Shown here: in pieces, positions 1-64,000 of the stretch
Numbering within the stretch: the first letter of the stretch is position 1
Layout: each line of letters starts with the position of its first letter
Assembly: GCF_044348475.1 (NCBI RefSeq)
Contig: NZ_JBIKSU010000004.1
Location: 7,602-71,601 of the forward strand
Direction of reading: 5' to 3'
DNA: 64,000 nucleotides
DNA from: Daejeonella sp.
GTDB lineage: Bacteria > Bacteroidota > Bacteroidia > Sphingobacteriales > Sphingobacteriaceae
Made by a program: the position numbers and the translations under genes
The notes under the pieces: model-generated
The model's input: only the letters and a program-made list of their open reading frames with translations
What the model was told of the DNA's origin: nothing
Databases searched by the model: none

Positions 1-204
1 TACACGCTTACTGAACATCACATCAGATTCTCTTAAACCTGCATACGGAGATACCCTGGAGTTCAGGATATTTGTTTTTTGATAAAACCCATCAAGTGGC
101 CTCTCAGCTGCTTTTGGCTTTGTACTATTAGTTAAATTTGGAGCCTGTGCACTCAGACGCAGAGTACCAGCTATAAGGATCAAGGCAAAAATTATCTTTT
201 TCAT
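1..204 (-). CDS. gldN: GldN, gliding motility/T9SS core protein (N-terminal 68 codons only; the gene runs off the window start)
   Basis: ATG at 204-202, 5 nt after the gldM stop. My translation is MKKIIFALILIAGTLRLSAQAPNLTNSTKPKAAERPLDGFYQKTNILNSRVSPYAGLRESDVMFSKRV. It has a signal peptide and the conserved GldN N-terminal PLDG.Y / R.sDV motifs. It sits at the expected position after gldK-L-M. It is absent from the ORF track because it is truncated by the window edge. Confidence 0.8.
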   Translation of the reverse strand, partial: MKKIIFALILIAGTLRLSAQAPNLTNSTKPKAAERPLDGFYQKTNILNSRVSPYAGLRESDVMFSKRV

Positions 205-209
205 ACCAA

Positions 210-1742
210 TTAATTCGCTTTAAAGGCCATTGGATCAAGCTGCCTTTGAGTCCCATCAGGACCCACAGCAACAATATCATCAAAAATTACACGGGTTCCA
301 GGAGTTACCGCGGCAATTGCAGCACGCATTTGCGGGCTAAAAGTATTCCCTGTAGCTTGTAGCACTACAACGTCTGCACGTGGCCTGGCAATAACCAAAC
401 TAAATCTGGTTACATCAAATTTAGCATCAAAATCAAATTGATCAAGGATAGCAAAAATTGATGCTTGTGATTTTATTATAACAGAACTCAGGCTTCCACC
501 TGTTTTACCGGCAAATTTCGCTTTTGGATCAGGTATACGCTTAACACGAAAATCACTAATGCCAATATTTTGAACTTTACCATTAATAGTTGCTGAGACA
601 TTTACTTTAGCAACAGAGCCTGGCGAAGTAACATTAACCGTATACTTACCATTAGACCCAGAAATAGAACCACCGCTGATTGTTACAGATAAATTCTCTT
701 TAGGAATACCCGGTGCAGATACAGAAACAGGGTTAGGCACTCCTACATAAAACACATTCATCTTGTCAGGTGAAACTACCACAGACGGTCGGGCTACCTG
801 ATATTTTTGTTCCGGAGTGGTATAAGTTTTTATAGAACCATCTGTTTGCTTTACACGAACAGTACCTGTCCAGCTAAAAATACCTTCTTTACCCGTATTA
901 ACAGTATAGGTACCTTTACCTTCTTTTATTTGAAGTCTAGACCCTCCAACTGTAATATCCGGACTAGATTTTGAATCGGATGCAGTCAAGAAAACTTCAG
1001 CAGTATAAGGCTGACCCATAATTAAATAGGATGTTGGAGCAACTGCCACAGCTGAAAATTGATCCAGATTGACAACTGCAATATCCATTTTGCCAAGAAT
1101 CCGTTTCACCACTTCAGATTCGGCATTCTTAGTATCTGCCTGTATTTTTGCTAATGCTGTAATTGCAGCTGTGAGCGGAATACCATCTCCAAAATTAGAC
1201 TGTTCCCAACTTCTTGTAATACCACCACGACTTGGGGGATCTTTAGCTTCTAATGAAAAGCTGACGCTTTTTCGCTCTTTTTCATCAAGAAGTCCAAGTA
1301 ATTTACTACGGGTATCGTTTATCTTTTTCTTAAGCTTAGAAGCACGATTATCATTGATCATTAAGCGAGGAGAAATATCAAGATTATCTCTCTTGCTGAT
1401 GTCTCCAGTTGACTCATCGTAACCTCCACCTTCTTGTTCAAAAAGCTTTTTCAAATCTGCTACATAGATGTCTAGTTCATTGGTGTATGAACTAGCCAGT
1501 TTAGCCTTATCATAAATAGGTTTAGCCCTAACAGGTTCATCTTTGAGCTTAGTGGCCTCAAATGAAGCATAGGTTGCTTCAACACCGCTTTGAACATTTT
1601 GGGTTGAAGCGTTAAGACTATCTGTTAAATTTTTGAAAGCTTCTAAAATTGAATCACTGACATTCAGCGCTACTAAACCTAATAAAACAAGGTACAGTAT
1701 TCCAATCATTTTCTGCCTTGGGGTTTGTTTACCTCCAGCCAT
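210..1742 (-). CDS. gldM: GldM, gliding motility/T9SS core protein
   Basis: 510-aa ORF. The N-terminus MAGGKQTPRQKMIGILYLVLLGLVALNVS is the characteristic GldM start with a single TM helix. It lies between gldL and gldN. Confidence 0.92.
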   Translation of the reverse strand: MAGGKQTPRQKMIGILYLVLLGLVALNVSDSILEAFKNLTDSLNASTQNVQSGVEATYASFEATKLKDEPVRAKPIYDKAKLASSYTNELDIYVADLKKLFEQEGGGYDESTGDISKRDNLDISPRLMINDNRASKLKKKINDTRSKLLGLLDEKERKSVSFSLEAKDPPSRGGITRSWEQSNFGDGIPLTAAITALAKIQADTKNAESEVVKRILGKMDIAVVNLDQFSAVAVAPTSYLIMGQPYTAEVFLTASDSKSSPDITVGGSRLQIKEGKGTYTVNTGKEGIFSWTGTVRVKQTDGSIKTYTTPEQKYQVARPSVVVSPDKMNVFYVGVPNPVSVSAPGIPKENLSVTISGGSISGSNGKYTVNVTSPGSVAKVNVSATINGKVQNIGISDFRVKRIPDPKAKFAGKTGGSLSSVIIKSQASIFAILDQFDFDAKFDVTRFSLVIARPRADVVVLQATGNTFSPQMRAAIAAVTPGTRVIFDDIVAVGPDGTQRQLDPMAFKAN

Positions 1743-1787
1743 GCAATTTTATTTAAAAATTTTAGATTTATAATACTTATACAACAG

Positions 1788-2582
1788 TTAAGATCTATTA
1801 GGCTGATTCATTGCTGACAACATATTTCCATAAATAGCATTTAGGGATGATAGGTTCTTAGCTAACTTACTTACTTCCTCTTTGAACTGTTTAGAATCTT
1901 CCATCGATTCATTGAAATTTTGCATGGTCAATGAAAGATTCTGATAGAATTTATTCATCGACTTTAAATGAGCGCTAGAATCTTGCAATTCTAATTCATA
2001 AACTGCATTTAATGCAGAAATATTTTTAGCTAGTGCGTTTATCTGATCGTGATAAGCCTTTGAATCAATATTTGTATTAGCCATTTCTCTTAGGCTAGAT
2101 GTAGCATTTTCAAACGCTTGATTTAGATTATCAAAACTTCCAGAAGCAGTTTTTACTTTTGAAGCTAGTTCAGTTGTAGCACTTGCAGTATCGGCTATGC
2201 CTGATATTGCAGATACCTTATCTCCAAATGTGCGTAAACCGAGCCCAAGACTTTCGATAAGTTCAGGACCAATTTTAGCTTCTGTTAGCATTTGATCTAG
2301 TGCAGCAGTTGACGATTTTGAACCAGTTCCGCTTGAACGGGAAACTTCTCCTTGAAAATCCTCTTCAAGTTCGGGATATACCTTTGTCCAATCTGGATCT
2401 ACGGGTTCTGACTGAAAACCCAAAACAAAAAATAAAATTGCTTCGGTTATCAAACCTATTGCAATCATATATTCGCCACCCTTCCAATGCAAAATCTTGA
2501 ACATCAAACCAATGATTACAATGGAAGCACCCCAGGAAATTAAGGAGTTAAGACCTAGTTTGAATTTTTTCTTTTGAGCCAT
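1788..2582 (-). CDS. gldL: GldL, gliding motility/T9SS core protein
   Basis: 264-aa ORF with two N-terminal TM helices (WGASIVIIGLMFKILHW / IAIGLITEAILFFVLGF) followed by a coiled-coil-like cytoplasmic region. It sits in the gldK-L-M-N order. Confidence 0.9.
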   Translation of the reverse strand: MAQKKKFKLGLNSLISWGASIVIIGLMFKILHWKGGEYMIAIGLITEAILFFVLGFQSEPVDPDWTKVYPELEEDFQGEVSRSSGTGSKSSTAALDQMLTEAKIGPELIESLGLGLRTFGDKVSAISGIADTASATTELASKVKTASGSFDNLNQAFENATSSLREMANTNIDSKAYHDQINALAKNISALNAVYELELQDSSAHLKSMNKFYQNLSLTMQNFNESMEDSKQFKEEVSKLAKNLSSLNAIYGNMLSAMNQPNRS

Positions 2583-2619
2583 AATACTAGTTAAGAATAA
2601 TTTAAGGAAAATTTAAATT

Positions 2620-3954
2620 TTAGCGCCTGTCTTTGATGTCACGACCCTGATATTTTGTGATGCAACGAAATCCGATATAAGATTTTGAAGTATCCTGATA
2701 TTCAAAGCTACTTGCTGAATTTTGCAGGAAGTAACCTATATCTTTCCATGAACCACCGCGAACAACTTTACGTTTCAAAACTTCAGGATCATCTGATTTA
2801 GATTCATAGCTAAATGTTGGGTTTAACTCATGGGTGAATGCTGATGATGACTCGTCAAATGCAGATGAAGTCCATTCTGCAACATTCCCCGCCATATTAT
2901 ACAAACCATAATCATTCGGATAATACGCTTTTACGTTAACAGTGAATGATCCACCATCATCAATATAATTACCACGGCCTGGCTTAAAGTTAGCCATCAA
3001 ACAACCTTTTGCATTTCTTATGTATGGGCCACCCCATGGGAAAGTTGTACCAACCCTACCACCACGTGCAGCATATTCAAATTCTGCCTCTGTAGGAAGT
3101 TCATAATCGGCTCTCTTTGGAAGGCGGCGACTATCTTTATACGATTCATTAAAACGAGTTCTCCAAACTGTAAAAGCACGTGCCTGACGCCAGTTTACAC
3201 CCACTACAGGATAATTTGCATAGGCAGGATGTGAAAAATATCCCTTAACCATTGGCTCGTTCTGTGCATAAGCAAAGTCAGACAACCATACTAATGTATC
3301 CGGATAAACTCCAACAGTATCTCTTAGAATGAAATCAGAACGCTTTGAGGTTAGATTTTTTCGGCTATTGGCTGCATCTCTTAAATTCATGATGGCGAAA
3401 TTATATTTAAGCATTCTCACATCAATTTCATTCCGATCAAAAACCCTATCATCTCCTTGGTAATACATGGCCTGTAATTTCGCTCCGTTTGCTGATGTAC
3501 CTTTACCTTTCTTTCCACCCCATATAGCACTTCCGTTACCAACTTTCTTCCAGTCGATATATTTTTTACCTGCATCATTCGGGTCTACCTGTCCTTTTGG
3601 TTTAAGATAATACTGATCATCCTGAAGATAAGTAGAAATAGCAATTGAATCACGAACCCAGTTTACAAACTGACGGTATTCTTTATTGCTAATCTCAGTT
3701 TCATCCATGTAAAAAGCCTGAACAGTAACCTGCTTGTTCTGTGAAATTTGCGCAAAAGTTACATCTTGATCAGTCTGACCCATAATAAAGCTCCCGGCAG
3801 GAATGTAAACCATGCCATATGGAACCTCATTGTTTTTAAACTTCTTAGTTGCAACACCAACCAATTCCCCATTGCTTCCACCTTTACCACAGCTAGTTCC
3901 CATTATGACCAAAGCTGCAAGAGCGATAAAGTATATTTTTCTCATTTTAAACAA
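2620..3954 (-). CDS. gldK: GldK, T9SS lipoprotein with a formylglycine-generating-enzyme (sulfatase-modifying factor)-like domain
   Basis: 444-aa ORF with a lipoprotein signal (ALAALVIMGTSCGKGG). FGE-like motifs are present (YPVVGVNWRQARAF, RGGSW). It is the first gene of the gld operon. The start could instead be the ATG 9 nt downstream (MRKIYF). Confidence 0.9.
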   Translation of the reverse strand: MFKMRKIYFIALAALVIMGTSCGKGGSNGELVGVATKKFKNNEVPYGMVYIPAGSFIMGQTDQDVTFAQISQNKQVTVQAFYMDETEISNKEYRQFVNWVRDSIAISTYLQDDQYYLKPKGQVDPNDAGKKYIDWKKVGNGSAIWGGKKGKGTSANGAKLQAMYYQGDDRVFDRNEIDVRMLKYNFAIMNLRDAANSRKNLTSKRSDFILRDTVGVYPDTLVWLSDFAYAQNEPMVKGYFSHPAYANYPVVGVNWRQARAFTVWRTRFNESYKDSRRLPKRADYELPTEAEFEYAARGGRVGTTFPWGGPYIRNAKGCLMANFKPGRGNYIDDGGSFTVNVKAYYPNDYGLYNMAGNVAEWTSSAFDESSSAFTHELNPTFSYESKSDDPEVLKRKVVRGGSWKDIGYFLQNSASSFEYQDTSKSYIGFRCITKYQGRDIKDRR

Positions 3955-4219
3955 TCCCAGTTTAGCATTCCCTTAAAAAAATAAGTTCGAATATAATAAA
4001 ATTACATAATAGTATATACGATAAAAATAATCCAACTGCGTTCAAACAGAACATTTCTTATAAAAGCAAGCTTAAAACGCAATTAAATAATTATTATAAC
4101 GGCAAAATAAAGCATCTATTTTGGATGCGGCAAACTATTTTTACGATACATTCCAATTCATTAAAAGATCAGCAAAATTTCAAAATAAATTTTGTTAAAT
4201 TCTTCATTGGATCTGATTT

Positions 4220-4999
4220 TTACTTATTAACCTGTTTAATATATTGCTCTAACGCCATCGTCATACTCGGCGCTTCAGGTGTTGGTGCAGGTATATTCAT
4301 AACTAATTCATGCTCAAGAACTGCTTTGTGTGTACTAGCTCCAAAGGCAGCAATACGGGTAAAATTTTGTTTAAAATCAGGAAAATTGATAAATAAAGAA
4401 TGAATGCTGCTTGGACTAAAGAATGCAATCACATCATAAAACACCTCTGCTAAATCTGATAGATCACTGCAAACCGTATGGAATAACACGGCAGTTTTAA
4501 AATCATACCCGTTATCATTCAGGAATTTTTGAGTTTCTTCAGCTGCAACGTCAGAGCATGGGTATAGAAATTTCTCAGTTGTATGCTTTTTCAGGACCTC
4601 TGCAAGCTCGGCAGCAGTTTGTTTCCCAAAAAATATTTTTCTCTTTCTATATTGAATGTATTTTTGAAGGTAAAGCGCAATCGTTTCTGAAATACAAAAG
4701 TATTTCATATCGGCAGGTACATCAAAGCGCACTTCTTCACAAATTCTGAAGAAATGGTCGGCTGAATTTTTGCTGGTAAAAATAACAGCTGTAAAATCTG
4801 CCAAATTGATTTTTTCTTTCCTAAATTCTTTTGCAGGGACACCCTCAACATGAATAAAAGACCTAAAATCAATTTTTAGATTATATTTTTTTGCCAAATC
4901 AAAATATGGCGACTTTTCGGAATCCGGCTTTGGTAAGGTAACCAGGATGCTTTTTACTTTCCTTGGTTTCTCGGTTGAAGATACTTGCATATTTGTCAT
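4220..4999 (-). CDS. hemD: uroporphyrinogen-III synthase
   Basis: 259-aa ORF that resembles the Bacteroidota HemD family (ILVTLPKP...SPYFDLAKKYN...VIFTSKNSADHFF). It is followed by the usual DUF4271 neighbour. Confidence 0.75.
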   Translation of the reverse strand: MTNMQVSSTEKPRKVKSILVTLPKPDSEKSPYFDLAKKYNLKIDFRSFIHVEGVPAKEFRKEKINLADFTAVIFTSKNSADHFFRICEEVRFDVPADMKYFCISETIALYLQKYIQYRKRKIFFGKQTAAELAEVLKKHTTEKFLYPCSDVAAEETQKFLNDNGYDFKTAVLFHTVCSDLSDLAEVFYDVIAFFSPSSIHSLFINFPDFKQNFTRIAAFGASTHKAVLEHELVMNIPAPTPEAPSMTMALEQYIKQVNK

Positions 5000-5004
5000 G
5001 GGGC

Positions 5005-5991
5005 TTAATACCCAAGTGCTTTAAATAAGATTATTAAAGGACAGAATTCGAGGGCACAAAGATAAATAATTAAATAAACTTTAGGAAACTTGTAATTAGA
5101 TAAAATATTAGCCCCCGCCCGAAGAAACTGGAGGAGGAAAATTAGTATGATCATTGCTAATCCAATATAGCTGTAAATAATTGCAAATCGATAACTTGTT
5201 AAGCTAAAAGCAATTATTACGGGTAGAAATAGAATAGCGGCATTGAAATAGCTAAGGTATAAAACAGATACGTACTCTCTGACCAAACGCTTTACATCGA
5301 ATAGAAATCCCAATATCCGCAAGACTATGATTTTTAGTGTGAACAAGCCAACAACTACCGCCGATAAGTAAATAAACAATTCAAATCCTTGAGCTGGATA
5401 AGAAATTTCTAAATATTTCCCAGATAAATAAAGGTATAGGCCAGTGGTCAAACCAAATAAAAGATAGAGAAATATAAATGGCCAAGAACTAAATAAAGTA
5501 TCTTCCTTATTAACCTTACCTAAAGCCTGATTACTATAAAAGGCATATACGATAGTGTTTAGCTCTGAAGGAAAAAAGAACCTGATTACCGCAAAAAATA
5601 AAACAAGAAATAAAACTACTGCAATGACCCAGGTTTCTCTGAATGGCCTTGGGATACCTGCGTCATGCCTGACAGATTTCTTTTGAAATTTACCTGCCCA
5701 GGAATGAAAATCAAGATTGTCAACTTTATAGAGTGAAATAAGGCTATCCAAAAAACGATTAGGCCTACCAGGATCAGGTGCCTTTATCCAAACAGTAGAA
5801 AGGGAATCTTTAAAAGCGTTTACTGAATCTGTAAAGTTTTGCCTCTGCGCCACAGTAACTGAATCCAGGGGTCTGTTGTACTCCGGAACATTCAGCTTCC
5901 TGAAATTTGATCTGCTGCTGTCACTCTGAGCAAAAACAAATGGATTAATTAAGAATACTATCAGTATTAAACCGAAAAATCGCTTAATCAT
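5005..5991 (-). CDS. DUF4271-like polytopic membrane protein
   Basis: 328-aa ORF with a signal peptide and multiple C-terminal TM helices. Its stop is 5 nt upstream of the hemD start codon, an arrangement recurrent in Bacteroidota. Confidence 0.6.
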   Translation of the reverse strand: MIKRFFGLILIVFLINPFVFAQSDSSRSNFRKLNVPEYNRPLDSVTVAQRQNFTDSVNAFKDSLSTVWIKAPDPGRPNRFLDSLISLYKVDNLDFHSWAGKFQKKSVRHDAGIPRPFRETWVIAVVLFLVLFFAVIRFFFPSELNTIVYAFYSNQALGKVNKEDTLFSSWPFIFLYLLFGLTTGLYLYLSGKYLEISYPAQGFELFIYLSAVVVGLFTLKIIVLRILGFLFDVKRLVREYVSVLYLSYFNAAILFLPVIIAFSLTSYRFAIIYSYIGLAMIILIFLLQFLRAGANILSNYKFPKVYLIIYLCALEFCPLIILFKALGY

Positions 5992-6135
5992 CCTTGGCTA
6001 AAATCCATAAAACCGAAAAACTCCATTCTCTCAAATTTCCACTTTTTTATTTTTGTTTCCTAAAATCTTTTTGAATTAAAAATTTGAATACAATTATTGA
6101 TATCACAATGAATTGATTTTTAAAAGAAAATGGAA

Positions 6136-6202
6136 ATTCTATATAGAATGGATAAAAAAGAATATTATTCTTTAAATTAAATATAAATTTGAATATTATT
6201 CT
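6136..6202. promoter_or_regulatory. Candidate Lrp/AsnC operator cluster upstream of the regulator gene
   Basis: Perfect 14-bp palindrome ATTCTATATAGAAT (6136-6149). Palindrome AAGAATA-T-TATTCTT (6158-6172), whose core AGAATATTATTCT fits the E. coli Lrp consensus AGHAWATTWTDCT as I recall it. GAATATTATTCT recurs at 6191-6202, 31 bp from the copy at 6160-6171. Confidence 0.35.
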
Positions 6203-6225
6203 ATTTTTATTAGTTTTAAAGAACA

Positions 6226-6702
6226 ATGCATCATAAAGAGTACTTATCTGATAAAATTGATCTCGAAATTCTAAGCCTAATGCAGGAAAATTCGAGGATA
6301 TCCAATGTTGATATTGCGCGCGTTTTAAATATGGCCCCATCTGCAGTGTTCGAGAGGGTCAAAAAATTAGAACAAAAGAAAATTATACTACACTATACAA
6401 CCCGGCTAAATCCGGCTGCATTAAATCAAACCCTTATTGCTTTTGTTTACATTCAGGTTAACAAAGGAATAGGAAACAAAGATACTGGCATTGAACTTGC
6501 AAAAATTGCAGGGGTACAAGAAGTTCATCAAATTGCAGGCGATCATTCTTTTCTTGTAAAAATACGCACAGCTGATTCAGCATCTCTTTTAGAAATGATG
6601 CGAAACAACTTGAGTAAAATTCCTGATATTACGATCTCTAAAACCAGTATTGTTCTTGAAACCACTAAAGAAGAACAGCAACTATTAATCCCTAAAAAAT
6701 AA
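6226..6702 (+). CDS. Lrp/AsnC family transcriptional regulator
   Basis: 158-aa ORF with an N-terminal HTH (DLEILSLMQENSRISNVDIARVLNMAPSAVFERVKKLE) and a C-terminal RAM/AsnC_trans_reg-like domain. Confidence 0.88.
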   Translation: MHHKEYLSDKIDLEILSLMQENSRISNVDIARVLNMAPSAVFERVKKLEQKKIILHYTTRLNPAALNQTLIAFVYIQVNKGIGNKDTGIELAKIAGVQEVHQIAGDHSFLVKIRTADSASLLEMMRNNLSKIPDITISKTSIVLETTKEEQQLLIPKK

Positions 6703-7662
6703 ATGTCTGCCTCAGAAACCAAATCCGCATCACCAATACTGGTAATTCTTGCATTTGCAATTGTTTATCTTGTTTGGGGCTCAACCTATTTATTTATTCA
6801 GATTGCCGTAAAGGGGTTTCCGCCATTTATTTTGGGTGCCTTTCGTTTTATTTTAGCAGGCTTGATCATGGCAATATGGTGTATTATAAAAGGCGAAAAA
6901 CTAGTTGGTATCAAGGGCATCAAACACGCAGCTTTCAGTGGGATATTACTTCTGTTTTTTGGAACCGGAATTGTTATTTGGGTGGAACAAAGCATGCCAA
7001 GTGCCATGGTTGCCATTACAGTTTCATCTGCACCTTTATGGTTTGTATTACTTGACAAACCTAAATGGTCTGAAAATTTCAAAAGTAAATCGATTATTGC
7101 CGGAATGCTTATTGGACTGGCAGGGGTGATTTTACTCTTTAGTGAACAAATTTCACAGATTTTTTCAGTACCAGAAAGCACTCCTGTAAAAATGAGCAGT
7201 ATGATACTATTGCTATTTGCTGCCATTACCTGGGCAGGGGGGTCACTCTATTCAAAATACAGATCTGCAGAAGGGCCGATCATTGTTTCAACAACCTGGC
7301 AAATTATGGCTGCAGGAATTGCCTTTATTCCAGGTATTTTCATTCGCGATGAATTCAGTTCATTTCAATGGCGAGAAGTGCCGTCCGATTCATGGTTCGC
7401 ACTTGCTTATCTGGTAAGCATGGGTTCTATCGCTGGCTTTAGCGCGTATGTATGGTTACTACAGGTACGAACTGCCATGCAGGTTAGTACACACTCGTAT
7501 GTAAACCCTGTTGTAGCTGTGCTTCTTGGAGTATTTTTTGCAAATGAAAAAATTACTGGTATCCAGATCGCAGGGCTTTTCATTATCCTGGGAAGTGTGT
7601 TCCTGATTAATATGGCTAAGTATCGAAGAGAAAAATTAGCCGAAAGAGTTAGAAATTCCTAG
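6703..7662 (+). CDS. EamA/DMT family transporter
   Basis: 319-aa ORF with about 10 TM helices and the two-EamA-repeat architecture. Its ATG directly follows the regulator's TAA, so the two are probably one operon. Confidence 0.85.
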   Translation: MSASETKSASPILVILAFAIVYLVWGSTYLFIQIAVKGFPPFILGAFRFILAGLIMAIWCIIKGEKLVGIKGIKHAAFSGILLLFFGTGIVIWVEQSMPSAMVAITVSSAPLWFVLLDKPKWSENFKSKSIIAGMLIGLAGVILLFSEQISQIFSVPESTPVKMSSMILLLFAAITWAGGSLYSKYRSAEGPIIVSTTWQIMAAGIAFIPGIFIRDEFSSFQWREVPSDSWFALAYLVSMGSIAGFSAYVWLLQVRTAMQVSTHSYVNPVVAVLLGVFFANEKITGIQIAGLFIILGSVFLINMAKYRREKLAERVRNS

Positions 7663-7675
7663 CTATTGCAATTAA

Positions 7676-7705
7676 TTGGCTCTGCCGGTATTTGTTGTAG
7701 ATTTG
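7676..7705 (+). promoter_or_regulatory. Candidate Bacteroidota sigma-A promoter (-33 TTG / -7 TAnnTTTG) for hemW
   Basis: TAGATTTG at 7698-7705 matches the -7 consensus TAnnTTTG. A TTG lies at 7676-7678, 19 nt upstream. The ATG at 7710 would give a leaderless or very short 5' UTR. This is a motif match only. Confidence 0.3.
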
Positions 7706-7709
7706 CACC

Positions 7710-8840
7710 ATGGCCGGAATTTATCTCCACATCCCTTTCTGTAAAAAAGCCTGTCACTATTGCGATTTCCATTTCAGCACATCGCCACAGTACAAAGACC
7801 AAATGCTCCAGGCATTAAGTCAAGAAATAGACTTAAGAAAAAATTATTTAGCCGGAGAAACGATAGAAACGATTTATTTTGGCGGCGGTACACCATCATT
7901 ACTCAGCGCCGATGAGATACAAATCCTAATTGGAGCAATAACTGACCTGTATGAAGTTTCTCCTCAAGCTGAAATTACCCTAGAAGCAAATCCAGATGAC
8001 CTGAATCCTCAAAAAGTGAGAGAATTTCGGCAAACCCTGATCAATCGTTTCAGCATTGGTATACAATCATTTTTTGAAGAAGACCTAAAATGGATGAATA
8101 GAGCCCATACCGCTCGTGAAGCCCAAGGCTCCATCAAAAGAGTTCAGGATGCAGGTTTTGAAAATATTACAGCTGATCTGATCTATGGGTTTCCACTGCT
8201 TAGCAAACCCAAATGGGAACATAATATTCAGCAGCTCATTGAATTAGATATACCTCATATTTCTTCTTATTCCATGACGGTAGAACCTGCAACAGCCTTG
8301 TCATCGTTTATTAAAAAAGGCGAGCAAAAGCCAATGGATGAAGGCCAAAGCACTACTCAGTTTCTTATTCTAATGGAACAACTTACAGAAGCAGGTTTCG
8401 AACATTACGAAATTTCAAACTTCGCAAAACCGGGTTTGTACTCTAAGCATAATTCAAACTATTGGGAAGGGGTGTCATATCTGGGCATAGGGCCTTCAGC
8501 ACATTCGTTCAATGGTGAAAGCCGGCAATGGAATGTTTCAAATAATTCCAAATACATTGACCAGATACAGCTGAAAAAAATACCGGCAGAAATGGAAGTG
8601 TTGAGTACCGAAAACCGCATCAATGAATATATAATGACTTCATTGCGCACAAGTAAGGGAATGAGTTTACAAAAAATTACTGAACACTTTGGCTCTGACT
8701 ATTCAAAAGAAGTAAGAAATGGTTTGGAACCTTTTGCCGATAAAAATTGGATTAATTTAAATGATCAGATCGTAACTTTAACAACAGATGGGAAACTCTT
8801 TGCTGACCATATTGCCTCAGAACTATTTATAAATACCTAA
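7710..8840 (+). CDS. hemW: radical SAM heme chaperone HemW (oxygen-independent coproporphyrinogen-III oxidase-like)
   Basis: 376-aa ORF. The N-terminus YLHIPFCKKACHYCDF carries the CxxxCxxC radical-SAM motif, and the HemN_C-like tail is present. Confidence 0.88.
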   Translation: MAGIYLHIPFCKKACHYCDFHFSTSPQYKDQMLQALSQEIDLRKNYLAGETIETIYFGGGTPSLLSADEIQILIGAITDLYEVSPQAEITLEANPDDLNPQKVREFRQTLINRFSIGIQSFFEEDLKWMNRAHTAREAQGSIKRVQDAGFENITADLIYGFPLLSKPKWEHNIQQLIELDIPHISSYSMTVEPATALSSFIKKGEQKPMDEGQSTTQFLILMEQLTEAGFEHYEISNFAKPGLYSKHNSNYWEGVSYLGIGPSAHSFNGESRQWNVSNNSKYIDQIQLKKIPAEMEVLSTENRINEYIMTSLRTSKGMSLQKITEHFGSDYSKEVRNGLEPFADKNWINLNDQIVTLTTDGKLFADHIASELFINT

Positions 8841-8845
8841 ATTCT

Positions 8846-9637
8846 ATGGATATCAGGAACAAAGTTATTTGGATAACAGGTGCATCAAGCGGAATAGGTG
8901 AAGCACTAGCTTATAAACTTAATGAACTAGGAGCCAAACTCATCCTCTCATCCAGAAACAGAGAGTCTTTATATGTGGTAAAAAGTAAATGCAAGATCAA
9001 TCAACTTGATATACATATACTTCCACTCGACCTTGAAAACACCGATTCCTTAAAAGAAGTGACTGCTTCTGCAATCAAAATATTTAATAGAGTTGATCTA
9101 ATTATCCATTCTGGAGGTGTTAGCCAGCGTTCACTTGCGCTAGAAACTGATCTGAATGTTGCACAAAGGATTATGAACATCAATTTTTGGGGAACTGTAG
9201 CACTTACCCAGAGTATTTTACCATTTATGTTATCCAATAATACCGGTCATATTGTTGTAATCAGTAGTCTGGTTGGGAAATTCGGAACAAAATTTCGTTC
9301 GGCATACTCGGCCTCTAAGCATGCTCTACATGGCTATTTCGATTCATTAAGAACAGAAATAGACCCTAAAATAAAGATTAGTATTATTTGCCCAGGTTTC
9401 ATTAAAACCAATGTCACCATCAATGCTTTAACCGCAGATGGAACAAAACAAAATAGTATGGATGATGCCCAAGCCAATGGCATGCCAGCAGAGCTATGTG
9501 CCTTAGAAATAATAAAGGCTATTCAAGCAGAAAAAGAAGAAGTTTATGTAGGCGGAAAAGAAAAATACGCCGTACTGCTAAAAAGATTTCTGCCAGGCCT
9601 ATTCTCTAAAATTGTACGTAAAGCCAAGGTTACCTGA
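8846..9637 (+). CDS. SDR family oxidoreductase
   Basis: 263-aa ORF with the TGASSGIG cofactor motif and the YSASK catalytic motif. Confidence 0.88.
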   Translation: MDIRNKVIWITGASSGIGEALAYKLNELGAKLILSSRNRESLYVVKSKCKINQLDIHILPLDLENTDSLKEVTASAIKIFNRVDLIIHSGGVSQRSLALETDLNVAQRIMNINFWGTVALTQSILPFMLSNNTGHIVVISSLVGKFGTKFRSAYSASKHALHGYFDSLRTEIDPKIKISIICPGFIKTNVTINALTADGTKQNSMDDAQANGMPAELCALEIIKAIQAEKEEVYVGGKEKYAVLLKRFLPGLFSKIVRKAKVT

Positions 9638-9641
9638 TCCA

Positions 9642-10067
9642 TTAACTTGAATGATCAGAAATTACCTTCCAATGGCCTTTGATCTTTTTCACAAGTAAGG
9701 TGAAAAACCCCTTGGGTTCATCCTTTTCTCTCTTTAAATGCCAGGCTCCAAGTACAAATGCATAATCTGTGGCTATCATTTTAATTTCTTTTATATCAAA
9801 ACTTAAATAACCCATAGCCGATTGGTTAGGATAACTCTTTTTATAATTTTCAAGGGTATTATTCCAACCATATTGAGGTCCGTTTTTTCCAACAAAAAGC
9901 AATGAATCTGACTGATTATAACCTTGCATATATTCATTTAAGTCTCCTCTGTTCCATGCCTGTCTTTGGTCTTCTAGTAGTTTAAGAATTAAGTCATTTT
10001 GGCTCCTTTGAGCATACAAATTGATAGCAAACACTAAGAATAACGAGGAGATAACTAGTTTTTTCAT
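9642..10067 (-). CDS. secreted NTF2/SnoaL-like (DUF4440-type) protein
   Basis: 141-aa ORF with a signal peptide (MKKLVISSLFLVFAINLYAQ). Size and pattern (W..GD...Y...Y..D...) are typical of DUF4440/NTF2-fold proteins. Confidence 0.55.
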   Translation of the reverse strand: MKKLVISSLFLVFAINLYAQRSQNDLILKLLEDQRQAWNRGDLNEYMQGYNQSDSLLFVGKNGPQYGWNNTLENYKKSYPNQSAMGYLSFDIKEIKMIATDYAFVLGAWHLKREKDEPKGFFTLLVKKIKGHWKVISDHSS

Positions 10068-10223
10068 GCCTAAAAATAAAGTTTTAAGAGAACATTTTTA
10101 AAGTATCTGAAAATAGAGTGTTCAAGCAAAATCTGCACAATCCTTTATTTGACACATCCTTAACATTAATAGCCGTTTAAACCTTTAACTTTAACCTTTC
10201 AAAAATCAAAGCAATCAGATCGG

Positions 10224-11324
10224 ATGCGGGGACATGCATTTTCAAAATTTATTCCGAATGAGCTTCCAAAAGGGGGCTTTGATGAACTATTGAAGCTATT
10301 TCTGGAGCTGCTCAATTACACTGCAGGCGATGCGAATGAAGCGATTGCCTGGTTAAATGAACTTGACAAACAGTACAAACTCACTAACGATGAGTACGGA
10401 ATGGGCGATTTTATTGATGACCTCAAGAAGAAAGGCTATTTGGGTGATGACGACAAAAACCCCGGAGGTTTTAAAATAACGTCAAAAACTGAACAAAGTA
10501 TCAGAAAATCTGCACTCGAAGAAATTTTTGGACAGTTAAAAAAATCGGGAAAGGGAGGCCACAACACTAATATTTCAGGCATCGGTGAAGAGAAAAATGC
10601 AGACAGAAGAGCGTATCAATTTGGCGACAGTGTTGACCAAATTGACATGACCGCATCGATACACAATGCGCAGATCAATCATGGCATTGGTGATTTTTCA
10701 ATGACTGAAAGAGATCTTGAAGTTGAAGAAAAAGACTTTAAAACCATTACTTCTACAGTATTGATGATTGATATTTCTCATTCGATGATTTTATACGGAG
10801 AAGATAGAATTACTCCTGCAAAAAAAGTAGCGATGGCACTCGCAGAACTAATCAGAACTAAATATCCAAAAGACACCTTAGATATTGTTGTATTCGGCAA
10901 TGATGCCTGGACCATAACTATAAAAGAACTACCCTATTTACAGGTAGGGCCATATTATACCAATACTTATGCAGGTTTAGAACTTGCCGTCGATTTATTA
11001 AGGAGAAGAAAAACTCATAATAAACAAATATTCATGATCACCGATGGTAAACCTACCTGTTTAAAAGAAGGTAACAAATACTATAAGAACAGTGTGGGAT
11101 TAGACCGCAAGGTGGTTAATAAAACCTTAAACATGGCTGCCCAATGCAAACGACTTAATATACCCATAACCACTTTCATGATTGCACAAGATCCTTATTT
11201 ACAGCAGTTTGTAAGGCAGTTTACTGAAATAAACGGAGGAAGGGCATTTTACAGTTCACTTAAAGGACTGGGAGAATATATTTTTGAAGATTACATTAAG
11301 AACAGAAGAAGAACAATTAGATAG
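10224..11324 (+). CDS. von Willebrand factor type A (VWA) domain protein
   Basis: 366-aa ORF. A MIDAS motif DxSxS is present (VLMIDISHSM), with a later ITDG motif (IFMITDGKPT). Confidence 0.8.
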   Translation: MRGHAFSKFIPNELPKGGFDELLKLFLELLNYTAGDANEAIAWLNELDKQYKLTNDEYGMGDFIDDLKKKGYLGDDDKNPGGFKITSKTEQSIRKSALEEIFGQLKKSGKGGHNTNISGIGEEKNADRRAYQFGDSVDQIDMTASIHNAQINHGIGDFSMTERDLEVEEKDFKTITSTVLMIDISHSMILYGEDRITPAKKVAMALAELIRTKYPKDTLDIVVFGNDAWTITIKELPYLQVGPYYTNTYAGLELAVDLLRRRKTHNKQIFMITDGKPTCLKEGNKYYKNSVGLDRKVVNKTLNMAAQCKRLNIPITTFMIAQDPYLQQFVRQFTEINGGRAFYSSLKGLGEYIFEDYIKNRRRTIR

Positions 11325-11335
11325 AATTTCGATTT

Positions 11336-12847
11336 ATGAATTTGCTTAAGATAAATACGCTCAAAGAACTCCGTGAATCTGGATATGTTTCCCGTTCGGT
11401 TAAAGAAGAACTGCGCGAAAACCTAATCAAGGAGCTTAAAAATAAAAACACCGTTTTAGAAGGCATCATTGGCTATGAGGATACCGTTATTCCTGACCTA
11501 CAAACTGCCATTTTATCTCAGCATAATATTTTGCTTCTAGGCTTACGAGGGCAGGCAAAAACACGTATTGCACGATTAATGATTAATTTATTAGATGAAT
11601 ATGTACCCTATATTGAAGGTTCCGAACTATTTGAGGATCCTTTAAATCCTATTTCTTGGTTTGGACATCATATTTTAGAAATTAAAGGAGAAGACACACC
11701 AGTAGCATGGCTTCATCGTTCGGAACGATACACAGAAAAACTGGCGACCCCCGATGTTACCGTGGCCGATCTCATTGGCGATGTTGACCCGATCAAAGCT
11801 GCAACATTAAAATTAACCTATTCAGATGAGCGTGTGATCCATTTCGGATTGATCCCTCGTGCGCATAGAGGAATTTTCGTGATCAATGAACTTCCTGATC
11901 TTCAGGCGCGTATTCAGGTTGCTTTATTTAACATTCTGCAAGAAAAAGATATACAGATTAGAGGGTTTAAACTTAGGCTACCTTTAGATATTCAGTTCGT
12001 TTTTACAGCGAATCCTGAAGATTATACAAACAGAGGATCAATTGTAACCCCTCTAAAAGACAGAATAGAAAGCCAAATATTAACCCATTACCCGCGAAGC
12101 ATAGATATTTCAAGGAAAATTACGCAACAGGAAGCCAAAATCACTCCTTCGCAGCGCACAAGTATTGAAGCTGATGGATTGGTAAAAGATTTGGTTGAAC
12201 AAATTGCATTTGAAGCCCGTGATTCTGAATATATAGACAAAAAATCAGGGGTTTCGGCAAGGCTTACCATTTCTGCCTATGAAAATCTGATCAGCAATGC
12301 AGAAAGAAGAATGCTACTGAACGGTGAAGAAAATACCTTTGTCAGGATATCAGATTTCTTGGGAGTGATTCCTGCAATAACCGGAAAAATCGAACTTGTT
12401 TATGAAGGTGAGCTGGAAGGTCCAAGCAAGGTTGCCAATATCCTATTAGGCAAAGCAATAAAAACGCTTATGATCACCTATTTCCCTGATCCAGAAAAGT
12501 TAAAAAAGGCAAAATCGATCAATCCATACGCTGATATTATTAGCTGGTTTGCTGCAGGGAATACCATTAGCCTTATTGATGATCTATCATTAGGGGAGTA
12601 TAAAAAATCATTAGAATCAGTTCCAGGACTAAAAAATGTAATAAAACAATTCCATCCGCGTCTAAGTGATAATCAGAAAGTATTACTCATGGAATTCCTA
12701 CTTCATGGGCTAGCTGAATTCTCCTTAATCAACAAATCATTTCTAGATAAAGGGTTCAGCTTTGCAGACATGTTTAACAGCTTGTTTAGTCAGGAATTTG
12801 AAGATGATGAAGACGAGGATTATAATGATGATAAGGGACGATATTAA
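11336..12847 (+). CDS. AAA+ ATPase, Mg-chelatase subunit I / sigma-54-interaction-domain-like
   Basis: 503-aa ORF with Walker A GLRGQAKT and a Walker B-like region GIFVINELPDL. It has a highly acidic C-terminal tail (EFEDDEDEDYNDD) and lies 11 nt downstream of the VWA gene. Confidence 0.75.
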   Translation: MNLLKINTLKELRESGYVSRSVKEELRENLIKELKNKNTVLEGIIGYEDTVIPDLQTAILSQHNILLLGLRGQAKTRIARLMINLLDEYVPYIEGSELFEDPLNPISWFGHHILEIKGEDTPVAWLHRSERYTEKLATPDVTVADLIGDVDPIKAATLKLTYSDERVIHFGLIPRAHRGIFVINELPDLQARIQVALFNILQEKDIQIRGFKLRLPLDIQFVFTANPEDYTNRGSIVTPLKDRIESQILTHYPRSIDISRKITQQEAKITPSQRTSIEADGLVKDLVEQIAFEARDSEYIDKKSGVSARLTISAYENLISNAERRMLLNGEENTFVRISDFLGVIPAITGKIELVYEGELEGPSKVANILLGKAIKTLMITYFPDPEKLKKAKSINPYADIISWFAAGNTISLIDDLSLGEYKKSLESVPGLKNVIKQFHPRLSDNQKVLLMEFLLHGLAEFSLINKSFLDKGFSFADMFNSLFSQEFEDDEDEDYNDDKGRY

Positions 12848-12881
12848 TATCTCCTGATCACGGAATAAAAATTACTAATTA

Positions 12882-14147
12882 ATGGGAAATCGAATTTTAG
12901 GATTAATAGTGATCAGCATACTGTTGATCTTTATTGATATTTATATTTACAGGGCTGTTCGATCAGTAAGCTGGAAGTGGAAGAATAACAAATACTTATC
13001 ATTCACTTATATTTGGTGGGGGTATACCTTGTTACTGTTCATTGGAGTATTTATCAGTATATTTTTTAACATCAAATTCCTTCTCCGATCCATTATTTTG
13101 GTTGTTTTCTTTCTAACCTTCGTATCTAAAATATTCGTTCTTCCGTTTTTAATTACTGACGACCTGCGCAGGAGCTTGATCTGGATCAAAAGAAAGCTTA
13201 AAAGCAAACCGCGAGATGAAAACAGTGTGGATAGTACCAATCAGGAAAACATTCCAAGATCAGAATTTATAATCAAGGCAGGAACGCTTGTTGCCGCATT
13301 TCCATTAGCATCCTTAACCTATGGTGTTGTTTCTAGTGCCTACGATTATCGTATTAAACGAAAAACAATTTTTTTACCAAACCTTCCAAAAGCTTTTGAT
13401 GGAATTACTTTGGGCCAGCTTTCTGACATTCACTCAGGAAGCTTTTATGATAAAAAGGCCGTATTGGGTGGTGTAGAAATGTTACTTAAAGAGAAACCTG
13501 AACTTATTTTTTTTACTGGTGATTTGGTGAATAATTTGGCATCAGAGATGAGAGATTATCAGGATATTTTCTCAAAAGTAAAAGCTCCCCTTGGAGTGTA
13601 TTCAGTTCTTGGGAATCATGACTATGGAGATTATTTTTTTGGAAAGGGAAACTCAACTGCCAAATCTAAAAACCTAGCTGATCTTAAGGTAACTCATAAA
13701 AACATGGGATGGGATCTTCTGCTAAACGAAAACAGGAGAATAAAAATAGAAGGTGAAGAAATTGCAGTTCTAGGTATTGAAAATTGGGGGGTTGGCCGAT
13801 TCGCAAAATACGGGCAAATGGATAAGGCGATTATAAACACAGATGATGTTCCGGTTAAACTACTTTTATCGCATGATCCATCGCATTGGAGGGCACAGAT
13901 ACTTCCTGAATATCCACAGATTGATGCCATGTTTAGCGGACACACGCATGGAATGCAATTCGGGATTGTTACCGAAAAATTTCAGTGGAGCCCTGCAAAA
14001 TATGTTTATAAAGAATGGGCTGGACTTTATCAAGAAGGCGCTCAGCAATTATATGTGAACGTTGGATATGGCTTCTTGGGCTATCCTGGTCGTGTAGGAA
14101 TGTTACCTGAAATAACGATATTTGAACTACGTCAGAGTAGTTCATGA
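12882..14147 (+). CDS. membrane-anchored metallophosphoesterase (calcineurin-like)
   Basis: 421-aa ORF with N-terminal TM helices and the phosphoesterase motifs DIHSG, GDLV, GNHD and SGHTHG. Confidence 0.85.
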   Translation: MGNRILGLIVISILLIFIDIYIYRAVRSVSWKWKNNKYLSFTYIWWGYTLLLFIGVFISIFFNIKFLLRSIILVVFFLTFVSKIFVLPFLITDDLRRSLIWIKRKLKSKPRDENSVDSTNQENIPRSEFIIKAGTLVAAFPLASLTYGVVSSAYDYRIKRKTIFLPNLPKAFDGITLGQLSDIHSGSFYDKKAVLGGVEMLLKEKPELIFFTGDLVNNLASEMRDYQDIFSKVKAPLGVYSVLGNHDYGDYFFGKGNSTAKSKNLADLKVTHKNMGWDLLLNENRRIKIEGEEIAVLGIENWGVGRFAKYGQMDKAIINTDDVPVKLLLSHDPSHWRAQILPEYPQIDAMFSGHTHGMQFGIVTEKFQWSPAKYVYKEWAGLYQEGAQQLYVNVGYGFLGYPGRVGMLPEITIFELRQSSS

Positions 14148-14167
14148 TCTGATTACGGGTTCAATCG

Positions 14168-15046
14168 ATGAACAAATACCTCAGGCAAGCACTAGATTTT
14201 TTATTGTATAGCAATATTTTTATTGCTTTATGTGCAGTATCTCAGGGTTTGGTTACTTACTGGCTTGTAGAGGCCAAACCAGATACGTGTGTATTAGGTC
14301 TTTTATTCTGCTCTACCCTGGCTCTCTACAATTTTAGTATACTGCTTTCAAAACCTGAAAAACCAGAGATTTCGAGATTCCAAAGAGTTAGATGGATATT
14401 TTCACATTATCGGCTAATGATCACCCTGACCATCATTTCATCGATTGCAATAATCCCATTAAGCTTTTTTTTAAATACTTCTTCCAACATACTTCTAATT
14501 GGATTGGGTCTTATATCTATTGCTTATAACCTGCCCATTTTTTCTATTGATGATACGCGATTTAGCCTTCGCAATATTCCCGGAGTAAAGCTTTTTATTA
14601 TTGCTATGGTTTGGGCAGCAAGTTGTGTGCTACTCCCAATCTTTGAAATAGCAGGGAATAATTCTTCAACAATTACACTAAATGAAACGATACTATTATT
14701 TTTAAAGCGATTATTCTTCATTGCAGCTATTGCTGTTCCATTTGATATACGAGATATTTTTCAAGATAAAAGCAACCAGTTGAAAACCATTCCCGTAATT
14801 TTTGGTGAAAAAAATTCATTACTGATATGCCAGGTATTACTAGCAAGCTACCTGTTATTATTGTTTAACTTTACTAAAAAGATTGACGGAAATTTCTTTG
14901 CACTTAGCCTAACCATCCTATTGTCAGGCTGGCTTATTTTCAAATCGAAATGGAAGAAAAATGAATATTATTATTTTCTTTTACTGGATGGAACAATGAT
15001 ACTCCAATTAATTATGCTACTCATTTTTAGTACTATTCCATTATGA
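14168..15046 (+). CDS. UbiA-prenyltransferase-like polytopic membrane protein
   Basis: 292-aa ORF with about 8 TM helices and an Asp-rich loop (PFDIRDIFQDK) resembling the second UbiA motif. The family assignment is tentative. Confidence 0.5.
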   Translation: MNKYLRQALDFLLYSNIFIALCAVSQGLVTYWLVEAKPDTCVLGLLFCSTLALYNFSILLSKPEKPEISRFQRVRWIFSHYRLMITLTIISSIAIIPLSFFLNTSSNILLIGLGLISIAYNLPIFSIDDTRFSLRNIPGVKLFIIAMVWAASCVLLPIFEIAGNNSSTITLNETILLFLKRLFFIAAIAVPFDIRDIFQDKSNQLKTIPVIFGEKNSLLICQVLLASYLLLLFNFTKKIDGNFFALSLTILLSGWLIFKSKWKKNEYYYFLLLDGTMILQLIMLLIFSTIPL

Positions 15047-15702
15047 AAAACATTGATATTATTTCCATAAACATTCTTGGCAAAGCTGAGCTTTTGTTAT
15101 CAGATCATCAAAAAGCGATGACAGCATTTAGAAAAATAGCCATACAAACTGAAGGGATTGAATTAGAACTTACAGGTTTTTTAGGCGACATGGTCAAGAA
15201 TACTAAACACCACGGAGGAAACGATAAAGCAATATGCTGCTATAATGCCGACCATTTTGAGAAATGGAAAAATGAGCTGGGATTCGACCTAAAACAGGGA
15301 GCATTTGGCGAAAACCTGACCTTAAAAGGAGAAAATGCGCATGAGCGCCATGTTTATATCGGCGACCGATATCAATTAGGCGAGGCCATAGTAGAAGTAT
15401 CAGAACCACGCGGACCATGCTATATGATTGGCATCAGGTATAACTATAAAGAATTTCCAGTGCATCTTCAAACATCAGGGCTTACCGGCTATTACCTAAG
15501 AACAATCCAACCGGGCTTTGTTAAAAAAACTGACCAATTGGTCTACCTGAGTTCACACCCTGAAAAGATATCTGTCATGGATGTGAACTATGTACGCTAT
15601 CACGATAGCGAAAATAAGGAATGGATACAACGCTTAGTTAATTTGAAGGAACTGACTGAAGATTGGCGGATGATGTTTGAAAAGAAACTCGTCAAATTAT
15701 AG
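15043..15702 (+). CDS. MOSC domain protein (YiiM-like)
   Basis: 219-aa ORF with HHGGNDKAI and EPRGPC motifs typical of MOSC. Its start overlaps the upstream stop (ATGA). Confidence 0.8.
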   Translation: MKNIDIISINILGKAELLLSDHQKAMTAFRKIAIQTEGIELELTGFLGDMVKNTKHHGGNDKAICCYNADHFEKWKNELGFDLKQGAFGENLTLKGENAHERHVYIGDRYQLGEAIVEVSEPRGPCYMIGIRYNYKEFPVHLQTSGLTGYYLRTIQPGFVKKTDQLVYLSSHPEKISVMDVNYVRYHDSENKEWIQRLVNLKELTEDWRMMFEKKLVKL

Positions 15703-15763
15703 TATAAGCCAAATAGGCAATAATCGCATCACGCCCTGCCCGCCTGTATTCTAAAAGGGAGGT

Positions 15764-16453
15764 TTAATCAATCACAAATTTATAGCCTACTCCACGAACA
15801 GTTTGCATAAAATGGGGCCTATCCGGATTACTTTCAATTTTTTTACGCAAGCGCACAATATGCATATCTAACGTTCGAGTGTTCACATCAGAGTTGTAAC
15901 CCCAAACAACCATCATTAACTCATCACGATTGATAACTTGATTGGCATTTTTTAAAAAATAAAGTAGAATCCTGTTTTCCAGAATGGTAAGCTCAATCTT
16001 TTTATTTTCGCGCAATAATGAATGCGTGTTCGGATGATGTTCCATATTGCCGAACTTAAAAACTTCTGATTTTTCGTTATTAATTACAAATTTAACCTTG
16101 TTGTCAATTAAAGCTACCAGTACGTCCATGTTAAATGGTTTGGTTACATAATCTGAAACTCCAAAACTGTAGGCATCAATTTTATCAATATCCTGCGACT
16201 TGGCAGTAACCATGATAATCAAATTATCAAAACCTAGCTTTCGAACATTCTGACAAATCTCAGAACCTTGTTTGGTAGGCAACATCCAGTCAAGCAGTAC
16301 AATATCCGGCTGTTCTGTCATGATCAACTCCTCTGCAATTTGCCCGTCTGAAGCTTCCACTATTTTATAGCCCTCGGCCTGCAGCCGATGTACTACCAGG
16401 AATCTTAAATTCTCATCATCCTCAATAACGGCAATCTTGATTTCTTTTTGCAT
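15764..16453 (-). CDS. OmpR-family response regulator
   Basis: 229-aa ORF with a receiver domain (DIVLLDWMLP, phospho-acceptor Asp) and a winged-helix C-terminus (VRGVGYKF). Confidence 0.92.
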   Translation of the reverse strand: MQKEIKIAVIEDDENLRFLVVHRLQAEGYKIVEASDGQIAEELIMTEQPDIVLLDWMLPTKQGSEICQNVRKLGFDNLIIMVTAKSQDIDKIDAYSFGVSDYVTKPFNMDVLVALIDNKVKFVINNEKSEVFKFGNMEHHPNTHSLLRENKKIELTILENRILLYFLKNANQVINRDELMMVVWGYNSDVNTRTLDMHIVRLRKKIESNPDRPHFMQTVRGVGYKFVID

Positions 16454-16455
16454 AA

Positions 16456-18129
16456 TTATATATCGTAAGGCAATTCTATTGTAAACTCAGATCCCTTTCC
16501 AACAACACTCACCACCGCTATTGATCCGCTCATAAATTTAACCAGTTCTTTACAGAATGCCAAACCTAAGCCCACACTGCCCTGCTGGTTATATTCATTT
16601 TGCACTCTGAAAAACTTTTCAAATATGTTATTTATATCCTTGGCTGGAATACCAATCCCTTGATCTGAAAATTTGAAAACAAGCTGTTTTTTAACTTTAA
16701 CAATACTGATCTTTAAAATTTTATTTTCGGGTCTTGAGTATTTATAAGCATTGTCAATCAGGTTTTGAAAAATGCTACCCAATAACACCGGATCAGATTT
16801 AAAATATTCAACATCTTTAATAGCACAGCTGATATCAAAGATAGGATACTTCAATTGGTAACTATCAATTAAATTTTGGCAGAACACCTCCAAATTTATG
16901 TTTTCTGGGTTAATTTTGATTGCCTTATTCTCTATTTGGGTGAACGAAAGCAACTTATTCATCAGGTCATTAAGTTTATCGGCTTCCTCATCTAATATCT
17001 TTCCATAATGCAGTCGTTCTTTTTCTGAGAGTGTTGAAGCGCTCCTAATATTGTTACCTGCAATCTTGATCACACTAACCGGAGTTTTAAACTCATGGGT
17101 CAGATTATTTATAAAATCATATTGAAGCTTAAATAGCTTACTGTTTATATTTAGATTTCTAAATATTAAATAGGCAATTAAAACCAGAATGAAATAGGAA
17201 ACAAATAATCCACCGGCAATTGGCATGAACCTGGTATTAATCTCCATCTGCAAAAAACTTTTACTAGAACTGAAATACAATTTATAATCAGAAAAAGGCC
17301 CAGATAAAGGAAGGTCATTACTGATGATATCTGAATTATTTTCAAGTGACTCATAAACCAGCTGTTTAATAGTTATAGATTGATATAACTCAGGTCTAGT
17401 ATTCTTAATTTTTAACTTTAGCGGATCCAGATAGAAAGAGAACATATCCAATTCGTAAACCGGTGAGAACTTTTGCTGGGTTGTCATCAGGTCTTTGTAG
17501 ATCTTTAACTCCTCCCTTCTGGGGATATTCAGGTAGGTGATTCTTTGAGACATTATGCTGTAAAACACATTAAATCGATCAGAATCGCTGAGAGCACGGG
17601 TCGTGTCTGCCGACTCAATAAAACCACTGAATTTAATCGCCATTTTATTGAATTCATCACCTGTTTTTAAAGAAAAAATGCTACTTGCCTTATTTTTTTT
17701 AAATAATACTATCGAATCTTGATCAAGATTCCTGGCAAACTGATATACCGCTTTAGGGCCTAAAGAAAAATTATTAACCCTTATTTCATCTGGAATAGTA
17801 TGATTACTAATTGCTGCATCATAAAAAACAACACGATCTACAAAGTTGAATTTGGTAAAAATTTTGTCAATGTATTTTGCTGCCTGTGCCGAATCCAAAA
17901 ACCCCTGATAAAATGAAATTTCAGGAATCTTATTTTGAAAAAAATCATTATAAGGTTTAATAGTCTCTTCCAAGACCTCAATTTTCTGAGAAGCAAATTC
18001 ATTCTCTACATACTTGCTTGTAAGTTTATAGGCTAGAAATAATGCTCCAGCAAGCGCAGTTGTAATTAGAATCAGGAAAATTATAACCAGGGAAAAATTT
18101 TTACGATAAGTTTGCTGATTTTCCTTCAT
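16456..18129 (-). CDS. sensor histidine kinase
   Basis: 557-aa ORF with two TM helices flanking a ~270-aa extracytoplasmic region. It has an H-box (NNLTHEFKTPVS) and N/G boxes (DNAYKYS, DQGIGI, GLGLAF). Confidence 0.9.
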   Translation of the reverse strand: MKENQQTYRKNFSLVIIFLILITTALAGALFLAYKLTSKYVENEFASQKIEVLEETIKPYNDFFQNKIPEISFYQGFLDSAQAAKYIDKIFTKFNFVDRVVFYDAAISNHTIPDEIRVNNFSLGPKAVYQFARNLDQDSIVLFKKNKASSIFSLKTGDEFNKMAIKFSGFIESADTTRALSDSDRFNVFYSIMSQRITYLNIPRREELKIYKDLMTTQQKFSPVYELDMFSFYLDPLKLKIKNTRPELYQSITIKQLVYESLENNSDIISNDLPLSGPFSDYKLYFSSSKSFLQMEINTRFMPIAGGLFVSYFILVLIAYLIFRNLNINSKLFKLQYDFINNLTHEFKTPVSVIKIAGNNIRSASTLSEKERLHYGKILDEEADKLNDLMNKLLSFTQIENKAIKINPENINLEVFCQNLIDSYQLKYPIFDISCAIKDVEYFKSDPVLLGSIFQNLIDNAYKYSRPENKILKISIVKVKKQLVFKFSDQGIGIPAKDINNIFEKFFRVQNEYNQQGSVGLGLAFCKELVKFMSGSIAVVSVVGKGSEFTIELPYDI

Positions 18130-18133
18130 CCCG

Positions 18134-20020
18134 TTACTTACGGCTTAGATTTTTATCAAGAAACAGTTCAAGTTCTTTATAAAACTCAAGTCTATTATCA
18201 ATGTTTCTAAAAAAATGACCTTCGTCTTCTTTTAAAATATAAGTAACAGGAACATTTTTCTTCTTGAGTTCCTTTACAAATTGATTAGTTTCGTTCATAT
18301 TCACTCTTGGATCTTTGGCACCCTGGGCAATTAAAACAGGAACCTTTATTCGATCAGTGTGAAAAACAGGAGACACCTCCCTAAAGTAGTCGGCATCTGT
18401 TTCAGGATTCCCAACGGTTTCATAAAACATTTGTTGATAAGGCCTGAAGTAGGGTGGTATATCTTTGAGGTAAGTAAATAAATTGGTAAATCCTGAATGT
18501 GATGCCCCGCATCGATATAGTTCAGGTTGTGTAATCAAGCCATGGAGGGCTGAGAAACCCCCAAAACTTGAACCATAAATGGCGATACGAGAAGGATCAG
18601 CTATATTTTCTGAGATAAGCCAACCAACTCCATCAGTAATATCATCCTGCATCTTTCCACCCCATTCTTTAAAACCAGCAGTCCAAAATTTCTTGCCATA
18701 ACCCTTAGAGCCTCTAAAATTAACCTGAAACACAGCATATCCCCTGTTTGCAAGAAATTGCACCTCTGAATTATAGCCCCAGCTATTTCTTGAATCAGGA
18801 CCTCCATGAGGCATCACAACCACTGGAAGGTTTTTCTTTGTCCTACCTTTAGGAAGCGTTAAATAGCCATTTACAAGAAGGGAATCTCGTGTCCTAAAGC
18901 TTATAGGCTTCATTTCGGCCATATCCTCCACCCGCAATGATGGGTTAACATCACTTAACTTAACCAGTTTATTTTCTTTAATGGTGTATTGATAAAATGA
19001 TCCTGGATTATGATCAGTGTAGGTACGGACGATGAATTTTTTTTCTGCCGAGTCAGCGCTGCTCACTTTAATCTCTGTATTTGGCAGTAACTTTTCAAGC
19101 TCATTGAACATGCTTTTTACAGATTCATCTAAATAATGACGTTCCTTTTTCCAAGTTTCATAACCCACATAAGTTAGTTTACCTTTATTGACTGAATAAG
19201 TTGCTTCAGAAACATCCACATCAGGGTTGCTGTAAATTGTTCGATGCTCCTTTCCTGTTTTACAATCCAATTCAACTAAAGCCATCTTATCCCGATTCTT
19301 ATTTGACAAAGCATAGATACAACTATTGTTAGCGCTAAATGCTACAGGCAAAATGCTGGTTTTGAAATTATTAGTCAAAACCGGACTGAATTTTTTATTT
19401 TCACTATCACGATAGAGTAGTGTTTCATTAACCCCATCACTTGCTATTGCCATACGTAATTTACCGGAAGGATCAGAATACCACTTGGTTATATTTCCTG
19501 GATTCTCAAGTAATAAGGATAATTTACCGGATTGAATATTTAACCTGTAGGCATCAAATACCGTAGAATCACGCCTGTTAAGCGCAACCAATACCTGATC
19601 ATCAAAAGTGCGCCCTGTGGTTATTAACCTGATTTTGGCATAATTAAAAGGCAATAGCTCTCTTTTATTTGTTCCATCAATTTTTACTGCAAATAATCCG
19701 GCATCTTTATCTTCAGCACCACTTTTCAAATAAAGAATCTCATTGTTACTTGCCCAAAAATAATTCGAAATACTGCGGTTACTATCACATGTTAATTGGA
19801 TGGTATTTTTCCCATCCCAGGTTTCTACGTAAATGTGAATGCGATTATTGTCGGGTTTTAGATAGGAAATAAATTTCCCATCAGGTGATACCAGAAAAGA
19901 TGTTTTAATAGGCGCACTGAAAAAATTTTCAATCGGAATTCGCTCAACTGTTCCTTCAAATGAGCAGGACACCAGAGTTAGCAAAACAAATAAGAAAAAG
20001 TAATTTCTAAATACCTGCAT
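18134..20020 (-). CDS. S9 family (prolyl oligopeptidase/dipeptidyl peptidase-like) serine peptidase
   Basis: 628-aa ORF with a lipoprotein-type signal (LLTLVSCS), a beta-propeller N-terminal half, the catalytic GSSFGG motif and a C-terminal EGH. Confidence 0.88.
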   Translation of the reverse strand: MQVFRNYFFLFVLLTLVSCSFEGTVERIPIENFFSAPIKTSFLVSPDGKFISYLKPDNNRIHIYVETWDGKNTIQLTCDSNRSISNYFWASNNEILYLKSGAEDKDAGLFAVKIDGTNKRELLPFNYAKIRLITTGRTFDDQVLVALNRRDSTVFDAYRLNIQSGKLSLLLENPGNITKWYSDPSGKLRMAIASDGVNETLLYRDSENKKFSPVLTNNFKTSILPVAFSANNSCIYALSNKNRDKMALVELDCKTGKEHRTIYSNPDVDVSEATYSVNKGKLTYVGYETWKKERHYLDESVKSMFNELEKLLPNTEIKVSSADSAEKKFIVRTYTDHNPGSFYQYTIKENKLVKLSDVNPSLRVEDMAEMKPISFRTRDSLLVNGYLTLPKGRTKKNLPVVVMPHGGPDSRNSWGYNSEVQFLANRGYAVFQVNFRGSKGYGKKFWTAGFKEWGGKMQDDITDGVGWLISENIADPSRIAIYGSSFGGFSALHGLITQPELYRCGASHSGFTNLFTYLKDIPPYFRPYQQMFYETVGNPETDADYFREVSPVFHTDRIKVPVLIAQGAKDPRVNMNETNQFVKELKKKNVPVTYILKEDEGHFFRNIDNRLEFYKELELFLDKNLSRK

Positions 20021-20319
20021 TATCCAATACTATTTATTCAAATTTCGATCAAAAAAAATTTAATAACCTATTCATTGCAGAAAATACTGATAAATGTTAC
20101 AACGAACAATTGGTCGTTTTACGTTTTGTAACTAATGTTTCAATGTACTGATTTACATTATAATCATAAAAAACCCATCGTAACATTTAAACTACATGGC
20201 CTATTTATTACACTATCATGAGCTAACGAGCCCGAACTTTAATTCAGACTTTCATTCCAATTTAATTGCAATTCCCTTAACTTTAAGGATTCAGAAAATA
20301 TAAGTATATCCATTAAATC

Positions 20320-22125
20320 ATGATTAGAATAATCTTTTTACTTATTCTGATAATTTCCTCTTTAGGACTCAAAGCCCAGCTAAGTTCGGAAGAGGCCCTG
20401 GCTATGCAATATTTTCAATCTGGAGACTTTGAGAAGGCGGGCATACTGTATGAAAAGCTCTTCAATAGAACAAAAAATACAAGCTTTTACGACCCCTACT
20501 TCAACAGCCTGTTAAAACTTAAACAATTTAATGAGGCTGAAAAACTATCTCGAAGCTTACTTAAAAGTAATCCAGACAATTTTACCTATTCAGTTGATAT
20601 TGGCCGTATTTATCAAGAAAAGGGTGATCAGGAAAAAGCATTAGAATGGTTTAATACGTTGATAAGGACTATGCCCGCCAATGAGTTTGCTATCAAAGAG
20701 CTCGCAATAACCCTCTATCGCGCTGAAGCTTATGATTTTTCGATTAAAGCATTTATGACCGGAAGGAAGCTTCTCAATAATGAGAATGCTTTTAATTACG
20801 ACCTCCTAAGCCTGTACCGGTTCCGTAAAGACAAGCCAAATCTCATTCAGGAATATATAAATCTTCTGAGCACAAATCCTGAGGCATTGCCACAGGCACA
20901 AAGTGTTCTTGGAAATATTCTAGAGGGAAGCGAGGATTTTAATCAGCTAAGAACATCGATCTTACGCCGGCTTCAAAAGGAGCCGCAAAGTATCGTCATG
21001 ACAGAATTTTTAACCTGGCAATATATCCAGCAAAAAGATTTTGATATGGCCTTAAGGCAAACATTTGCTTTAGATCGCCGACTTAAAGAAGATGGAAACA
21101 GGGTCTTTGACCTTTCTCGTTTACTAATATCCAACCAAGCATTCGATCAAGCCATTGAATCATTAAACTATTTGGTATCAAAAGGTGTTAACAATAACTA
21201 TTATATACCCGCTAAAATTGAGCTCCTTAATGTAAAAACAAAGCAATTAACTTCTATCAAGTTCAGTAAAGAAAATCTGATCAATTTAGAAAATGATTTC
21301 AACGCTCTTATAAACGAATTTGGAACAAGCCAAGGAACAGTATTTGCAATACGTCAACTAGCTAATTTACAGGCATATTATCTCGAAAAACCAGCTATTG
21401 CAGCACAGCAACTGGAAAAATTAATGGAAATAAATGGCTTGCCTTCACAAATTATCGGACAAATAAAGTCGGATCTTGGCGATATTTACATCCTCACAGG
21501 CGAGGTTTGGGAAGCAACTCTTTTATATGGCCAACTTGAAAAAGCTTATGCAAATGAGCCATTGGGGCAAGAGGCAAGGTATAAGAATGCAAAATTAGCT
21601 TATTATCAGGCAGATTTTATTTGGGCAAAGGCACAACTCAATGTATTGAAAAGTTCAACTTCACAGTTAATTGCAAATGATGCACTAAACCTTAACCTAC
21701 TTATTTCAGATAATCTACAAAACGAAACAGATACTGCAGCACTCAGAAAATATGCCTATGCGGATCTTATGATTTTTAAAAACCAACCCAATAAAGCGTT
21801 AACCATACTGGATAGTATACCTGTTCTTTATCCGGGAAATTTACTTGCTGATGATGTTTTCATGGCAAAATCAAAGATCTATATCAAGAACAATGAGTTC
21901 AACCAAGCAATCGAACAGCTAATGGGAATAATTGAGAATTATCCAACAGAACTTTGGGGTGATGATGCGGTATTTATTCTAGCCGATCTTTATGAAACAA
22001 AATTAAATCAACCGGATAAAGCAATTGAATTATTTCAAAAAATAATTACCGATTTTCCTGGCAGTTTATATGTGATAGAGGCAAGAAAACGTTTCCGTAA
22101 ACTGAGAGGCGATAAGCTCGGATAA
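20320..22125 (+). CDS. tetratricopeptide-repeat protein (secreted)
   Basis: 601-aa ORF with a signal peptide and repeated TPR-like helical pairs throughout. Confidence 0.75.
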   Translation: MIRIIFLLILIISSLGLKAQLSSEEALAMQYFQSGDFEKAGILYEKLFNRTKNTSFYDPYFNSLLKLKQFNEAEKLSRSLLKSNPDNFTYSVDIGRIYQEKGDQEKALEWFNTLIRTMPANEFAIKELAITLYRAEAYDFSIKAFMTGRKLLNNENAFNYDLLSLYRFRKDKPNLIQEYINLLSTNPEALPQAQSVLGNILEGSEDFNQLRTSILRRLQKEPQSIVMTEFLTWQYIQQKDFDMALRQTFALDRRLKEDGNRVFDLSRLLISNQAFDQAIESLNYLVSKGVNNNYYIPAKIELLNVKTKQLTSIKFSKENLINLENDFNALINEFGTSQGTVFAIRQLANLQAYYLEKPAIAAQQLEKLMEINGLPSQIIGQIKSDLGDIYILTGEVWEATLLYGQLEKAYANEPLGQEARYKNAKLAYYQADFIWAKAQLNVLKSSTSQLIANDALNLNLLISDNLQNETDTAALRKYAYADLMIFKNQPNKALTILDSIPVLYPGNLLADDVFMAKSKIYIKNNEFNQAIEQLMGIIENYPTELWGDDAVFILADLYETKLNQPDKAIELFQKIITDFPGSLYVIEARKRFRKLRGDKLG

Positions 22126-22169
22126 AGGCAAAAACTTAATTTATAAATCCCTATTCCTATATTCGCAAC

Positions 22170-22478
22170 ATGATATTATTTAATTTAACCATAATTTTGG
22201 ATGAGGAGATTCATAATGAATGGTTGCACTGGATGAAGACGAAACAGATTCAGGATGTGATGAATACAGGATGTTTTGTTTCTAACCGCCTGCTTAATGT
22301 ATTGGATTCACCAAACGAAGGTGTTACCTATTGTGTTCAATACATTTCTGATTCTTTAGAAAACCTGAATGAGTTCAGACAAAAACATGAGCACATGATT
22401 CAGGCCAATATGCCTGAGCAATTCAATAATAAACTTGTACTATTCCCAACGGTAATGGAATTTATCGATAATCAATGA
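22170..22478 (+). CDS. DUF4286 family protein
   Basis: 102-aa ORF. The N-terminus (NLTIILDEEIHNEWLHWMKTKQIQDVMNTG) matches my memory of the small Bacteroidota DUF4286 family. Confidence 0.6.
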   Translation: MILFNLTIILDEEIHNEWLHWMKTKQIQDVMNTGCFVSNRLLNVLDSPNEGVTYCVQYISDSLENLNEFRQKHEHMIQANMPEQFNNKLVLFPTVMEFIDNQ

Positions 22479-23017
22479 ACATATTAACTACAAAAATAAA
22501 AGGACTTTTATTAATTGAGCCAAAGATCTGGAAAGACGATCGAGGTTATTTTTTTGAAAGCTATAATAAAAAAAGCTTTACAGAAGCTGGTATAGATGTA
22601 GATTTTGTGCAAGATAATCAGTCACTATCCCAAAAAGGAACCTTAAGAGGCTTGCATGCTCAAGCAGCTCCTCATGCCCAAGGAAAACTTGTTCGTGTAA
22701 TTCAGGGAAGAGTCATTGATGTTGTTGTTGATATCAGAAAGGATTCGGAAACCTATGGAGAACATTTAACCGTTGAGCTAAACGGAGAAACTAAGCAGAT
22801 GTTTTGGGTGCCGCCGGGATTTTTACATGGCTTTGTCACTCTCGAAGATAATACCATTTTTAGTTACAAAGTTTCAGGACTTTATAATAAATCAGCTGAG
22901 TTTGGGGTACTTTGGAATGATCCCAATTTGAACATAAACTGGGGAATATCACAAGACGAAGTGATCTTATCAGAAAAGGATCAGATTCTACCCTTATTTA
23001 AAGATCTTTCTTTGTAA
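22475..23017 (+). CDS. rfbC: dTDP-4-dehydrorhamnose 3,5-epimerase
   Basis: 180-aa ORF with RfbC motifs (DDRGYFFES, RGLHAQ, KLVRV..G...DVVVD.R..S.T.G). Its start overlaps the DUF4286 stop (ATGA). Confidence 0.9.
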   Translation: MNILTTKIKGLLLIEPKIWKDDRGYFFESYNKKSFTEAGIDVDFVQDNQSLSQKGTLRGLHAQAAPHAQGKLVRVIQGRVIDVVVDIRKDSETYGEHLTVELNGETKQMFWVPPGFLHGFVTLEDNTIFSYKVSGLYNKSAEFGVLWNDPNLNINWGISQDEVILSEKDQILPLFKDLSL

Positions 23018-23064
23018 AAAAACCGGAGCAATACTCAGAAAATAAACAAAGAGTTTATTCAACG

Positions 23065-23925
23065 CTACTTAATAAGATTGTAAAGTTCGTCTAGTTTAGG
23101 AGAAAGCACAATCTCTATCCGCCGGTTACGACTTCTGATATCTGCAGCATTACCCACCTCAATCGGCTGATACTCTCCCTTACCAGTAGCTGTTATTCTA
23201 TTACTTTCTATCTTTTCAGTTTCTGTCAAGAATCTAACAACTGAGGTTGCTCTAAGTACGCTTAGGTCCCAGTTATCTTTAATCTGTCCAAGATTCACCA
23301 CACGCTGGTTGTCGGTATGGCCCTCAACAGAAATATTTATTTCTGGCTGAGTTTTTAAGACCTTAGCAAGTTCCTGCAAGGCCAGCTTTCCCTTTTCATC
23401 AATGATGATGCTGCCACTACTAAACAATAGCTTATCTGTAAGAGAAACGTATACTTTTCCATTTCTGATATCCACGCTTAAACCACTTTGTTGAAATCCT
23501 AGCAATGCCTTTTGCAACTTATTTTTAAGCGCATTTGTTGCTTCATCTCTTTTGCGTAAAATATCTTCAACTTCCTTTAAACGCGCTTCCCGCTTACTTA
23601 AATCATCTGCAAGCTTCCGAATTTCAGAAGATGAATTAGAACGTAAGGAAGTATAACTGTCATCAAGTCCTTTTAGCTTTTTTTCAAGATTAGAAATCTT
23701 TGCTCCGAGTTCTGTGATCTTGGCCTGAAGTATAGCAGTGTCAGATCTTAAACTAACAATCTCGCCCTCTAAAGAGTTTATCTTTATTCTTGCTGCTTCC
23801 CAACCCAACGATAATGAGTCTTTCTGTGCTAATAATGTATTTAACTTCTTTGGCGACATGACAACACAAGAAGTTAATAGGCTAATAAAATACAAAGCAA
23901 AGGCAGGGATTAATAATTTTCTCAT
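23065..23925 (-). CDS. OmpA/MotB-domain lipoprotein with an N-terminal coiled coil
   Basis: The C-terminal OmpA-like domain has GHTD...N..LS..RA and RRIEIVL motifs. I start it at the internal ATG at 23925 (MRKLLIPAFALYFISLLTSC, lipobox) rather than the track start at 23949. Confidence 0.82.
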   Translation of the reverse strand: MRKLLIPAFALYFISLLTSCVVMSPKKLNTLLAQKDSLSLGWEAARIKINSLEGEIVSLRSDTAILQAKITELGAKISNLEKKLKGLDDSYTSLRSNSSSEIRKLADDLSKREARLKEVEDILRKRDEATNALKNKLQKALLGFQQSGLSVDIRNGKVYVSLTDKLLFSSGSIIIDEKGKLALQELAKVLKTQPEINISVEGHTDNQRVVNLGQIKDNWDLSVLRATSVVRFLTETEKIESNRITATGKGEYQPIEVGNAADIRSRNRRIEIVLSPKLDELYNLIK

Positions 23926-23935
23926 ATCAATAGGT

Positions 23936-24598
23936 CTATGCAATAGCATTTCTCAAAAATGCTATAAAAGGGTTCAATTTTGCAAATCCATTTACAACTT
24001 GTTCAACAGAACCCGAATGGATGAGTTCTGTATGATTAAGCTTATGACTAAATGTAAAACTCTTAAGTTTTAGGAATTCGATTTCCGGATGATCTTGATC
24101 ATAGCCTTTGGGGCATGTTTTTAGCTTATACTCCGATTCGAGGCTCCCATAATACTTCATGAATGAGGGGTCTTCAATGATTGCCCGAAAGTCGCTTCCA
24201 TTATAATCAATCTCTTGCCGGATTGCTTTTAAGAGATCAGCTTCAGGCATCCAGCATCCTCCGGCAATGAAAGATGCTTCAGGTTGAATATGCAGATAGT
24301 ATCCTGCCCCACTAAATTTCTTGCCATTTTGTGAAAAACCGGCACCAAAATTAGTTTTGTAAGGAGTTTTTACCTTGCTGAAACGAATATCTCTGTATAT
24401 TCTCATAACACAGTCCTTTGGATCTAACGAGGATGGTATTGTATGGTCAAATTTGGATAGGCCTAATATAACCTTACCCGCAAATTCGAGCACATTTAAG
24501 CGTGCATCATCATGCCTGCTCTTATTAAGTTGAAACCAATCGCGATTATTATTAGCCGCAAGATCATTTAAAAACTTAAACGTGTCCGATTTTATCAT
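23936..24598 (-). CDS. DUF2461 (TIGR02453) family protein
   Basis: 220-aa ORF. The N-terminus (FKFLNDLAANNNRDWFQLNK) and the IYRDIRFS motif are characteristic of the family. Confidence 0.78.
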   Translation of the reverse strand: MIKSDTFKFLNDLAANNNRDWFQLNKSRHDDARLNVLEFAGKVILGLSKFDHTIPSSLDPKDCVMRIYRDIRFSKVKTPYKTNFGAGFSQNGKKFSGAGYYLHIQPEASFIAGGCWMPEADLLKAIRQEIDYNGSDFRAIIEDPSFMKYYGSLESEYKLKTCPKGYDQDHPEIEFLKLKSFTFSHKLNHTELIHSGSVEQVVNGFAKLNPFIAFLRNAIA

Positions 24599-24983
24599 CC
24601 GTATCGTATTCAGGGTAATACTTAATTTTAGGTGTTAGTAAATGAAGCAGAAGTACCCTTGAATAGCGGTAATTAATTGGAGTAAGCGCTAAAATGGTGA
24701 GCAATATGGTTGTGATATATAACCAAGGTGATTTATCATTGCCTGTAATCAAGTAAGTAATTAAGCCAACATTTAACATTTCTCCAACAACAAAGGCATA
24801 GCTAACATACATGGCACCATAAAAAAACCCGGGTTCAACTTCAAACCGCATACCGCAATGAGAGCAATTCTCATTTGTATTCTGAAGATTCAAACCATAT
24901 AATGACCCGGCAAATATCTTGCCCCTTCTGCATCGCGGACATTTTGCCTTCACTATAGCTTCTAATTGTGATGTTTTTGCCAT
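24576..24983 (-). CDS. DUF983 membrane protein
   Basis: 135-aa ORF with an N-terminal zinc-ribbon-like CPRC...CSHC and two TM helices. It overlaps the downstream gene by 23 nt. Confidence 0.7.
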   Translation of the reverse strand: MAKTSQLEAIVKAKCPRCRRGKIFAGSLYGLNLQNTNENCSHCGMRFEVEPGFFYGAMYVSYAFVVGEMLNVGLITYLITGNDKSPWLYITTILLTILALTPINYRYSRVLLLHLLTPKIKYYPEYDTDDKIGHV

Positions 24984-25028
24984 AGATGATGAAATTTGGA
25001 AAGCCTTATAAACTAAAGAAGAGTAAGC

Positions 25029-25304
25029 TTAATTCAAATTAATTTTACTGTCCTTAATATTCATAGTCACATTTTTGCGCCTATATTTTTTATACCAAAG
25101 AAATCCTACTCCAGCAATAGCCAAATAGGGTGCAGCTAGAAGATAGAGAATGCCATTATTTAGACCCTTACCTTCTGAATTCCCATTTTGCACCGAATTC
25201 TCTGCATTTAGCGTGCACATAGAACATTGTGCAGAAGCATCGAGTGAGCTCAATGAAGTAACCGTTAAAATAAAGCCACAAAGAATTATTCTCAAAGTTT
25301 TCAT
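25029..25304 (-). CDS. small secreted or membrane-anchored CxxC protein, function unknown
   Basis: Started at the internal ATG at 25304 (MKTLRIILCGFILTVTSLSSLDASAQ|CSMC...). It has a signal peptide, a CSMC motif at the predicted mature N-terminus, a C-terminal TM helix (ILYLLAAPYLAIAGVGFLWY) and a basic tail. It is the last gene of the cox accessory operon. Confidence 0.55.
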   Translation of the reverse strand: MKTLRIILCGFILTVTSLSSLDASAQCSMCTLNAENSVQNGNSEGKGLNNGILYLLAAPYLAIAGVGFLWYKKYRRKNVTMNIKDSKINLN

Positions 25305-25396
25305 ACTACAAAGATATGGTAAATCGAATAGTAAACACATTTATGAGAGAGATTGATCGGTTTAAAATTAATCTCTGACGCTAATCAGACAATTAT

Positions 25397-25936
25397 TTAG
25401 AACGTATAATAAGGGGATATCATCAGATAAACAATTACCCCAGTAACAGTAACATATAACCAAATAGGGAATGTAAAACGAACTAGTTTTTTATGTGCTT
25501 CAACCTGCATTTGAAGTCCCTTTTGAAAACTAAACAATACCAGAGGTAAAACCACAGCTGCAAGAATAATGTGAGTTATAAGAATGAAATAATAAACAGA
25601 ACGGATAAACCCCTCTCCACCGTAGGTAGTTTTAATACCGGTAGCATGAAAAATGATATAAGAGACTAAAAAAAGTGAGGAAAAAATAAAAGTTAAAATG
25701 TTTAGTTTTTTATGAGTTGCTATATCTTTTCTTTTAATAAAATAAAGGGATAGTAGAAGAAGGATACTGCAAGTACCATTAATTATGGCATTAAACTTAG
25801 GAAGAAAAAGTACCCAAGCTGGAATTAGAGATTTATCAGGAAAAATATTGAGCACATTACTCTGTAATATGACTACAACAATTAAAACAAAAATAGAGAT
25901 TCCTGTAATGAGCTTGGAAATAAATTTATTATTCAT
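25397..25936 (-). CDS. DUF420 membrane protein (CtaM-like oxidase accessory factor)
   Basis: 179-aa ORF with 4-5 TM helices. It lies within the cox assembly gene string. Confidence 0.7.
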   Translation of the reverse strand: MNNKFISKLITGISIFVLIVVVILQSNVLNIFPDKSLIPAWVLFLPKFNAIINGTCSILLLLSLYFIKRKDIATHKKLNILTFIFSSLFLVSYIIFHATGIKTTYGGEGFIRSVYYFILITHIILAAVVLPLVLFSFQKGLQMQVEAHKKLVRFTFPIWLYVTVTGVIVYLMISPYYTF

Positions 25937-25958
25937 TCTGATGTGTTTTATATAGAAT

Positions 25959-26666
25959 TTATCGATCCTTGATATTTCGTAATTCTTCAGTAATTAGCAC
26001 TTTAATTTCATCAATTAGCAAGTTAACTTGATCCTGCCCCCTACTAGAATCATAATAGCCTCTGATTCGTTTTTGCGGATCAAGTAGGATTAACATTGGG
26101 CTATGAATTATATTGAGCTTATTAGAAGTATCCTGAATTGCATCTACCAAGAAATCTTGCTTGGCAATAGCATATATTAAGGTTTTATCGCCTGTCAGGA
26201 AATCCCACTTTTTATTTTCGGCAACAAATGGCTTGCTATATTTAGCAAGTACAGATGGACTATCATTTTCAGGATCTACGCTAATCGAAATAAAACGCAT
26301 CAATCTATTGTTATTAAAAGTTTTTGCAACACGGGCCATTTCCTTATTCATTCCCAAACAAAAAACAGGACAACGGGTATAGAAGAAATTAACGACCGTA
26401 ATTTGATTGCTGTCGGCCGGAAATTTAACAGAGTCTGAATTTTGGTTTAGAAATTTAAAGTCGCGTACTACGTGATAAATAGTATCTGGAATCTGTTTGC
26501 GACGTTTAATGTGGAATGTTTTTGCTACCTGCTTGGTACCATAAATAGGAAGAGGGCGATATCGATTCTGCCCTTTTTCCTTTAGTAAATAATATAAAGT
26601 GCCTGGTACTGCCAATAAAATTAGCAGAACCAGGATTTTTTTAATGGGAAATGAGGGTAAACTCAT
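25959..26666 (-). CDS. SCO1/SenC family copper chaperone
   Basis: 235-aa ORF with an N-terminal anchor, a thioredoxin fold and a CxxxC motif (CPVFC). Its start overlaps the subunit IV stop by 1 nt (TAATG). Confidence 0.85.
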   Translation of the reverse strand: MSLPSFPIKKILVLLILLAVPGTLYYLLKEKGQNRYRPLPIYGTKQVAKTFHIKRRKQIPDTIYHVVRDFKFLNQNSDSVKFPADSNQITVVNFFYTRCPVFCLGMNKEMARVAKTFNNNRLMRFISISVDPENDSPSVLAKYSKPFVAENKKWDFLTGDKTLIYAIAKQDFLVDAIQDTSNKLNIIHSPMLILLDPQKRIRGYYDSSRGQDQVNLLIDEIKVLITEELRNIKDR

Positions 26667-27004
26667 TAATTCATTTGAACAAACTGGTAAGAACCTTCAA
26701 TTAACATCAAAACAATAAAGTAAATAATGAATATTAATGAAACTGTAATTCCAGTTTTCAATGCAAATTTTTCAAATTTAAGGTGCATAAAGTATGCAAC
26801 AATATAGAATGCTTTTACAAGAGTAAGAGCTATATAAGCAAAATTGCCAATTCCGTGCCCTATCAAACCCTTAGGTATCATATAAAGCGCTATGAAGAAT
26901 TCAACTGCTGTTATTCCTAAAAGATAAAAAAAGACCTGCCAGATCTTTTTCTTGGTCATTCCCTCATGCTCTGCATGCTCATCGTGTGTGTGTTCTGCTG
27001 ACAT
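26666..27004 (-). CDS. cytochrome c oxidase subunit IV family protein
   Basis: 112-aa ORF with three TM helices and a His-rich N-terminus. It sits after the subunit III genes. Confidence 0.75.
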   Translation of the reverse strand: MSAEHTHDEHAEHEGMTKKKIWQVFFYLLGITAVEFFIALYMIPKGLIGHGIGNFAYIALTLVKAFYIVAYFMHLKFEKFALKTGITVSLIFIIYFIVLMLIEGSYQFVQMN

Positions 27005-27023
27005 TATATATGGATTATCAGGA

Positions 27024-27713
27024 TTAAACTAAATAAAAGAATGTAAATACAAATACCCAAACAAGGTCTACAAAGTGCCAGTACAAACCTACTTTTTCAA
27101 CCATTAGGTAGCTTCCACTTTTCTGGAAGACATTGAATATTACCATTAGAAGAATAATAATGTTAATTAAAACTCCGGTAAATACGTGGAAACCATGAAA
27201 GCCCGTTATCGTGAAAAACAGATTGGCAAATTGTAGTGCGCCAATCGTATCAGTACCGACATAAGAGGCTGGGAAACTTCCCCACCAATAACCTTCGTGA
27301 TGCAAGTGCGACCATTCTAAAGCCTGGCAACCCAGGAACATGAACCCACCTATAATAGTGGCAACCATCCACCAAACTACCTCTTTCTTAGAATTACGAT
27401 GTCCTGCCTCAACAGCAAGAACCATAGTTACCGAGCTCATAATGAGGATAAATGTCATGATACCCACAAAAACAAGCGGAAAACCATGATCTGCAATACC
27501 CGGTATAGATTGAAACACTACATCGGGATCTGGCCAGCTAATTTTACTAAAGCGTTGAGCTCCATAATAAATTAGAAAAGCAGAAAATGTAAAAGCATCT
27601 GACAGGAGGAAAAACCACATCATCAGTTTTCCATATTCTACGGCAAAAGGCGACTTTCCGCCACTCCAGGCGTCAGTTTTTAATTCATCTAGTTTTGAAA
27701 CAGTAGCACTCAT
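27024..27713 (-). CDS. heme-copper oxidase subunit III
   Basis: 229-aa polytopic ORF with subunit III-like motifs (GFHGFHV, WHFVDLVW). Confidence 0.85.
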   Translation of the reverse strand: MSATVSKLDELKTDAWSGGKSPFAVEYGKLMMWFFLLSDAFTFSAFLIYYGAQRFSKISWPDPDVVFQSIPGIADHGFPLVFVGIMTFILIMSSVTMVLAVEAGHRNSKKEVVWWMVATIIGGFMFLGCQALEWSHLHHEGYWWGSFPASYVGTDTIGALQFANLFFTITGFHGFHVFTGVLINIIILLMVIFNVFQKSGSYLMVEKVGLYWHFVDLVWVFVFTFFYLV

Positions 27714-27736
27714 TTAAACTATGGTATATTGATTTA

Positions 27737-28318
27737 TTATTGATTCAAAAGTAAGAAAACATATAGATAAATCCATAGGATATCTATAAAATGCCAAAAA
27801 ATGGATGTCACTTCCATGCGAAATATATTACGTACCTGAGGAATGTTGCGAATTTTGCCTATTAGAGCATAAATCAACATACATATACCAGCAACAATAT
27901 GTAACAAATGAGCACCAGAAAATACGTAAATAAATGACTGGGAGGCATTATAGTTTACAAAATACGCTCCTGATTCATACAATACTTGCCATGCTGAATA
28001 TTGACTGTAAAAAAAACAAAATGCAAGCGCAATGGTAAGTCCAATAAAAAGCTTTTGCCTGCCAAATTGTAATTTTTTTGCAGAGAGATAGGCTATATGC
28101 ATAGTCAGACTACTCAAAACTATGATAACAGAACTATACATAAATGCTTTAGGAAGTAAAACTTTAATTCCTCGCTCCACGTTGCCTTCGGTATAGACAA
28201 TAAAACCGCTGGTTAAAGCAGCAAACATCATAAATGAAGAGATAATAAACAGCCACATTAAAAATTTTCTTGCTTTAAAGTTCTGCCTATCCTCTACCTG
28301 TACATTTTTAATTTCCAT
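27737..28318 (-). CDS. heme-copper oxidase subunit III-like protein (second copy)
   Basis: 193-aa polytopic ORF with GAHLLHI and WHFIDILW motifs. Confidence 0.8.
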   Translation of the reverse strand: MEIKNVQVEDRQNFKARKFLMWLFIISSFMMFAALTSGFIVYTEGNVERGIKVLLPKAFMYSSVIIVLSSLTMHIAYLSAKKLQFGRQKLFIGLTIALAFCFFYSQYSAWQVLYESGAYFVNYNASQSFIYVFSGAHLLHIVAGICMLIYALIGKIRNIPQVRNIFRMEVTSIFWHFIDILWIYLYVFLLLNQ

Positions 28319-28324
28319 AGTATT

Positions 28325-29212
28325 CTATTTTGCTATAAAGTCAAATAATAAAGTAAGCTGCAACAAAGGCAGGTATATAAAAGATGTATACATCAAATTT
28401 TTTGCTGATAAAACATCTTTGTTTTTATACAATAAAATAGCCTTCCAAAAAAAGTAAAAGCCTGCAAGCAGCGCGATTACCAAATAAAAATTGCCAGCAA
28501 ATGCCTGACCATCTGGCATCAGGTATACCGTTGGCATCAAACTAACCGGCACCAGAATAATGGTTGTAAGCAGCGTAATAATGGCACTGGTTGTATCTTG
28601 TTTAGTTGTAGGCAATAATCTAAATCCAGCCCGCTTATAATCTTCATCAAGTACCCAGGCAATAGCCCAAAAATGAGGGAATTGCCATACAAACTGAATA
28701 AGGAAAAGTATTATAGGTATCCATGAAATACGTGGTTCATTAAATGATGCAAAATAACCAATCAATGGAGGAAAAGCACCAGGAAAAGCACCAATAAAAA
28801 CAGCAATTGGCGATTTTCTTTTCATAGGTGTATACACAAAAGCGTATAAAAATATCGACAATACTGATAATACACCTGTTGGAAAATTAAGTTTAACCAA
28901 CATTAATGTCCCTGTAATACCCATAACAAGACTAAGAACCAAAGCCTGTCCGGTTGTCATTTTACCCGAAGGAATGGGGCGATCCATTGTTCGTTTCATC
29001 AACTTATCCAGATCCTTTTCAATAATTTCGTTAAACCCATTGGCGGCACCTGTTACCAGAAAACCTCCAATCGTAAGAATCATCCAATTGAACCAGTTAA
29101 TATCTCCTTGAAACCTGCTTCCCATAAGAAAACAGATTGACGCAGAGAACACCACTGTCATCGTAAGTCTTAATTTTATTAACTTATTGAAATCGGATAT
29201 GAAATTCCTCAC
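28325..29212 (-). CDS. cyoE: protoheme IX farnesyltransferase (heme O synthase)
   Basis: 295-aa UbiA-family ORF with NGFNEIIEKDLDKLMKRT and FPHFW motifs typical of CyoE/CtaB. Confidence 0.9.
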   Translation of the reverse strand: MRNFISDFNKLIKLRLTMTVVFSASICFLMGSRFQGDINWFNWMILTIGGFLVTGAANGFNEIIEKDLDKLMKRTMDRPIPSGKMTTGQALVLSLVMGITGTLMLVKLNFPTGVLSVLSIFLYAFVYTPMKRKSPIAVFIGAFPGAFPPLIGYFASFNEPRISWIPIILFLIQFVWQFPHFWAIAWVLDEDYKRAGFRLLPTTKQDTTSAIITLLTTIILVPVSLMPTVYLMPDGQAFAGNFYLVIALLAGFYFFWKAILLYKNKDVLSAKNLMYTSFIYLPLLQLTLLFDFIAK

Positions 29213-29458
29213 TCTATGTTCTATTTCATAAAATTTAATTGCCTGATTTACTAATCTATAAAAACTAGCTCTGGCAGATTGGCTGTAAAAATACTAAGGA
29301 AATATATTTTAAATGGTATTTCCAAAGCTTATATCATGTATACTAAAGAATAATGATATTGAATTAACAATACATTTTTAGATGAAAAAAGCTAGGCTGA
29401 TTATAGAAAAGCAGACTAGTTTTTTCTTCAAAATGCAAATACGGAACATCCTTTAATT

Positions 29459-29488
29459 AAACAGGCAGTACCTGAATACTGCCTGTTT
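29459..29488 (-). terminator. Hairpin 22 nt downstream of the oxidase subunit I stop (candidate intrinsic terminator)
   Basis: Perfect 12-bp stem AAACAGGCAGTA / TACTGCCTGTTT with a 6-nt loop. On the minus strand the stem ends in TTT followed by AATTAAAG. About 250 bp of non-coding DNA follow before cyoE. Confidence 0.55.
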
Positions 29489-29510
29489 ATATTATTGATA
29501 GGTCTATTAT

Positions 29511-31418
29511 TTAAACTTGCTCCTTAGCTTTTGGCTTCTTAGCATTATTCTTTTCCCATTCCTCCTGTATACGTTCAGCCTCAGGATTATCTTCGAAATC
29601 ATGTAGAAGATTAGAGCTCATTGTTTCAGAGAAAGGTGTAGTTTGAGGGATAAAGTCTGTATGATGTCCAGGCTTGCTATAATCATATGGCCAACGGTAA
29701 ACTGAAGGAATTTCTCCAGACCAGTTTCCATGTAAATGTTCTACCGGAGCGGTCCATTCTAAAGTGTTTGAATCCCATGGATTTTGTGGTGATTTCTTAC
29801 CATAAAACATAGAGTAAAAGAAGTTCCATAAGAAAGCAACCTGTGCAAGGGCCGAAATAATTGCAGCCCAGGTAATGAAAACATTCACGGTTAACCATTC
29901 CTGCATAAATGCAAATTCAGTAAATGCATAGTAACGACGAGGAACACCATCAAGGCCCATAAAGTGCATTGGGAAGAATACCAAGTAGGCACCAATAAAA
30001 GTTAACCAAAAATGAAGGAATCCTAAACGCTCATCCATCATACGCCCAAACATTCTTGGATACCAGTGGTAAACACCGCAAAGCATTCCGAAAATTGCAG
30101 CACAACCCATTACTAGGTGAAAGTGAGCTACTACAAAATAGGTGTCGTGAAGGTTTATATCAAGAGCTGCGTTTCCTAGAAATATACCGGTTAAACCTCC
30201 TGAGATAAAGAAGGATACTAAACCAATTGCAAATAACATAGCAGGAGTAAATCTCAGGTTACCTCTCCAAATAGTAGCCAGGTAATTGAATGTCTTTACT
30301 GCTGAAGGAACTGCAATGATCAGGGTTGTGATCATGAATACTCCTCCAAGGAATGGATTCATACCTGTAATAAACATATGATGACCCCATACAATGAATG
30401 AAAGAACTGTAATACCTATCAAAGAATAAACCATGGCATGGTAACCAAATATAGGTTTCCTTGAATTTGTAGCAATTACCTCTGAGGTAAGCCCCAATGC
30501 TGGCATAATCACGATATAAACTTCAGGATGGCCAAGGAACCAAAATAAGTGTTGCCATAATACAGGACTACCACCTTGATTAGGCAGAATTTGGCCTGCT
30601 ACAACAATGTCAGAAAGATAAAAACTTGTACCAAAGCTACGGTCAAATATTAACAAAACAACAGCTGATACTAATACAGGGAAAGATAATACCCCTACAA
30701 TTGCAGTTAAGAAGAATGCCCAGATAGTTAAAGGCATTTTCCACATATCCATACCTTTGGTACGCATATTCAGAATTGTTGAAATATAGTTAAGCGCTCC
30801 AATTAAGGCCGATGCAACAAAGGCTACCATACTTATAAGCCATAAAGTCATTCCAGTACCAGAACCACTGATGGCTTTAGGCAAAGCAGACAATGGAGGA
30901 TATACCGTCCAACCAGCACTAGCAGGTCCGCTTTCAACAAAGAATGAAGCCATCATAATAACACAAGCTAAAAAGAATAGCCAGTATGAAAGCATGTTAA
31001 TGAATGGTGAAGCCATATCTCTGGCGCCCAACTGCAATGGAATTAGAAGATTACTAAACGTTCCGCTAAGCCCGGCAGTTAATACAAAGAATACCATGAT
31101 TGTACCATGAATGGTAACTATGGCTAGGTAAAAGTCTGGTTTTATTCGCCCTCCTTCTGCCCATTTTTCTCCAAGGAATGTTTCGAGTAATGGGAAGCTT
31201 TTATCTGGCCAAGCTAATTGTAGTCTGAACAGAATTGATAATACCATTGCTACTACAGCCATAATAATTCCTGTTATCAGAAATTGCTTGGCAATCATTT
31301 TATGATCCTGACTAAAGATATATTTTGTTATAAATGTTTCTTTATGATGTCCATGGTCATGACTGTGATCATCATGTTGGTGAAGTACAGCTGAATCGTG
31401 TGTTGCAGAGCTTGCCAT
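29511..31418 (-). CDS. ctaD: cytochrome c oxidase subunit I
   Basis: 635-aa ORF with canonical heme-copper oxidase motifs (WFFGHPEVY, HHMF, VAHFHLV). Confidence 0.95.
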   Translation of the reverse strand: MASSATHDSAVLHQHDDHSHDHGHHKETFITKYIFSQDHKMIAKQFLITGIIMAVVAMVLSILFRLQLAWPDKSFPLLETFLGEKWAEGGRIKPDFYLAIVTIHGTIMVFFVLTAGLSGTFSNLLIPLQLGARDMASPFINMLSYWLFFLACVIMMASFFVESGPASAGWTVYPPLSALPKAISGSGTGMTLWLISMVAFVASALIGALNYISTILNMRTKGMDMWKMPLTIWAFFLTAIVGVLSFPVLVSAVVLLIFDRSFGTSFYLSDIVVAGQILPNQGGSPVLWQHLFWFLGHPEVYIVIMPALGLTSEVIATNSRKPIFGYHAMVYSLIGITVLSFIVWGHHMFITGMNPFLGGVFMITTLIIAVPSAVKTFNYLATIWRGNLRFTPAMLFAIGLVSFFISGGLTGIFLGNAALDINLHDTYFVVAHFHLVMGCAAIFGMLCGVYHWYPRMFGRMMDERLGFLHFWLTFIGAYLVFFPMHFMGLDGVPRRYYAFTEFAFMQEWLTVNVFITWAAIISALAQVAFLWNFFYSMFYGKKSPQNPWDSNTLEWTAPVEHLHGNWSGEIPSVYRWPYDYSKPGHHTDFIPQTTPFSETMSSNLLHDFEDNPEAERIQEEWEKNNAKKPKAKEQV

Positions 31419-31420
31419 AA

Positions 31421-32752
31421 TTATTTTATAATAGTATTAGTATTTAAAGCAATTTTATTGTTTTCATCAGCAGATTTTTTGTTAACCATCTGAAGTTCTT
31501 TTTTAACATCATCATTGTAGTAAAGAGCCTGTTTAGCTAACCATGTAGCGTACTCAGCCTCAGAAACCACAGTAACTTTTGCTTGCATGTTATAATGTCC
31601 TGCACCGCAAATTTTAGCACAAAGTAAAACGTAGTTATATTCCGGATTATTTCTTTCTACTCTTACCTCAGCAGTTGTTAAACGTGGTGTAAACTGGAAG
31701 TAAGTAGGCATTCCCGGAACAGCATTCATTTGTACTCTAAAGTCAGGAAGATAAAAACTATGAAGTACGTCTTTAGAGCCAATTGTGAATCGGACTGGCT
31801 TATTTACTGGAATAACTATCTCACTTACAAGCTTATCATCCCAGCTTTTTTGATCTTTAAAATCAATTCCGAGTCCGTTAGTAGGTGTAGTTAGTTTATA
31901 ATTACGCGTACCAATTTGATTATCGGCTCCAGCATATCTTAAACTCCATTTAAACTGCTCACCTGTAATCTCAATATTGATTGCTTTCTTCTGATCTTCA
32001 GGAGAAACATTAGTAATGCCTCTCCAGGTAAAGAATCCTAATAATACAAGCACAGTTAAAACAATAGCTGGTATAATTGTCCAAATTCTTTCCAATGAAT
32101 TATTGTGAGGATAGAAGTATGCCTTTCTATTTTCAGATCCTCTGTACTTAAATGAAAATCCAAATAGCGCTATGTGTGTTAGAATAAATACAATTGTAGT
32201 TAATATCAAGGTTATATTGAACATATAATCAATATCCAAACCATGAACAGATGCAGACTCATGCATACTCATAGGGCCCTGAACCGAATAAGACCAGTAA
32301 ACACCGTAAATTCCAACAATTAAAGCTATGCCGAGTAAGACACCATTTATTCTTCTGCTATCAATCTTAGACTTTTGACCTTGCATCTCACGGCTTATTT
32401 CATAAACCTTCAAAATTTTTCCAATGATTGCAATAAAAATGCAAAGAAGGAAAAACATCATTAGGTAATAAGAGCCTGAACGATAAGCTTCAGAATAATC
32501 TTTAGTTACTTCTAGTGGTTGCATGTTTTTATAACGAGCAACAGTATCAACAGCAGTGCTGATCAATGGCACATTAGATGGCGACAATTCGGATAAAGCA
32601 GACTTAGCAGCAGTATCTATTGCAGCTGTTGTTGAACTAACTGTAGAGTCCTGAACCTCCTGGGCAAATAATGTATTAGCCATTAGGGTAATAGTGCATA
32701 TGACGAGCAATGCAGCTGCAGTTCTGATATTAAAAATTTCTCTTAACCTCAT
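31421..32752 (-). CDS. cytochrome c oxidase subunit II (no fused heme c domain)
   Basis: 443-aa ORF with a CuA motif (CAKICGAGHYNM) and a long N-terminal extension carrying a signal peptide. No CxxCH motif is present. Confidence 0.9.
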   Translation of the reverse strand: MRLREIFNIRTAAALLVICTITLMANTLFAQEVQDSTVSSTTAAIDTAAKSALSELSPSNVPLISTAVDTVARYKNMQPLEVTKDYSEAYRSGSYYLMMFFLLCIFIAIIGKILKVYEISREMQGQKSKIDSRRINGVLLGIALIVGIYGVYWSYSVQGPMSMHESASVHGLDIDYMFNITLILTTIVFILTHIALFGFSFKYRGSENRKAYFYPHNNSLERIWTIIPAIVLTVLVLLGFFTWRGITNVSPEDQKKAINIEITGEQFKWSLRYAGADNQIGTRNYKLTTPTNGLGIDFKDQKSWDDKLVSEIVIPVNKPVRFTIGSKDVLHSFYLPDFRVQMNAVPGMPTYFQFTPRLTTAEVRVERNNPEYNYVLLCAKICGAGHYNMQAKVTVVSEAEYATWLAKQALYYNDDVKKELQMVNKKSADENNKIALNTNTIIK

Positions 32753-32792
32753 TTTATTCGTAGTATTTTCTTTTTGCTATTAAGAACTGTGT

Positions 32793-34013
32793 TTAAATCT
32801 GGTGGTTGATACTCTCTTCTAAGAAAGGATGATTAGTTGACACCAATGATCTTTTCGTTAATTGACTTAGCAAAAGGAATGTAAAAAACCCAACAAAACC
32901 TATTGCAATTCCAATTTCAATTATTCCAAATCCTCTATGCGATTCTACTGTTCCAGGCATGATCATCATATAATAATCTAGCCAATGCCCACACAACAGC
33001 ATGATACATACGAACATTAGTCTATTCATTTGACGCTTAGAATCTCTGGCCATCAAAATTAAAATTGGAGCTACAAAGTTAATTATGATATTCAACCAGA
33101 ACCATGGAAGGTATTCAGGTTCCCAACGCTTATAAAAATAAACTGTTTCTTCAGGTATGTTAGCATAGTAAATAAGAAGGAACTGCGAAAACCAGATGTA
33201 GGTCCAGAATATAGAGAATGCGAAAATGAATTTACCAAGATCATGTAAATGATTCTCATTAACCCATGATAGGTATCCAGATTTCTTCATTAAGATTACA
33301 ATCAGTGTAATCACACATAAACCACTAACCCACATAGCCGCAAAATTATACCATCCAAACATCGTGGAAAACCAGTGAGCTTCTAATGACATAATGGTAT
33401 CAAAAGCCCAAATAGGAGTTGTAAATCCAAAAATGATCAAGAAAATTGCCGACCACTTAAAACTCTTATCATAGAAAACCAATCCGCCTTCTAACTCTTC
33501 ACGCTGCGCATATTTAGCAAATAACCAAGCAAAGTAACTATATGCTCCCAGAAACAGAACAAGTCTTGTTAAAAAGAATGGAACATTCAAAAATGCTGCT
33601 TTTCCGGCAATAAGTTTATCATAACTAGGGCTTGCTGGATCTGTTAAACCTTCGGCATTCCAGTGATGATATAAATTGTGTGTCATAAGACCTGCAGCAC
33701 AAACAACAATAAGGACTAAAGATGCAATAGGTAGCACTCTTGACATTGCTTGCGGAATTCGGATCAATCCAGTTGCCCATCCGGCCTGCGCAACATATTG
33801 CAAAGCAATAAAGAACAAACCGGTTGCACAAACACAAGTAGTGTAATAAGCCATTAAAAGCAAGTTGGCAAAAGTACGTTCCTGCTGTCCGGTAATAAAA
33901 CCGAAGGCTATAGTAAGAATTCCAACCACTATCGCTAGTAAGGTCCAGGTTTTTAATTTTCCCGAAAATGTGAATTGTTCAGTGAAATTATGAGTATGAT
34001 TATGATTTCCCAT
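32793..34013 (-). CDS. actF: alternative complex III subunit ActF (quinol:cytochrome c oxidoreductase membrane subunit)
   Basis: 406-aa polytopic NrfD-like ORF, at the last position of the act cluster. Confidence 0.8.
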   Translation of the reverse strand: MGNHNHTHNFTEQFTFSGKLKTWTLLAIVVGILTIAFGFITGQQERTFANLLLMAYYTTCVCATGLFFIALQYVAQAGWATGLIRIPQAMSRVLPIASLVLIVVCAAGLMTHNLYHHWNAEGLTDPASPSYDKLIAGKAAFLNVPFFLTRLVLFLGAYSYFAWLFAKYAQREELEGGLVFYDKSFKWSAIFLIIFGFTTPIWAFDTIMSLEAHWFSTMFGWYNFAAMWVSGLCVITLIVILMKKSGYLSWVNENHLHDLGKFIFAFSIFWTYIWFSQFLLIYYANIPEETVYFYKRWEPEYLPWFWLNIIINFVAPILILMARDSKRQMNRLMFVCIMLLCGHWLDYYMMIMPGTVESHRGFGIIEIGIAIGFVGFFTFLLLSQLTKRSLVSTNHPFLEESINHQI

Positions 34014-34030
34014 CTGGTTTTAGCAATTGA

Positions 34031-34615
34031 CTATTGTAATTTTTGTAATTCGTGAACGTACATAACAATTTTCCACCTTTGCTCAGGGGATAATTGAGAT
34101 TTGTGTGGACCCATAAGGTTAACACCGTGTGTAATAGTATGGTAGATCTTACCATCAGTAAGGTCTTTCATAGAACCGCCTCTTGAAGAGTTTCCTGTAG
34201 AATAAGAAGGAGGTCCTGGAAATTTACCTAGTTTAACAATTGATCCATCACCTTTTCCTTCTAAACCATGGCAATGAGAGCACATGTTTAGATAGAGTGT
34301 TTTTCCTTGCTCTAATGTTGGAACACTAACCGGTAATGGGTTTGATAATGACGCACTTGCAGCCTGGTATCCTTCAAGCGTATTTGGGTAAGCATCATTT
34401 TTATCAAATCCAACAGGCATTGTTCCAGCAGGAGGATTTTGCGCAGTCTTTCCGTCTTTAAAATTCTTGTTTGGCTGATCCGGATTGTAAGCAATCGGTT
34501 CATACATATTCCGTGCATATTCTAATCCCGTACTTCTATTATCTGAACAAGAAGAAATAACTGAAGCAGCTGCAACAGTTAAAAAAGCGGTACAAATTAT
34601 TAGGAGCTTATTCAT
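34031..34615 (-). CDS. actE: alternative complex III monoheme cytochrome c lipoprotein ActE
   Basis: Single CxxCH (CSHCHG). Started at the ATG at 34615 (MNKLLIICTAFLTVAAASVISSC, lipobox), which overlaps the actD stop by 8 nt. The track's longer start is unlikely. Confidence 0.82.
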   Translation of the reverse strand: MNKLLIICTAFLTVAAASVISSCSDNRSTGLEYARNMYEPIAYNPDQPNKNFKDGKTAQNPPAGTMPVGFDKNDAYPNTLEGYQAASASLSNPLPVSVPTLEQGKTLYLNMCSHCHGLEGKGDGSIVKLGKFPGPPSYSTGNSSRGGSMKDLTDGKIYHTITHGVNLMGPHKSQLSPEQRWKIVMYVHELQKLQ

Positions 34616-35144
34616 AACTAACATATTTCCTTTCGTTGTGCTTAACTTCAACAGCACCGGCTTTTTTTAAAATGTCATCAATTTTATCATGGGAAGGATT
34701 TGCTTTTGCATCAATGGCAACAACGAATCTGTCATTGGTTGCACGTAGATCCATTACTCTAGGTGCGCGCCCTGGCGCCAGGTGGTTTACAAAAAAGTAA
34801 GTGCCAACCATTCCGAATGCCGCAAACAATACTGTTAATTCAAACATGATCGGTACAAAATCAGGAAAAGCAAAATGTGGTTTTCCCCCGATATTCATTG
34901 GCCAATCAATAACCAGCATATAGGTAATCATTGAAATCGCAGTAATTGTTCCGGTTAAACCGAAACCAAATGCCACCTTACCTAAGCGTGACCGTCTGAT
35001 CCCAAGCTTATCTTCAATACCGTGAATAGGCATCGGAGTGAACACATCATAAACACTGATGTTGTTTTCCTGAAGCTTGTCTATTCCGTGCATCATATCA
35101 TCCGGATCCGCAAAATGACCTAAAATGTATTTTATATTACTCAT
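34608..35144 (-). CDS. actD: alternative complex III subunit ActD (DUF3341)
   Basis: 178-aa ORF with two central TM helices, between actC and actE. Confidence 0.8.
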   Translation of the reverse strand: MSNIKYILGHFADPDDMMHGIDKLQENNISVYDVFTPMPIHGIEDKLGIRRSRLGKVAFGFGLTGTITAISMITYMLVIDWPMNIGGKPHFAFPDFVPIMFELTVLFAAFGMVGTYFFVNHLAPGRAPRVMDLRATNDRFVVAIDAKANPSHDKIDDILKKAGAVEVKHNERKYVSYE

Positions 35145-35146
35145 CG

Positions 35147-36625
35147 TTAAACTTTTTCGTATTCAGCAACTTTAGGTGAAATACTATCATATTTCTCTAA
35201 AGATTCAATGTAATATTCTGCCTGTCCTTTATCTACAGACTTCTCAGCAATTAGCTTTTGTTTTGCCTGATCACTTGAGCTCTTAAGTAAGAGTTTCACC
35301 TCTGCCATTGCAATTGCTGGCAATACCCTAAGAAATAAAAGAAATAAGGTAAAGAACAATCCAATTGAACCAATAAATATGCCCACATCTACCCAGCTAG
35401 GATAGAACATTACCCAACTTGATGGAAGGTAATCACGGTGCAAGGAGGTTACGATAATGACAAAACGCTCGAACCACATACCAATATTTACCACAATTGA
35501 TAATAACCAAGACAGCGCAATACTTGTACGCACCTTTTTGAACCAGAATAATTGCGGAGAAATAACGTTACAGGTCATCATGATCCAGTACGCCCACCAG
35601 TATGGTCCGCTAACCCTGTTTAAAAATGCATATTGCTCATATTCAACTCCTGAGTACCAGGCAATAAATAATTCAGTTAAATAAGCTACACCTACTATTG
35701 AACCAGTAAGAATAATGATCTTATTCATTGATTCAATATGGAACATGGTAATGTAGTTTTCAAAGTTCATTACTTTACGCGTTACTAACAATAAAGTTTG
35801 AACCATCGCAAATCCTGAAAAGATCGCTCCAGCAACAAAGTATGGAGGGAAGATCGTAGTATGCCATCCCGGAATAACTGATGTTGCAAAGTCCATGGAT
35901 ACGATTGTGTGTACCGAAAGTACAAGTGGTGTAGAAACACCCGCAAGTATCAGCGATACCAATTCAAAACGCTGCCATGTTTTAACTGAACCATTCCATC
36001 CAAAAGAAAGAATGGAATAAATACGACGGCGTGTACCAATTGCACGGTCACGGATAGTAGCGATATCAGGAAGTAAACCCGTATACCAGAACACTAAAGA
36101 AACCGAGAAATAGGTAGAAATTGCGAATACGTCCCAAACTAATGGAGAGTTAAAGTTCACCCACAATGAACCATATTGATTCGGTAATGGAAGTGCCCAA
36201 TGAAACAACCAAGGCCGACCCATGTGTGAAATAATATATGAAGCCGCACAGATAACAGCAAAAATGGTCATTGCCTCTGCTGAACGATTGATTGAGTTTC
36301 GCCAGTTTTGACGGAACAGGAGTAAAACGGCCGATATCAAAGTTCCGGCATGTCCAATACCTACCCACCATACGAAACCTGTAATATCCCAGGCCCAACC
36401 TACAGTTTTATTTAACCCCCATTCTCCAACACCAAACCAGAAGGTCCAGCTTACTGAGAATATCCATAGACCTGCACCCATGGCAGATACTATAAAGCCA
36501 ATCCACCAGGCTTTATTTGGTTTGTTTTCTACGGGAACCAATATATCTTCGGTGACCTTGGAATAGGTAATGTTCTGACCGGTTACTAAGGGTTCTCTAA
36601 GTATAGACTCGTGATGAGATGACAT
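35147..36625 (-). CDS. actC: alternative complex III subunit ActC (NrfD/PsrC-like quinol-interacting membrane subunit)
   Basis: 492-aa polytopic ORF of the NrfD-like family, directly downstream of actB. Confidence 0.85.
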   Translation of the reverse strand: MSSHHESILREPLVTGQNITYSKVTEDILVPVENKPNKAWWIGFIVSAMGAGLWIFSVSWTFWFGVGEWGLNKTVGWAWDITGFVWWVGIGHAGTLISAVLLLFRQNWRNSINRSAEAMTIFAVICAASYIISHMGRPWLFHWALPLPNQYGSLWVNFNSPLVWDVFAISTYFSVSLVFWYTGLLPDIATIRDRAIGTRRRIYSILSFGWNGSVKTWQRFELVSLILAGVSTPLVLSVHTIVSMDFATSVIPGWHTTIFPPYFVAGAIFSGFAMVQTLLLVTRKVMNFENYITMFHIESMNKIIILTGSIVGVAYLTELFIAWYSGVEYEQYAFLNRVSGPYWWAYWIMMTCNVISPQLFWFKKVRTSIALSWLLSIVVNIGMWFERFVIIVTSLHRDYLPSSWVMFYPSWVDVGIFIGSIGLFFTLFLLFLRVLPAIAMAEVKLLLKSSSDQAKQKLIAEKSVDKGQAEYYIESLEKYDSISPKVAEYEKV

Positions 36626-36646
36626 ATCTTTATTAAATTTCTTGTA

Positions 36647-39600
36647 TTAAACCTCTACAGTATTTCTAACTTTTGTTTGATATCCAACGCCTGGCTTGAC
36701 ATTGATCTCTTCCAGAACATAATAGGTACGTTCGCTCTTTAATGCTTTTGACACTTCAGATTCCGGATCATTGCCATCACCAAAGATGATTGCATTTGTT
36801 GGGCAAGTTTGCTGACATGCAACTTTAATATCGCCATCTTTCAACTTGCGCTTATCTAATTTCGCAGCAAGCTTACCAGCCTGAATACGTTGTACGCACA
36901 TGGAACATTTTTCCATTACACCTCTAGAACGGGTAGTAACATCAGGGTTTAATACTAGTTGTGTAAACTCATTGTTCATGTAGTTATCAAAACGAGAATC
37001 ATTCCAATAGTTAAACCAGTTGAATCGACGCACTTTATACGGACAGTTGTTCGCACAATAACGTGTTCCAATACAACGATTGTACGCCATTTGATTCAGA
37101 CCTTCTGATGAGTGTACAGTTGCTAGAACAGGACAAACAGTTTCGCATGGAGCATGATCACAATGCTGACACATCATTGGCTGATGTACAACAGATACGT
37201 TATCCAAATTCTCAAGCTTATCTATTTCTTCTTCTTTAGTTATTCTATTATCACCATCATTGATTGAATAATAACGGTCAATACGTATCCAGTGCATTTC
37301 ACGACGACGACGAACCTCATCACGACCTACAACAGGAATATTGTTTTCAGCATTACAAGCAACAATACATGCACCACAACCAGTACAGGCATTCAAATCG
37401 ATTGCCATTACCCAATTGTGACCCGGCTGTTCATATTCATTCCAAAGATCGTACTTATTCACATGAGCATGCCCTGTACCTGCAGTTGGATCTTTTAGGA
37501 AGTTTTTCAAAGTTGTTTCACGAACAATGTTTCTACCTTCAATGGTATGGTGAGTCTGTGTTTGAGCCAGTTCATAAGTGCCTGAAGCCTTGCTTATACT
37601 TGCAGAAGTTGATATCTGCAGGGTTGCGTTTACAAGACGAAGGAATGGATAAGCATTTTTTCCAACTTCTGAGCCAGCCTTTCCAGCCTTAACTCTTCCA
37701 TAACCTAAAGCTACTGAAACAGTTCCAGTAGCCTGGCCCGGCTGAATTAATACCGGTAGAGTTACACTATATTTATCTGTTTTTATCTCAACAAGATCTA
37801 ATTCAGCGATACCCAATTTTTCAGCAAACTTTGGATTAATAGCGGCATAATTATCCCACGTTACTTTTGAAACCGGATCTGGCAACTCCTGTAACCATGG
37901 ATTATTTGCTGCCTTACCGTCGCCGATAGCAACATTTTGATAAATATGAAGCTCTATTCCATTCTCGCCACCTTTGGCAAGACTGCTGCTTTCAGCGATA
38001 ATGGTCTGAACAACTGAATTTAATTCACGTGAGAAAGAATAAACACCTGCAGATTTTGCCGCAAGAGTAACTGAACCTTTTTGCAAAAGCTCTTTCCACG
38101 TTGTTCCTGATTGTGCAAGAACTGATTTAGACCAGTTATTTTGAATGTACTGATAGTAATCAGTAACTGGGTTTTCAGACCAGATCAATAATCCCTGCTC
38201 AGCATTACGTGAATTATAAACAGGATTGATTGCAGGCTGAATAATAGTATAATAACCTTCTACAGGATTTGAATCGCCCCATGACTCTAAATAATGGTGA
38301 TTTGGAGCTATTACCTGACATAATGAGGATGTTTCATCTTTACGGTCGGCAAAAGAAACACGTAATTTAACCTTACTCAAAGCATCCGTAAATGCTTTAG
38401 CATCATTAAACTCATAGGCAGGATTACTGTTTAAGAAGAAAACTGCATCTACTTCACCACGATTCATTTCATTGACGAACTCCACAAACTCTGCATCATT
38501 TCCAGCAAACTGGTATGATGGATTATCAAGATCAATGGTTGTGCCATAACTGCCCAATAAAGCATTGATGGCATTCACCACTATTTGAATTGAAACATCA
38601 TTTGATCCACTTACAACAAGTGATGCACCCTTAGCAGCTAAAAGCTCTTTTGCAGCAAGCGCGATTGCTTTTTCAGCATTCGGATTATTGGCAAGAGACT
38701 TAGTACCTGATAAAACACCACCCAAGGCAGCATATAAATTAAGTAGAGCAATACCTTCTTCAGATGGCTTTAATGGAAGACGTGCATCTGCATTTGAACC
38801 CGTTAAGCTCATTCCAGTTTCAAACTGAATATGACGAGACATTTTTTTGCCTTCTAAGGCAGTATTATTTCTCTTTGAAACATACTGGCGACTGAACTCT
38901 AATGGAGAGATCCAGGTGCCAAGAAAATCTGCTCCGAAACTTACAATCAGATCAGCTTTATCAAAACGATATCTTGGAAGAACCGCTTTTCCGAAACTAT
39001 TTTCGTTAGCCTTTATAATTCCTGTATACGAAACAGCATCTACCTGAATATGTTTTGTGTTTGGATATTGAGCGGCAAAGTCAGCAATAGCGGCTTTAGT
39101 TGAAGGACTATTGACAGTGGAAGAAACGATACGGATCTTCTTACCCCCTGTTTTCACCGTTAATAATTCCTGCTTGACAAATTTATCAATGTTATCCCAA
39201 GTGGCATCAGCATCATTCAAAACCGGACCTTTAAGTTTTGAAACATCATAAAGATCGAGCACTGAAGCCTGGCCCTTTGCATCTAAACTACCTTTGCTTA
39301 GCATACAATCAGGATTTCCTTCTATTTTGATTGGACGGCCTTCTCGTGTTTTAACAAGAACACTATGACCATTAAAGGTAGAAGTGTAGTAATTAGGAAT
39401 ACCAGGTACAATTTCTTCAGGTTTTACCAGGTAAGGAATTGATTTATGAACCGGAACTTTCTGACAAGCAGCAAGGGTTACTGCACCCAAACCAAATCCA
39501 AGTGCTTTTAAAAAATCGCGTCGCGGGGCTACGGTACCTAAACCTGCCTCATTCAGAACTTCTTCCATTGGAAGCGGTTCAGCGAACTCGTTTTTGCTCT

Positions 39601-39667
39601 TTTCAGCAAAATCTTTAGTGTTCTGCAGCTCTTCTAAACCTTTCCAGTATTTTTTATTGCTTTCCAT
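36647..39667 (-). CDS. actB: alternative complex III subunit ActB (TAT-signal molybdopterin-oxidoreductase-like domain fused to a 4Fe-4S ferredoxin domain)
   Basis: 1006-aa ORF with a twin-arginine signal (PRRDFLKALGFGLGAVTLAAC). The C-terminal part has multiple Cys clusters (CTGCGACIVAC, CQHCDHAPC, CIGTRYCANNCPY). Confidence 0.9.
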   Translation of the reverse strand: MESNKKYWKGLEELQNTKDFAEKSKNEFAEPLPMEEVLNEAGLGTVAPRRDFLKALGFGLGAVTLAACQKVPVHKSIPYLVKPEEIVPGIPNYYTSTFNGHSVLVKTREGRPIKIEGNPDCMLSKGSLDAKGQASVLDLYDVSKLKGPVLNDADATWDNIDKFVKQELLTVKTGGKKIRIVSSTVNSPSTKAAIADFAAQYPNTKHIQVDAVSYTGIIKANENSFGKAVLPRYRFDKADLIVSFGADFLGTWISPLEFSRQYVSKRNNTALEGKKMSRHIQFETGMSLTGSNADARLPLKPSEEGIALLNLYAALGGVLSGTKSLANNPNAEKAIALAAKELLAAKGASLVVSGSNDVSIQIVVNAINALLGSYGTTIDLDNPSYQFAGNDAEFVEFVNEMNRGEVDAVFFLNSNPAYEFNDAKAFTDALSKVKLRVSFADRKDETSSLCQVIAPNHHYLESWGDSNPVEGYYTIIQPAINPVYNSRNAEQGLLIWSENPVTDYYQYIQNNWSKSVLAQSGTTWKELLQKGSVTLAAKSAGVYSFSRELNSVVQTIIAESSSLAKGGENGIELHIYQNVAIGDGKAANNPWLQELPDPVSKVTWDNYAAINPKFAEKLGIAELDLVEIKTDKYSVTLPVLIQPGQATGTVSVALGYGRVKAGKAGSEVGKNAYPFLRLVNATLQISTSASISKASGTYELAQTQTHHTIEGRNIVRETTLKNFLKDPTAGTGHAHVNKYDLWNEYEQPGHNWVMAIDLNACTGCGACIVACNAENNIPVVGRDEVRRRREMHWIRIDRYYSINDGDNRITKEEEIDKLENLDNVSVVHQPMMCQHCDHAPCETVCPVLATVHSSEGLNQMAYNRCIGTRYCANNCPYKVRRFNWFNYWNDSRFDNYMNNEFTQLVLNPDVTTRSRGVMEKCSMCVQRIQAGKLAAKLDKRKLKDGDIKVACQQTCPTNAIIFGDGNDPESEVSKALKSERTYYVLEEINVKPGVGYQTKVRNTVEV

Positions 39668-39714
39668 TTAAGCTATATAACTGTATACGTATGTTATCTT
39701 AAAATTTATTAAAC

Positions 39715-40989
39715 TTAGTAGTGACATTTGCTACATTCCAAACCGCCTAAGACAGCAGCTGTAACTTTTTCACCTTTTTTCAATTTGTCATGAGCAGCAA
39801 TCAGCTTATCATAATAAGGATTATCCTTGTGATTAACTTCAGTCTCTCTGTGGCAATTGATACACCATTTCATGGTCAATGGAGAGTATTGATAAACTTC
39901 TTCCATGGTTTGAATTGGTCCGTGACACTTTTGACATTCAATACCTGCAACTGAAACGTGCTGAGAGTGGTTGAAATAGGCCAAGTCAGGTAAATTATGG
40001 ATTCTGATCCACTCTACCGGCTTGGTATTTTCACCATACTGTTTAGTATCTTGATTATAGTCAAGAGCAGTATAAATTTTCATAATCTCAGGAGAGGTCT
40101 TTCCTGCATATTTCTCTGAAGCCGTCACATAGTTATGACAGTTCATACAAACATTTAATGATGGAATTGAAGCATTCTTAGATGAAAATGCACCAGAGTG
40201 GCAGTACTGGCAGTCAATCTTATTTACTCCAGCATGAAGCTGATGCGAAAATTTAATGGGCTGAACTGGTTGGTAACCTGTATGAACTCCTGTATCCCAC
40301 ATGCCTTTCCATCCGGCCGAGCCTAGAAAAATTACACTAAGAAGAACGATGAAAAGAATGAATTTTTTGTTTTTAGATAATTTTTTTAATCCTGCGAAGC
40401 GATCTTTATCAACAGCATCTTCCTCTTCAACAGCTAGGCCCTTTTTCTGGAGCATAACGCGTTCTAAAGTCTGAATAACTTTGTTTAGAACCAAAACCAC
40501 AAGAAATGCAATGATAATTACAGCTAAAAGTCCAAATAACATGAAGTTACTCACGCCAACTGAAGATGCTGCGCCTCCCGTACCAGCCTGAGCTGCATTT
40601 GGATCTGCTGCCGGTTTTGGATCTCCAACCTTCACATAAGCGATTATGTTCTTGATATCATCATCTGACAATTCAGGAAAGGCTGACATCATTGCCGGAG
40701 AGTACTCAGATGCTTTTACCGCTAGTGCATCACCAGAAGCAATAAATGCAGGTGCATTCTTGATCCACTTCAACAAAAAAGCTTCGTCGTACTTTGTGTC
40801 TATACCCTTTAGGGCCGGACCTACTACCGCCTTTTCAATGCCATGGCAAGCGGTACATTTTTGTTTAAAAATCGCTGCCCCTGCTGCTGCATCCTGTGCG
40901 CTAGCTGAATTAGCAGCAGCCATACTTAGGAAAGAAACCAGTATCAGTGATTTTGTAACACTTCTAAAAAACAATGAGATGCTTCTCAT
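39715..40989 (-). CDS. actA: alternative complex III multiheme cytochrome c ActA with an extra N-terminal monoheme domain
   Basis: 424-aa ORF with six CxxCH motifs. One (CTACH) lies in an N-terminal class-I-like domain, followed by a low-complexity linker and two TM helices. The other five (CQYCH, CMNCH, CQKCH, CINCH, CSKCH) lie in the C-terminal c3/NrfB-like domain. Confidence 0.85.
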   Translation of the reverse strand: MRSISLFFRSVTKSLILVSFLSMAAANSASAQDAAAGAAIFKQKCTACHGIEKAVVGPALKGIDTKYDEAFLLKWIKNAPAFIASGDALAVKASEYSPAMMSAFPELSDDDIKNIIAYVKVGDPKPAADPNAAQAGTGGAASSVGVSNFMLFGLLAVIIIAFLVVLVLNKVIQTLERVMLQKKGLAVEEEDAVDKDRFAGLKKLSKNKKFILFIVLLSVIFLGSAGWKGMWDTGVHTGYQPVQPIKFSHQLHAGVNKIDCQYCHSGAFSSKNASIPSLNVCMNCHNYVTASEKYAGKTSPEIMKIYTALDYNQDTKQYGENTKPVEWIRIHNLPDLAYFNHSQHVSVAGIECQKCHGPIQTMEEVYQYSPLTMKWCINCHRETEVNHKDNPYYDKLIAAHDKLKKGEKVTAAVLGGLECSKCHY

Positions 40990-41237
40990 ATTGAGTATTT
41001 ATTCTTAAAATTTGAAACGTATAATTAAAAAGTTGATTGTTCTGTGTTATCAACATTTTTCTGAGGACAAAAGTATAGTTTATTCATTTATGGATGACAT
41101 TATCATGACCTATTTTATCAATTTATAATCATTCTAAATTATATCAAAAAACTACGCCTAATCACTCCAAGAAATGATTTTACAAAAATTATCATTTTTT
41201 GCACTCTTGAGGCATTTGCATTTAATAACTGTAAATA

Positions 41238-42218
41238 CTATTGCTTCAAAATCCAGGCAAAAATGAGTGGCGCAACGATAGTTGCATCAGATTCAACAAT
41301 AAATTTAGGCGTATGTATATCTAATTTACCCCAGGTAATCTTCTCATTTGGAACTGCCCCTGAATAGGAACCAAAAGAAGTAGTAGAATCTGATATCTGG
41401 CAGAAATAGCCCCAAAATGGAATGTTTTGCATTTCCATATCCTGATATAGCATCGGTACCACACAAATAGGAAAATCGCCAGCAATGCCCCCTCCGATCT
41501 GGAAAAAGCCCACTCCTTTACCACCTGAATTTGCAATATACCAGTCAGCTAACCAGCCCATGTACTCAATGCCACTCTTCATTGTTGAAGCATTCAATTC
41601 TTTCTTCATCACATAAGAGGCAAAAATATTCCCCATTGTTGAATCTTCCCATCCAGGAACAACAATTGGCAAATTCTTTTCAGCAGCGGCAAGCATCCAA
41701 GAATTTTTTGGATCAATTTCATAGTACTGTTCCAATACCCCGCTCAAAAGCATTTTATACATAAATTCATGCGGAAAATAGCGCTCACCAGAATCATCCG
41801 CATCTTTCCATAATTTATAAATATGCTTTTGTAATCTTCTGAATGCTTCTTCTTCGGGTATACAGGTATCAGTAACACGGTTATAGTGGTTCTCTAGAAG
41901 ATCCCATTCATCCTGAGGGCTAAGATCTCTGTAATTTGGCACCCGCTTATAATGTGAATGTGCAACCAGATTCATGATATCCTCTTCCAGGTTAGCGCCC
42001 GTACATGATATGATTGAAACTTTATCTTGGCGGATCATTTCAGCTAGTGAAATACCAAGTTCAGCTGTACTCATGGCACCGGCTAAAGTAATCATCATTT
42101 TACCCCCTTCATCAAGATAGGTTTCATAGCCTTTTGCCGCATCTACCAATGCAGCGGAATTGAAATGGAGATAATTTTTTTCTATAAATTGGGAAATTGG
42201 TCCTCTTTCTACGCTCAT
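41238..42218 (-). CDS. deoxyhypusine synthase family protein (bacterial homolog, function unknown)
   Basis: 326-aa ORF. The overall pattern (LAGAMSTAELG, GGGIAGDF, TWGK) matches my memory of the DHS-like NAD/spermidine-binding family. Confidence 0.75.
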   Translation of the reverse strand: MSVERGPISQFIEKNYLHFNSAALVDAAKGYETYLDEGGKMMITLAGAMSTAELGISLAEMIRQDKVSIISCTGANLEEDIMNLVAHSHYKRVPNYRDLSPQDEWDLLENHYNRVTDTCIPEEEAFRRLQKHIYKLWKDADDSGERYFPHEFMYKMLLSGVLEQYYEIDPKNSWMLAAAEKNLPIVVPGWEDSTMGNIFASYVMKKELNASTMKSGIEYMGWLADWYIANSGGKGVGFFQIGGGIAGDFPICVVPMLYQDMEMQNIPFWGYFCQISDSTTSFGSYSGAVPNEKITWGKLDIHTPKFIVESDATIVAPLIFAWILKQ

Positions 42219-42366
42219 ATTATAATTTTATTGGCAAAAATAAATAATTCCATCAGATAGGCGAATGTTTTATGAGATGCATCTGAATAAGATCTAAGGG
42301 AAGAGATACATTAATTTCCTATTATTAGGACCACTACTTATATTTATAAATTCAAACCCATCAATT

Positions 42367-44022
42367 ATGATCAAAAATCTAACATATTATCTACTTGCCG
42401 GTGTCGTATTTCTTGGTGCCTGCATTAAAAATAATCCCAATATAAGTGAAGAAGATGGTCTATTAGCATTCAGCGCCGATAGTTTAAGACTGCATGTGGC
42501 CGAGCTATCCGATGACTCGCTTCAAGGCCGCAAGCCATTTACTCAGGGCGAGACAAAAACCATTGCCTATTTGCAAAAAAAATTCAAAGAAAATGGACTT
42601 GAACCTGGAAATGGAGACAGTTACATCCAAGAGGTGCCTATGGTTAATATTAAAACCACGGCTTCACCACAAATGCAGGTTAACAACTCAAAAGGGAGCT
42701 TTATGCTAAAGGGCCTAGAAGACTATGTAATCTGGACAGATAAAATAACAGATAAAGTAAGTTTGGAGAATACTGAAGTGGTATTTGCAGGATATGGTGT
42801 GAATGCCCCAGAGCATAACTGGAATGATTATGCCGGTTTGGATGTTAAAGGAAAGGTAGTCATGGTAATGGTCAATGACCCAGGTTTCGCAACTGGAGAT
42901 TCCACACTATTCAAAGGCAAGAGCATGACCTATTACGGACGCTGGACTTATAAATTTGAGGAAGCGGCAAGGCAAGGTGCCAAAGCATGTTTGATTGTTC
43001 ACACTACAGAAGGTGCAAGTTATCCATTCAAAGTAGTACAGAATAGTTGGAATGCTTCAAAACTAAGGCTTGACGACCGTGGAAAAAATAATTCCTATAC
43101 CGATATCAATGGATGGCTTTCGCTACCTGCAGCAAAGAAACTAATTGCAGCAGCAGGGCAAGATTCAACGAGTTTTTTTGCTCAGGCAGATAAGAGAGGT
43201 TTTAAAGCTGTTGCTCTTGATCTGAAATTGAGTACCAGTTTGGAGGTAAAAACCACCTTCAATAAATCGATTAACGTAATCGGCAAAATAACCGGAAGCA
43301 AACGTCCGGATGAAGTAATTATTTACACTTCGCACTGGGATCATCTAGGTATTGGCTCTCCAGATGAAACCGCCGACTCAATCTATAATGGCGCATTTGA
43401 CAATGCCAGTGGTACTGCAAGCCTCATTGAACTGGCCAGAGCTTTTAAAAGCCTGAAAGTACAGCCTGAAAGAACAATCATTTTATTAGCTGTTACAGCA
43501 GAGGAACAAGGTCTGTGGGGATCTGCATATTACGCTCAAAACCCAATTTATCCTGCAATAAAAACTGTAGCGAACATTAATATTGATGGGGTGAACCCGT
43601 TTGAAAAAACAAAAGATATCATCATTGTTGGGCAGGGTCAATCAGAGCTAGAAGAATATTTAAAGGAAGCAGCCGAAAAAGCTGGACGCATAATTTCAAA
43701 TGAAACACATCCAGAAGCAGGATATTACTACCGATCCGACCATTTTAATTTTGCCAAAGCAGGTATACCTGCACTTTATACCTCTAAAGGAGTAGATGTT
43801 ATTGGAAAAGAACCGGGATATGGTCAAAAAGCAAAAGATGAATATACCGAGAAGCATTACCACCGTCCATCAGATGAATATGATCCGGCAAAATGGACAT
43901 TCGAAGGTGGTATTGATGATATCAAACTACTTTTCCAGGTAGGTAAAAAATTGGCATTTGAAGAAAAGATGCCACAATGGAAAGAAGGATCTGAATTTAA
44001 GGCTATTCGGGAAAAAAAATAG
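42367..44022 (+). CDS. M28 family metallopeptidase with a PA domain
   Basis: 551-aa ORF with a lipoprotein-type signal (GVVFLGAC). M28 motifs are present (SHWDHLG, AFDNASG, TAEEQGLWGS, DHF). Confidence 0.85.
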   Translation: MIKNLTYYLLAGVVFLGACIKNNPNISEEDGLLAFSADSLRLHVAELSDDSLQGRKPFTQGETKTIAYLQKKFKENGLEPGNGDSYIQEVPMVNIKTTASPQMQVNNSKGSFMLKGLEDYVIWTDKITDKVSLENTEVVFAGYGVNAPEHNWNDYAGLDVKGKVVMVMVNDPGFATGDSTLFKGKSMTYYGRWTYKFEEAARQGAKACLIVHTTEGASYPFKVVQNSWNASKLRLDDRGKNNSYTDINGWLSLPAAKKLIAAAGQDSTSFFAQADKRGFKAVALDLKLSTSLEVKTTFNKSINVIGKITGSKRPDEVIIYTSHWDHLGIGSPDETADSIYNGAFDNASGTASLIELARAFKSLKVQPERTIILLAVTAEEQGLWGSAYYAQNPIYPAIKTVANINIDGVNPFEKTKDIIIVGQGQSELEEYLKEAAEKAGRIISNETHPEAGYYYRSDHFNFAKAGIPALYTSKGVDVIGKEPGYGQKAKDEYTEKHYHRPSDEYDPAKWTFEGGIDDIKLLFQVGKKLAFEEKMPQWKEGSEFKAIREKK

Positions 44023-44108
44023 GAGTTTAAAACCCATTTGATTTTTTGATATAACCTAAAAGATATGCGCAGCACCCTATCTAAACAATAGTTAACTTAG
44101 CGGCCTTT

Positions 44109-45254
44109 ATGAATAAAGATCTGCTAAAGAAACTACCGGTATTAACATTGCTTCTATTGCTCAGCAGCAATGGATTTAGTCAAATGAAGTTGATTAAAAA
44201 ACTCTTCTCAAGTGATGCCGACACTGTTCGTTCCAGTAGTTTTCTTCCACTTCCAGTAATTGGCTATTCACAAGAAACTGGGGTAGAGTTTGGTGGCTTA
44301 AGCCTGTATTCTTTTTACACCGACCGCAAAGACACCCTTACCCGCACGTCGAGAATTAGTGGATTAGCAACTTTTACAACCAAAAAACAATCAAGTTTTC
44401 AACTCAAATCGGATATCTGGTCGGCACAGAATAAATACCATTATACCGGTGAGATCCGCTATAAAAATTTCCCATTTAATTTTTACGGTATTGGAAATTC
44501 AACCTTTGAGTTGAATGTAGACCCAATCACTCAGAAACTTTTTAAGCTGAATGGAGGAATTGAAAAACGATTTGGCAATACAAGGTACACGGGGTTAAAT
44601 ATTGCCTTTGAAAGTTATCAGTTCAGCGATAAGGCTATCGGCGGTATTTTCAGTACAGATCCTTCTATTTTCGATAAAGACGGCGGGAAAGTATTATATA
44701 TCGGATTCACACAGATAATTGATAGCAGAAACTCCAATACCTATACTACCAATGGAACTTTTGCACGGATGAATTACTCTTATGCTCCAGATATTTTCGG
44801 GGGCGATAATTTTGGTGGTAGCCTTTTTAAAATAGACCTACGAAATTTTCAATCGGTCAATAAAAAAACAACAATTGCCTTCAATGCTCAATATCAATCG
44901 CTGAATGGTGAAAATACTCCTTTTTACCTTTTGCCACAACTTGGAGGCGATGAGATGATGAGAGGTTATTATTTAGGGCGTTACCGTGACGAAAATTTAT
45001 TGGCCTTGCAATCTGAAATCCGATTGAGATTCCACCCCCGCTTCGGAATTGTTGGTTTTGCCGGAACAGGAACAGCTTTTACACGTAGAGATTTTAGTCT
45101 GAAAGATTTTAAACCCAACCTGGGTGGCGGATTTAGATATTTCTTTGACATTGAAAAGGGCTTGAGTATCAGAATGGATTACGGAATTGGAGAAAAGAAC
45201 CCGGGAGAAAAAAGACAAAGTGGGTTTTATTTAAGTTTAGGAGAGTCTTTTTAA
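44109..45254 (+). CDS. outer-membrane beta-barrel protein (BamA/TamA 'bacterial surface antigen' family barrel only)
   Basis: 381-aa ORF with a signal peptide, alternating beta-strand pattern, a GGD..MRGY motif and a C-terminal aromatic residue (...LSLGESF). Confidence 0.7.
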   Translation: MNKDLLKKLPVLTLLLLLSSNGFSQMKLIKKLFSSDADTVRSSSFLPLPVIGYSQETGVEFGGLSLYSFYTDRKDTLTRTSRISGLATFTTKKQSSFQLKSDIWSAQNKYHYTGEIRYKNFPFNFYGIGNSTFELNVDPITQKLFKLNGGIEKRFGNTRYTGLNIAFESYQFSDKAIGGIFSTDPSIFDKDGGKVLYIGFTQIIDSRNSNTYTTNGTFARMNYSYAPDIFGGDNFGGSLFKIDLRNFQSVNKKTTIAFNAQYQSLNGENTPFYLLPQLGGDEMMRGYYLGRYRDENLLALQSEIRLRFHPRFGIVGFAGTGTAFTRRDFSLKDFKPNLGGGFRYFFDIEKGLSIRMDYGIGEKNPGEKRQSGFYLSLGESF

Positions 45255-45318
45255 TAAGGGAAGAGAATTTTATTAATTTGCATACAGGAAAACCCTCATT
45301 CATCAATAAATTTAGTTT

Positions 45319-46623
45319 ATGCCAAAAATTTATAGTGTATTACTATCTTTTACCCTCCTGTTTTTACTATCCTGTGCTAAAAAGGAACAGAAATCTGAGA
45401 CTCAGCAAATCAACTCTCTGGCAGAAAACTATGTGCGCCTTGGTCTGACCATCGGCCAATACGATGCCGATTTTGTAGATGCTTATTATGGTCCGGATTC
45501 TCTGAAACCAGCCAGTTCTAAATCAGATATCTTTCCAAAAGACAGTCTCCTTAATCTAGTTACAGAACTAAGAAATAGTTTGAAAAATAGTACCCAAAAA
45601 CTAAGTGATACCAATAAAGTCAGAACCAGATGGATGTTGCAGCAACTTTTAGCATTCGATAGGCGTATTCGAATCTATTCAGGTGAATTCAAAACGTTTG
45701 ATGAAGAATCTAAAGAGCTCTTCGGCATTTCTGCCCCTATATATACAGAAGAACATTATAAACTTTTGCTCGACTCTCTAAACAAATTATTGCCAGGCAA
45801 TGGAAGTGTTCAGGACAGATTCCAAAATCTTGCTAACCGCTTCATCATTCCTGAAAATAAACTGGATACCATTTTTAAAACCACCATAGCCGAAGCAAGA
45901 AAAAGCACTAAAGCCTATTATCGTTTGCCTGAAACTGAAACATTCACCATAGAATATGTAAAAGATAAGCCTTGGAGCGGTTATAACTGGTATAAAGGCA
46001 ATTACACCAGTGTAATCCAGATCAATACCGATACCCGAATCTTTATTGAAAGAGCAATTGATGTGGGGAGCCATGAAAGCTACCCGGGGCATCATGTTTA
46101 CAATATGCTATTAGAAAAAAATCTTTATCAAGATAAAGGCTGGGTTGAAATTTCGCTTTATCCCTTGTTTAGTCCGCAGTCTTTTATAGCTGAAGGTAGC
46201 GCCAATTATGGTATCAACCTGGTATTCCCTGGCAATAGAAAAGTCAAATTTGCAAAAGAAATACTGCTTCCACTTGCCAAACTTGATACGGCCTACATTA
46301 CTAACTACTTCCATGCTTTAGCCATTAGAGGTAAACTTAACTATGCCAGAAATGAAGCTGCCAGAGGTATCGTCAATCAAACAATGACTGATAAACAGGC
46401 ATTGGAATGGCTGATGAACTATTGTCTTTACAACAAAGAAACAGCCCTCAAATCAATCAGCTTTATTAAAAAATACAGAAGTTATGTAATCAATTATAAT
46501 TATGGGCAAGATCTTGTCAGGAAGTATATTGAATCAAATGCAATTGATCCTAAAAAACGCTGGGATGTATTTGGAAAATTACTGAGTAACCCGGTTTTGC
46601 CCGAAGAACTACTAATCAACTAA
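45319..46623 (+). CDS. DUF885-like putative metallopeptidase lipoprotein
   Basis: 434-aa ORF with a lipobox (LLFLLSCAK). An HESYPGHH motif resembles the DUF885 HE..PGHH signature. The assignment is tentative. Confidence 0.45.
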   Translation: MPKIYSVLLSFTLLFLLSCAKKEQKSETQQINSLAENYVRLGLTIGQYDADFVDAYYGPDSLKPASSKSDIFPKDSLLNLVTELRNSLKNSTQKLSDTNKVRTRWMLQQLLAFDRRIRIYSGEFKTFDEESKELFGISAPIYTEEHYKLLLDSLNKLLPGNGSVQDRFQNLANRFIIPENKLDTIFKTTIAEARKSTKAYYRLPETETFTIEYVKDKPWSGYNWYKGNYTSVIQINTDTRIFIERAIDVGSHESYPGHHVYNMLLEKNLYQDKGWVEISLYPLFSPQSFIAEGSANYGINLVFPGNRKVKFAKEILLPLAKLDTAYITNYFHALAIRGKLNYARNEAARGIVNQTMTDKQALEWLMNYCLYNKETALKSISFIKKYRSYVINYNYGQDLVRKYIESNAIDPKKRWDVFGKLLSNPVLPEELLIN

Positions 46624-46646
46624 TCGCAATAAATTATTCAATCACA

Positions 46647-48146
46647 ATGAAAAAATTAATTTTTTTACTCTTATTTCCTGTACTGTCAATTGCACAGAAC
46701 AAGACTGAACAGAAAAAATTTCTGAAAATTGATAATTACGTGAATGGCTTGTTAGCCGATTGGAATATCCCCGGTTTAGCACTGGTGATTGTTCATAAAG
46801 ACCAAGTTATTTATAGCAAGGGATATGGATTCAGTGATCTAGAAAATAAAATTCCGGTGAGCAGCAGCACCCTATTCCCTATCGCTTCAAACAGTAAATT
46901 ATTTACTTCAACTTTAGCTACTCAGTTAGCATTTGAAGGCAAATTAGATTTGGATATACCAGTTAAAAAATATATATCCAATATTAATTTTTTTAATTCT
47001 GAATTAAATGAAAAAGTCACTCTTAGGGATATGCTCAGCCATCGTACCGGTCTTCCGGCGTACGATGGGATTTGGATAAATGCATCTTTCAAAAGAGCAG
47101 AACTAATTGAAAAAGTTGCTTACATGAAACCCAGTTTGGGATTTCGTGAAGGATATATTTACAATAATATCATGTATACCAGTGCGGGTATTGCAATAGA
47201 AGCCGTAACTAATAAAAGTTGGGAAAATAATGTCTCTGACCGTATTTTTAGACCATTAGGAATGAATGATAGTGGATTTACTGGTATTGGAGAAAAACCA
47301 AAAAACCATTCGCTCTCCTATTTTGAAGACGAAAGCAGCAAGAAAATTACTGCAAGAACCTTTATATCACAGTCAGAATCTTTAGCTCCAGCAGGAAATA
47401 TCTATTCCAGCATGACAGACATGAGTAAATGGCTAATCACTCAGGTGAATGGAGGTAAATTTAATGGTAAACAGGTTATTGCGGCCCAAGCCATTGCCGA
47501 AACAATGGTTCCAAATGCAATAGCCGATAAAAGAGGTCGCTATGACGAGCTTTCTAATTCCATTTATGCACTTGGTCGTATTCTTCAAACTTATAAGGGC
47601 ACAAAAATAGTTAGCCATACGGGATCAATCGATGGTTTTTATTCCAACATGACCTATTTACCAAAAGATAGTATTGCGCTCTTTATTGTTCATAATTTCA
47701 TGCCTGCTGGATCACTCAGATCAGTCATGAACCTCCCAATCATCGATATATTAAAAGATCGAGAAATTACCAATTGGAGTGAGCGTTACAGAAAAGACTA
47801 CCTAGAAGCAGAAGAAAAAAATAAAAAGAATGTTGATGAAATTAATGCCTCTCAGATAAGAAATACATTAACTTCACATCAGGCAGAGGCTTATACTGGC
47901 ACTTACAATCATCCGGTATATGGACAAATCACAATCAGCCTGAATAAAAACATGCTCCAAATCAGCTATAGAAGTATTAATAAAATGCTTCATCATTGGC
48001 ATTATGATCAGTTTATAACCATGGATGAGGGAGATGGCTATCCCGATTTGCGGATCAGCTTTTTAACTAATGATAAAGGAGATATAGACCGAATCAGCAC
48101 ACGACCTTTTGGAGATCCGGCAACAGAGTTTACCAAGATTAAATAA
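46647..48146 (+). CDS. serine hydrolase (beta-lactamase/PBP4*-like) with a C-terminal lipocalin-like (DUF3471-type) extension
   Basis: 499-aa ORF with a signal peptide and an SxxK motif (ASNSK). A HTG motif lies later. Confidence 0.8.
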   Translation: MKKLIFLLLFPVLSIAQNKTEQKKFLKIDNYVNGLLADWNIPGLALVIVHKDQVIYSKGYGFSDLENKIPVSSSTLFPIASNSKLFTSTLATQLAFEGKLDLDIPVKKYISNINFFNSELNEKVTLRDMLSHRTGLPAYDGIWINASFKRAELIEKVAYMKPSLGFREGYIYNNIMYTSAGIAIEAVTNKSWENNVSDRIFRPLGMNDSGFTGIGEKPKNHSLSYFEDESSKKITARTFISQSESLAPAGNIYSSMTDMSKWLITQVNGGKFNGKQVIAAQAIAETMVPNAIADKRGRYDELSNSIYALGRILQTYKGTKIVSHTGSIDGFYSNMTYLPKDSIALFIVHNFMPAGSLRSVMNLPIIDILKDREITNWSERYRKDYLEAEEKNKKNVDEINASQIRNTLTSHQAEAYTGTYNHPVYGQITISLNKNMLQISYRSINKMLHHWHYDQFITMDEGDGYPDLRISFLTNDKGDIDRISTRPFGDPATEFTKIK

Positions 48147-48174
48147 TCCCAACCAATAAAAATTAGTTGGGATT
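48145..48174 (+). terminator. Hairpin overlapping the stop of the first serine hydrolase gene (candidate terminator)
   Basis: 9-bp stem AATCCCAAC / GTTGGGATT with a 12-nt loop, followed by TTATT. Confidence 0.4.
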
Positions 48175-48235
48175 TATTGACAATTTTTCAATGAACCAAT
48201 ATTTATATATTTATAAACAATAAAAATAAATAATC

Positions 48236-49510
48236 ATGAAGAAGTACATTTTGTTTTTTATTCTTTTCGGCTCTGTCATTATTCAAACAGTAGGTCAAAC
48301 AATCAGCAATACAGGTCCAGAAGCGGCTGGATTCTCTGCCGAACATTTAAAGCGCCTGGATATTGCAATGAATGATTGGGTAGAGAAAGGATATATGAAT
48401 GGAGCAACAGCTTTGATTATCCGCGATGGAAAGATTGCTTACCATAAGGCTATCGGGTTTAATGACCTTGATACAAAAGCGCCTCTTCAGAAAGAAGGCA
48501 TTTTCAGAATTGCCTCACAAACCAAGGCAATCACTAGCGTTGCAATTATGATGCTTTTTGATGAGGGAAAATTATTACTTACTGATCCAGTTTCATTGTA
48601 TATCCCTTCATTCAAGAAGCAAAGTGTCATGCTAAACTTTAACCCTGCAGATACCAGCTACACTACAGTTCCTGCAAAAAGAGAAGTTACCATAAAGGAT
48701 CTTTTAACTCATACCTCAGGCCTTGGTTATGCGCAAATAGGCTCACAAGAGGCCAATGCAATCTATGCTAAAAACAATATCACTGCAGGTTTGGGTGTCA
48801 AAGACAGAACATTGCTTTCGGCAATGACCAAACTTGGTGAATTACCTTTGATGCACCAACCGGGCGAAAAATTTACCTATGGTTTGAATACCGACGTGTT
48901 GGGTTGCTTGGTAGAAATAATTTCTGGTGTAAGTCTTGATGAATTTTTTAAAACCCGAATTTTCGAGCCACTGGGCATGAAGGATACCTATTTCAATGTC
49001 CCTGCAAGCAAAGCTAATCGTTTAGTAAATCTATATACTGAAACACCTCAAGGAAAATTAGTAAAAGCAAATGCAGGAATGTTAAACAGTCCTGCAACTT
49101 CCAATTATCCGCTCGTTCCACATACCTATTATTCTGGCGGTGCCGGATTAAGTTCTACCATTTATGATTATAGCATTTTTCTTCAAATGCTGCTGAATAA
49201 TGGTGTTTACAATAATAAAAGATTATTAGGCCGCAATACAGTGAGAATGATGACAACTAATCAAATTGAAGGTATCCCCTATTCAGGTGGAACCTTTGGA
49301 CTAGGATTCGGAGTAGTTACTGATCAAAATAGCGGAAGTGCTCCCGCCCAAGTTGGCACATTTAATTGGGGAGGAGCATTTGCAACATCCTATTGGGTAG
49401 ATCCAAAAGAAAAAATGGTTTACCTGTTTTTTAGACAATTGCAGGCAAGAACACATAATGAGGTTGTTGAAAAGTTCAGAGCCTTAACTTATCAGGCCAT
49501 TAAAGATTAA
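48236..49510 (+). CDS. serine hydrolase (class C beta-lactamase/esterase family)
   Basis: 424-aa ORF with a signal peptide, an SxxK motif (ASQTK), YSGG and a GGAF tail. Confidence 0.82.
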   Translation: MKKYILFFILFGSVIIQTVGQTISNTGPEAAGFSAEHLKRLDIAMNDWVEKGYMNGATALIIRDGKIAYHKAIGFNDLDTKAPLQKEGIFRIASQTKAITSVAIMMLFDEGKLLLTDPVSLYIPSFKKQSVMLNFNPADTSYTTVPAKREVTIKDLLTHTSGLGYAQIGSQEANAIYAKNNITAGLGVKDRTLLSAMTKLGELPLMHQPGEKFTYGLNTDVLGCLVEIISGVSLDEFFKTRIFEPLGMKDTYFNVPASKANRLVNLYTETPQGKLVKANAGMLNSPATSNYPLVPHTYYSGGAGLSSTIYDYSIFLQMLLNNGVYNNKRLLGRNTVRMMTTNQIEGIPYSGGTFGLGFGVVTDQNSGSAPAQVGTFNWGGAFATSYWVDPKEKMVYLFFRQLQARTHNEVVEKFRALTYQAIKD

Positions 49511-49575
49511 TTTAACGAAAAATCGGAGCTGAATAGTTTGATACAAACACATTAATTTTACTAATACCTAAAATT

Positions 49576-50895
49576 GTGATACCAATACTAATCCTCTGTT
49601 CTTCCATACTGCTGCTTTTACTACTCATAATGGTGGTAAAATTAAATGCCTTTACTGCATTGATTCTCTCAACGCTGTTTGTAGGATTGTGCAATTCTAT
49701 GGTATTATCCACTATTGTAAAATCTATCAGTAATGGTATTGGGAGTACACTTGGGTCTACCTTATTAATTTTAGGTTTTGGCGTTTTATTCGGAAGTGTA
49801 CTTTCTGAAACAGGGGCCGCCCAAAGAATAAGTATTGGCCTAGTAAATTTATTTGGAGTAAAACGAATAAAAATTGCAATGGCTTTAACTGGCTTCGTAG
49901 TAGGCATTGCCATGTTTTATAATGCAGGTTTTATCATATTAATACCCTTGGTATTTTCTGTGGCGCTAAATACTGGACAGCCTCTGGTTTATTTAGGCAT
50001 TGCATTAACCAGCGCACTTTCTGTAACCCATGGTTTTTTACCCCCGCATCCAGGACCAAGCACCATTGCTATTATTTTTAAAGCAGATATTGGGAAAACA
50101 TTATTGTATGGAACCCTGATATCTATTCCTGCAATAATTATGGCCGGATTAATTTTTCCTGAGTTTGTTAAAAAAATCAAAGCCAACCCACCTAAAGAAA
50201 TTTTTAATATCAAACATTTTGAAGACAATGAAATGCCTGGGTTCAATACCAGTGTTATCGTAGCACTGATCCCGGTTATTTTAATGGGTTTTGCTACTGC
50301 AAGTACTTTATTATTGCCTACTACATCTTCTATTACAAAAACCCTGCAGTTTATTGGCGATCCCGGCATTGCCATGTTACTTGCCTTGTTGATAGCCATC
50401 TTTGTTTTGGGTATTGCTAGAGGAATAAAAATGAAAACGTTAATGGATAAATCAGCTTTATCCTTAAATGCCGTTACAACAATACTCATGCTAATTGCAG
50501 CTGGTGGTGCATTTAAACAGATATTATTGGATAGTGGAACAGGTGATGCCATAGTTGGCTTTTTTAAAGGCTCCACCTTATCGCCGCTTTTACTCGGATG
50601 GCTAATTGCAACGCTGCTTAGAATAGCGGTGGGCTCTGCAACAGTTGCAGGATTAACGGCAGCAGGAATTGTACAACCATTGATTGGACCTATGCAAGTT
50701 AATCCTGAATTAATGGTACTTTCTATTGGTGCCGGTAGCTTAATGTGTTCTCATGTAAATGATACCGGGTTCTGGATTTTTAAAGAATATTTTGGATTAA
50801 GCATAAAAGATACATTTAAAACATGGAGCATCATGGAAACCATTGTAGGCATTATGGGATTATTTGGAGTATTAGCCTTAAATACATTTTTATAA
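49576..50895 (+). CDS. GntP family permease
   Basis: 439-aa polytopic ORF with a GTG start. The overall GntP-like pattern is present (GAAQRI, PPHPGP, GSAT.A). Confidence 0.82.
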   Translation: MIPILILCSSILLLLLLIMVVKLNAFTALILSTLFVGLCNSMVLSTIVKSISNGIGSTLGSTLLILGFGVLFGSVLSETGAAQRISIGLVNLFGVKRIKIAMALTGFVVGIAMFYNAGFIILIPLVFSVALNTGQPLVYLGIALTSALSVTHGFLPPHPGPSTIAIIFKADIGKTLLYGTLISIPAIIMAGLIFPEFVKKIKANPPKEIFNIKHFEDNEMPGFNTSVIVALIPVILMGFATASTLLLPTTSSITKTLQFIGDPGIAMLLALLIAIFVLGIARGIKMKTLMDKSALSLNAVTTILMLIAAGGAFKQILLDSGTGDAIVGFFKGSTLSPLLLGWLIATLLRIAVGSATVAGLTAAGIVQPLIGPMQVNPELMVLSIGAGSLMCSHVNDTGFWIFKEYFGLSIKDTFKTWSIMETIVGIMGLFGVLALNTFL

Positions 50896-50955
50896 ACCGC
50901 AGTAAATAATTTGAACAAACCGTGCATTTTTTGCTTGATTTTTAACACTAAGAAC

Positions 50956-52536
50956 ATGAAAACAATATTTCTATTGGGTTCTATATTTTTTTGCTCATTT
51001 GTTGTAAATGGACAAACAATAGCAGACCTGCTTATTCGAAATGGAAAAATTTATGACGGTACAGGAAATTCCTGGTATTATGGTGATTTGGCAATAAAAA
51101 ATGGCAGAATTATCAAAACCGGACATATAGCTGATATGCAGGCCAAAAAGACCATTGATGCCAAAGGCTTGATCGTGGCACCTGGTTTTATTGATGTTCA
51201 TGGGCATATTGAAGGGGGTATTACTGAAACTCCCACAGCTAATAACTATATTTTTGATGGCGTAACAACAGTTATTACTGGCAATTGTGGAGGGTCGGCT
51301 GAAAATATTGGCTCTTTTTTTCAAGAAATCAATACAATCAGGCCTTCTATTAATGTTGCCACTCTATTCGGGCATAATACCGTTCGAGCACAAGTCATGA
51401 ACAGAGATAACAGAACTCCCACAAATCTGGAACAGAAAAAGATGGAAAGTCTGGTAGAACAAGCAATGAAACAAGGTGCTGTTGGTTTGTCTACAGGATT
51501 AATCTATATCCCAGGTACATTCGCCAAAACGGAAGAGGTTAGCGGACTGGCTAGGGCAGCAGGAAAGTATAAGGGTGTTTACGCATCTCATATCCGGAAT
51601 GAGGAAAATAAAGCAGTTGATGCTATTAATGAGGCAATAAATATTGGTAAAGAAGCAAATATTCCTGTACAGATCTCTCACTTTAAGATAGGTGGTAAAT
51701 CAAATTGGGGCAAATCAAACATTACCCTTGGCTTAGTAAAACAGGCGCGCCTTGACGGTTGGGATGTTACGATCGATCAATATCCATACACCGCAAGCAG
51801 CACGAATCTGGGAATACGATTACCAGACTGGGCGTTTGCAGGCGGAAACGATAGCATGAAGGTACGTTTGAACAACCCGCTTGTAAGAGCTCAGATCAAA
51901 AAAGAAATGTTGCAGCAGTTAGCCAGCTATAAATTTCCTAATTACAGCTATGCAGTTGTTGCCAACTATCCTTCAGACACCACTTACAATGGAAAGAATA
52001 TCTCTGAAATTAATAAACTGATGGGAAGAAGGGCAAAAGTTAAATTTGAAGCCGAGACCATTATGGATATGGTTGAAAAAGGAGGTGCCCAAATGGTCTA
52101 TAATAGCATGAATGAAGCCGATGTGAAAAATATCATGCAATATCCATTCAGTATGTTTGGTGCTGATGCTGGTGTTCCTGTACCAGGGCGCGGAATGCCA
52201 CATCCACGTGGATATGGTTCTAATGCAAGGGTTTTAGGCAAATATGTCAGAGATGAAAACGTACTTTCCATGGAGGATGCTATTCGGAGGATGACCTCAT
52301 TAGCTGCACAAAAATTCGGGTTAAATGATAGAGGCCTGTTACTCGCAAATTACGCTGCTGATATCGTGATATTCAGCGAATCAGAAGTAACCGACATGGC
52401 TACCTTTCAAAAACCACATGCTTACTCTAAAGGGTTTAAATATGTAGTTGTGAATGGTGAGTTAGTGGTTGAAAACGAAAAACACTTAGGTACCAGAAGT
52501 GGGAAAGCGTTGTATGGGTTGGGGTATGTGGAGTGA
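50956..52536 (+). CDS. N-acyl-D-amino-acid deacylase (D-aminoacylase) family amidohydrolase
   Basis: Started at the ATG at 50956 (MKTIFLLGSIFFCSFVVNGQ signal peptide). Metal motif GFIDVHGH is present, with the D-aminoacylase-like layout. The TGA stop lies inside the first heptad of the downstream repeat array. Confidence 0.85.
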   Translation: MKTIFLLGSIFFCSFVVNGQTIADLLIRNGKIYDGTGNSWYYGDLAIKNGRIIKTGHIADMQAKKTIDAKGLIVAPGFIDVHGHIEGGITETPTANNYIFDGVTTVITGNCGGSAENIGSFFQEINTIRPSINVATLFGHNTVRAQVMNRDNRTPTNLEQKKMESLVEQAMKQGAVGLSTGLIYIPGTFAKTEEVSGLARAAGKYKGVYASHIRNEENKAVDAINEAINIGKEANIPVQISHFKIGGKSNWGKSNITLGLVKQARLDGWDVTIDQYPYTASSTNLGIRLPDWAFAGGNDSMKVRLNNPLVRAQIKKEMLQQLASYKFPNYSYAVVANYPSDTTYNGKNISEINKLMGRRAKVKFEAETIMDMVEKGGAQMVYNSMNEADVKNIMQYPFSMFGADAGVPVPGRGMPHPRGYGSNARVLGKYVRDENVLSMEDAIRRMTSLAAQKFGLNDRGLLLANYAADIVIFSESEVTDMATFQKPHAYSKGFKYVVVNGELVVENEKHLGTRSGKALYGLGYVE

Positions 52537-52798
52537 GGTAAGAAGTGTGTTGTCTGTTGTCTGTTGACTGAGGTAAGAAGTGTGTTGTCTGTTGTCTGTT
52601 GTCTGTTGACTGAGGTAAGAAGTGTGTTGTCTGTTGTCTGTTGTCTGTTGTCTGTTGACTGAGGTATGAAGTATGAAGTATGAAGTATGAGGTAGGAGGT
52701 CTGAGGTAGGAAGGAAGGGAAGGGGTGTTGTCTGTTGTCTGGCTATCGTACCCATCCTGATAACTGATAACTGATAACAGATAACAGATAACTGATAA
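52531..52798. repeat. Heptanucleotide-periodic tandem array filling a convergent intergenic gap
   Basis: 30 in-register heptads span 52531-52740. They form the unit [gaNtgag gtaagaa gtgtgtt (gtctgtt)n] with n=2, 3, 4, followed by gtatgaa-type variants and (gttgtct)x2. A 16-nt unique spacer follows, then 6 heptads ctgataa/cagataa (52757-52798). Confidence 0.95.
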
Positions 52799-52804
52799 CT
52801 CACC

Positions 52805-53590
52805 TTAAAACCGAATAACAAAATCTTCTTTTGCCTGTGCTTTTCTGACGAATACCAGTCCGATTTGAAAAAGATCAAAAGTTACACTGACTTCTGGATG
52901 TGCTTTAATTTGTTCCCAGGCATCTTTCATGTCCTGACTCCTGTAAATATTATCAACTATCAGTATTGATTCCTCGCTTAGCTTTGGTAAACACCACCTA
53001 AAATAGTTCAGAATAGCTTCTTTAGGATGTTTGCCATTTATTAATACGAAATCAAGTTCAGTAATATCTTTAATGACTTCTGGAAACAACTCATCAAAAT
53101 TCCCAACAAGGAGTTCTAAATTTTGAATATTGAGCTTATCAAGATTTTCATGCGTAATTTCTGCTGTTTCAGGATACCTCTCTAAACTAATAATCTGAGC
53201 ATTTGGCGCTGCTTTTGCAAGGTATGCTGTGGTAATACCTAAGCAATTACCCAATTCAATAATAGTTGACGGATTTACATCTAAAACAAGGCGATGAATG
53301 AGCTGATCTAGCCTGGCAGGCTTTAAACTATTCCTGGCAAATGTGCTAATCTTCTTTTGTTTATTCTGGTTAAGAAGTGAACCAACTCCAAGATCAGTGA
53401 TAGGTATACTGCGCACATCAAGGAATAATTCAGACCGTAATTTCTCAATGTCAGAATAAACCTTTTTGGCATGAAAATCATAAATAACTTGATCAACCAG
53501 ACGGTAGGCAAAGGGTGAATGTACGCCATGCCGCGTTTTGGCTTTCAATCGATATTTAAGGAAATCAACCGCCACTTGGAGATTTATCAT
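52805..53590 (-). CDS. class I SAM-dependent methyltransferase (O-methyltransferase-like)
   Basis: 261-aa ORF with a motif I-like IIELGNCLGITTAYLA and an acidic residue after the beta-2 strand (ISLE). Confidence 0.72.
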   Translation of the reverse strand: MINLQVAVDFLKYRLKAKTRHGVHSPFAYRLVDQVIYDFHAKKVYSDIEKLRSELFLDVRSIPITDLGVGSLLNQNKQKKISTFARNSLKPARLDQLIHRLVLDVNPSTIIELGNCLGITTAYLAKAAPNAQIISLERYPETAEITHENLDKLNIQNLELLVGNFDELFPEVIKDITELDFVLINGKHPKEAILNYFRWCLPKLSEESILIVDNIYRSQDMKDAWEQIKAHPEVSVTFDLFQIGLVFVRKAQAKEDFVIRF

Positions 53591-53610
53591 GGGGCTAAAG
53601 ATAGTTTTCA

Positions 53611-53645
53611 GATGTGAGATCTGAAATATGAGATTTGAGATAGAA
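53611..53645. repeat. Short heptad array in a divergent promoter region
   Basis: Five heptads: gatgtga gatctga aatatga gatttga gatagaa. They are flanked by an imperfect inverted repeat, ggctaaag (53593-53600) / cttatagcc (53650-53658). Confidence 0.8.
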
Positions 53646-53689
53646 GAAGCTTATAGCCAAAACCTCATAAGAACAAGCACATTTTTGCG

Positions 53690-53697
53690 TAAATTTG
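53690..53697 (+). promoter_or_regulatory. Candidate -7 box (TAnnTTTG) for the transglutaminase-like gene
   Basis: TAAATTTG lies 9 nt upstream of the ATG at 53707. I found no convincing -33 TTG. Confidence 0.25.
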
Positions 53698-53706
53698 TAA
53701 TCACAA

Positions 53707-54591
53707 ATGAACGAAAAAGAAGTACAATCTCTTATAAAATTGCTCGATGACCCGGATGTTGAAATATCCAGTCACGTGGAAGAAAAGCTCTTGTCTATTG
53801 GCAATGAGGTGATTGGCTATCTGGAAAATGCCTGGTCACATTCTTTAGATGCAATGCTTCAAGAGAGGATTGAAAATCTGGTACACAAGATCCAGTTTAG
53901 TAATGTAAAACGAGAACTCGAACTTTGGTATATCTCAGGATCATACGACCTTTTGCAGGGAATGCTAATCATCAATAAATATCAATACCCAGACCTAGAT
54001 GAACAGAAGATAATCAATCAGATCGAAGATATTAAAAGGGATATCTGGATGCAGTTGATTTATGAAATGAGTGCGGTTGAAAAGGTGAAGATAATCAATC
54101 ATGTAATCTATGAAACTCATGGATTTTCAGGCAATACTAGCAACCATCAGGATCCTCAGAATTCATACCTAAGTCAGGTATTGGAAAGTAGAAAAGGAAA
54201 TCAGATCCTACTGGCAGTAATCTATTCGATTATTGCGCAAAAACTCGATATTCCCATCTATGGGGTTAACCTACCGCAGCATTTTGTGCTGGCCTATGTG
54301 GATGAAGAACCAGCAGAACATAACATTAATTCGGAAAACGATTTCGAAAATCGCATCTTATTTTATATTAATGCATTTAATAAAGGTTTTCTTTTTGGAA
54401 GAAAAGATGTGGATGGATTCTTAAAACAACTTAATCTCAAACCTCAGCATCATTTCTATGAGCCTTGCAGTAATGTTGAGATTATTCAGCGGGTACTTCG
54501 AAACCTCATCAGTGCTTATGAAAAGCTATCATCAGTAGAGAAAGTTGCTGAAGTTCAAGAGATGCTGGGGATTTTTCCGGAACCGAGATAA
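53707..54591 (+). CDS. transglutaminase-like / SirB1 (UPF0162) family protein
   Basis: 294-aa ORF. A central region (NSYLSQVLESRKGNQILLAVIYSIIAQKLDIPIYGVNLPQHF) matches my memory of the transglutaminase-core-2 pattern. Moderate certainty. Confidence 0.55.
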   Translation: MNEKEVQSLIKLLDDPDVEISSHVEEKLLSIGNEVIGYLENAWSHSLDAMLQERIENLVHKIQFSNVKRELELWYISGSYDLLQGMLIINKYQYPDLDEQKIINQIEDIKRDIWMQLIYEMSAVEKVKIINHVIYETHGFSGNTSNHQDPQNSYLSQVLESRKGNQILLAVIYSIIAQKLDIPIYGVNLPQHFVLAYVDEEPAEHNINSENDFENRILFYINAFNKGFLFGRKDVDGFLKQLNLKPQHHFYEPCSNVEIIQRVLRNLISAYEKLSSVEKVAEVQEMLGIFPEPR

Positions 54592-54603
54592 GGGAGGGGG
54601 GAA

Positions 54604-54966
54604 GGTTATAGGTAATAGGTTATAGGTTATAAGTAATAGGTTATAGGTAATAGGTAATAGGTTATAAGTTTAAAGCTGAAAGGGGGAAGCTGAAAGGGGA
54701 AAGCTGAAAGGAGAAAGGCAGTTGTCTGTTATCTGTTGTCTGAGGTATGAAGTATGAGGTCTGAAGCAGAATCTATATCCCAATACTCTATACTCACTAC
54801 TCAATACTCAAAATCTGTTGTCTGTTATCAGTTGTCTGTTGTCTGAAGCAGAATCTATATCTCAATACTCAAAATCTGTTGTCTGTTATCAGTTGTCTGT
54901 TGTCTGAAGCAGAATCTATATCTCAATACGCTATACTCACTACTCACTACTCAAAATCAGTTATCA
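54604..54966. repeat. Mosaic heptanucleotide-periodic array with an embedded 61-bp tandem duplication
   Basis: 30 in-register heptads span 54604-54813, in families ggttata/ggtaata, agctgaa/aggggaa, tgtctgt/tatctgt, ggtatga/agtatga and ctcaata/ctcacta. A 61-bp unit follows at 54810-54870 and repeats at 54871-54929 (identical over 59 nt). A partial copy of that unit lies at 54760-54788. Confidence 0.95.
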
Positions 54967-55005
54967 GATTTTGGGAAATAGAATAAATTTCAAATTAGCA
55001 CTGAA

Positions 55006-55096
55006 TTGTCTTGGTTCTTTGCTCTTGGTTCTTTGTTCTTTACTCTTTACTCCTTGTTCTTTTGTCTTGGATCTTGGTTCTTGATACTTGGATCTA
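55006..55096. repeat. Heptad array (NNNTCTT on plus strand = AAGANNN on minus strand) abutting the prfB stop codon
   Basis: 13 in-register heptads: ttgtctt ggttctt tgctctt ggttctt tgttctt tactctt tactcct tgttctt ttgtctt ggatctt ggttctt gatactt ggatcta. They end 1 nt before the prfB TAG (55098-55100). Confidence 0.9.
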
Positions 55097-55097
55097 A

Positions 55098-56175
55098 CTA
55101 AAATTCCATCAAATAAGCCTTCAAAAATTCATCTAGATCGCCATCAAGAACTGCCTGAGCATTAGATGTTTCATAATTTGTGCGCAGATCTTTCACCAGT
55201 TTATATGGATGTAGCACATAATTCCGAATCTGTGAACCCCATTCTATCTTCTTCTTATTTCCCTCAATGGTTGCTGAAGCTTCTTGACGCTTACGCATTT
55301 CTGCCTCATAAAGCTGCGATTTTAATAGTCGGATAGCATTCTCTTTATTCTGAAGCTGAGAACGTGATTCCTGATTTTTAATGATAATCCCAGATGGTTT
55401 ATGATATAAACGAACGGCGGTTTCTACCTTATTCACATTCTGACCTCCAGCACCGCCAGAGCGGAAGGTTTCAAATTCAATATCTGCCGGGTTAACATAA
55501 ATCTCAATGGTATCATCTACCAATGGGTACACATACACTGAAGCAAATGAGGTATGTCGCTTTGCATTCGAATCAAAAGGTGAAATTCTAACCAACCTAT
55601 GAACACCATTCTCGCCTTTTAAATACCCATAGGCAAAATTACCTTCAAATTGTATGGTTACAGTCTTGATTCCAGCTACATCGCCTTCTTGATAATCTTG
55701 TTCACTAACCTTAAATCCATGCTTTTCGCCCCACATAACATACATTCTGAGTAGCATAGCTGCCCAGTCGCAACTTTCGGTACCTCCAGCCCCGGCAGTA
55801 ATTTGCATCACCGCATTCAGCTGATCTTCTTCAGAACTGAGCATATTTTTGAACTCTAGCTCTTCTATCTTTTTAACTGTAATATCAAATTGCTCCTTTA
55901 GTTCAGATTCTGTGGCATCTCCAGATTGGAAAAAATCGAGCATGACAGTAACATCTTCAACGGATGCTTCCGCAAGTTGGAACTCATCGGTCCATTTTTT
56001 CTTAGTGTTTATTGAATGTAATGCTTTTTCGGCCTCCTTAGGGTCATCCCAGAAATCGGGTCTCAGGGCAATATCCTGTTCATTTTTGAGATCATCTAAC
56101 TTCTTGTCGATGTCAAAGATGCCTCCTCAGAGACGTTATTCTGTCTCTTAAATCCTGAATATTTTCTTTGGTCAT
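55098..56175 (-). CDS. prfB: peptide chain release factor 2, expressed via a programmed +1 frameshift
   Basis: Frame 0 runs 56175..56116 ([20 protein letters not shown]) and ends at an in-frame TGA (56115-56113). After a +1 shift, 56114..55098 reads [30 protein letters not shown]... into the track ORF (MLDFFQSGD...). SPF and GGQ ([11 protein letters not shown]) motifs are present. The product is about 358 aa. Confidence 0.95.
56113..56127 (-). promoter_or_regulatory. prfB +1 frameshift site with an internal Shine-Dalgarno-like stimulator
   Basis: The minus strand reads AGGAGG CAT CTT TGA C. This is the canonical CUU UGA C slippery/stop context, with an SD-like AGGAGG 3 nt upstream. Confidence 0.9.
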
Positions 56176-56195
56176 AATGCAAAAATAGAAAAAAA

Positions 56196-56243
56196 TTACT
56201 CATCAATTGAGTAAAAGCTGACAGGATATTGAATTTTGTCAGC
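56196..56243 (-). terminator. Two tandem hairpins with T-runs between the M16 peptidase operon and prfB
   Basis: On the minus strand, GCTGACA-(13 nt)-TGTCAGC is followed by TTTT (56243-56217). TTACTCA-attga-TGAGTAA is followed by TTTTTTT (56214-56196). Confidence 0.5.
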
Positions 56244-56252
56244 CTATAAATC

Positions 56253-57656
56253 TTAAAATCCGTCGGCCTTAATATCCTTTTCTATAACAGGACCATACTT
56301 TGCTGCAATACTCCTAATATCTTCTGATTTACCAATCAATAAAAATTGAAGCTTATCTTTTGGAAAATATTTAGTGATGATCTCTTTTGACCTGGCCAAC
56401 GTAAGTCCATCAACATTGCTCTGAAAATTATTAATGAACGACTCATTAAAGCCATACCAAAACATCTGAGTCAATAAACCAGCTAATTGCCCGGCAGTTT
56501 CATAACGCGGCGGAAACTGCCCTTTAACATAATTCTTTGCCGAAGCCAGTGTCTTTTCGTCAAAACCTGTTGCATGCAAACTATCCAGCACATGCAAGGT
56601 TTTTTCAACTGTTGGAAGCGTAGTTTTTACGGCTGTAAAAGTTGAAATGGAGAAGGTACCAGAGTTTTTTAAAGGTGAGAAACTACTTCTGGCTCCATAG
56701 GTAAGCCCGGAATTAACCCGAAGCTCATCATTTAACCAGGAAGTAAAGCGACCACCAAAAACGGTATTAACCACTTCAATAGCCACAAAATCGGGGTTAT
56801 CGCGACGAATTCCCATTCCTCCAATTAAAAAAGTAGTTTCGCGAGCGTCTTCTTTATTCACCAGAAGTACCCGGGCCGTTTGGGGTATACTAACAGCCTG
56901 AGCAGCAAGGTTGCTCTGCGGAAGACCGGTCCTTTTCCATGCACCAAACAGGCTAGTTATACGTGCTTTCATCACTTTTGTATTGAAATCACCAACAATA
57001 GCAATTGCAGAACCTTGCGGACCATAATTATTTTTGTAAAAGGTCTTTAAATCATCCACATTGAATTTCCCAACAGTAGCTGGACTTCCATTTACAGCAT
57101 TTGCATATACATGGGCACCATAGATGAATTTATCCCAGTAGGCATTGATCACATTTCTGGGGCTTAACTTTGCCTGCTCAAGATTTGAAAGAACACGCTT
57201 TCTCTCCTTTTCAAATTCGTCTTTATCAAATACTGGATCCAGCATCACTTCTTTAAGAATTGGGAGAACTTTTTCAGCATCCTTAGCTGCAAATTTTGAA
57301 GTAATTGTTGCTGATTCTTTACTTGCAAAGGTATTCAGATCTGCTCCTATAAAGTCAAGATCCTCCTCAATTTTGGTTTTTGAATACGATTTGGTACCAT
57401 ATTGTAAACCTGCGGCGGTTAAACTTGCCAGACCAGATTTCTCAGCATCATAGATAGCTCCAGCAGAAACAATGGCAGAAACACTGATCAACGGAACTTC
57501 ATGCTGTTCCATTAAGTAAACGGTTAATCCATTGGGTAAAGTAAACTTTTCATAAACGGGCACTTTAAATGCCAAGGGTGTTTTTTGGGCAATTGCCGGG
57601 CTACAAAGTACCAATGCAATCAGAACAGCTGAGATATTTCTTATTAATTTCTTCAT
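56253..57656 (-). CDS. M16 family peptidase, non-catalytic partner subunit (no HxxEH)
   Basis: 467-aa ORF with a signal peptide and the M16 two-domain layout but no zinc motif. It is adjacent to the catalytic M16 gene. Confidence 0.82.
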   Translation of the reverse strand: MKKLIRNISAVLIALVLCSPAIAQKTPLAFKVPVYEKFTLPNGLTVYLMEQHEVPLISVSAIVSAGAIYDAEKSGLASLTAAGLQYGTKSYSKTKIEEDLDFIGADLNTFASKESATITSKFAAKDAEKVLPILKEVMLDPVFDKDEFEKERKRVLSNLEQAKLSPRNVINAYWDKFIYGAHVYANAVNGSPATVGKFNVDDLKTFYKNNYGPQGSAIAIVGDFNTKVMKARITSLFGAWKRTGLPQSNLAAQAVSIPQTARVLLVNKEDARETTFLIGGMGIRRDNPDFVAIEVVNTVFGGRFTSWLNDELRVNSGLTYGARSSFSPLKNSGTFSISTFTAVKTTLPTVEKTLHVLDSLHATGFDEKTLASAKNYVKGQFPPRYETAGQLAGLLTQMFWYGFNESFINNFQSNVDGLTLARSKEIITKYFPKDKLQFLLIGKSEDIRSIAAKYGPVIEKDIKADGF

Positions 57657-57660
57657 TTCC

Positions 57661-58974
57661 TTATTCTTCTACGTTCGATTTCAAAATACCAACAGTACGA
57701 TTTGACTTATTAAAATATTGGCTTGCCACACGCTTCACATCCTCAATACTTACCTTTGAATATTCAGCAGGCGCATCGAACATCTTTCGGTAATCACCAA
57801 AAAACAATTCATACGTCCCAATATTATTCGACTTTCCATTGATTGTCTCAATCTGAGCATAAAACTCGACCAGCTTCTGATTCTTGATTTTTTGAAGTTC
57901 ATTTTCAGTGATTCCATCTTTTTTTATTTTATCAATCTCTGCATAAATGGCTGATTCTATATCTACTTCCTTTACTCCTTTTGCTGCAATAGCATATATA
58001 TTAAACAGGTTAGGATCGAAACTTTCGCTGAAATCAGATCCAACCATATTTGCCAGCTGCTTTTTATCAATCAATTCTGAATACAGTCTTGATGAATTTC
58101 CGCTACTAAGTACGGCGTTCAAAATACTTAATGAATAATAATCCTTATTTGTGGCTTCGGGCGTATGGTAGCCAATCATTAAATAAGGACTTGGAACTTC
58201 CTTCTGAATGCTTACCCTGCGCTCTCCTGTTTGTGGAGGCTCAACCAGATGAACCGCCTTGGGAGGTGCATTTGCAGGTATTGGAGCCATGTATTTCTCT
58301 GCCATTTTCTTAACTTCATCAACCTTTACATTTCCTGAAATTACTACCACACAGTTATTGGGGGCATAATAAGTCTTGAAATATTTTTCAAGATCTTCTT
58401 TTGTCCAATTTTTTATATCCGTCTCATAACCAATTACCGTCCAGTGATATGGATGCTCCTGAAATGCGCTTGCATTCAATGCATCACTTAACATATTCCA
58501 TGGAGAATTTTCAAGACCAGTACTGCGCTCGGAAAGAACTACACCGCGCTCACTTTCCACCATTTTAGAATCTATATTCAAGCTGGCAATACGATCTGAC
58601 TCGAGGTCAAAAATAGTCTCCATCGAATTTACTGGAAACCAATCTGTATAAACCGTAACATTTTGTGTAGTGTATGCATTATTAGCTCCACCATTAAATT
58701 CCATGGTTTGGTCAAACATTTTAGGCCCGTATTTCTTTGCTCCATTAAACATCATATGCTCAAAGAAGTGAGATAAGCCTGTGATACCAGGATGTTCATT
58801 TCGGGAACCTACCTTATAGAACAAGTACATATTGGCATTGGGAATTGAATTGTCTTCAGCGACTAGGAATTTCATTCCGTTATTTAAGGTAAATGTTTTA
58901 ATATCATCGGCCTTGGTTTGTGCAAACAGGGGAATACAATAGCCCATGAGCAGAATGCTTAGTAATTTCTTCAT
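57661..58974 (-). CDS. M16 family zinc peptidase (insulinase/pitrilysin-like)
   Basis: 437-aa ORF with a signal peptide, the inverted zinc motif HFFEH and a downstream E (ERGVVLSE). Confidence 0.88.
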   Translation of the reverse strand: MKKLLSILLMGYCIPLFAQTKADDIKTFTLNNGMKFLVAEDNSIPNANMYLFYKVGSRNEHPGITGLSHFFEHMMFNGAKKYGPKMFDQTMEFNGGANNAYTTQNVTVYTDWFPVNSMETIFDLESDRIASLNIDSKMVESERGVVLSERSTGLENSPWNMLSDALNASAFQEHPYHWTVIGYETDIKNWTKEDLEKYFKTYYAPNNCVVVISGNVKVDEVKKMAEKYMAPIPANAPPKAVHLVEPPQTGERRVSIQKEVPSPYLMIGYHTPEATNKDYYSLSILNAVLSSGNSSRLYSELIDKKQLANMVGSDFSESFDPNLFNIYAIAAKGVKEVDIESAIYAEIDKIKKDGITENELQKIKNQKLVEFYAQIETINGKSNNIGTYELFFGDYRKMFDAPAEYSKVSIEDVKRVASQYFNKSNRTVGILKSNVEE

Positions 58975-59073
58975 TGGTAGGTATTTGGCTAATTGGAATT
59001 TTATTCAAATTAATAGATATTAAGTCTAATTTTACAATTAAATTGATTTTTCTTTAACCTATTATCGAAATTT

Positions 59074-60735
59074 ATGCTTCCCCGCCATAATTTAACTTCA
59101 ACAGATACATTCAAAGCCCTTTCTGACCATTTCAACAGGATCAAAAAGGAGAAAATAATCGATCTATTCAAGGATAATACACGATTTAAACAATTTTCAA
59201 TCACCTTCGGAGATATTTTACTCGATTACTCTAAGAATAGAATCAATTCAGAGACCCATGAGCTATTATTGAAGCTAGCCAAAGAATGTGAGTTGAAACA
59301 AGCCATTGAAGCTATGTTCAGAGGTGAAAAGATAAATGAAACTGAAGGAAGGGCAGTTTTACATACCGCATTACGTAACCCAAACCATTCGGGTTTTAAT
59401 CTGGAGGGTAAAGATATATTAGCTGATATTCATCGAGTTTTAACTAAAATGGAACTGTTTTCTGACCGGGTGATTGGCGGGCAATGGAAAGGTTATACGG
59501 GCAAAGCAATTACTCATATTGTGAATATTGGCATTGGCGGCTCGGATCTAGGACCCGTTATGGTAACTGAAGCACTAAAAGCCTACAGGAATCATATAAA
59601 ATTACACTTCGTTTCAAATGTGGATGGCTCTCATATCGTAGAAACACTTAAAGAACTTGATCCGGAAACTACCTTATTCATGATTGCCTCCAAGACATTT
59701 ACTACCCAGGAGACTATGGCTAATGCCTATTCTGCTCGCAACTGGTTTCTAAAAGGTAGCGCCGCAGAAGAAGATGTGGCCAAACATTTTGTGGCCATCT
59801 CAACTAATGAGCAAGAAGTTTCAAAATTCGGGATTGATACGGCTAATATGTTTGAATTCTGGGATTGGGTTGGTGGAAGATATTCGCTTTGGAGTGCCAT
59901 CGGACTCAGCATAGCCTGCGGTATCGGATATTCCAATTTTAAGGCTTTATTGGATGGTGCACATGATGCCGATGAGCATTTCAGAAATACAGACTTTGAT
60001 AAAAATATTCCGGTAACGCTGGCACTTCTAGGTGTTTGGTACAGCAATTTTTTTGGTGCTGAAAGTCATGCGATTTTACCATATGATCAGTATATGCATC
60101 GCTTTGCTGCCTATTTCCAGCAGGGAGATATGGAAAGTAATGGAAAATCAACTGACCGCAATGGTATGGCTATCCACTATCAAACTGGTTCAGTGATTTG
60201 GGGTGAGCCAGGCACTAACGGACAACATGCTTTCTTTCAACTCATACATCAAGGCACTAAACTTATTCCTTGTGATTTTATAGCACCCGCTCAGAGCCAT
60301 AATCCAATTGGAAATCATCATCAGTTACTCTTATCTAATTTCTTTGCTCAGACTGAAGCTTTAATGAATGGCAAAAGTAAAGATCAGGTTGTGGCTGAGC
60401 TGAAAGCTGCCGGAAATACTGAAGATGAAATAAAAAACCTGGCGCCATTCAAGGTTTTTGAAGGTAATAGGCCTACCAATTCGATACTGATAAAAAAAAT
60501 CACACCCCATACTTTAGGTTCGCTTATCGCGATTTACGAACATAAAATATTTGTTCAGGGTATAATATGGAACATTTTTAGTTTCGATCAGTGGGGTGTT
60601 GAGCTAGGCAAGCAACTGGCAGGGCGTATTTTGCCAGAGTTGAAAGATGAACAAGCGGTTACTGGGCATGATGCTTCAACTAATGGCTTGATCAATCAGT
60701 ATAAGGTTTGGAGGGAAAGGAAAGGGGAAAGCTGA
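59074..60735 (+). CDS. pgi: glucose-6-phosphate isomerase
   Basis: 553-aa ORF with PGI signatures ([41 protein letters not shown]). The last ~6 codons and the TGA lie inside a heptad repeat. Confidence 0.95.
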
Positions 60736-60764
60736 AAGCTCAAAGCTGAAAGGGTAAAGGGCAA
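60716..60764. repeat. Heptad array (agNNNaa family) spanning the pgi 3' end and the entire convergent gap
   Basis: Seven heptads: aaaggaa aggggaa agctgaa agctcaa agctgaa agggtaa agggcaa. This is the same agctgaa/aggggaa family as 54674-54715. Confidence 0.85.
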
Positions 60765-60766
60765 TC

Positions 60767-61831
60767 CTACTGCGGGCTCAGTTTAATCTGAAACAGTTTA
60801 TCCCATTTCTTGCCGGTTACAAATAGGCGTTTGCCTTTGCTATCCCAAGCAATTCCATTCAGTACAAATCCATCAAAATCTTTCATGGTTCTGTCTGAAT
60901 CTGGATAAAGATTGGTAAGATCAAGCTCGCCGGTAACCTGACCATTTACAGGGTCGATCATAACGATGCGATTGGAATTATAAATATTCGCAAAAATTCT
61001 ACCATTAATAAATTCAAGCTCATTCAGCTCATTAACCGGCCCATTGTCATCGTAAACCTCAATAGAACCTTCCTGCATATACGTATCCTTATTCAGAATA
61101 AAAATTGAATTGCTGCCATTGGTGCTGTAAATAACTTTACCATCATTGCACAAGCCCCAGCCTTCTCTCTGATACTGGCCCTGAAATTCACGAAGTAATT
61201 TAAACGAATTCAAATCAAATTCAAGGTTCAGATTGTTTTGATACGTCAGCATCAAGATTTTATCGCCAACAATGGTTATCCCCTCAGAAAACAGCTCATC
61301 TCTAACCTTGGTAATCTGCAAAATTTTGCCTGTAGCAGGATCGGTTTTTCGCATACTTGACTCACCCAACAAACCATCGCTTTCATATAGAAATCCGTTA
61401 TGAAATTCTAAACCCTGAGTATATGAACTGGTATCATGCTTCAAGGTTTGCTGAACAGTAAAATTGAATTTTTGGGGTACCAGCGTAGATTTTACGACAA
61501 TATTAGTACTAATCTCTTCTGGCTCGGCATTTCCACGGTAAATTTTCGCGGTTATTGACTTAATTCCCAGTGGAAGTTGATTAGTTGGTACACTAACAGG
61601 CTTTTCACCTACCAACTTCTGCAATTTGACTCCATCAGCAAAATACACAATAGAATCTGCCTTAGCATTCAAACTAAGCTCCAGATTTACTGAATCACCA
61701 AGGTTTACTGAAGTCCCTGCCTCTGGACTGATCCAACTAGATGCAGAACTGGTGTTTTCTTTAGGTTCATTCGAGCAATTCGCAAACAAGAAAATAGAAC
61801 CTAGAGAAAGACAAATTAATTTATTTCGCAT
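60767..61831 (-). CDS. glutaminyl-peptide cyclotransferase (beta-propeller type) with an N-terminal Ig-like extension
   Basis: Started at the ATG at 61831 (MRNKLICLSLGSIFLFANCS, lipobox). Motifs YTQGLEF..G.LYES.G and NELE...G.I.AN are typical of bacterial/plant-type QC. Confidence 0.82.
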   Translation of the reverse strand: MRNKLICLSLGSIFLFANCSNEPKENTSSASSWISPEAGTSVNLGDSVNLELSLNAKADSIVYFADGVKLQKLVGEKPVSVPTNQLPLGIKSITAKIYRGNAEPEEISTNIVVKSTLVPQKFNFTVQQTLKHDTSSYTQGLEFHNGFLYESDGLLGESSMRKTDPATGKILQITKVRDELFSEGITIVGDKILMLTYQNNLNLEFDLNSFKLLREFQGQYQREGWGLCNDGKVIYSTNGSNSIFILNKDTYMQEGSIEVYDDNGPVNELNELEFINGRIFANIYNSNRIVMIDPVNGQVTGELDLTNLYPDSDRTMKDFDGFVLNGIAWDSKGKRLFVTGKKWDKLFQIKLSPQ

Positions 61832-61860
61832 GATTGCATTTTTAAAGTATTTAGCCAATC

Positions 61861-62220
61861 TTATGGCCAAAACGCATCTTCAATATGGTTAATAACAGGA
61901 TTGCCAAAATTATCAAACAAAACTGAAATTATATCAAATCTTATTTCATGCTGATGGCTCATTAAATGAATGTACTCTTCAGCAGCAAGCACCAGATGTT
62001 TTTGTTTATCAGGACTTACAAAGTCTTCAGGTTCTGCAAAAGAGTTATTTCTTCGTGTTTTTACCTCAACAAAGATAATAGTAGAGTTTTTATAGACAAT
62101 CAGATCAATCTCCGACTTTTTAAACACCCAGTTCTCTTCTAGAATCTCAAACCCTAATTCTTCTAGATATCCCTTTGCCAGCTTTTCACCATCCCTGCCT
62201 AAGATATTATGAACGGCCAT
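61861..62220 (-). CDS. yraN: YraN family (UPF0102) endonuclease-like protein
   Basis: 119-aa ORF with GE..A..YL...G..IL..NW and EIDLI...IIFVEVKTR motifs. Its ATG overlaps the dnaG TAA by 1 nt. Confidence 0.85.
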   Translation of the reverse strand: MAVHNILGRDGEKLAKGYLEELGFEILEENWVFKKSEIDLIVYKNSTIIFVEVKTRRNNSFAEPEDFVSPDKQKHLVLAAEEYIHLMSHQHEIRFDIISVLFDNFGNPVINHIEDAFWP

Positions 62221-64000
62221 TATTTGAGAATCACGGAACCCAGAAAATTGGAAATCCCCTTTTCAACTTCTTTCACCTGCATATAATGCCGCATCAGTAT
62301 GGTCTGATTATCACTATCAGTCTCAGCCTGAATATCATCACGAATTTTCTTAAGAATACGGTCAACCTTACGCTTCTTTAAATGAAAAATTCCTCCTAGA
62401 ATTGTTAATCTCAAATTTGTACTCTCATTCCTCACATAGATCTTCCTTTTTGCATACCAGTTATCACTTAAAATATAGGGCGATGACACCATTGCTATGG
62501 CAAGGTCGGCAATCTCATGATCTGTATGTTTAATAAAATCCTGTTCTGAAGGTAAGGCACCGTTTTCGAGCTGCTTTTTATATTCATCAATGATTCTGGC
62601 ACATAAGACATTTTCGAAATTGACATCGGCCAGATTGGCAATAATGTAGGGTGCAATATAGGTATCGGTAATATCATCCCAATGCACTAATTCATGCCCA
62701 TAGTTCAATAAAAGACGAATTATTTCTCGTTCCTGCTTTTCATCGGTGTCGGATATTCCGGCAAGTTCAGGCTCAATGGAAATAGGAATGGTATCCGGAT
62801 TGTTTTGAGGTGTATAGCTATTGGTGTCCTTTTTTATCTTTCCTAAACGAATCTTATTTAATTCTGAAATAAGAACCCGCTCTTCAATCTGCAGCAGGGA
62901 ACTGCACTCCCGAACAAAAACTGAGGCTTTGATACCATCAGGAATCTTGGCAATACTTTCAACTACCTCGCGGATAATTCCAGCCCTTTTGATTGGATCA
63001 TTTCCGGCATCCTTTAACAGAATTCCGGTCTTGTATAAAATAAAATCCTTTTTATTCTGTTCAATATGAGTTTTAAAGGCAGCACTCCCAAATTCTTGCA
63101 CATACGAATCAGGGTCATGGCTATCTGGGAAATTGACCACCTTTACGTTCAATCCCTCTTCTAGGATCATATCCAGCCCTCTTAACGAAGCTTTTATTCC
63201 GGCTTCATCCCCATCATACAGAATGGTAATATTTTTTGTGAACCGACCAATCATTCGAATCTGCTCAATAGTTAATGATGTGCCTGATGAAGCAACCACA
63301 TTTTCTACCCCAGCCTGATGGACCGACAAAACATCGGCATAACCTTCTACCAAGTAGCAATTGTCTTCATCGCGCATTGATTTTTTAGCGAAGAACAATC
63401 CATACAGCACATTCGACTTATGATAAATATCGCTTTCTGGCGAATTAACATATTTAGGAACAGCCTTGTCTGTCTTTAAGGTACGGCCGCCAAAACCAAT
63501 AACTCTTCCGGTAAAACTATGAATCGGGAACATGACTCTGCCACGAAAACGATCGTATAATTTTTCATTATCCTTGCGGATGGTTAAACCGGTATCTTCC
63601 AGGAATTGAATATTATATCCTTCCTTTAATCCTTGCTGGGTTAATGCATCCCAAATATCCGGCGAATAGCCTAATTCAAACTTTTTAATAATATCATCAC
63701 GGAAACCTCTCTCCTTAAAATAGCTGAGTCCGATACTTTTTCCTTCATCTGTTTCCATCATTTGCTGATGGAAAAATTTAGCGGCCCAGCCGGAAACGAT
63801 GTATAAACTTTCTCGCCGATCGTTTACAGCCTGCTCTTCAGGAGAATTTTCAACCTCCTCAATCTCAATACTATATTTATTGGCTAGGTAGCGAAGTGCC
63901 TCAGGGTAGGTGGCCTTTTCATGTTCCATAATAAAACGAACAGAATCGCCACCTTGGCCACATCCAAAACACTTAAATATGCCTTTCCCTACTGATACAT
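62220..64000 (-). CDS. dnaG: DNA primase (5' end beyond the window)
   Basis: The frame stays open upstream of the track's Met at 63929. My translation there is ...VSVGKGIFKCFGCGQGGDSVRFIMEHEKATYPEALRYL, the end of the zinc-finger domain. The TOPRIM region has EGYADV and YDGDEAG. Confidence 0.93.
   Translation of the reverse strand, partial: VSVGKGIFKCFGCGQGGDSVRFIMEHEKATYPEALRYLANKYSIEIEEVENSPEEQAVNDRRESLYIVSGWAAKFFHQQMMETDEGKSIGLSYFKERGFRDDIIKKFELGYSPDIWDALTQQGLKEGYNIQFLEDTGLTIRKDNEKLYDRFRGRVMFPIHSFTGRVIGFGGRTLKTDKAVPKYVNSPESDIYHKSNVLYGLFFAKKSMRDEDNCYLVEGYADVLSVHQAGVENVVASSGTSLTIEQIRMIGRFTKNITILYDGDEAGIKASLRGLDMILEEGLNVKVVNFPDSHDPDSYVQEFGSAAFKTHIEQNKKDFILYKTGILLKDAGNDPIKRAGIIREVVESIAKIPDGIKASVFVRECSSLLQIEERVLISELNKIRLGKIKKDTNSYTPQNNPDTIPISIEPELAGISDTDEKQEREIIRLLLNYGHELVHWDDITDTYIAPYIIANLADVNFENVLCARIIDEYKKQLENGALPSEQDFIKHTDHEIADLAIAMVSSPYILSDNWYAKRKIYVRNESTNLRLTILGGIFHLKKRKVDRILKKIRDDIQAETDSDNQTILMRHYMQVKEVEKGISNFLGSVILK

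Follow-up and report, generated by a model that had tools for sequence, protein, structure and literature searches.

In a freshwater Daejeonella sp., an amidohydrolase (D-aminoacylase-like) gene and a class I SAM-dependent methyltransferase-like gene converge on an intergenic gap which, as the original prediction had it, is built of tandem heptanucleotides. Every coordinate and every unit given for this gap (52531-52798 of the window, by which we mean the whole 64,000-nt stretch of DNA that was analysed) matches the sequence, including the placement of the amidohydrolase stop codon within the first heptad (gagTGAg). From the stop codon of one gene to that of the other, the components are as follows:

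52531..52537, + strand: first heptad, GAGTGAG, which holds the TGA stop of the amidohydrolase gene (52534-52536)
52531..52565, + strand: higher-order copy 1, 35 nt, GAGTGAG GTAAGAA GTGTGTT (GTCTGTT)x2 (TRF period 35)
52566..52607, + strand: higher-order copy 2, 42 nt, GACTGAG GTAAGAA GTGTGTT (GTCTGTT)x3 (TRF period 42, 98% matches)
52608..52656, + strand: higher-order copy 3, 49 nt, GACTGAG GTAAGAA GTGTGTT (GTCTGTT)x4 (TRF period 49)
52657..52712, + strand: purine-rich heptads, GACTGAG (GTATGAA)x3 GTATGAG GTAGGAG GTCTGAG GTAGGAA (TRF period 7/14/21, 52660-52713)
52713..52726, + strand: G-rich 14-nt filler, GGAAGGG AAGGGGT, a non-repeat that only keeps the register
52727..52740, + strand: (GTTGTCT)x2, left arm of a local hairpin (TRF and local folds)
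52741..52756, + strand: 16-nt spacer GGCTATCGTACCCATC, the hairpin loop, kept in the orthologous gap of relatives
52757..52798, + strand: (CTGATAA)x3 (CAGATAA)x2 CTGATAA, right arm (TRF period 7 at 52757-52800)
52805..53590, - strand: class I SAM-dependent methyltransferase-like gene, the convergent neighbour, with its stop at 52805-52807 (tta on the + strand)

Thirty heptads do follow each other in one register from 52531 to 52740, although two of them, those at 52713-52726, are not repeats, and the right-hand array is out of register with the left by 2, owing to the 16-nt spacer. TRF reports periods 7, 35, 42 and 49 over 52527-52672, and period 7 over 52660-52713, 52726-52741 and 52757-52800. 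Adjacent heptads are 0-5 substitutions apart, with a mean of 2.07 as compared with 4.83 in shuffles; the steps of one or two substitutions that had been ascribed to neighbouring heptads in general hold only within sub-blocks, and each higher-order boundary is crossed by a step of 3-4. A skeleton G-T-n-T-G-n-n is common to all left-hand units, with G1 present in 29 and G5 in 28 of the 30. The sole ORF crossing the gap, 130 aa long and on the - strand, is without a Pfam match and overlaps the ends of both genes; we rejected a protein-coding reading and regard this ORF as a stop-free by-product of (AACAGAC)n. The gap belongs to no Rfam family at gathering thresholds, and the search at E ≤ 1 yielded two chance-level matches far under the cut-offs.

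The period of seven is strict. Self-identity at lag 7 over 52531-52798 amounts to 0.682, against 0.283 ± 0.028 (maximum 0.372) in 2000 shuffles, and throughout the 64-kb window 42-nt stretches with at least 85% self-identity are found at lags 7 and 14 only. The expected enrichment of period 7 over other periods was borne out in 608 kb of Daejeonella DNA, a sample made up of syntenic loci and the window, rather than of a whole genome: TRF detected 85 arrays of period 7, 31 of period 14, and at most nine of every other period. Exact two-copy 7-mers occur 81 times in this sample, against 6.1 expected, with no corresponding excess of exact two-copy 6-mers (29 vs. 22.8 expected) or 8-mers (3 vs. 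1.7). A peak at 7 that is not accompanied by an excess at 6 or 8 makes generic length-dependent slippage inadequate as an explanation, and in this respect the earlier contention that ordinary slippage does not suffice holds; nothing was found, however, that points to the dedicated machinery proposed along with it.

Heptad arrays make up 0.1% of coding bases and up to 18% of convergent-gap bases. Even with the query gap excluded, array bases constitute 17.7% of convergent gaps vs. 1.5-2.9% (Fisher p = 5e-4), and lag-7 identity in these gaps is 0.40, with a baseline of ~0.27; the gap statistics are drawn from syntenic, non-independent loci with a crude ORF-based gene call. Within the window, three of the five convergent gaps are heptad-built. 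A general rule of convergent-gap enrichment was nevertheless rejected, as an independent metagenome sample of (GTTGTCT)3 displays no such bias: among the matches listed, 24 (GTTGTCT)n arrays lie in tandem gaps, 4 in convergent and 5 in divergent ones, and a complementary partner is located nearby in 8 of the 80 arrays so listed. Arrays overlap the stop codon or lie no more than 11 nt from it in 45 of 68 stop-proximal cases, and the strand on which the units contain a stop is the sense strand in 22/36 cases and the antisense strand in 7/36. We discarded any particular role of TGA; this bias in orientation has a passive explanation, ORFs having to end where such arrays start.

Other heptad arrays are present in the window:

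53606..53642, + strand: short imperfect (TGAGATn) heptad array in a divergent gap, 16-52 nt 5′ of the start codon (ATG) of the methyltransferase gene
54603..55095, + strand: second convergent gap (506 nt), with at least seven heptad unit types and non-heptad cores (TRF, allele comparison)
60712..60759, + strand: third convergent gap, with GAAAGGG/AAAGCTG heptads, containing the phosphoglucose isomerase stop (TGA, 60733-60735)

The (TGAGATn) array keeps its position across Daejeonella species and is invariant in sequence within the species. The second convergent gap contains an exact 61-nt x2 duplication and folds no better than shuffles on either strand (z +0.15 on the + strand, +1.64 on the - strand), which rules it out as one giant hairpin. 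G-run-rich blocks are few, at 52713-52726, 54592-54602 and 54672-54718.

Comparison of orthologous gaps confirmed that both copy number and heptad identity vary between close strains. The query gap exists in four alleles of 268, 277, 352 and 434 nt between flanking genes that are ~99% identical, and the second convergent gap in seven alleles among 11 same-species assemblies; genes flanking the variable gaps differ at 1-15 of 1581 nt. The stepwise 2-3-4 growth of the (GTCTGTT) series is indeed present in the window allele, yet it is a snapshot of that one allele, as the other alleles of the species contain 3, 3-3 or 3-4 copies. About half of the pairwise inter-allele indels (62/120, with 14% expected) are multiples of 7, and the remainder are mostly module-sized, e.g. 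61 and 86 nt; the L081, L083 and L087 alleles carry at the purine-rich block (52657..52712) an extra whole arm-core-arm module that the window allele lacks. As read from short-read metagenome assemblies, which are prone to repeat mis-assembly, these differences resemble the outcome of slippage or of unequal recombination, in jumps of 7 nt and of module size.

Repeats are hard for short-read assembly, and an assembly artefact would have been a natural suspicion, but the window's 268-nt allele is identical in seven independent metagenome assemblies, and similar arrays are found in the cultured type strains D. rubra DSM 24536, D. lutea DSM 22385 and Chitinophaga rupis DSM 21039, as well as in cultured Chitinophaga and Niastella. 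The same holds for two other possibilities, a structured non-coding RNA gene, to which the good folding of the + strand would lend itself, and a phase-variation switch, since SSRs are classic contingency loci: the former is countered by the lack of an Rfam family and of primary sequence conservation between species, and the latter by the location of the array between two stop codons and not in a promoter, a 5′ UTR or the first part of a coding region, where copy number could switch expression. All three are already largely refuted, and we consider them extremely improbable.

The right-hand part of the gap forms an imperfect inverted pair, consisting of (GTTGTCT)n, the conserved 16-nt loop and (CWGATAA)n, and the + strand RNA is predicted to fold in all four alleles (z = -3.3, and -4.1 to -5.1 across the four alleles). 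Across the four alleles, the local hairpin has a predicted energy of -25 to -32.5 kcal/mol, its stem being imperfect, with a periodic U.U mismatch and G.U pairs, and in the minimum-free-energy fold the copy 3 tract (52608..52656) also pairs with the right-hand CWGATAA array. Since (CWGATAA)n complements GTTGTCT/GTCTGTT via G.U, pairing is limited to the + strand RNA; the - strand transcript is C/A-rich and predicted to be unstructured, its fold being no better than shuffles (z -1.0 to +0.4). The median fold z is ~-5.5 in heptad-bearing convergent gaps, ~-2 in heptad-free convergent gaps, and ~-0.8 for heptad arrays in divergent gaps. Of the features of an intrinsic terminator, a stem-loop 3′ of the stop codon is present, but no U-tract lies 3′ of the stem, where the right arm is followed by CTCACCTTAAAACC. 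A canonical intrinsic terminator was not detected near any heptad gap, and 46-64 kb contains no excess of terminator-like sites (8 found vs. 12.4 expected). Arm-core-arm modules fold no better than shuffles, and G.U pairing between the arms (GAGGTMT)n and (TCTTGGT)n on either side of the conserved core could be dismissed (z +0.5 to +1.6); the orthologous gap of D. rubra (L006) likewise folds no better than shuffles. Given the second gap, these modules and L006, most of the array mass is not hairpin.

The spacer GGCTATCGTACCCATC was found only in the window and in L001, L003, L004 and L021, invariably flanked by (GTTRTCT)n and (CTGAnAA)n and in the orthologous gap only, which eliminates it as a dispersed mobile mini-element. 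A GGGG(A/T) stretch 5′ of the GTTGTCT array recurs in L001, L003, L004 and L005. In six other relatives (L033, L029, L028, L068, L067 and L007) the orthologous gap is a single long hairpin that starts 0-5 nt past the stop codon and has species-specific heptad arms, each best matching its own partner, and TGGAGAGTTGA, which forms the stem in L007 as a single copy, is the unit that is repeated in L013 and L015. Other Daejeonella species likewise have the orthologous gene's stop codon within the first heptad (TAGTTGA..., TAATTGA...). The primary sequence of the gap is not conserved between species, and heptads are absent from the same gap in L008-L010, L024 and L030, all of them Daejeonella species.

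These comparisons bear on the possibility of a slippage satellite without function, in which the + strand fold would be a side effect of an ancient inverted duplication and of a high G/U content, and the arrays would be tolerated junk, piling up where selection is weakest. Such a satellite would be in keeping with the extreme variability of arrays within the species, with the unfolded state of most array mass and of L006, with the Daejeonella species devoid of heptads in the same gap, and with the occurrence of independent metagenome arrays in all gap types. It fits poorly, however, with the preservation of the + strand fold in all four alleles through large rearrangements, with conservation of the 16-nt loop and of the two arm types in L001, L003, L004 and L021 while the remainder changes, with co-variation of the arms between species, and with the presence of structure in convergent-gap but not divergent-gap arrays, and we regard it as rather unlikely.

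Mosaics of modules in 3′ and convergent gaps, with foldable inverted arms and strain-variable composition, are familiar from the REP/BIME elements of E. coli and the pneumococcal BOX elements. REP and BOX units are imperfect palindromes of 35-45 nt with conserved sequence, and REPs are mobilised by the RAYT transposase. The Daejeonella arrays resemble them in their location in 3′/convergent gaps, in a modular mosaic with varying module number, in inverted arms and in strain differences, and differ in a unit of only 7 nt, the sequence of which is not conserved, and in that no enzyme is known to be associated with them. A candidate module does exist: the core AAATTTCAAATTAGCACT, with conserved flanks and bracketed by (GTTRTCA)n and (TCTTGGT)n, recurs in two different gaps of the window, L002, L004, L005, L006 and L023, with 1-4 copies in each gap and always in one orientation, and Daejeonella DNA also contains dispersed copies of a 16-nt palindrome, CCCGATAGCTATCGGG, frequently within arrays. 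Together with the whole module carried by L081, L083 and L087, this could suggest that the gaps are mosaics of small mobile or recombining MITE-, BIME- or BOX-type modules (heptad arm, unique core, heptad arm) that insert and amplify in 3′ gaps. The query gap, however, has no AAATTTCAAATTAGCACT core, its own 16-nt spacer is not dispersed, terminal inverted repeats and target duplications are not evident, the fold of the modules does not exceed that of shuffles, and the dispersal is seen in a sample of just two neighbouring gaps, so that we find this origin very unlikely.

On balance, we lean towards viewing the locus as a hypervariable heptanucleotide mosaic that has grown by slippage and/or recombination around the arms of a 3′-end hairpin in a convergent gap. 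One ancestral GTnTGnn unit would have been amplified, and point mutations in it then re-amplified, as allele comparisons suggest, with the array growing and shrinking through strand slippage or unequal recombination, by 7 nt or by a whole higher-order module at a time; such steps would yield both the single register of all units and the strain-specific copy numbers. Convergent 3′ gaps have no promoters or leaders, and array growth would therefore be tolerated there, and since stop-containing heptads close all three frames within 21 nt, arrays would necessarily start at the upstream gene's stop codon. The array may have been built around, and probably grew from, the arms of an RNA hairpin that fills the gap in other Daejeonella species. 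Judging from the predicted folds, the + strand hairpin would most likely act as a terminator or as a 3′-end-protecting stem-loop of the amidohydrolase mRNA, and the rest of the array is probably devoid of sequence-specific function. Ordinary slippage would not predict so sharp a limitation to 7, lacking any excess of the neighbouring periods 6 and 8, and this counts against the explanation.

Knowledge of bacterial heptamer arrays dates back to 1990. The STRR units of heterocystous cyanobacteria are reportedly CCCCAGT, TTGGTCA and CAACAGT (Mazel et al., 1990), and GTCTGTT read on the other strand, CAACAGA, agrees at 6/7 positions with STRR3, whose unit we take to be CAACAGT. The Daejeonella array proved to be genuine, non-coding and of the STRR type that had been named as its nearest analogue, sharing with STRR tandem 7-nt units in few to dozens of copies, an intergenic location, and many arrays and several unit types per genome. 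It differs in having no canonical STRR unit, its units being GTCTGTT, GTATGAA, GACTGAG, CTGATAA and others; in residing in Daejeonella (Sphingobacteriaceae), where its flanking genes place the window and which belongs to another phylum than Calothrix, Nostoc and Anabaena; in mixing more unit types per array in a single register; and, in this Daejeonella sample, in the concentration of arrays in convergent 3′ gaps, anchored at stop codons. Three Calothrix heptamers exist as STRR (PMC4692102).

The claim that no equivalent had been described in Bacteroidota did not survive a literature search: TAACTGA, a rotation of CTGATAA, forms intergenic direct repeats in five genera, namely Gramella, Aequorivita, Elizabethkingia, Flexibacter and Paludibacter, and "larger assemblages of heptamer repeats", mixed in composition, were described in three of these five Bacteroidetes, along with 7-nt indels between close strains (MacGregor 2015, PMC4679880). 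The forward TAACTGA has stops in all three frames and hence occurs at ORF ends; in Beggiatoaceae 2-6 copies are placed just upstream of start codons, with related heptamers unrepeated, and in Microcystis a subset lies "between stop codons" (PMC4679880). Four of the six units at 52757-52798 are CTGATAA and the other two are the one-mismatch TAACAGA, but the Daejeonella array lies between two stop codons, resembling the Microcystis subset, and not 5′ of a start codon as in Beggiatoaceae and Flexibacter, and is one component of a larger mosaic, paired with a quasi-complementary array. The GGGAATC and GGGGAYT heptamers of Xanthomonas and Nostoc are over-represented, intergenic, variable between close relatives, and mostly overlap a stop codon or lie within 50 bp of one; in each Xanthomonas genome, ~70 of them form inverted pairs that could fold into stem-loops, and polymerase slippage was invoked as their cause (Rehm 2015, PMC4692102). 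They nevertheless represent a single G-rich family that forms G-quadruplexes, mostly between co-oriented genes, whereas the Daejeonella units are diverse and reside in AT-rich DNA. A 2007 finding, in the form in which PMC4692102 cites it, was that heptamers are the over-represented long SSR class in many bacteria, and since then they have counted as dominant among long SSRs; tandem 7-nt units, a period-7 excess, an intergenic location and unit-step polymorphism, which characterise this heptameric class (Mrazek 2007, by way of PMC4679880 and PMC4692102), are all present here. The array is thus of the same class as cyanobacterial STRR, long heptameric SSRs and TAACTGA repeats. This kind of repeat has been described, but no description with an established mechanism was found in the literature. 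A paper on cyanobacterial terminators (PMC12642595) does not mention heptamers, Huang and Mrazek (2014) contains nothing specific on Bacteroidetes, and a search with STRR unit strings returned irrelevant primer matches only.

A "polymerase footprint" has been quoted in the literature as an idea for the heptamer preference. Another would be a dedicated 7-nt generator or selector, be it an ssRNA/ssDNA binder with a 7-nt footprint, for which cold-shock-domain or S1-type proteins were proposed (MacGregor 2015, PMC4679880), or a specialised polymerase or template-repeat activity adding heptads, with the arrays serving as its binding platform or arising as its product. It would be consistent with the strict period across over 40 different units, to which 6 and 8 offer no parallel excess even among two-copy arrays, with the recurrence of the TAACTGA/CTGATAA unit in identical form in Beggiatoaceae, Cyanobacteria and Bacteroidetes, with the binding of about one cold-shock protein per heptamer (PMC4679880), and with the range of 33-70% GC in metagenome contigs with (GTTGTCT)3 among the matches listed. 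No motif, however, is common to all units, and a sequence-specific binder would need great tolerance; a candidate gene was not found in the annotated 46.6 to 62.2 kb around the arrays; module-sized and non-7 indels among alleles are typical of recombination; and the heptamer excess reported for many unrelated bacteria (PMC4692102) fits a property of core replication better than a special factor. We consider such a dedicated factor doubtful.

More speculatively, and with a low probability in our estimate, the 7-nt length may be a molecular ruler, co-opted in Sphingobacteriia/Chitinophagia for the arms of 3′ hairpins. In one variant, a property of the replisome or of repair would make 7-nt loops uniquely slippage-prone or repair-proof; in the other, an abundant single-strand binder with a 7-nt footprint would select arrays. 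What this idea cites is a 7-nt specificity common to dozens of unrelated units in Bacteroidota, Cyanobacteria, Beggiatoaceae and Xanthomonas and evident as early as the two-copy stage, and it envisages a process that continually resizes the arms of hairpins at stop codons.

The locus thus belongs to a known kind of repeat and reveals no new kind of element, with a preference for exactly seven bases that ordinary slippage does not account for. What it adds is a resolved example in a new lineage, Daejeonella, with alleles beside near-identical genes, and a connection, in convergent gaps, of heptad arrays with the arms of stop-codon hairpins. It offers a convenient system in which to measure the mutational process and to test arrays as terminators and, should the ruler idea be true, the Daejeonella population in lake time-series metagenomes, in which each gap has several alleles, would allow direct measurement of how fast that process runs and of its spectrum. 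Heptad gaps are also breakpoints in short-read assembly, and potential strain-typing markers for freshwater Daejeonella.

The convergent gap at 52531-52798 (gap 1), between the genes for a D-aminoacylase-like amidohydrolase (541 aa, Amidohydro_3/1) and a methyltransferase, is securely assigned to an already known class, the hypervariable heptanucleotide repeat mosaics. The original prediction described its heptads exactly as they stand in the sequence:

52531-52740, thirty heptads in a single register, the first carrying the amidohydrolase TGA stop (52534-52536)
within these, higher-order copies of 35, 42 and 49 nt, which differ solely in having 2, 3 or 4 GTCTGTT units
after the higher-order copies, a purine-rich block, then a 14-nt G-rich filler, then (GTTGTCT)2
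52741-52756, a 16-nt spacer
from the spacer to 52798, the right-hand array, (CTGATAA)3 (CAGATAA)2 CTGATAA
52805-52807, the stop codon of the convergent methyltransferase gene

TRF reports periods of 7, 35, 42 and 49 in gap 1, and its lag-7 self-identity is 0.682, as compared with 0.283 ± 0.028 (maximum 0.372) in 2000 shuffles; anywhere in the window, highly self-identical 42-nt stretches are found at lags 7 and 14 only. The skeleton G-T-n-T-G-n-n is common to the 30 units. The "mutational walk" proposed for neighboring heptads is correct in outline, with a mean of 2.07 substitutions between adjacent units versus 4.83 after shuffling, but overstated in detail, as every higher-order boundary carries 3-4 substitutions.

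Three more heptad arrays are present in the window, which its flanking genes assign to Daejeonella, Sphingobacteriaceae:

53606-53642, array in a divergent gap
54603-55095, array of gap 2 (convergent, 506 nt, 54592-55097), containing seven or more unit types and a perfect 61-nt duplication
60712-60759, array in a convergent gap, with the phosphoglucose isomerase stop codon inside a heptad

Overall, three of the five convergent gaps in the window are built of heptads (lag-7 identity 0.62-0.71), as is none of the approximately 23 tandem gaps. Over the window and 37 further Daejeonella loci, 608 kb together, TRF yielded 85 arrays of period 7 and 31 of period 14, with no other period exceeding 9. 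Exact two-copy 7-mers number 81 in intergenic DNA versus 6.1 expected, while two-copy 6-mers (29 versus 22.8) and 8-mers (3 versus 1.7) show no excess in the same DNA; the period-7 peak is sharp. Heptad arrays cover 0.1% of coding bases and, with the query gap left out, 17.7% of bases in convergent gaps, versus 1.5% in tandem and 2.9% in divergent ones (Fisher p = 5e-4, on syntenic and hence non-independent gaps delimited by a crude longest-ORF heuristic). A threshold-free lag profile is concordant, with a lag-7 identity of 0.40 in convergent gaps over a baseline of 0.27. Period 7 is also the top class in the non-Daejeonella loci (47 arrays in 801 kb), which include cultured Chitinophaga rupis DSM 21039 and Niastella. 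Loci L035-L080, from Chitinophagaceae and others, additionally contain 16 exact two-copy 8-mers versus 1.6 expected, an excess absent from Daejeonella. Within 21 kb of C. rupis (L056) there are nine heptad arrays, of which several form inverted pairs; one such pair, (AAGCATA)n/(GCTTTAT)n, directly follows the amidohydrolase ortholog.

The earlier statement that no equivalent had been described in Bacteroidota is wrong: direct repeats of TAACTGA, which is the CTGATAA unit of gap 1, are known from Beggiatoaceae, 15 Cyanobacteria and 5 Bacteroidetes (MacGregor 2015, PMC4679880). The same paper lists "other heptamer direct repeats" and "larger assemblages of heptamer repeats" between genes of Gramella, Aequorivita and Elizabethkingia, notes that close strains differ by 7-nt indels and that contigs break in the repeats, and proposes S1, cold-shock and CsrA-type proteins as binders. 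Heptamer arrays also occur in Xanthomonas and Nostoc (Rehm et al. 2015, PMC4692102), where inverted pairs are formed by about 70 Xanthomonas arrays, most of these overlapping a stop codon or lying within 50 bp of it and varying among close relatives; heptamers are the SSR class that is over-represented in many bacteria (Mrazek 2007, as noted in PMC4692102), and a preprint on Nostoc reports that promoter-proximal heptamer repeats have regulatory effects. We found no paper on heptamer arrays in Sphingobacteriia or Chitinophagia specifically.

Same-population alleles were retrieved from many independent metagenome assemblies through contigs encoding an identical 261-aa methyltransferase or 294-aa transglutaminase-like protein. 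Gap 1 occurs as four alleles (268, 277, 352 and 434 nt), and since the 268-nt allele of the window is identical in seven assemblies, an assembly artefact is excluded for it. The alleles differ in the counts of higher-order copies and GTCTGTT units (2-3-4 in the window; 3, 3-3 or 3-4 in the others), in the order of CTGATAA and CAGATAA units, and in whether they contain whole modules, in which a core is flanked by a purine-rich arm and a TCTTGGT-type arm. Differences in the neighboring amidohydrolase gene are limited to 1-15 of 1581 positions. For gap 2, eleven assemblies yield seven alleles of 95-560 nt; the short, imperfect divergent-gap array does not vary within the species (11 assemblies). 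Among pairwise indels, 62 of 120 are multiples of 7 (14% expected), and many of the rest are module-sized, e.g. 61 and 86 nt. In the close relatives L001-L006 (91-97% protein identity), units of the same alphabet make up the orthologous gap in wholly different arrangements. Judging from the allele comparisons, the most likely origin of the gap 1 mosaic is slippage or unequal recombination, proceeding by 7-nt and by module-sized steps.

Within the gap 2 mosaic, a 61-nt sequence is tandemly duplicated without mismatch at 54800-54929 (2.1 copies, 100% identity). One of these copies is missing from allele L100, and 61 + 86 nt are missing from L094; module-level unequal recombination appears to be ongoing there. 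In the same-species contig L097 (1976-2070), gap 2 is shortened to 95 nt by a cut within an AGGTTAT array and is followed by a DUF7133 gene (1003 aa) instead of prfB, the junction being due either to a rearrangement that broke inside the array or to chimerism of the assembly. The prfB gene itself (release factor 2, 55098-56175, - strand) has the classic programmed +1 frameshift site, with its ATG at 56175-56173 and AGGAGG-cat-CTTTGAC placing CTTTGAC at 56118-56112, so that most of what looks like a 309-nt "intergenic gap" at 55944-56252 is coding.

Two further sequences recur in the loci compared. A conserved non-heptad core (..GGAAAATACAGT AAATTTCAAATTAGCACT GAATTGTC..), flanked by (GTTRTCA)n and (TCTTGGT)n, is an amplifiable module with 1-4 copies per gap; it is present in two different gaps, keeps a single orientation throughout and has no significant structure. 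The other, CCCGATAGCTATCGGG, is a perfect 16-nt palindrome dispersed in several Daejeonella species, often inside heptad arrays, and absent from the window; in its variant CCCAATAGTTATTGGG, paired changes preserve the palindrome. It recalls the very small dispersed repeats embedded in Nostoc heptamer arrays. Their positions in the window and the comparison loci are:

core, window 54960-55010; L002 11183 and 11284; L004 8765; L023 4951
core, L005 2232-2553 and 4620-4889; L006 11685, 13787 and 13909
palindrome, L003 11811-11826 and 12028-12043; L033 8345-8360; L068 4387-4402; L069 8426-8441
palindrome variant, L014 11701-11716; L020 11715-11730

The + strand RNA of gap 1 has a predicted fold of -79.6 kcal/mol (z = -3.3, equaled by 0 of 200 shuffles), in which GUCUGUU/GUUGUCU tracts pair with the CWGAUAA tract; because this pairing depends on G.U pairs, it is confined to one strand, the - strand folding no better than shuffles (z = -0.7). 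The asymmetry is seen in all four alleles (+ strand z from -4.1 to -5.1, - strand from -1.0 to +0.4), with a local hairpin of -25 to -32.5 kcal/mol around the 16-nt spacer. This spacer could be thought of as a dispersed element, which we rejected, as it occurs only in the orthologous gap (window, L001, L003, L004, L021), in every case preceded by (GTTRTCT)n and followed by (CTGAnAA)n. More distantly related Daejeonella species have one long hairpin in this gap, starting 0-5 nt past the stop codon, its arms being heptad arrays of other sequences (GTTGACR, GTTGAAA, CTGAAAA, ATTGAGA). Each left arm is matched best by the right arm of its own species, i.e. the arms co-vary. Moreover, TGGAGAGTTGA is a single-copy stem in L007 and a repeated unit in L013 and L015, which suggests hairpin arms as the source from which arrays grow. 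From the strand-specific folding across alleles and the arm covariation across species, we infer that the RNA hairpin probably marks the 3′ end of the amidohydrolase transcript; the gap 1 array was probably seeded on its arms and partly preserves them.

Among Daejeonella gaps of 40-350 nt, convergent gaps with heptads have a median z of about -5.5 on both strands (73% below -3), those without heptads about -2, and heptad arrays in divergent or tandem gaps range from -0.8 to -1.5. The 506-nt gap 2 (z +0.15 and +1.64), the arm-core-arm modules and the orthologous gap of D. rubra fold no better than shuffles; the gap 1 stem has no U-tract 3′ of it, and no canonical terminator was detected near any heptad gap. 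The - strand transcript of gap 1 (52537-52804) is strongly C-rich, G-poor and unstructured (87 C and 27 G of 268), as expected for a Rho-utilisation site, and the converging genes could therefore terminate asymmetrically, with one strand using a hairpin and the opposite strand Rho.

Metagenome contigs were also scanned independently for (GTTGTCT)3. Among the matches listed were contigs of 33-70% GC and arrays in all gap types, with at least 24 in tandem, 4 in convergent and 5 in divergent gaps; stop-free read-through probably accounts for many "coding" calls. The bias toward convergent gaps may be a peculiarity of Daejeonella or of the sample examined. In-register walking mosaics were also among the matches listed (L148, L166, L174). 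A complementary partner within 200 nt accompanies 8 of the 80 listed (GTTGTCT)n arrays versus about 2.4 expected, so that paired inverted arms are a real but minority architecture. Many listed arrays adjoin the start codon of an opposite-strand gene (L101, L112, L126, L136, L164, L166), whose mRNA leader would thus read (AGACAAC)n, an A/C-rich and unstructured 5′ leader resembling the start-codon-proximal TAACTGA repeats of Beggiatoaceae.

In Daejeonella, the nearest gene end is a stop codon for 68 arrays and a start codon for 17 (14 versus 4 in tandem gaps only), and 45 of the 68 overlap the stop or lie within 11 nt of it. Units of stop-adjacent arrays contain a sense-strand stop codon in 22 of 36 cases, versus 7 of 36 on the antisense strand. 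Since 7 is not divisible by 3, a stop-containing heptad blocks all three frames in 21 nt, and any ORF therefore ends where such an array begins, as also argued by MacGregor (2015, PMC4679880); this explains the presence of the amidohydrolase stop in the first heptad of gap 1, which had been pointed out correctly. The last codons of the phosphoglucose isomerase gene and its TGA stop (60733-60735) likewise lie within the GAAAGGG/AAAGCTG array at 60712-60759, so that the protein C-terminus is encoded by repeat DNA. The (TGAGATn) array at 53606-53642 lies 16-52 nt 5′ of the methyltransferase start codon, a position conserved across Daejeonella with 3-10 copies (L005, L011, L012, L014, L016-L018, L022, L034, L069); it does not fold and, in contrast to the 3′ arrays, may be a leader or promoter element.

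For the mechanism generating heptamer repeats, polymerase slippage with a 7-nt footprint is a hypothesis in the literature (PMC4692102). The sharp preference for exactly seven bases is the one aspect that could still hide something new.

Follow-up and report, generated by a model that had tools for sequence, protein, structure and literature searches.

The feature studied here fills the spacer of 506 bp between two converging genes in a stretch of 64,000 nucleotides (the window) from a freshwater Daejeonella (Sphingobacteriaceae, Bacteroidota). The host was assigned from a flanking gene and synteny, the flanking-gene protein being 98% identical to that of a MAG and 95% identical to that of D. 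rubra. The upstream gene, of the Transglut_core2 family, lies on the plus strand at 53707–54591, and its stop codon is directly 5′ of the array, in agreement with the start proposed in the initial annotation downstream of a transglutaminase-like gene. The downstream gene is prfB, encoding RF2, with its main ORF after the +1 frameshift at 55098–55943 on the minus strand. The end of the array had been placed at 54966; the tandem repeats of 7 bases in fact occupy the whole interval between the two stop codons and reach that of prfB (55098). No ORF of at least 50 amino acids was found within 54592–55097. A covariance-model search of the arrays gave no relevant Rfam family at E ≤ 1, a consensus scan of all the arrays found no canonical intrinsic terminator (G+C-rich stem-loop followed by a U-tract), no known promoters were found in the arrays, and a Pfam scan of the eight genes that flank them (50.9–61.9 kb) detected no transposase. 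Across the window, lag-7 arrays covered 722 bases and arrays of lag 5, 6, 8 or 9 covered none, a lag-7 repeat content far beyond chance.

A G-rich leader, gggaggggggaa (54592–54603, plus strand), stands right after the Transglut_core2 stop codon, the length of its G-run being variable among strains. Cutting of 54604–54813 into 7-mers reproduced exactly the 30 units and five unit families, or flavours, described previously, all read on the plus strand. Flavour 1 (GGTTATA/GGTAATA/AGTAATA) occupies 54604–54673 with ten units, including the junction unit agtttaa. Flavour 2 (AGCTGAA/AGGGGAA), built as a 14-nt super-unit, occupies 54674–54722 with seven units, including the junction unit aggcagt, and flavour 3 (TGTCTGT/TATCTGT/TGTCTGA) has three units at 54723–54743. 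Flavour 4 (GGTATGA, AGTATGA, GGTCTGA and AGCAGAA; 54744–54771) resembles flavours 1, 2 and 3 in phase, and flavour 5 (TCTATAT, CCCAATA, CTCTATA, CTCACTA, CTCAATA and CTCAAAA; 54772–54813) is G-free, with 31% C. TRF detected arrays of period 7, 14 and 21 across 54603–54953, with scores up to 109 for the period-7 arrays and 260 for a 61-bp block.

The head-to-tail duplication of this 61-bp block was recovered as a period-61 TRF array at 54800–54929 (2.1 copies, 100% matches), with a lag-61 exact run of 69 nt. The first copy (54810–54870, plus strand) opens with a 5-nt stub, 'tctgt', and continues with eight heptads, of flavours 3, 4 and 5 and then 'ctcaaaa'; the second copy (54871–54931, plus strand) is identical to it at 60 of the 61 positions. 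The partial copy that had been noticed upstream is also real, the segment tctgaagcagaatctatat being present at 54760, 54842 and 54903. The block is followed on the plus strand by a tail of flavour 5, a (CTATACT/CACTACT) run with 'ctcaaaa' as its last unit (54932–54957), and by a small A/U-rich hairpin with no assigned strand, CAAAATC-agttatca-GATTTTG (54952–54973), whose left arm CAAAATCTG also opens each 61-bp unit (54809 and 54870) and which in loci L001 and L003 has a perfect 9-bp stem and a 4-nt loop. Next come a conserved non-repeat core, cagattttgggaaatagaataaatttcaaattagcactgaattgtc (54965–55010, plus strand), and a (CTTGGTT/CTTTGCT/CTTTACT)n run adjoining the prfB stop codon (55009–55095, plus strand), which on the minus strand, in the sense of prfB, is purine-rich (CAAGAAC-type). 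Related genomes contain higher-order blocks of 42 bp and 119 bp.

The core occurs in at least three different spacers across genomes and in tandem multiples in L002, L004 and L006. A highly dispersed repeat was rejected, with a single copy in the 64-kb window and exact matches in three metagenome contigs. A structured RNA was dropped as well, RNAalifold predicting 0 pairs from 16 copies. The Bacteroidetes-type promoter has the consensus TTTG ... TAnnTTTG, and inspection of the core by eye gave no convincing match to it.

Three further arrays of the window are described here, all listed on the plus strand. The neighbouring convergent spacer holds a sister mosaic array (52538–52805) composed of a 42-bp (6 × 7) higher-order unit (TGTCTGT/TGACTGA/GGTAAGA/AGTGTGT), a GGTATGA run and a (CTGATAA)n run. 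A (GAGATNT)n array lies in the divergent spacer upstream of the Transglut_core2 gene (53610–53642), conserved in position and family across the clade, and an AGCTGAA/AGGGGAA array lies over the 3′ end of pgi (60716–60764), where it encodes the variable C-terminal tail and the TGA stop codon. The sharing of families among arrays was borne out: an 18-mer is common to the focal and 52.5-kb arrays (54740 and 52659), and a 19-mer to the focal and 60.7-kb arrays (54692 and 60720). In L004, two spacers 6 kb apart have in common a 32-nt composite and the junction ataagtaaggagctgaaagg. With these shared words, the L004 composite and the recurring core, the arrays are related, partly shared elements and not independent microsatellites, as the initial annotation had held.

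Comparison of contigs with 98.6–100% identical flanking DNA showed that, with an identical Transglut protein, the spacer measures 506 bp (four assemblies and the window), 445, 359, 409, 462 or 560 bp. The 445-bp spacer, that of L093, lacks the second copy of the 61-bp unit (506 minus exactly 61), its sampled flanks being 99.9–100% identical to the window; the strain-level gain or loss of the unit that had been proposed as a check was thus observed, with the reservation that tandem repeats may be collapsed or wrongly joined when metagenomes are assembled from short reads, and single-strain copy numbers such as this one may be artefacts. Nearly all the indels between relatives are multiples of 7. 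Flavour 1 has 8 to 10 units in strains, and its whole run is missing from L087; the run of flavour 2 measures 42, 7, 70, 7 and 21 nt in relatives, all multiples of 7, and the CTTGGTT run 83 versus 76. The spacings of the composite units (82, 61; 73, 73; 52; 73, 66) differ by 7 or 21, apart from one 2-nt AT slip. In the sister species (92–94% nucleotide identity) the order of the flavours is kept, every copy number is changed, and there are one to four composite units.

The initial annotation had singled out a continuous register across unrelated units as the unusual property of the array. The single register was found within 54604–54813, and it is lost beyond 54813, where the 'tctgt' stub opens each 61-bp unit. 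Since 61 equals 8 × 7 + 5, recurring flavours fall in three different phases over the whole array; for the same reason, the distances between identical 7-mers more than 28 nt apart, taken modulo 7, were 5 (142 pairs), 3 (73), 0 (46) and 1 (2). In relatives, the 2-nt AT slip ('tctatccc' versus 'tctatatccc') puts flavour 5 out of frame in strains and in the sister species, and with the frame broken in these two ways the property could not be upheld as unusual. Where a single pair of tandem arrays meets, the register depends largely on the phase chosen for the second unit. The more telling measure is the in-phase similarity between flavours, and this is only modest: of the 2401 possible phasings, the one observed falls within the top 1.5%, or 3.7% when the junction units are left out. 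A toy model that combines slippage with point mutation, and whose mosaics are in register by construction, gave mosaics with at least five runs in 35–59% of its runs. With the register broken, indels nearly all of 7n and such mosaics arising in the model, register is preserved no better than by simple slippage, the outcome set beforehand as speaking against the claim. Of the companion outcome named as refuting, hypervariable and randomly distributed arrays, the hypervariability was observed, but the placement is not random. Register as a selected property was rejected on the phase breaks, the 7n length steps, the AT slip in strains and the toy model; the shared register is a consequence of how heptad repeats grow.

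With reasonable confidence, the focal feature is best read as a mosaic long simple-sequence repeat (LSSR): a modular satellite of heptanucleotides, hypervariable and driven by slippage, that fills the spacer between the transglutaminase-like gene and prfB. Slipped-strand mispairing or unequal recombination would account for the 7-nt steps and for the gain and loss of blocks. New flavours would arise from point-mutated units re-amplified in place, so that a common frame would be automatic until an indel other than 7n occurred. The array most likely persists because a convergent spacer can accommodate it, and would serve at most as a spacer or insulator, and the individual flavours most likely have no sequence-specific function.

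The divergence from GGTTATA to CTCAATA sits less easily with slippage, needing many steps of mutation and re-amplification, or import.

Lag-7 arrays were found in 27 of the 30 Daejeonella-clade loci (L001–L030) and almost never in L031–L080. They occupied 37 of 78 convergent spacers, 15 of 72 divergent and 8 of 169 tandem ones, counts in which orthologous loci are not independent samples. Among the 70 arrays that start beside a stop codon, 64 are rich in purines when read in the direction of that gene, and G exceeds C in this reading in only 50. Purely neutral slippage predicts neither this orientation rule nor the enrichment at convergent spacers, which hint at a constraint at the transcript level. 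Loci of Mucilaginibacter have a period of 8, as against 7 in Daejeonella, a difference for which slippage leaves no account.

The focal spacer folds no better than its shuffles (z = +0.15 on the plus strand and +1.64 on the minus strand), values on which one large hairpin or bidirectional terminator over it was rejected, and the 61-bp unit gave z = −1.1 and +0.07. In the 52538–52805 array the ends pair through G·U pairs on the plus strand (z = −3.97), a hairpin that holds in part and on that strand only. All 14 spacers tested from distant Daejeonella fold at z = −3.6 to −8.8, forming long hairpins with mirrored heptad runs as arms, which adjoin both stop codons. The heptad sequences of the arms are species-specific and both arms change together; the arms are often unbalanced, as expected if each slips independently. 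The focal array probably descends from such a 3′-end hairpin, and in the lineage of the window direct repeats would have overgrown it. By analogy with REP elements, the heptad hairpins are likely to be bidirectional 3′-end elements, acting as terminators, insulators or mRNA stabilisers.

Among the alternatives, the heptads may serve as a platform for a protein that binds single-stranded nucleic acids and covers about 7 nt, such as one with a cold-shock domain. In that case the arrays would be tunable 3′-UTR or antitermination elements with occupancy set by copy number. The strict period of 7, the orientation rule relative to the neighbouring gene and the position of the arrays beside stop codons agree with such a role, and binding of S1, Csp or CsrA has been proposed by MacGregor for TAACTGA repeats (PMC4679880). 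The preferred heptamer of B. subtilis CspB is GTCTTTG/T (PMC1904285); GTCTGTT, GTCTTGG and TTCTTTG each differ from it at one position, and 20 such matches were counted in the arrays versus 4.1 in shuffles, a resemblance kept as a weak lead. However, there are zero exact matches to the consensus, the enrichment is one repeated unit counted many times, and most flavours (GGTTATA, AGCTGAA, CTCAATA) are unlike the motif. Moreover, the same spacer carries wholly different unit sequences in different species, and whole runs are dispensable, as in L087 (sampled flanks 99.9–100% identical), all of which makes a binding platform rather improbable. We give a small chance to a broader form of the idea, that the strict period reflects a lineage-specific factor, either a protein that binds single-stranded RNA or DNA, with each monomer on one unit, or some peculiarity in the machinery of replication or repair. 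Such a factor would build the purine-rich sense strand, the position at the stop codon and the mirrored convergent arms, and would keep this architecture while the units are replaced species by species. The arrays would then be evolvable, copy-number-tuned 3′-end or anti-antisense modules, a heptad-built Bacteroidota counterpart of REP.

A cluster of small BIME/REP- or MITE-like elements, extragenic and either mobile or gene-converting, is a quite unlikely reading of the mosaic; the conserved core with its flanking heptad runs would then be the unit that spreads. A module of this kind, GTAAATTTCAAATTAGCAC..AATTGTC flanked by TCTGTTATCAG heptads on the left and CTTGGTT heptads on the right, is present in one to four tandem copies in the Transglut/prfB spacer; L002 and L006 have it in the amidohydrolase/methyltransferase spacer too, and it occurs in the unrelated metagenome locus L083. 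Strains of about 99% identity differ in whether the amidohydrolase/methyltransferase spacer holds the core-plus-CTTGGTT module, and composite junctions are common to different spacers. Against such spreading, the window of 64 kb holds a single core and the variation is mostly simple in-place change of copy number. The only inverted pair in 54560–55130, CAAAATCTGTTGTCTG versus CAGTTATCAGATTTTG, is internal to the array. No terminal inverted repeats flank the array, and target-site duplications, judged by reading of the junctions alone, were not evident; a MITE was rejected on these grounds.

Antisense transcription is kept down by Rho, whose preferred RNA is rich in C, poor in G and unstructured. 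Arrays that act as barriers to convergent antisense read-through, with the strand antisense to the 3′ flank of each gene pyrimidine- and C-rich, G-poor and unstructured as a rut-like loading region for Rho, are a decidedly doubtful explanation. The minus-strand RNA of 54592–54722 does contain 37% C and 3% G, and over its 131 nt the MFE reaches only −1.3 kcal/mol, the plus-strand segments 54772–54813 and 54922–54957 have 31–33% C and 0–3% G, and the arrays are concentrated at convergent spacers. Yet the commonest family of the clade, CAAGAAC (antisense GTTCTTG), has no excess of C over G on the antisense strand, so that Rho fails as a general explanation; hairpin-type spacers would have their pyrimidine arm locked up in the stem, and the 7-nt period is not explained by Rho. 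Finally, an artefact of short-read assembly is barely credible for the mosaic or the 61-bp duplication, for although metagenome assemblies are error-prone at tandem repeats and L090 has a GGTTATA run fused to an unrelated gene, the 506-bp spacer is identical base for base in four independent assemblies and arrays stand at the same positions in related species and isolates (D. rubra DSM 24536 and D. lutea DSM 22385).

Records of tandem heptanucleotide arrays go back decades and are scattered over Nostocales, Microcystis, Xanthomonas, Burkholderia, Beggiatoaceae and some Bacteroidetes; to our knowledge, the arrays have neither a generally accepted function nor an explanation for their period of 7. 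To these hosts Daejeonella adds a well-sampled freshwater lineage, in which a given spacer can be traced through near-identical strains, differing in copy number only, sister species with the same order and other counts, and distant species with other units in the same mirrored hairpin architecture. This series, the orientation rule and the contrast of 7 with 8 make it testable whether such arrays are a mutational by-product or a selected 3′-end element. The array is also a natural VNTR-like strain marker, a practical message that is modest.

Among the known systems, the cyanobacterial repeats STRR1 (CCCCAGT), STRR2 (TTGGTCA) and STRR3 (CAACAGT) of Calothrix/Nostoc were reportedly described by Mazel et al. 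in 1990. They are likewise intergenic tandem heptanucleotides, with several unit types per genome, hypervariable enough for strain fingerprinting; STRR heptamers are also mentioned in PMC4692102. The Nostocales STRR was rejected as an identity for the array, the host belonging to another phylum and not to the heterocystous cyanobacteria, and no tandem of the STRR1–3 units being found on either strand. Mixed assemblages of heptamers are recorded in Cyanobacteria and Bacteroidetes (PMC4679880), with TAACTGA 'often mixed with others' in Microcystis (MacGregor 2015, PMC4679880) and larger intergenic assemblages, with 7-nt indels between strains, in Gramella, Aequorivita and Elizabethkingia (PMC4679880). 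Tandem TAACTGA is found in the sister array and not in 54592–54966: an exact doublet at 52761–52774 lies inside a (CTGATAA/CAGATAA)n run (52757–52799), which amounts to a TAACTGA repeat with variants, and the focal array has TTATCAG only as single units. Unlike the repeats of Beggiatoaceae, placed in forward orientation a few nt upstream of start codons, the arrays here lie between convergent stop codons, that at 52757–52799 adjoining the stop codon of a minus-strand methyltransferase gene.

The closest class is that of the heptanucleotide LSSRs, defined as head-to-tail copies of a 5–11-nt unit longer than expected by chance and exemplified by the GGGAATC arrays of Xanthomonas, with function unknown (Mrazek 2007, summarised in PMC4679880 and PMC4692102). 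Heptameric repeats are over-represented in some bacteria, occur in inverted pairs and differ in length in the same spacer of close relatives, for which polymerase slippage has been proposed (PMC4692102). The focal array, with tandem units beyond chance, unit-step length polymorphism between close relatives and a non-coding location, is a further example of this class. Tandem 7-nt units are again over-represented relative to other periods, the arrays are intergenic with frequent inverted pairs on opposite strands, and the same spacer varies extensively in length and sequence among relatives. The differences are the Daejeonella host, the many unit families per array in place of one dominant G-rich unit, the blocks of 61, 42 and 119 bp with a conserved non-repeat core and, for the focal array, the lack of G-quadruplex potential. 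The G-quadruplex heptamers of Rehm 2015 were rejected from reading of the sequence: such a structure takes at least four tracts of at least three G with short loops between them, and the only G-tracts are at 54592–54601, 54683–54687 and 54697–54700, 9 to 80 nt apart.

Like HOR satellites and minisatellite VNTRs, the arrays consist of monomer runs in larger blocks gained or lost whole, with copy-number polymorphism between near-identical genomes, here on a small scale (hundreds of bp) and in a bacterial intergenic spacer. The enterobacterial REP/BIME elements are extragenic palindromes whose hairpins serve as dual terminator and mRNA stabiliser (10.64898/2026.03.23.713779). Their units are palindromes of about 35 nt and not 7-nt tandems, whereas the focal array is not palindromic, its fold is unexceptional and, in place of a stable stem-loop of about 20–40 nt, it has only the 9-bp A/U hairpin at 54952–54973. 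Like the present arrays, they are extragenic, show an enrichment at 3′ ends and in convergent spacers, combine modules into mosaics and vary among strains, and in function they offer the best parallel to the heptad-armed hairpins found in the sister species.

The 506-bp spacer between the convergent Transglut_core2 gene (+ strand, end at 54591) and prfB (− strand, stop at 55098) was found to be filled with repeats along its whole length; the initial annotation had placed the start of the array correctly, downstream of Transglut_core2, and its end short of prfB. Cutting the sequence from 54604 into 7-mers gave the thirty consecutive units reported there, in five flavours (1, GGTTATA-type; 2, AGCTGAA/AGGGGAA; 3, TGTCTGT; 4, GGTATGA-type; 5, CTCAATA-type) and in a single register to 54813. 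TRF detected arrays of period 7, 14 and 21 at 54603–54953 and a period-61 repeat (100% matches) at 54800–54929. The 61-bp units are alike at 60/61 positions, with a lag-61 exact run of 69 nt, which together with the TRF repeat confirmed the proposed head-to-tail duplication; the partial third copy was also present, tctgaagcagaatctatat occurring at 54760, 54842 and 54903. A (CTTGGTT/CTTTGCT)n run extends over 55009–55095. The heptad pattern is not due to chance, because lag-7 arrays account for 722 nt of the window and those of lags 5, 6, 8 and 9 for 0 nt.

Register conservation had been regarded as the unusual property of this array. The continuous register holds for 54604–54813 and is lost beyond it: 61 equals 8 × 7 + 5, and a 5-nt stub opens each 61-bp unit, breaking the frame and thus setting identical 7-mers out of phase. 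Pairs of identical 7-mers separated by over 28 nt had offsets modulo 7 of 5 (142 pairs), 3 (73), 0 (46) and 1 (2). In addition, where the window reads tctatatccc, two strains (L084, L092) and three species (L001, L005, L081) read tctatccc, which moves flavour 5 by 2 nt. The frame of the array is not protected. The "same register" at one junction of two tandem arrays is largely how the second unit is phased, and the testable form of the claim is the in-phase likeness between flavours. This likeness was modest, as predicted by in-place diversification: shift 0 was the best of seven shifts in 5/10 run pairs, and the observed phasing ranked in the top 1.5% of 2401 possible phasings (3.7% without junction units). 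In a toy model of heptad slippage and point mutation only, where the register is kept by construction, 35–59% of the simulations produced at least five multi-unit runs, whose units differed at as many as 6–7 positions. Given the stub, the 2-nt shift in relatives and these in-register mosaics, the register is no better preserved than by simple slippage.

The mutational process runs in 7-nt steps. In sister species with 92–94% nucleotide identity in the flanking genes the flavour order was kept and all counts were changed, the AGCTGAA run measuring 42, 7, 70, 7 or 21 nt and the CTTGGTT run 83 versus 76 nt. Composite units number 1 to 4 per spacer, and their spacings (82, 61/73, 73/52/73, 66) differ in steps of 7 or 21, with a single AT slip of 2 nt in addition.

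Higher-order blocks are gained and lost, even among contigs with an identical Transglut protein and flanking genes 98.6–100% identical. Four independent assemblies carry the 506-bp spacer base for base; in L093 (445 bp) exactly one 61-bp unit is missing. In L087 (359 bp) the GGTTATA run is absent along with one unit, and the other 86 bp deleted there are not a multiple of 7; further assemblies have 409, 462 and 560 bp. All these lengths are to be read with the caveat that tandem repeats may collapse in short-read assemblies. Since spacer lengths vary among near-identical strains, the array evolves far faster than by point substitution, and most changes are of 7n or of entire blocks. The neighbouring 52.5-kb spacer measures 268, 277, 352 or 434 bp, depending on whether it carries a module of core plus CTTGGTT run. 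At the module's position (52537–52804 spacer) the window has aggaagggaagggg alone. In the strain contigs L084, L086 and L092 (~99% identical to the window), a module made of aagaagtagaaaatttcaaattagtcctaaaagtc and a (CTTGGTT-type)n run stands there once or twice; a core-like element is present in some strains and absent from others. In metagenome contig L090 (1976–2200) the GGTTATA run joins, after 10 units, an unrelated gene (DUF7133/HEAT/cytochrome c) and not the spacer remainder and prfB; the junction reflects either rearrangement of the DNA at the array or chimeric assembly of the contig.

Different spacers have sequence in common. Within the window, an 18-mer is shared by the arrays at 54740 and 52659 and a 19-mer by those at 54692 and 60720. 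In the Daejeonella-clade locus L004, two spacers 6 kb apart have in common the junction ataagtaaggagctgaaagg and a 32-nt composite, the latter linking the pgi and Transglut/prfB spacers of one genome; AGGGGAA/AGCTGAA and AGTAATA/AGTTATA heptads make up ~250 nt of the L004 pgi spacer (15040–15330), where they form a 119-bp (17 × 7) higher-order repeat. The conserved, unstructured core at 54965–55010, with TCTGTTATCAG-type heptads on its left and CTTGGTT heptads on its right, is single in the window and in tandem multiples in L002, L004 and L006. L002 and L006 have it in their other convergent spacer as well, and it also turned up at L083, an unrelated locus from a metagenome. With families, junctions and core common to several spacers, the earlier description of the arrays as related, partly dispersed elements holds.

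Of the five convergent spacers in the window three bear arrays, and no tandem spacer does. The sister array (52538–52805), between convergent amidohydrolase and methyltransferase genes, includes a TAACTGA-type repeat at 52757–52799; a 130-aa ORF across it (52486–52878, minus strand) is almost certainly a spurious frame from stop-free repeat units. The array at 60716–60764 overlaps the 3′ end of pgi (59074–60764), opposite a convergent glutaminyl cyclase gene. Similar intrusion was seen at the 3′ ends in L001, L003, L004, L013, L019 and L024: AGGGGAA/AGCTGAA units code for the tail beyond the conserved ...NQYK(V/A)WR, which varies by species (ERKGES*, GEG*, GEGER*, GERGKGKAES*, TKLKGELS* or none), and the TGA within AGCTGAA serves as the stop codon. 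A short (GAGATNT)n array (53610–53642) is found upstream of the Transglut gene, in the divergent spacer, both in the window and in L001, L003, L004, L006 and L008–L015; in contrast to the convergent-spacer arrays, its position and unit family are conserved over 75–94% nucleotide identity, and it is possibly a promoter or 5′-UTR element. The N-terminal part is missing from the main prfB ORF (55098–55943) because the gene has a programmed +1 frameshift site of the classical RF2 kind, AGGAGG cat CTT TGA C (~56102–56120, minus strand), whose SD-like AGGAGG is kept here in a Bacteroidota genome.

Lag-7 arrays were present in 27/30 Daejeonella-clade loci (L001–L030) and nearly absent from other Sphingobacteriaceae (80 related loci). 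A few Mucilaginibacter loci (L054, L057, L067, L068, L072) have octamer tandems instead, (GATGTGCA)n with its complement and (CAACTTTT)n, and the repeat period seems lineage-specific. GAGTATT/GAGTAGT/GCGTATT arrays, the reverse complement of flavour 5 (CTCAATA/CTCACTA/CGCTATA), were seen upstream of the Transglut gene in L066 (7874–7987) and L074 (7930–7968) of Pedobacter glucosidilyticus, whose Transglut protein is only ~68% identical. Placement and orientation are biased: in the window and L001–L030, arrays occupy 37/78 convergent, 15/72 divergent and 8/169 tandem spacers, counts over orthologous loci and thus not independent. Arrays typically start at the stop codon or a few bases off, and 64/70 stop-abutting arrays are purine-rich in the sense of the adjoining gene.

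Transglut/prfB synteny is conserved, with spacers of 39–562 bp. Sister species display a hairpin architecture; in distant species the spacer takes the form of a long hairpin, with purine-rich heptads after the + gene and their reverse complement before prfB. Its units differ by species (CAAGAAC, AGGAACA, AGACGTG-AGATATG, AAGTATC), both arms changing jointly, and all 14 spacers tested folded with z = −3.6 to −8.8. The arms are often unequal (~10 versus 6 units in L011, 4 versus 9 in L029), so that each seems to expand independently. A large hairpin was ruled out for the focal spacer, whose fold was no stronger than that of its dinucleotide-shuffled versions (z = +0.15, + strand; +1.64, − strand). 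The spacer matched no Rfam family or canonical terminator, and the 61-bp unit gave no structure. A 9-bp A/U hairpin at 54952–54973 is weakly notable (z about −2.4 to −3.0), and its left arm, CAAAATCTG, also opens each 61-bp unit. In the sister array, on the + strand only, the (TGTTGTC)n end pairs with the (CAGATAA)n end via G·U pairs (z = −3.97).

The arrays probably descend from heptad-armed 3′-end hairpins between convergent genes. For such hairpins a role as transcription terminators or insulators that also stabilise 3′ ends, like that of REP elements (10.64898/2026.03.23.713779), is plausible. A function tied to individual flavours is improbable for the focal array, since direct repeats would have overgrown the hairpin in the window lineage. 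Alternatively, C-rich, G-poor, unstructured antisense runs could load Rho in an anti-antisense role: the RNA antisense to flavours 1 and 2 (54592–54722, minus strand) is 37% C and 3% G, has next to no structure (MFE of −1.3 kcal/mol for 131 nt) and, with this rut-like composition, faces prfB read-through, but the explanation fails for CAAGAAC, the commonest family. In a further alternative, the arrays would be bound in single-stranded form by a Csp-like protein covering seven nucleotides; they match the CspB consensus, GTCTTTG/T (PMC1904285), only with one mismatch. A mobile BIME- or MITE-like element is disfavoured, as terminal inverted repeats were looked for and none found. The architecture seen across the clade and the contrast between periods of 7 and 8 are leads, not results.

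Heptameric SSRs are over-represented in some bacteria, with inverted pairs, and differ among close relatives at conserved spacers, polymerase slippage being the proposed cause (PMC4692102). For Cyanobacteria and some Bacteroidetes, assemblages of mixed heptamers, repeats of TAACTGA and strain differences by 7-nt indels were reported (PMC4679880), and regulatory effects were suggested in Nostoc (10.1101/2022.06.06.494920). No description of heptad arrays in Daejeonella was found in the literature searched. A Nostocales STRR array was ruled out, since the STRR units of cyanobacteria are absent here and the relatives of the flanking gene belong to Daejeonella, Sphingobacteriaceae (98% amino acid identity to a MAG, 95% to D. 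rubra DSM 24536). The sister array resembles the TAACTGA repeats in its unit, and the focal array is an addition to an already known kind of heptamer repeats.
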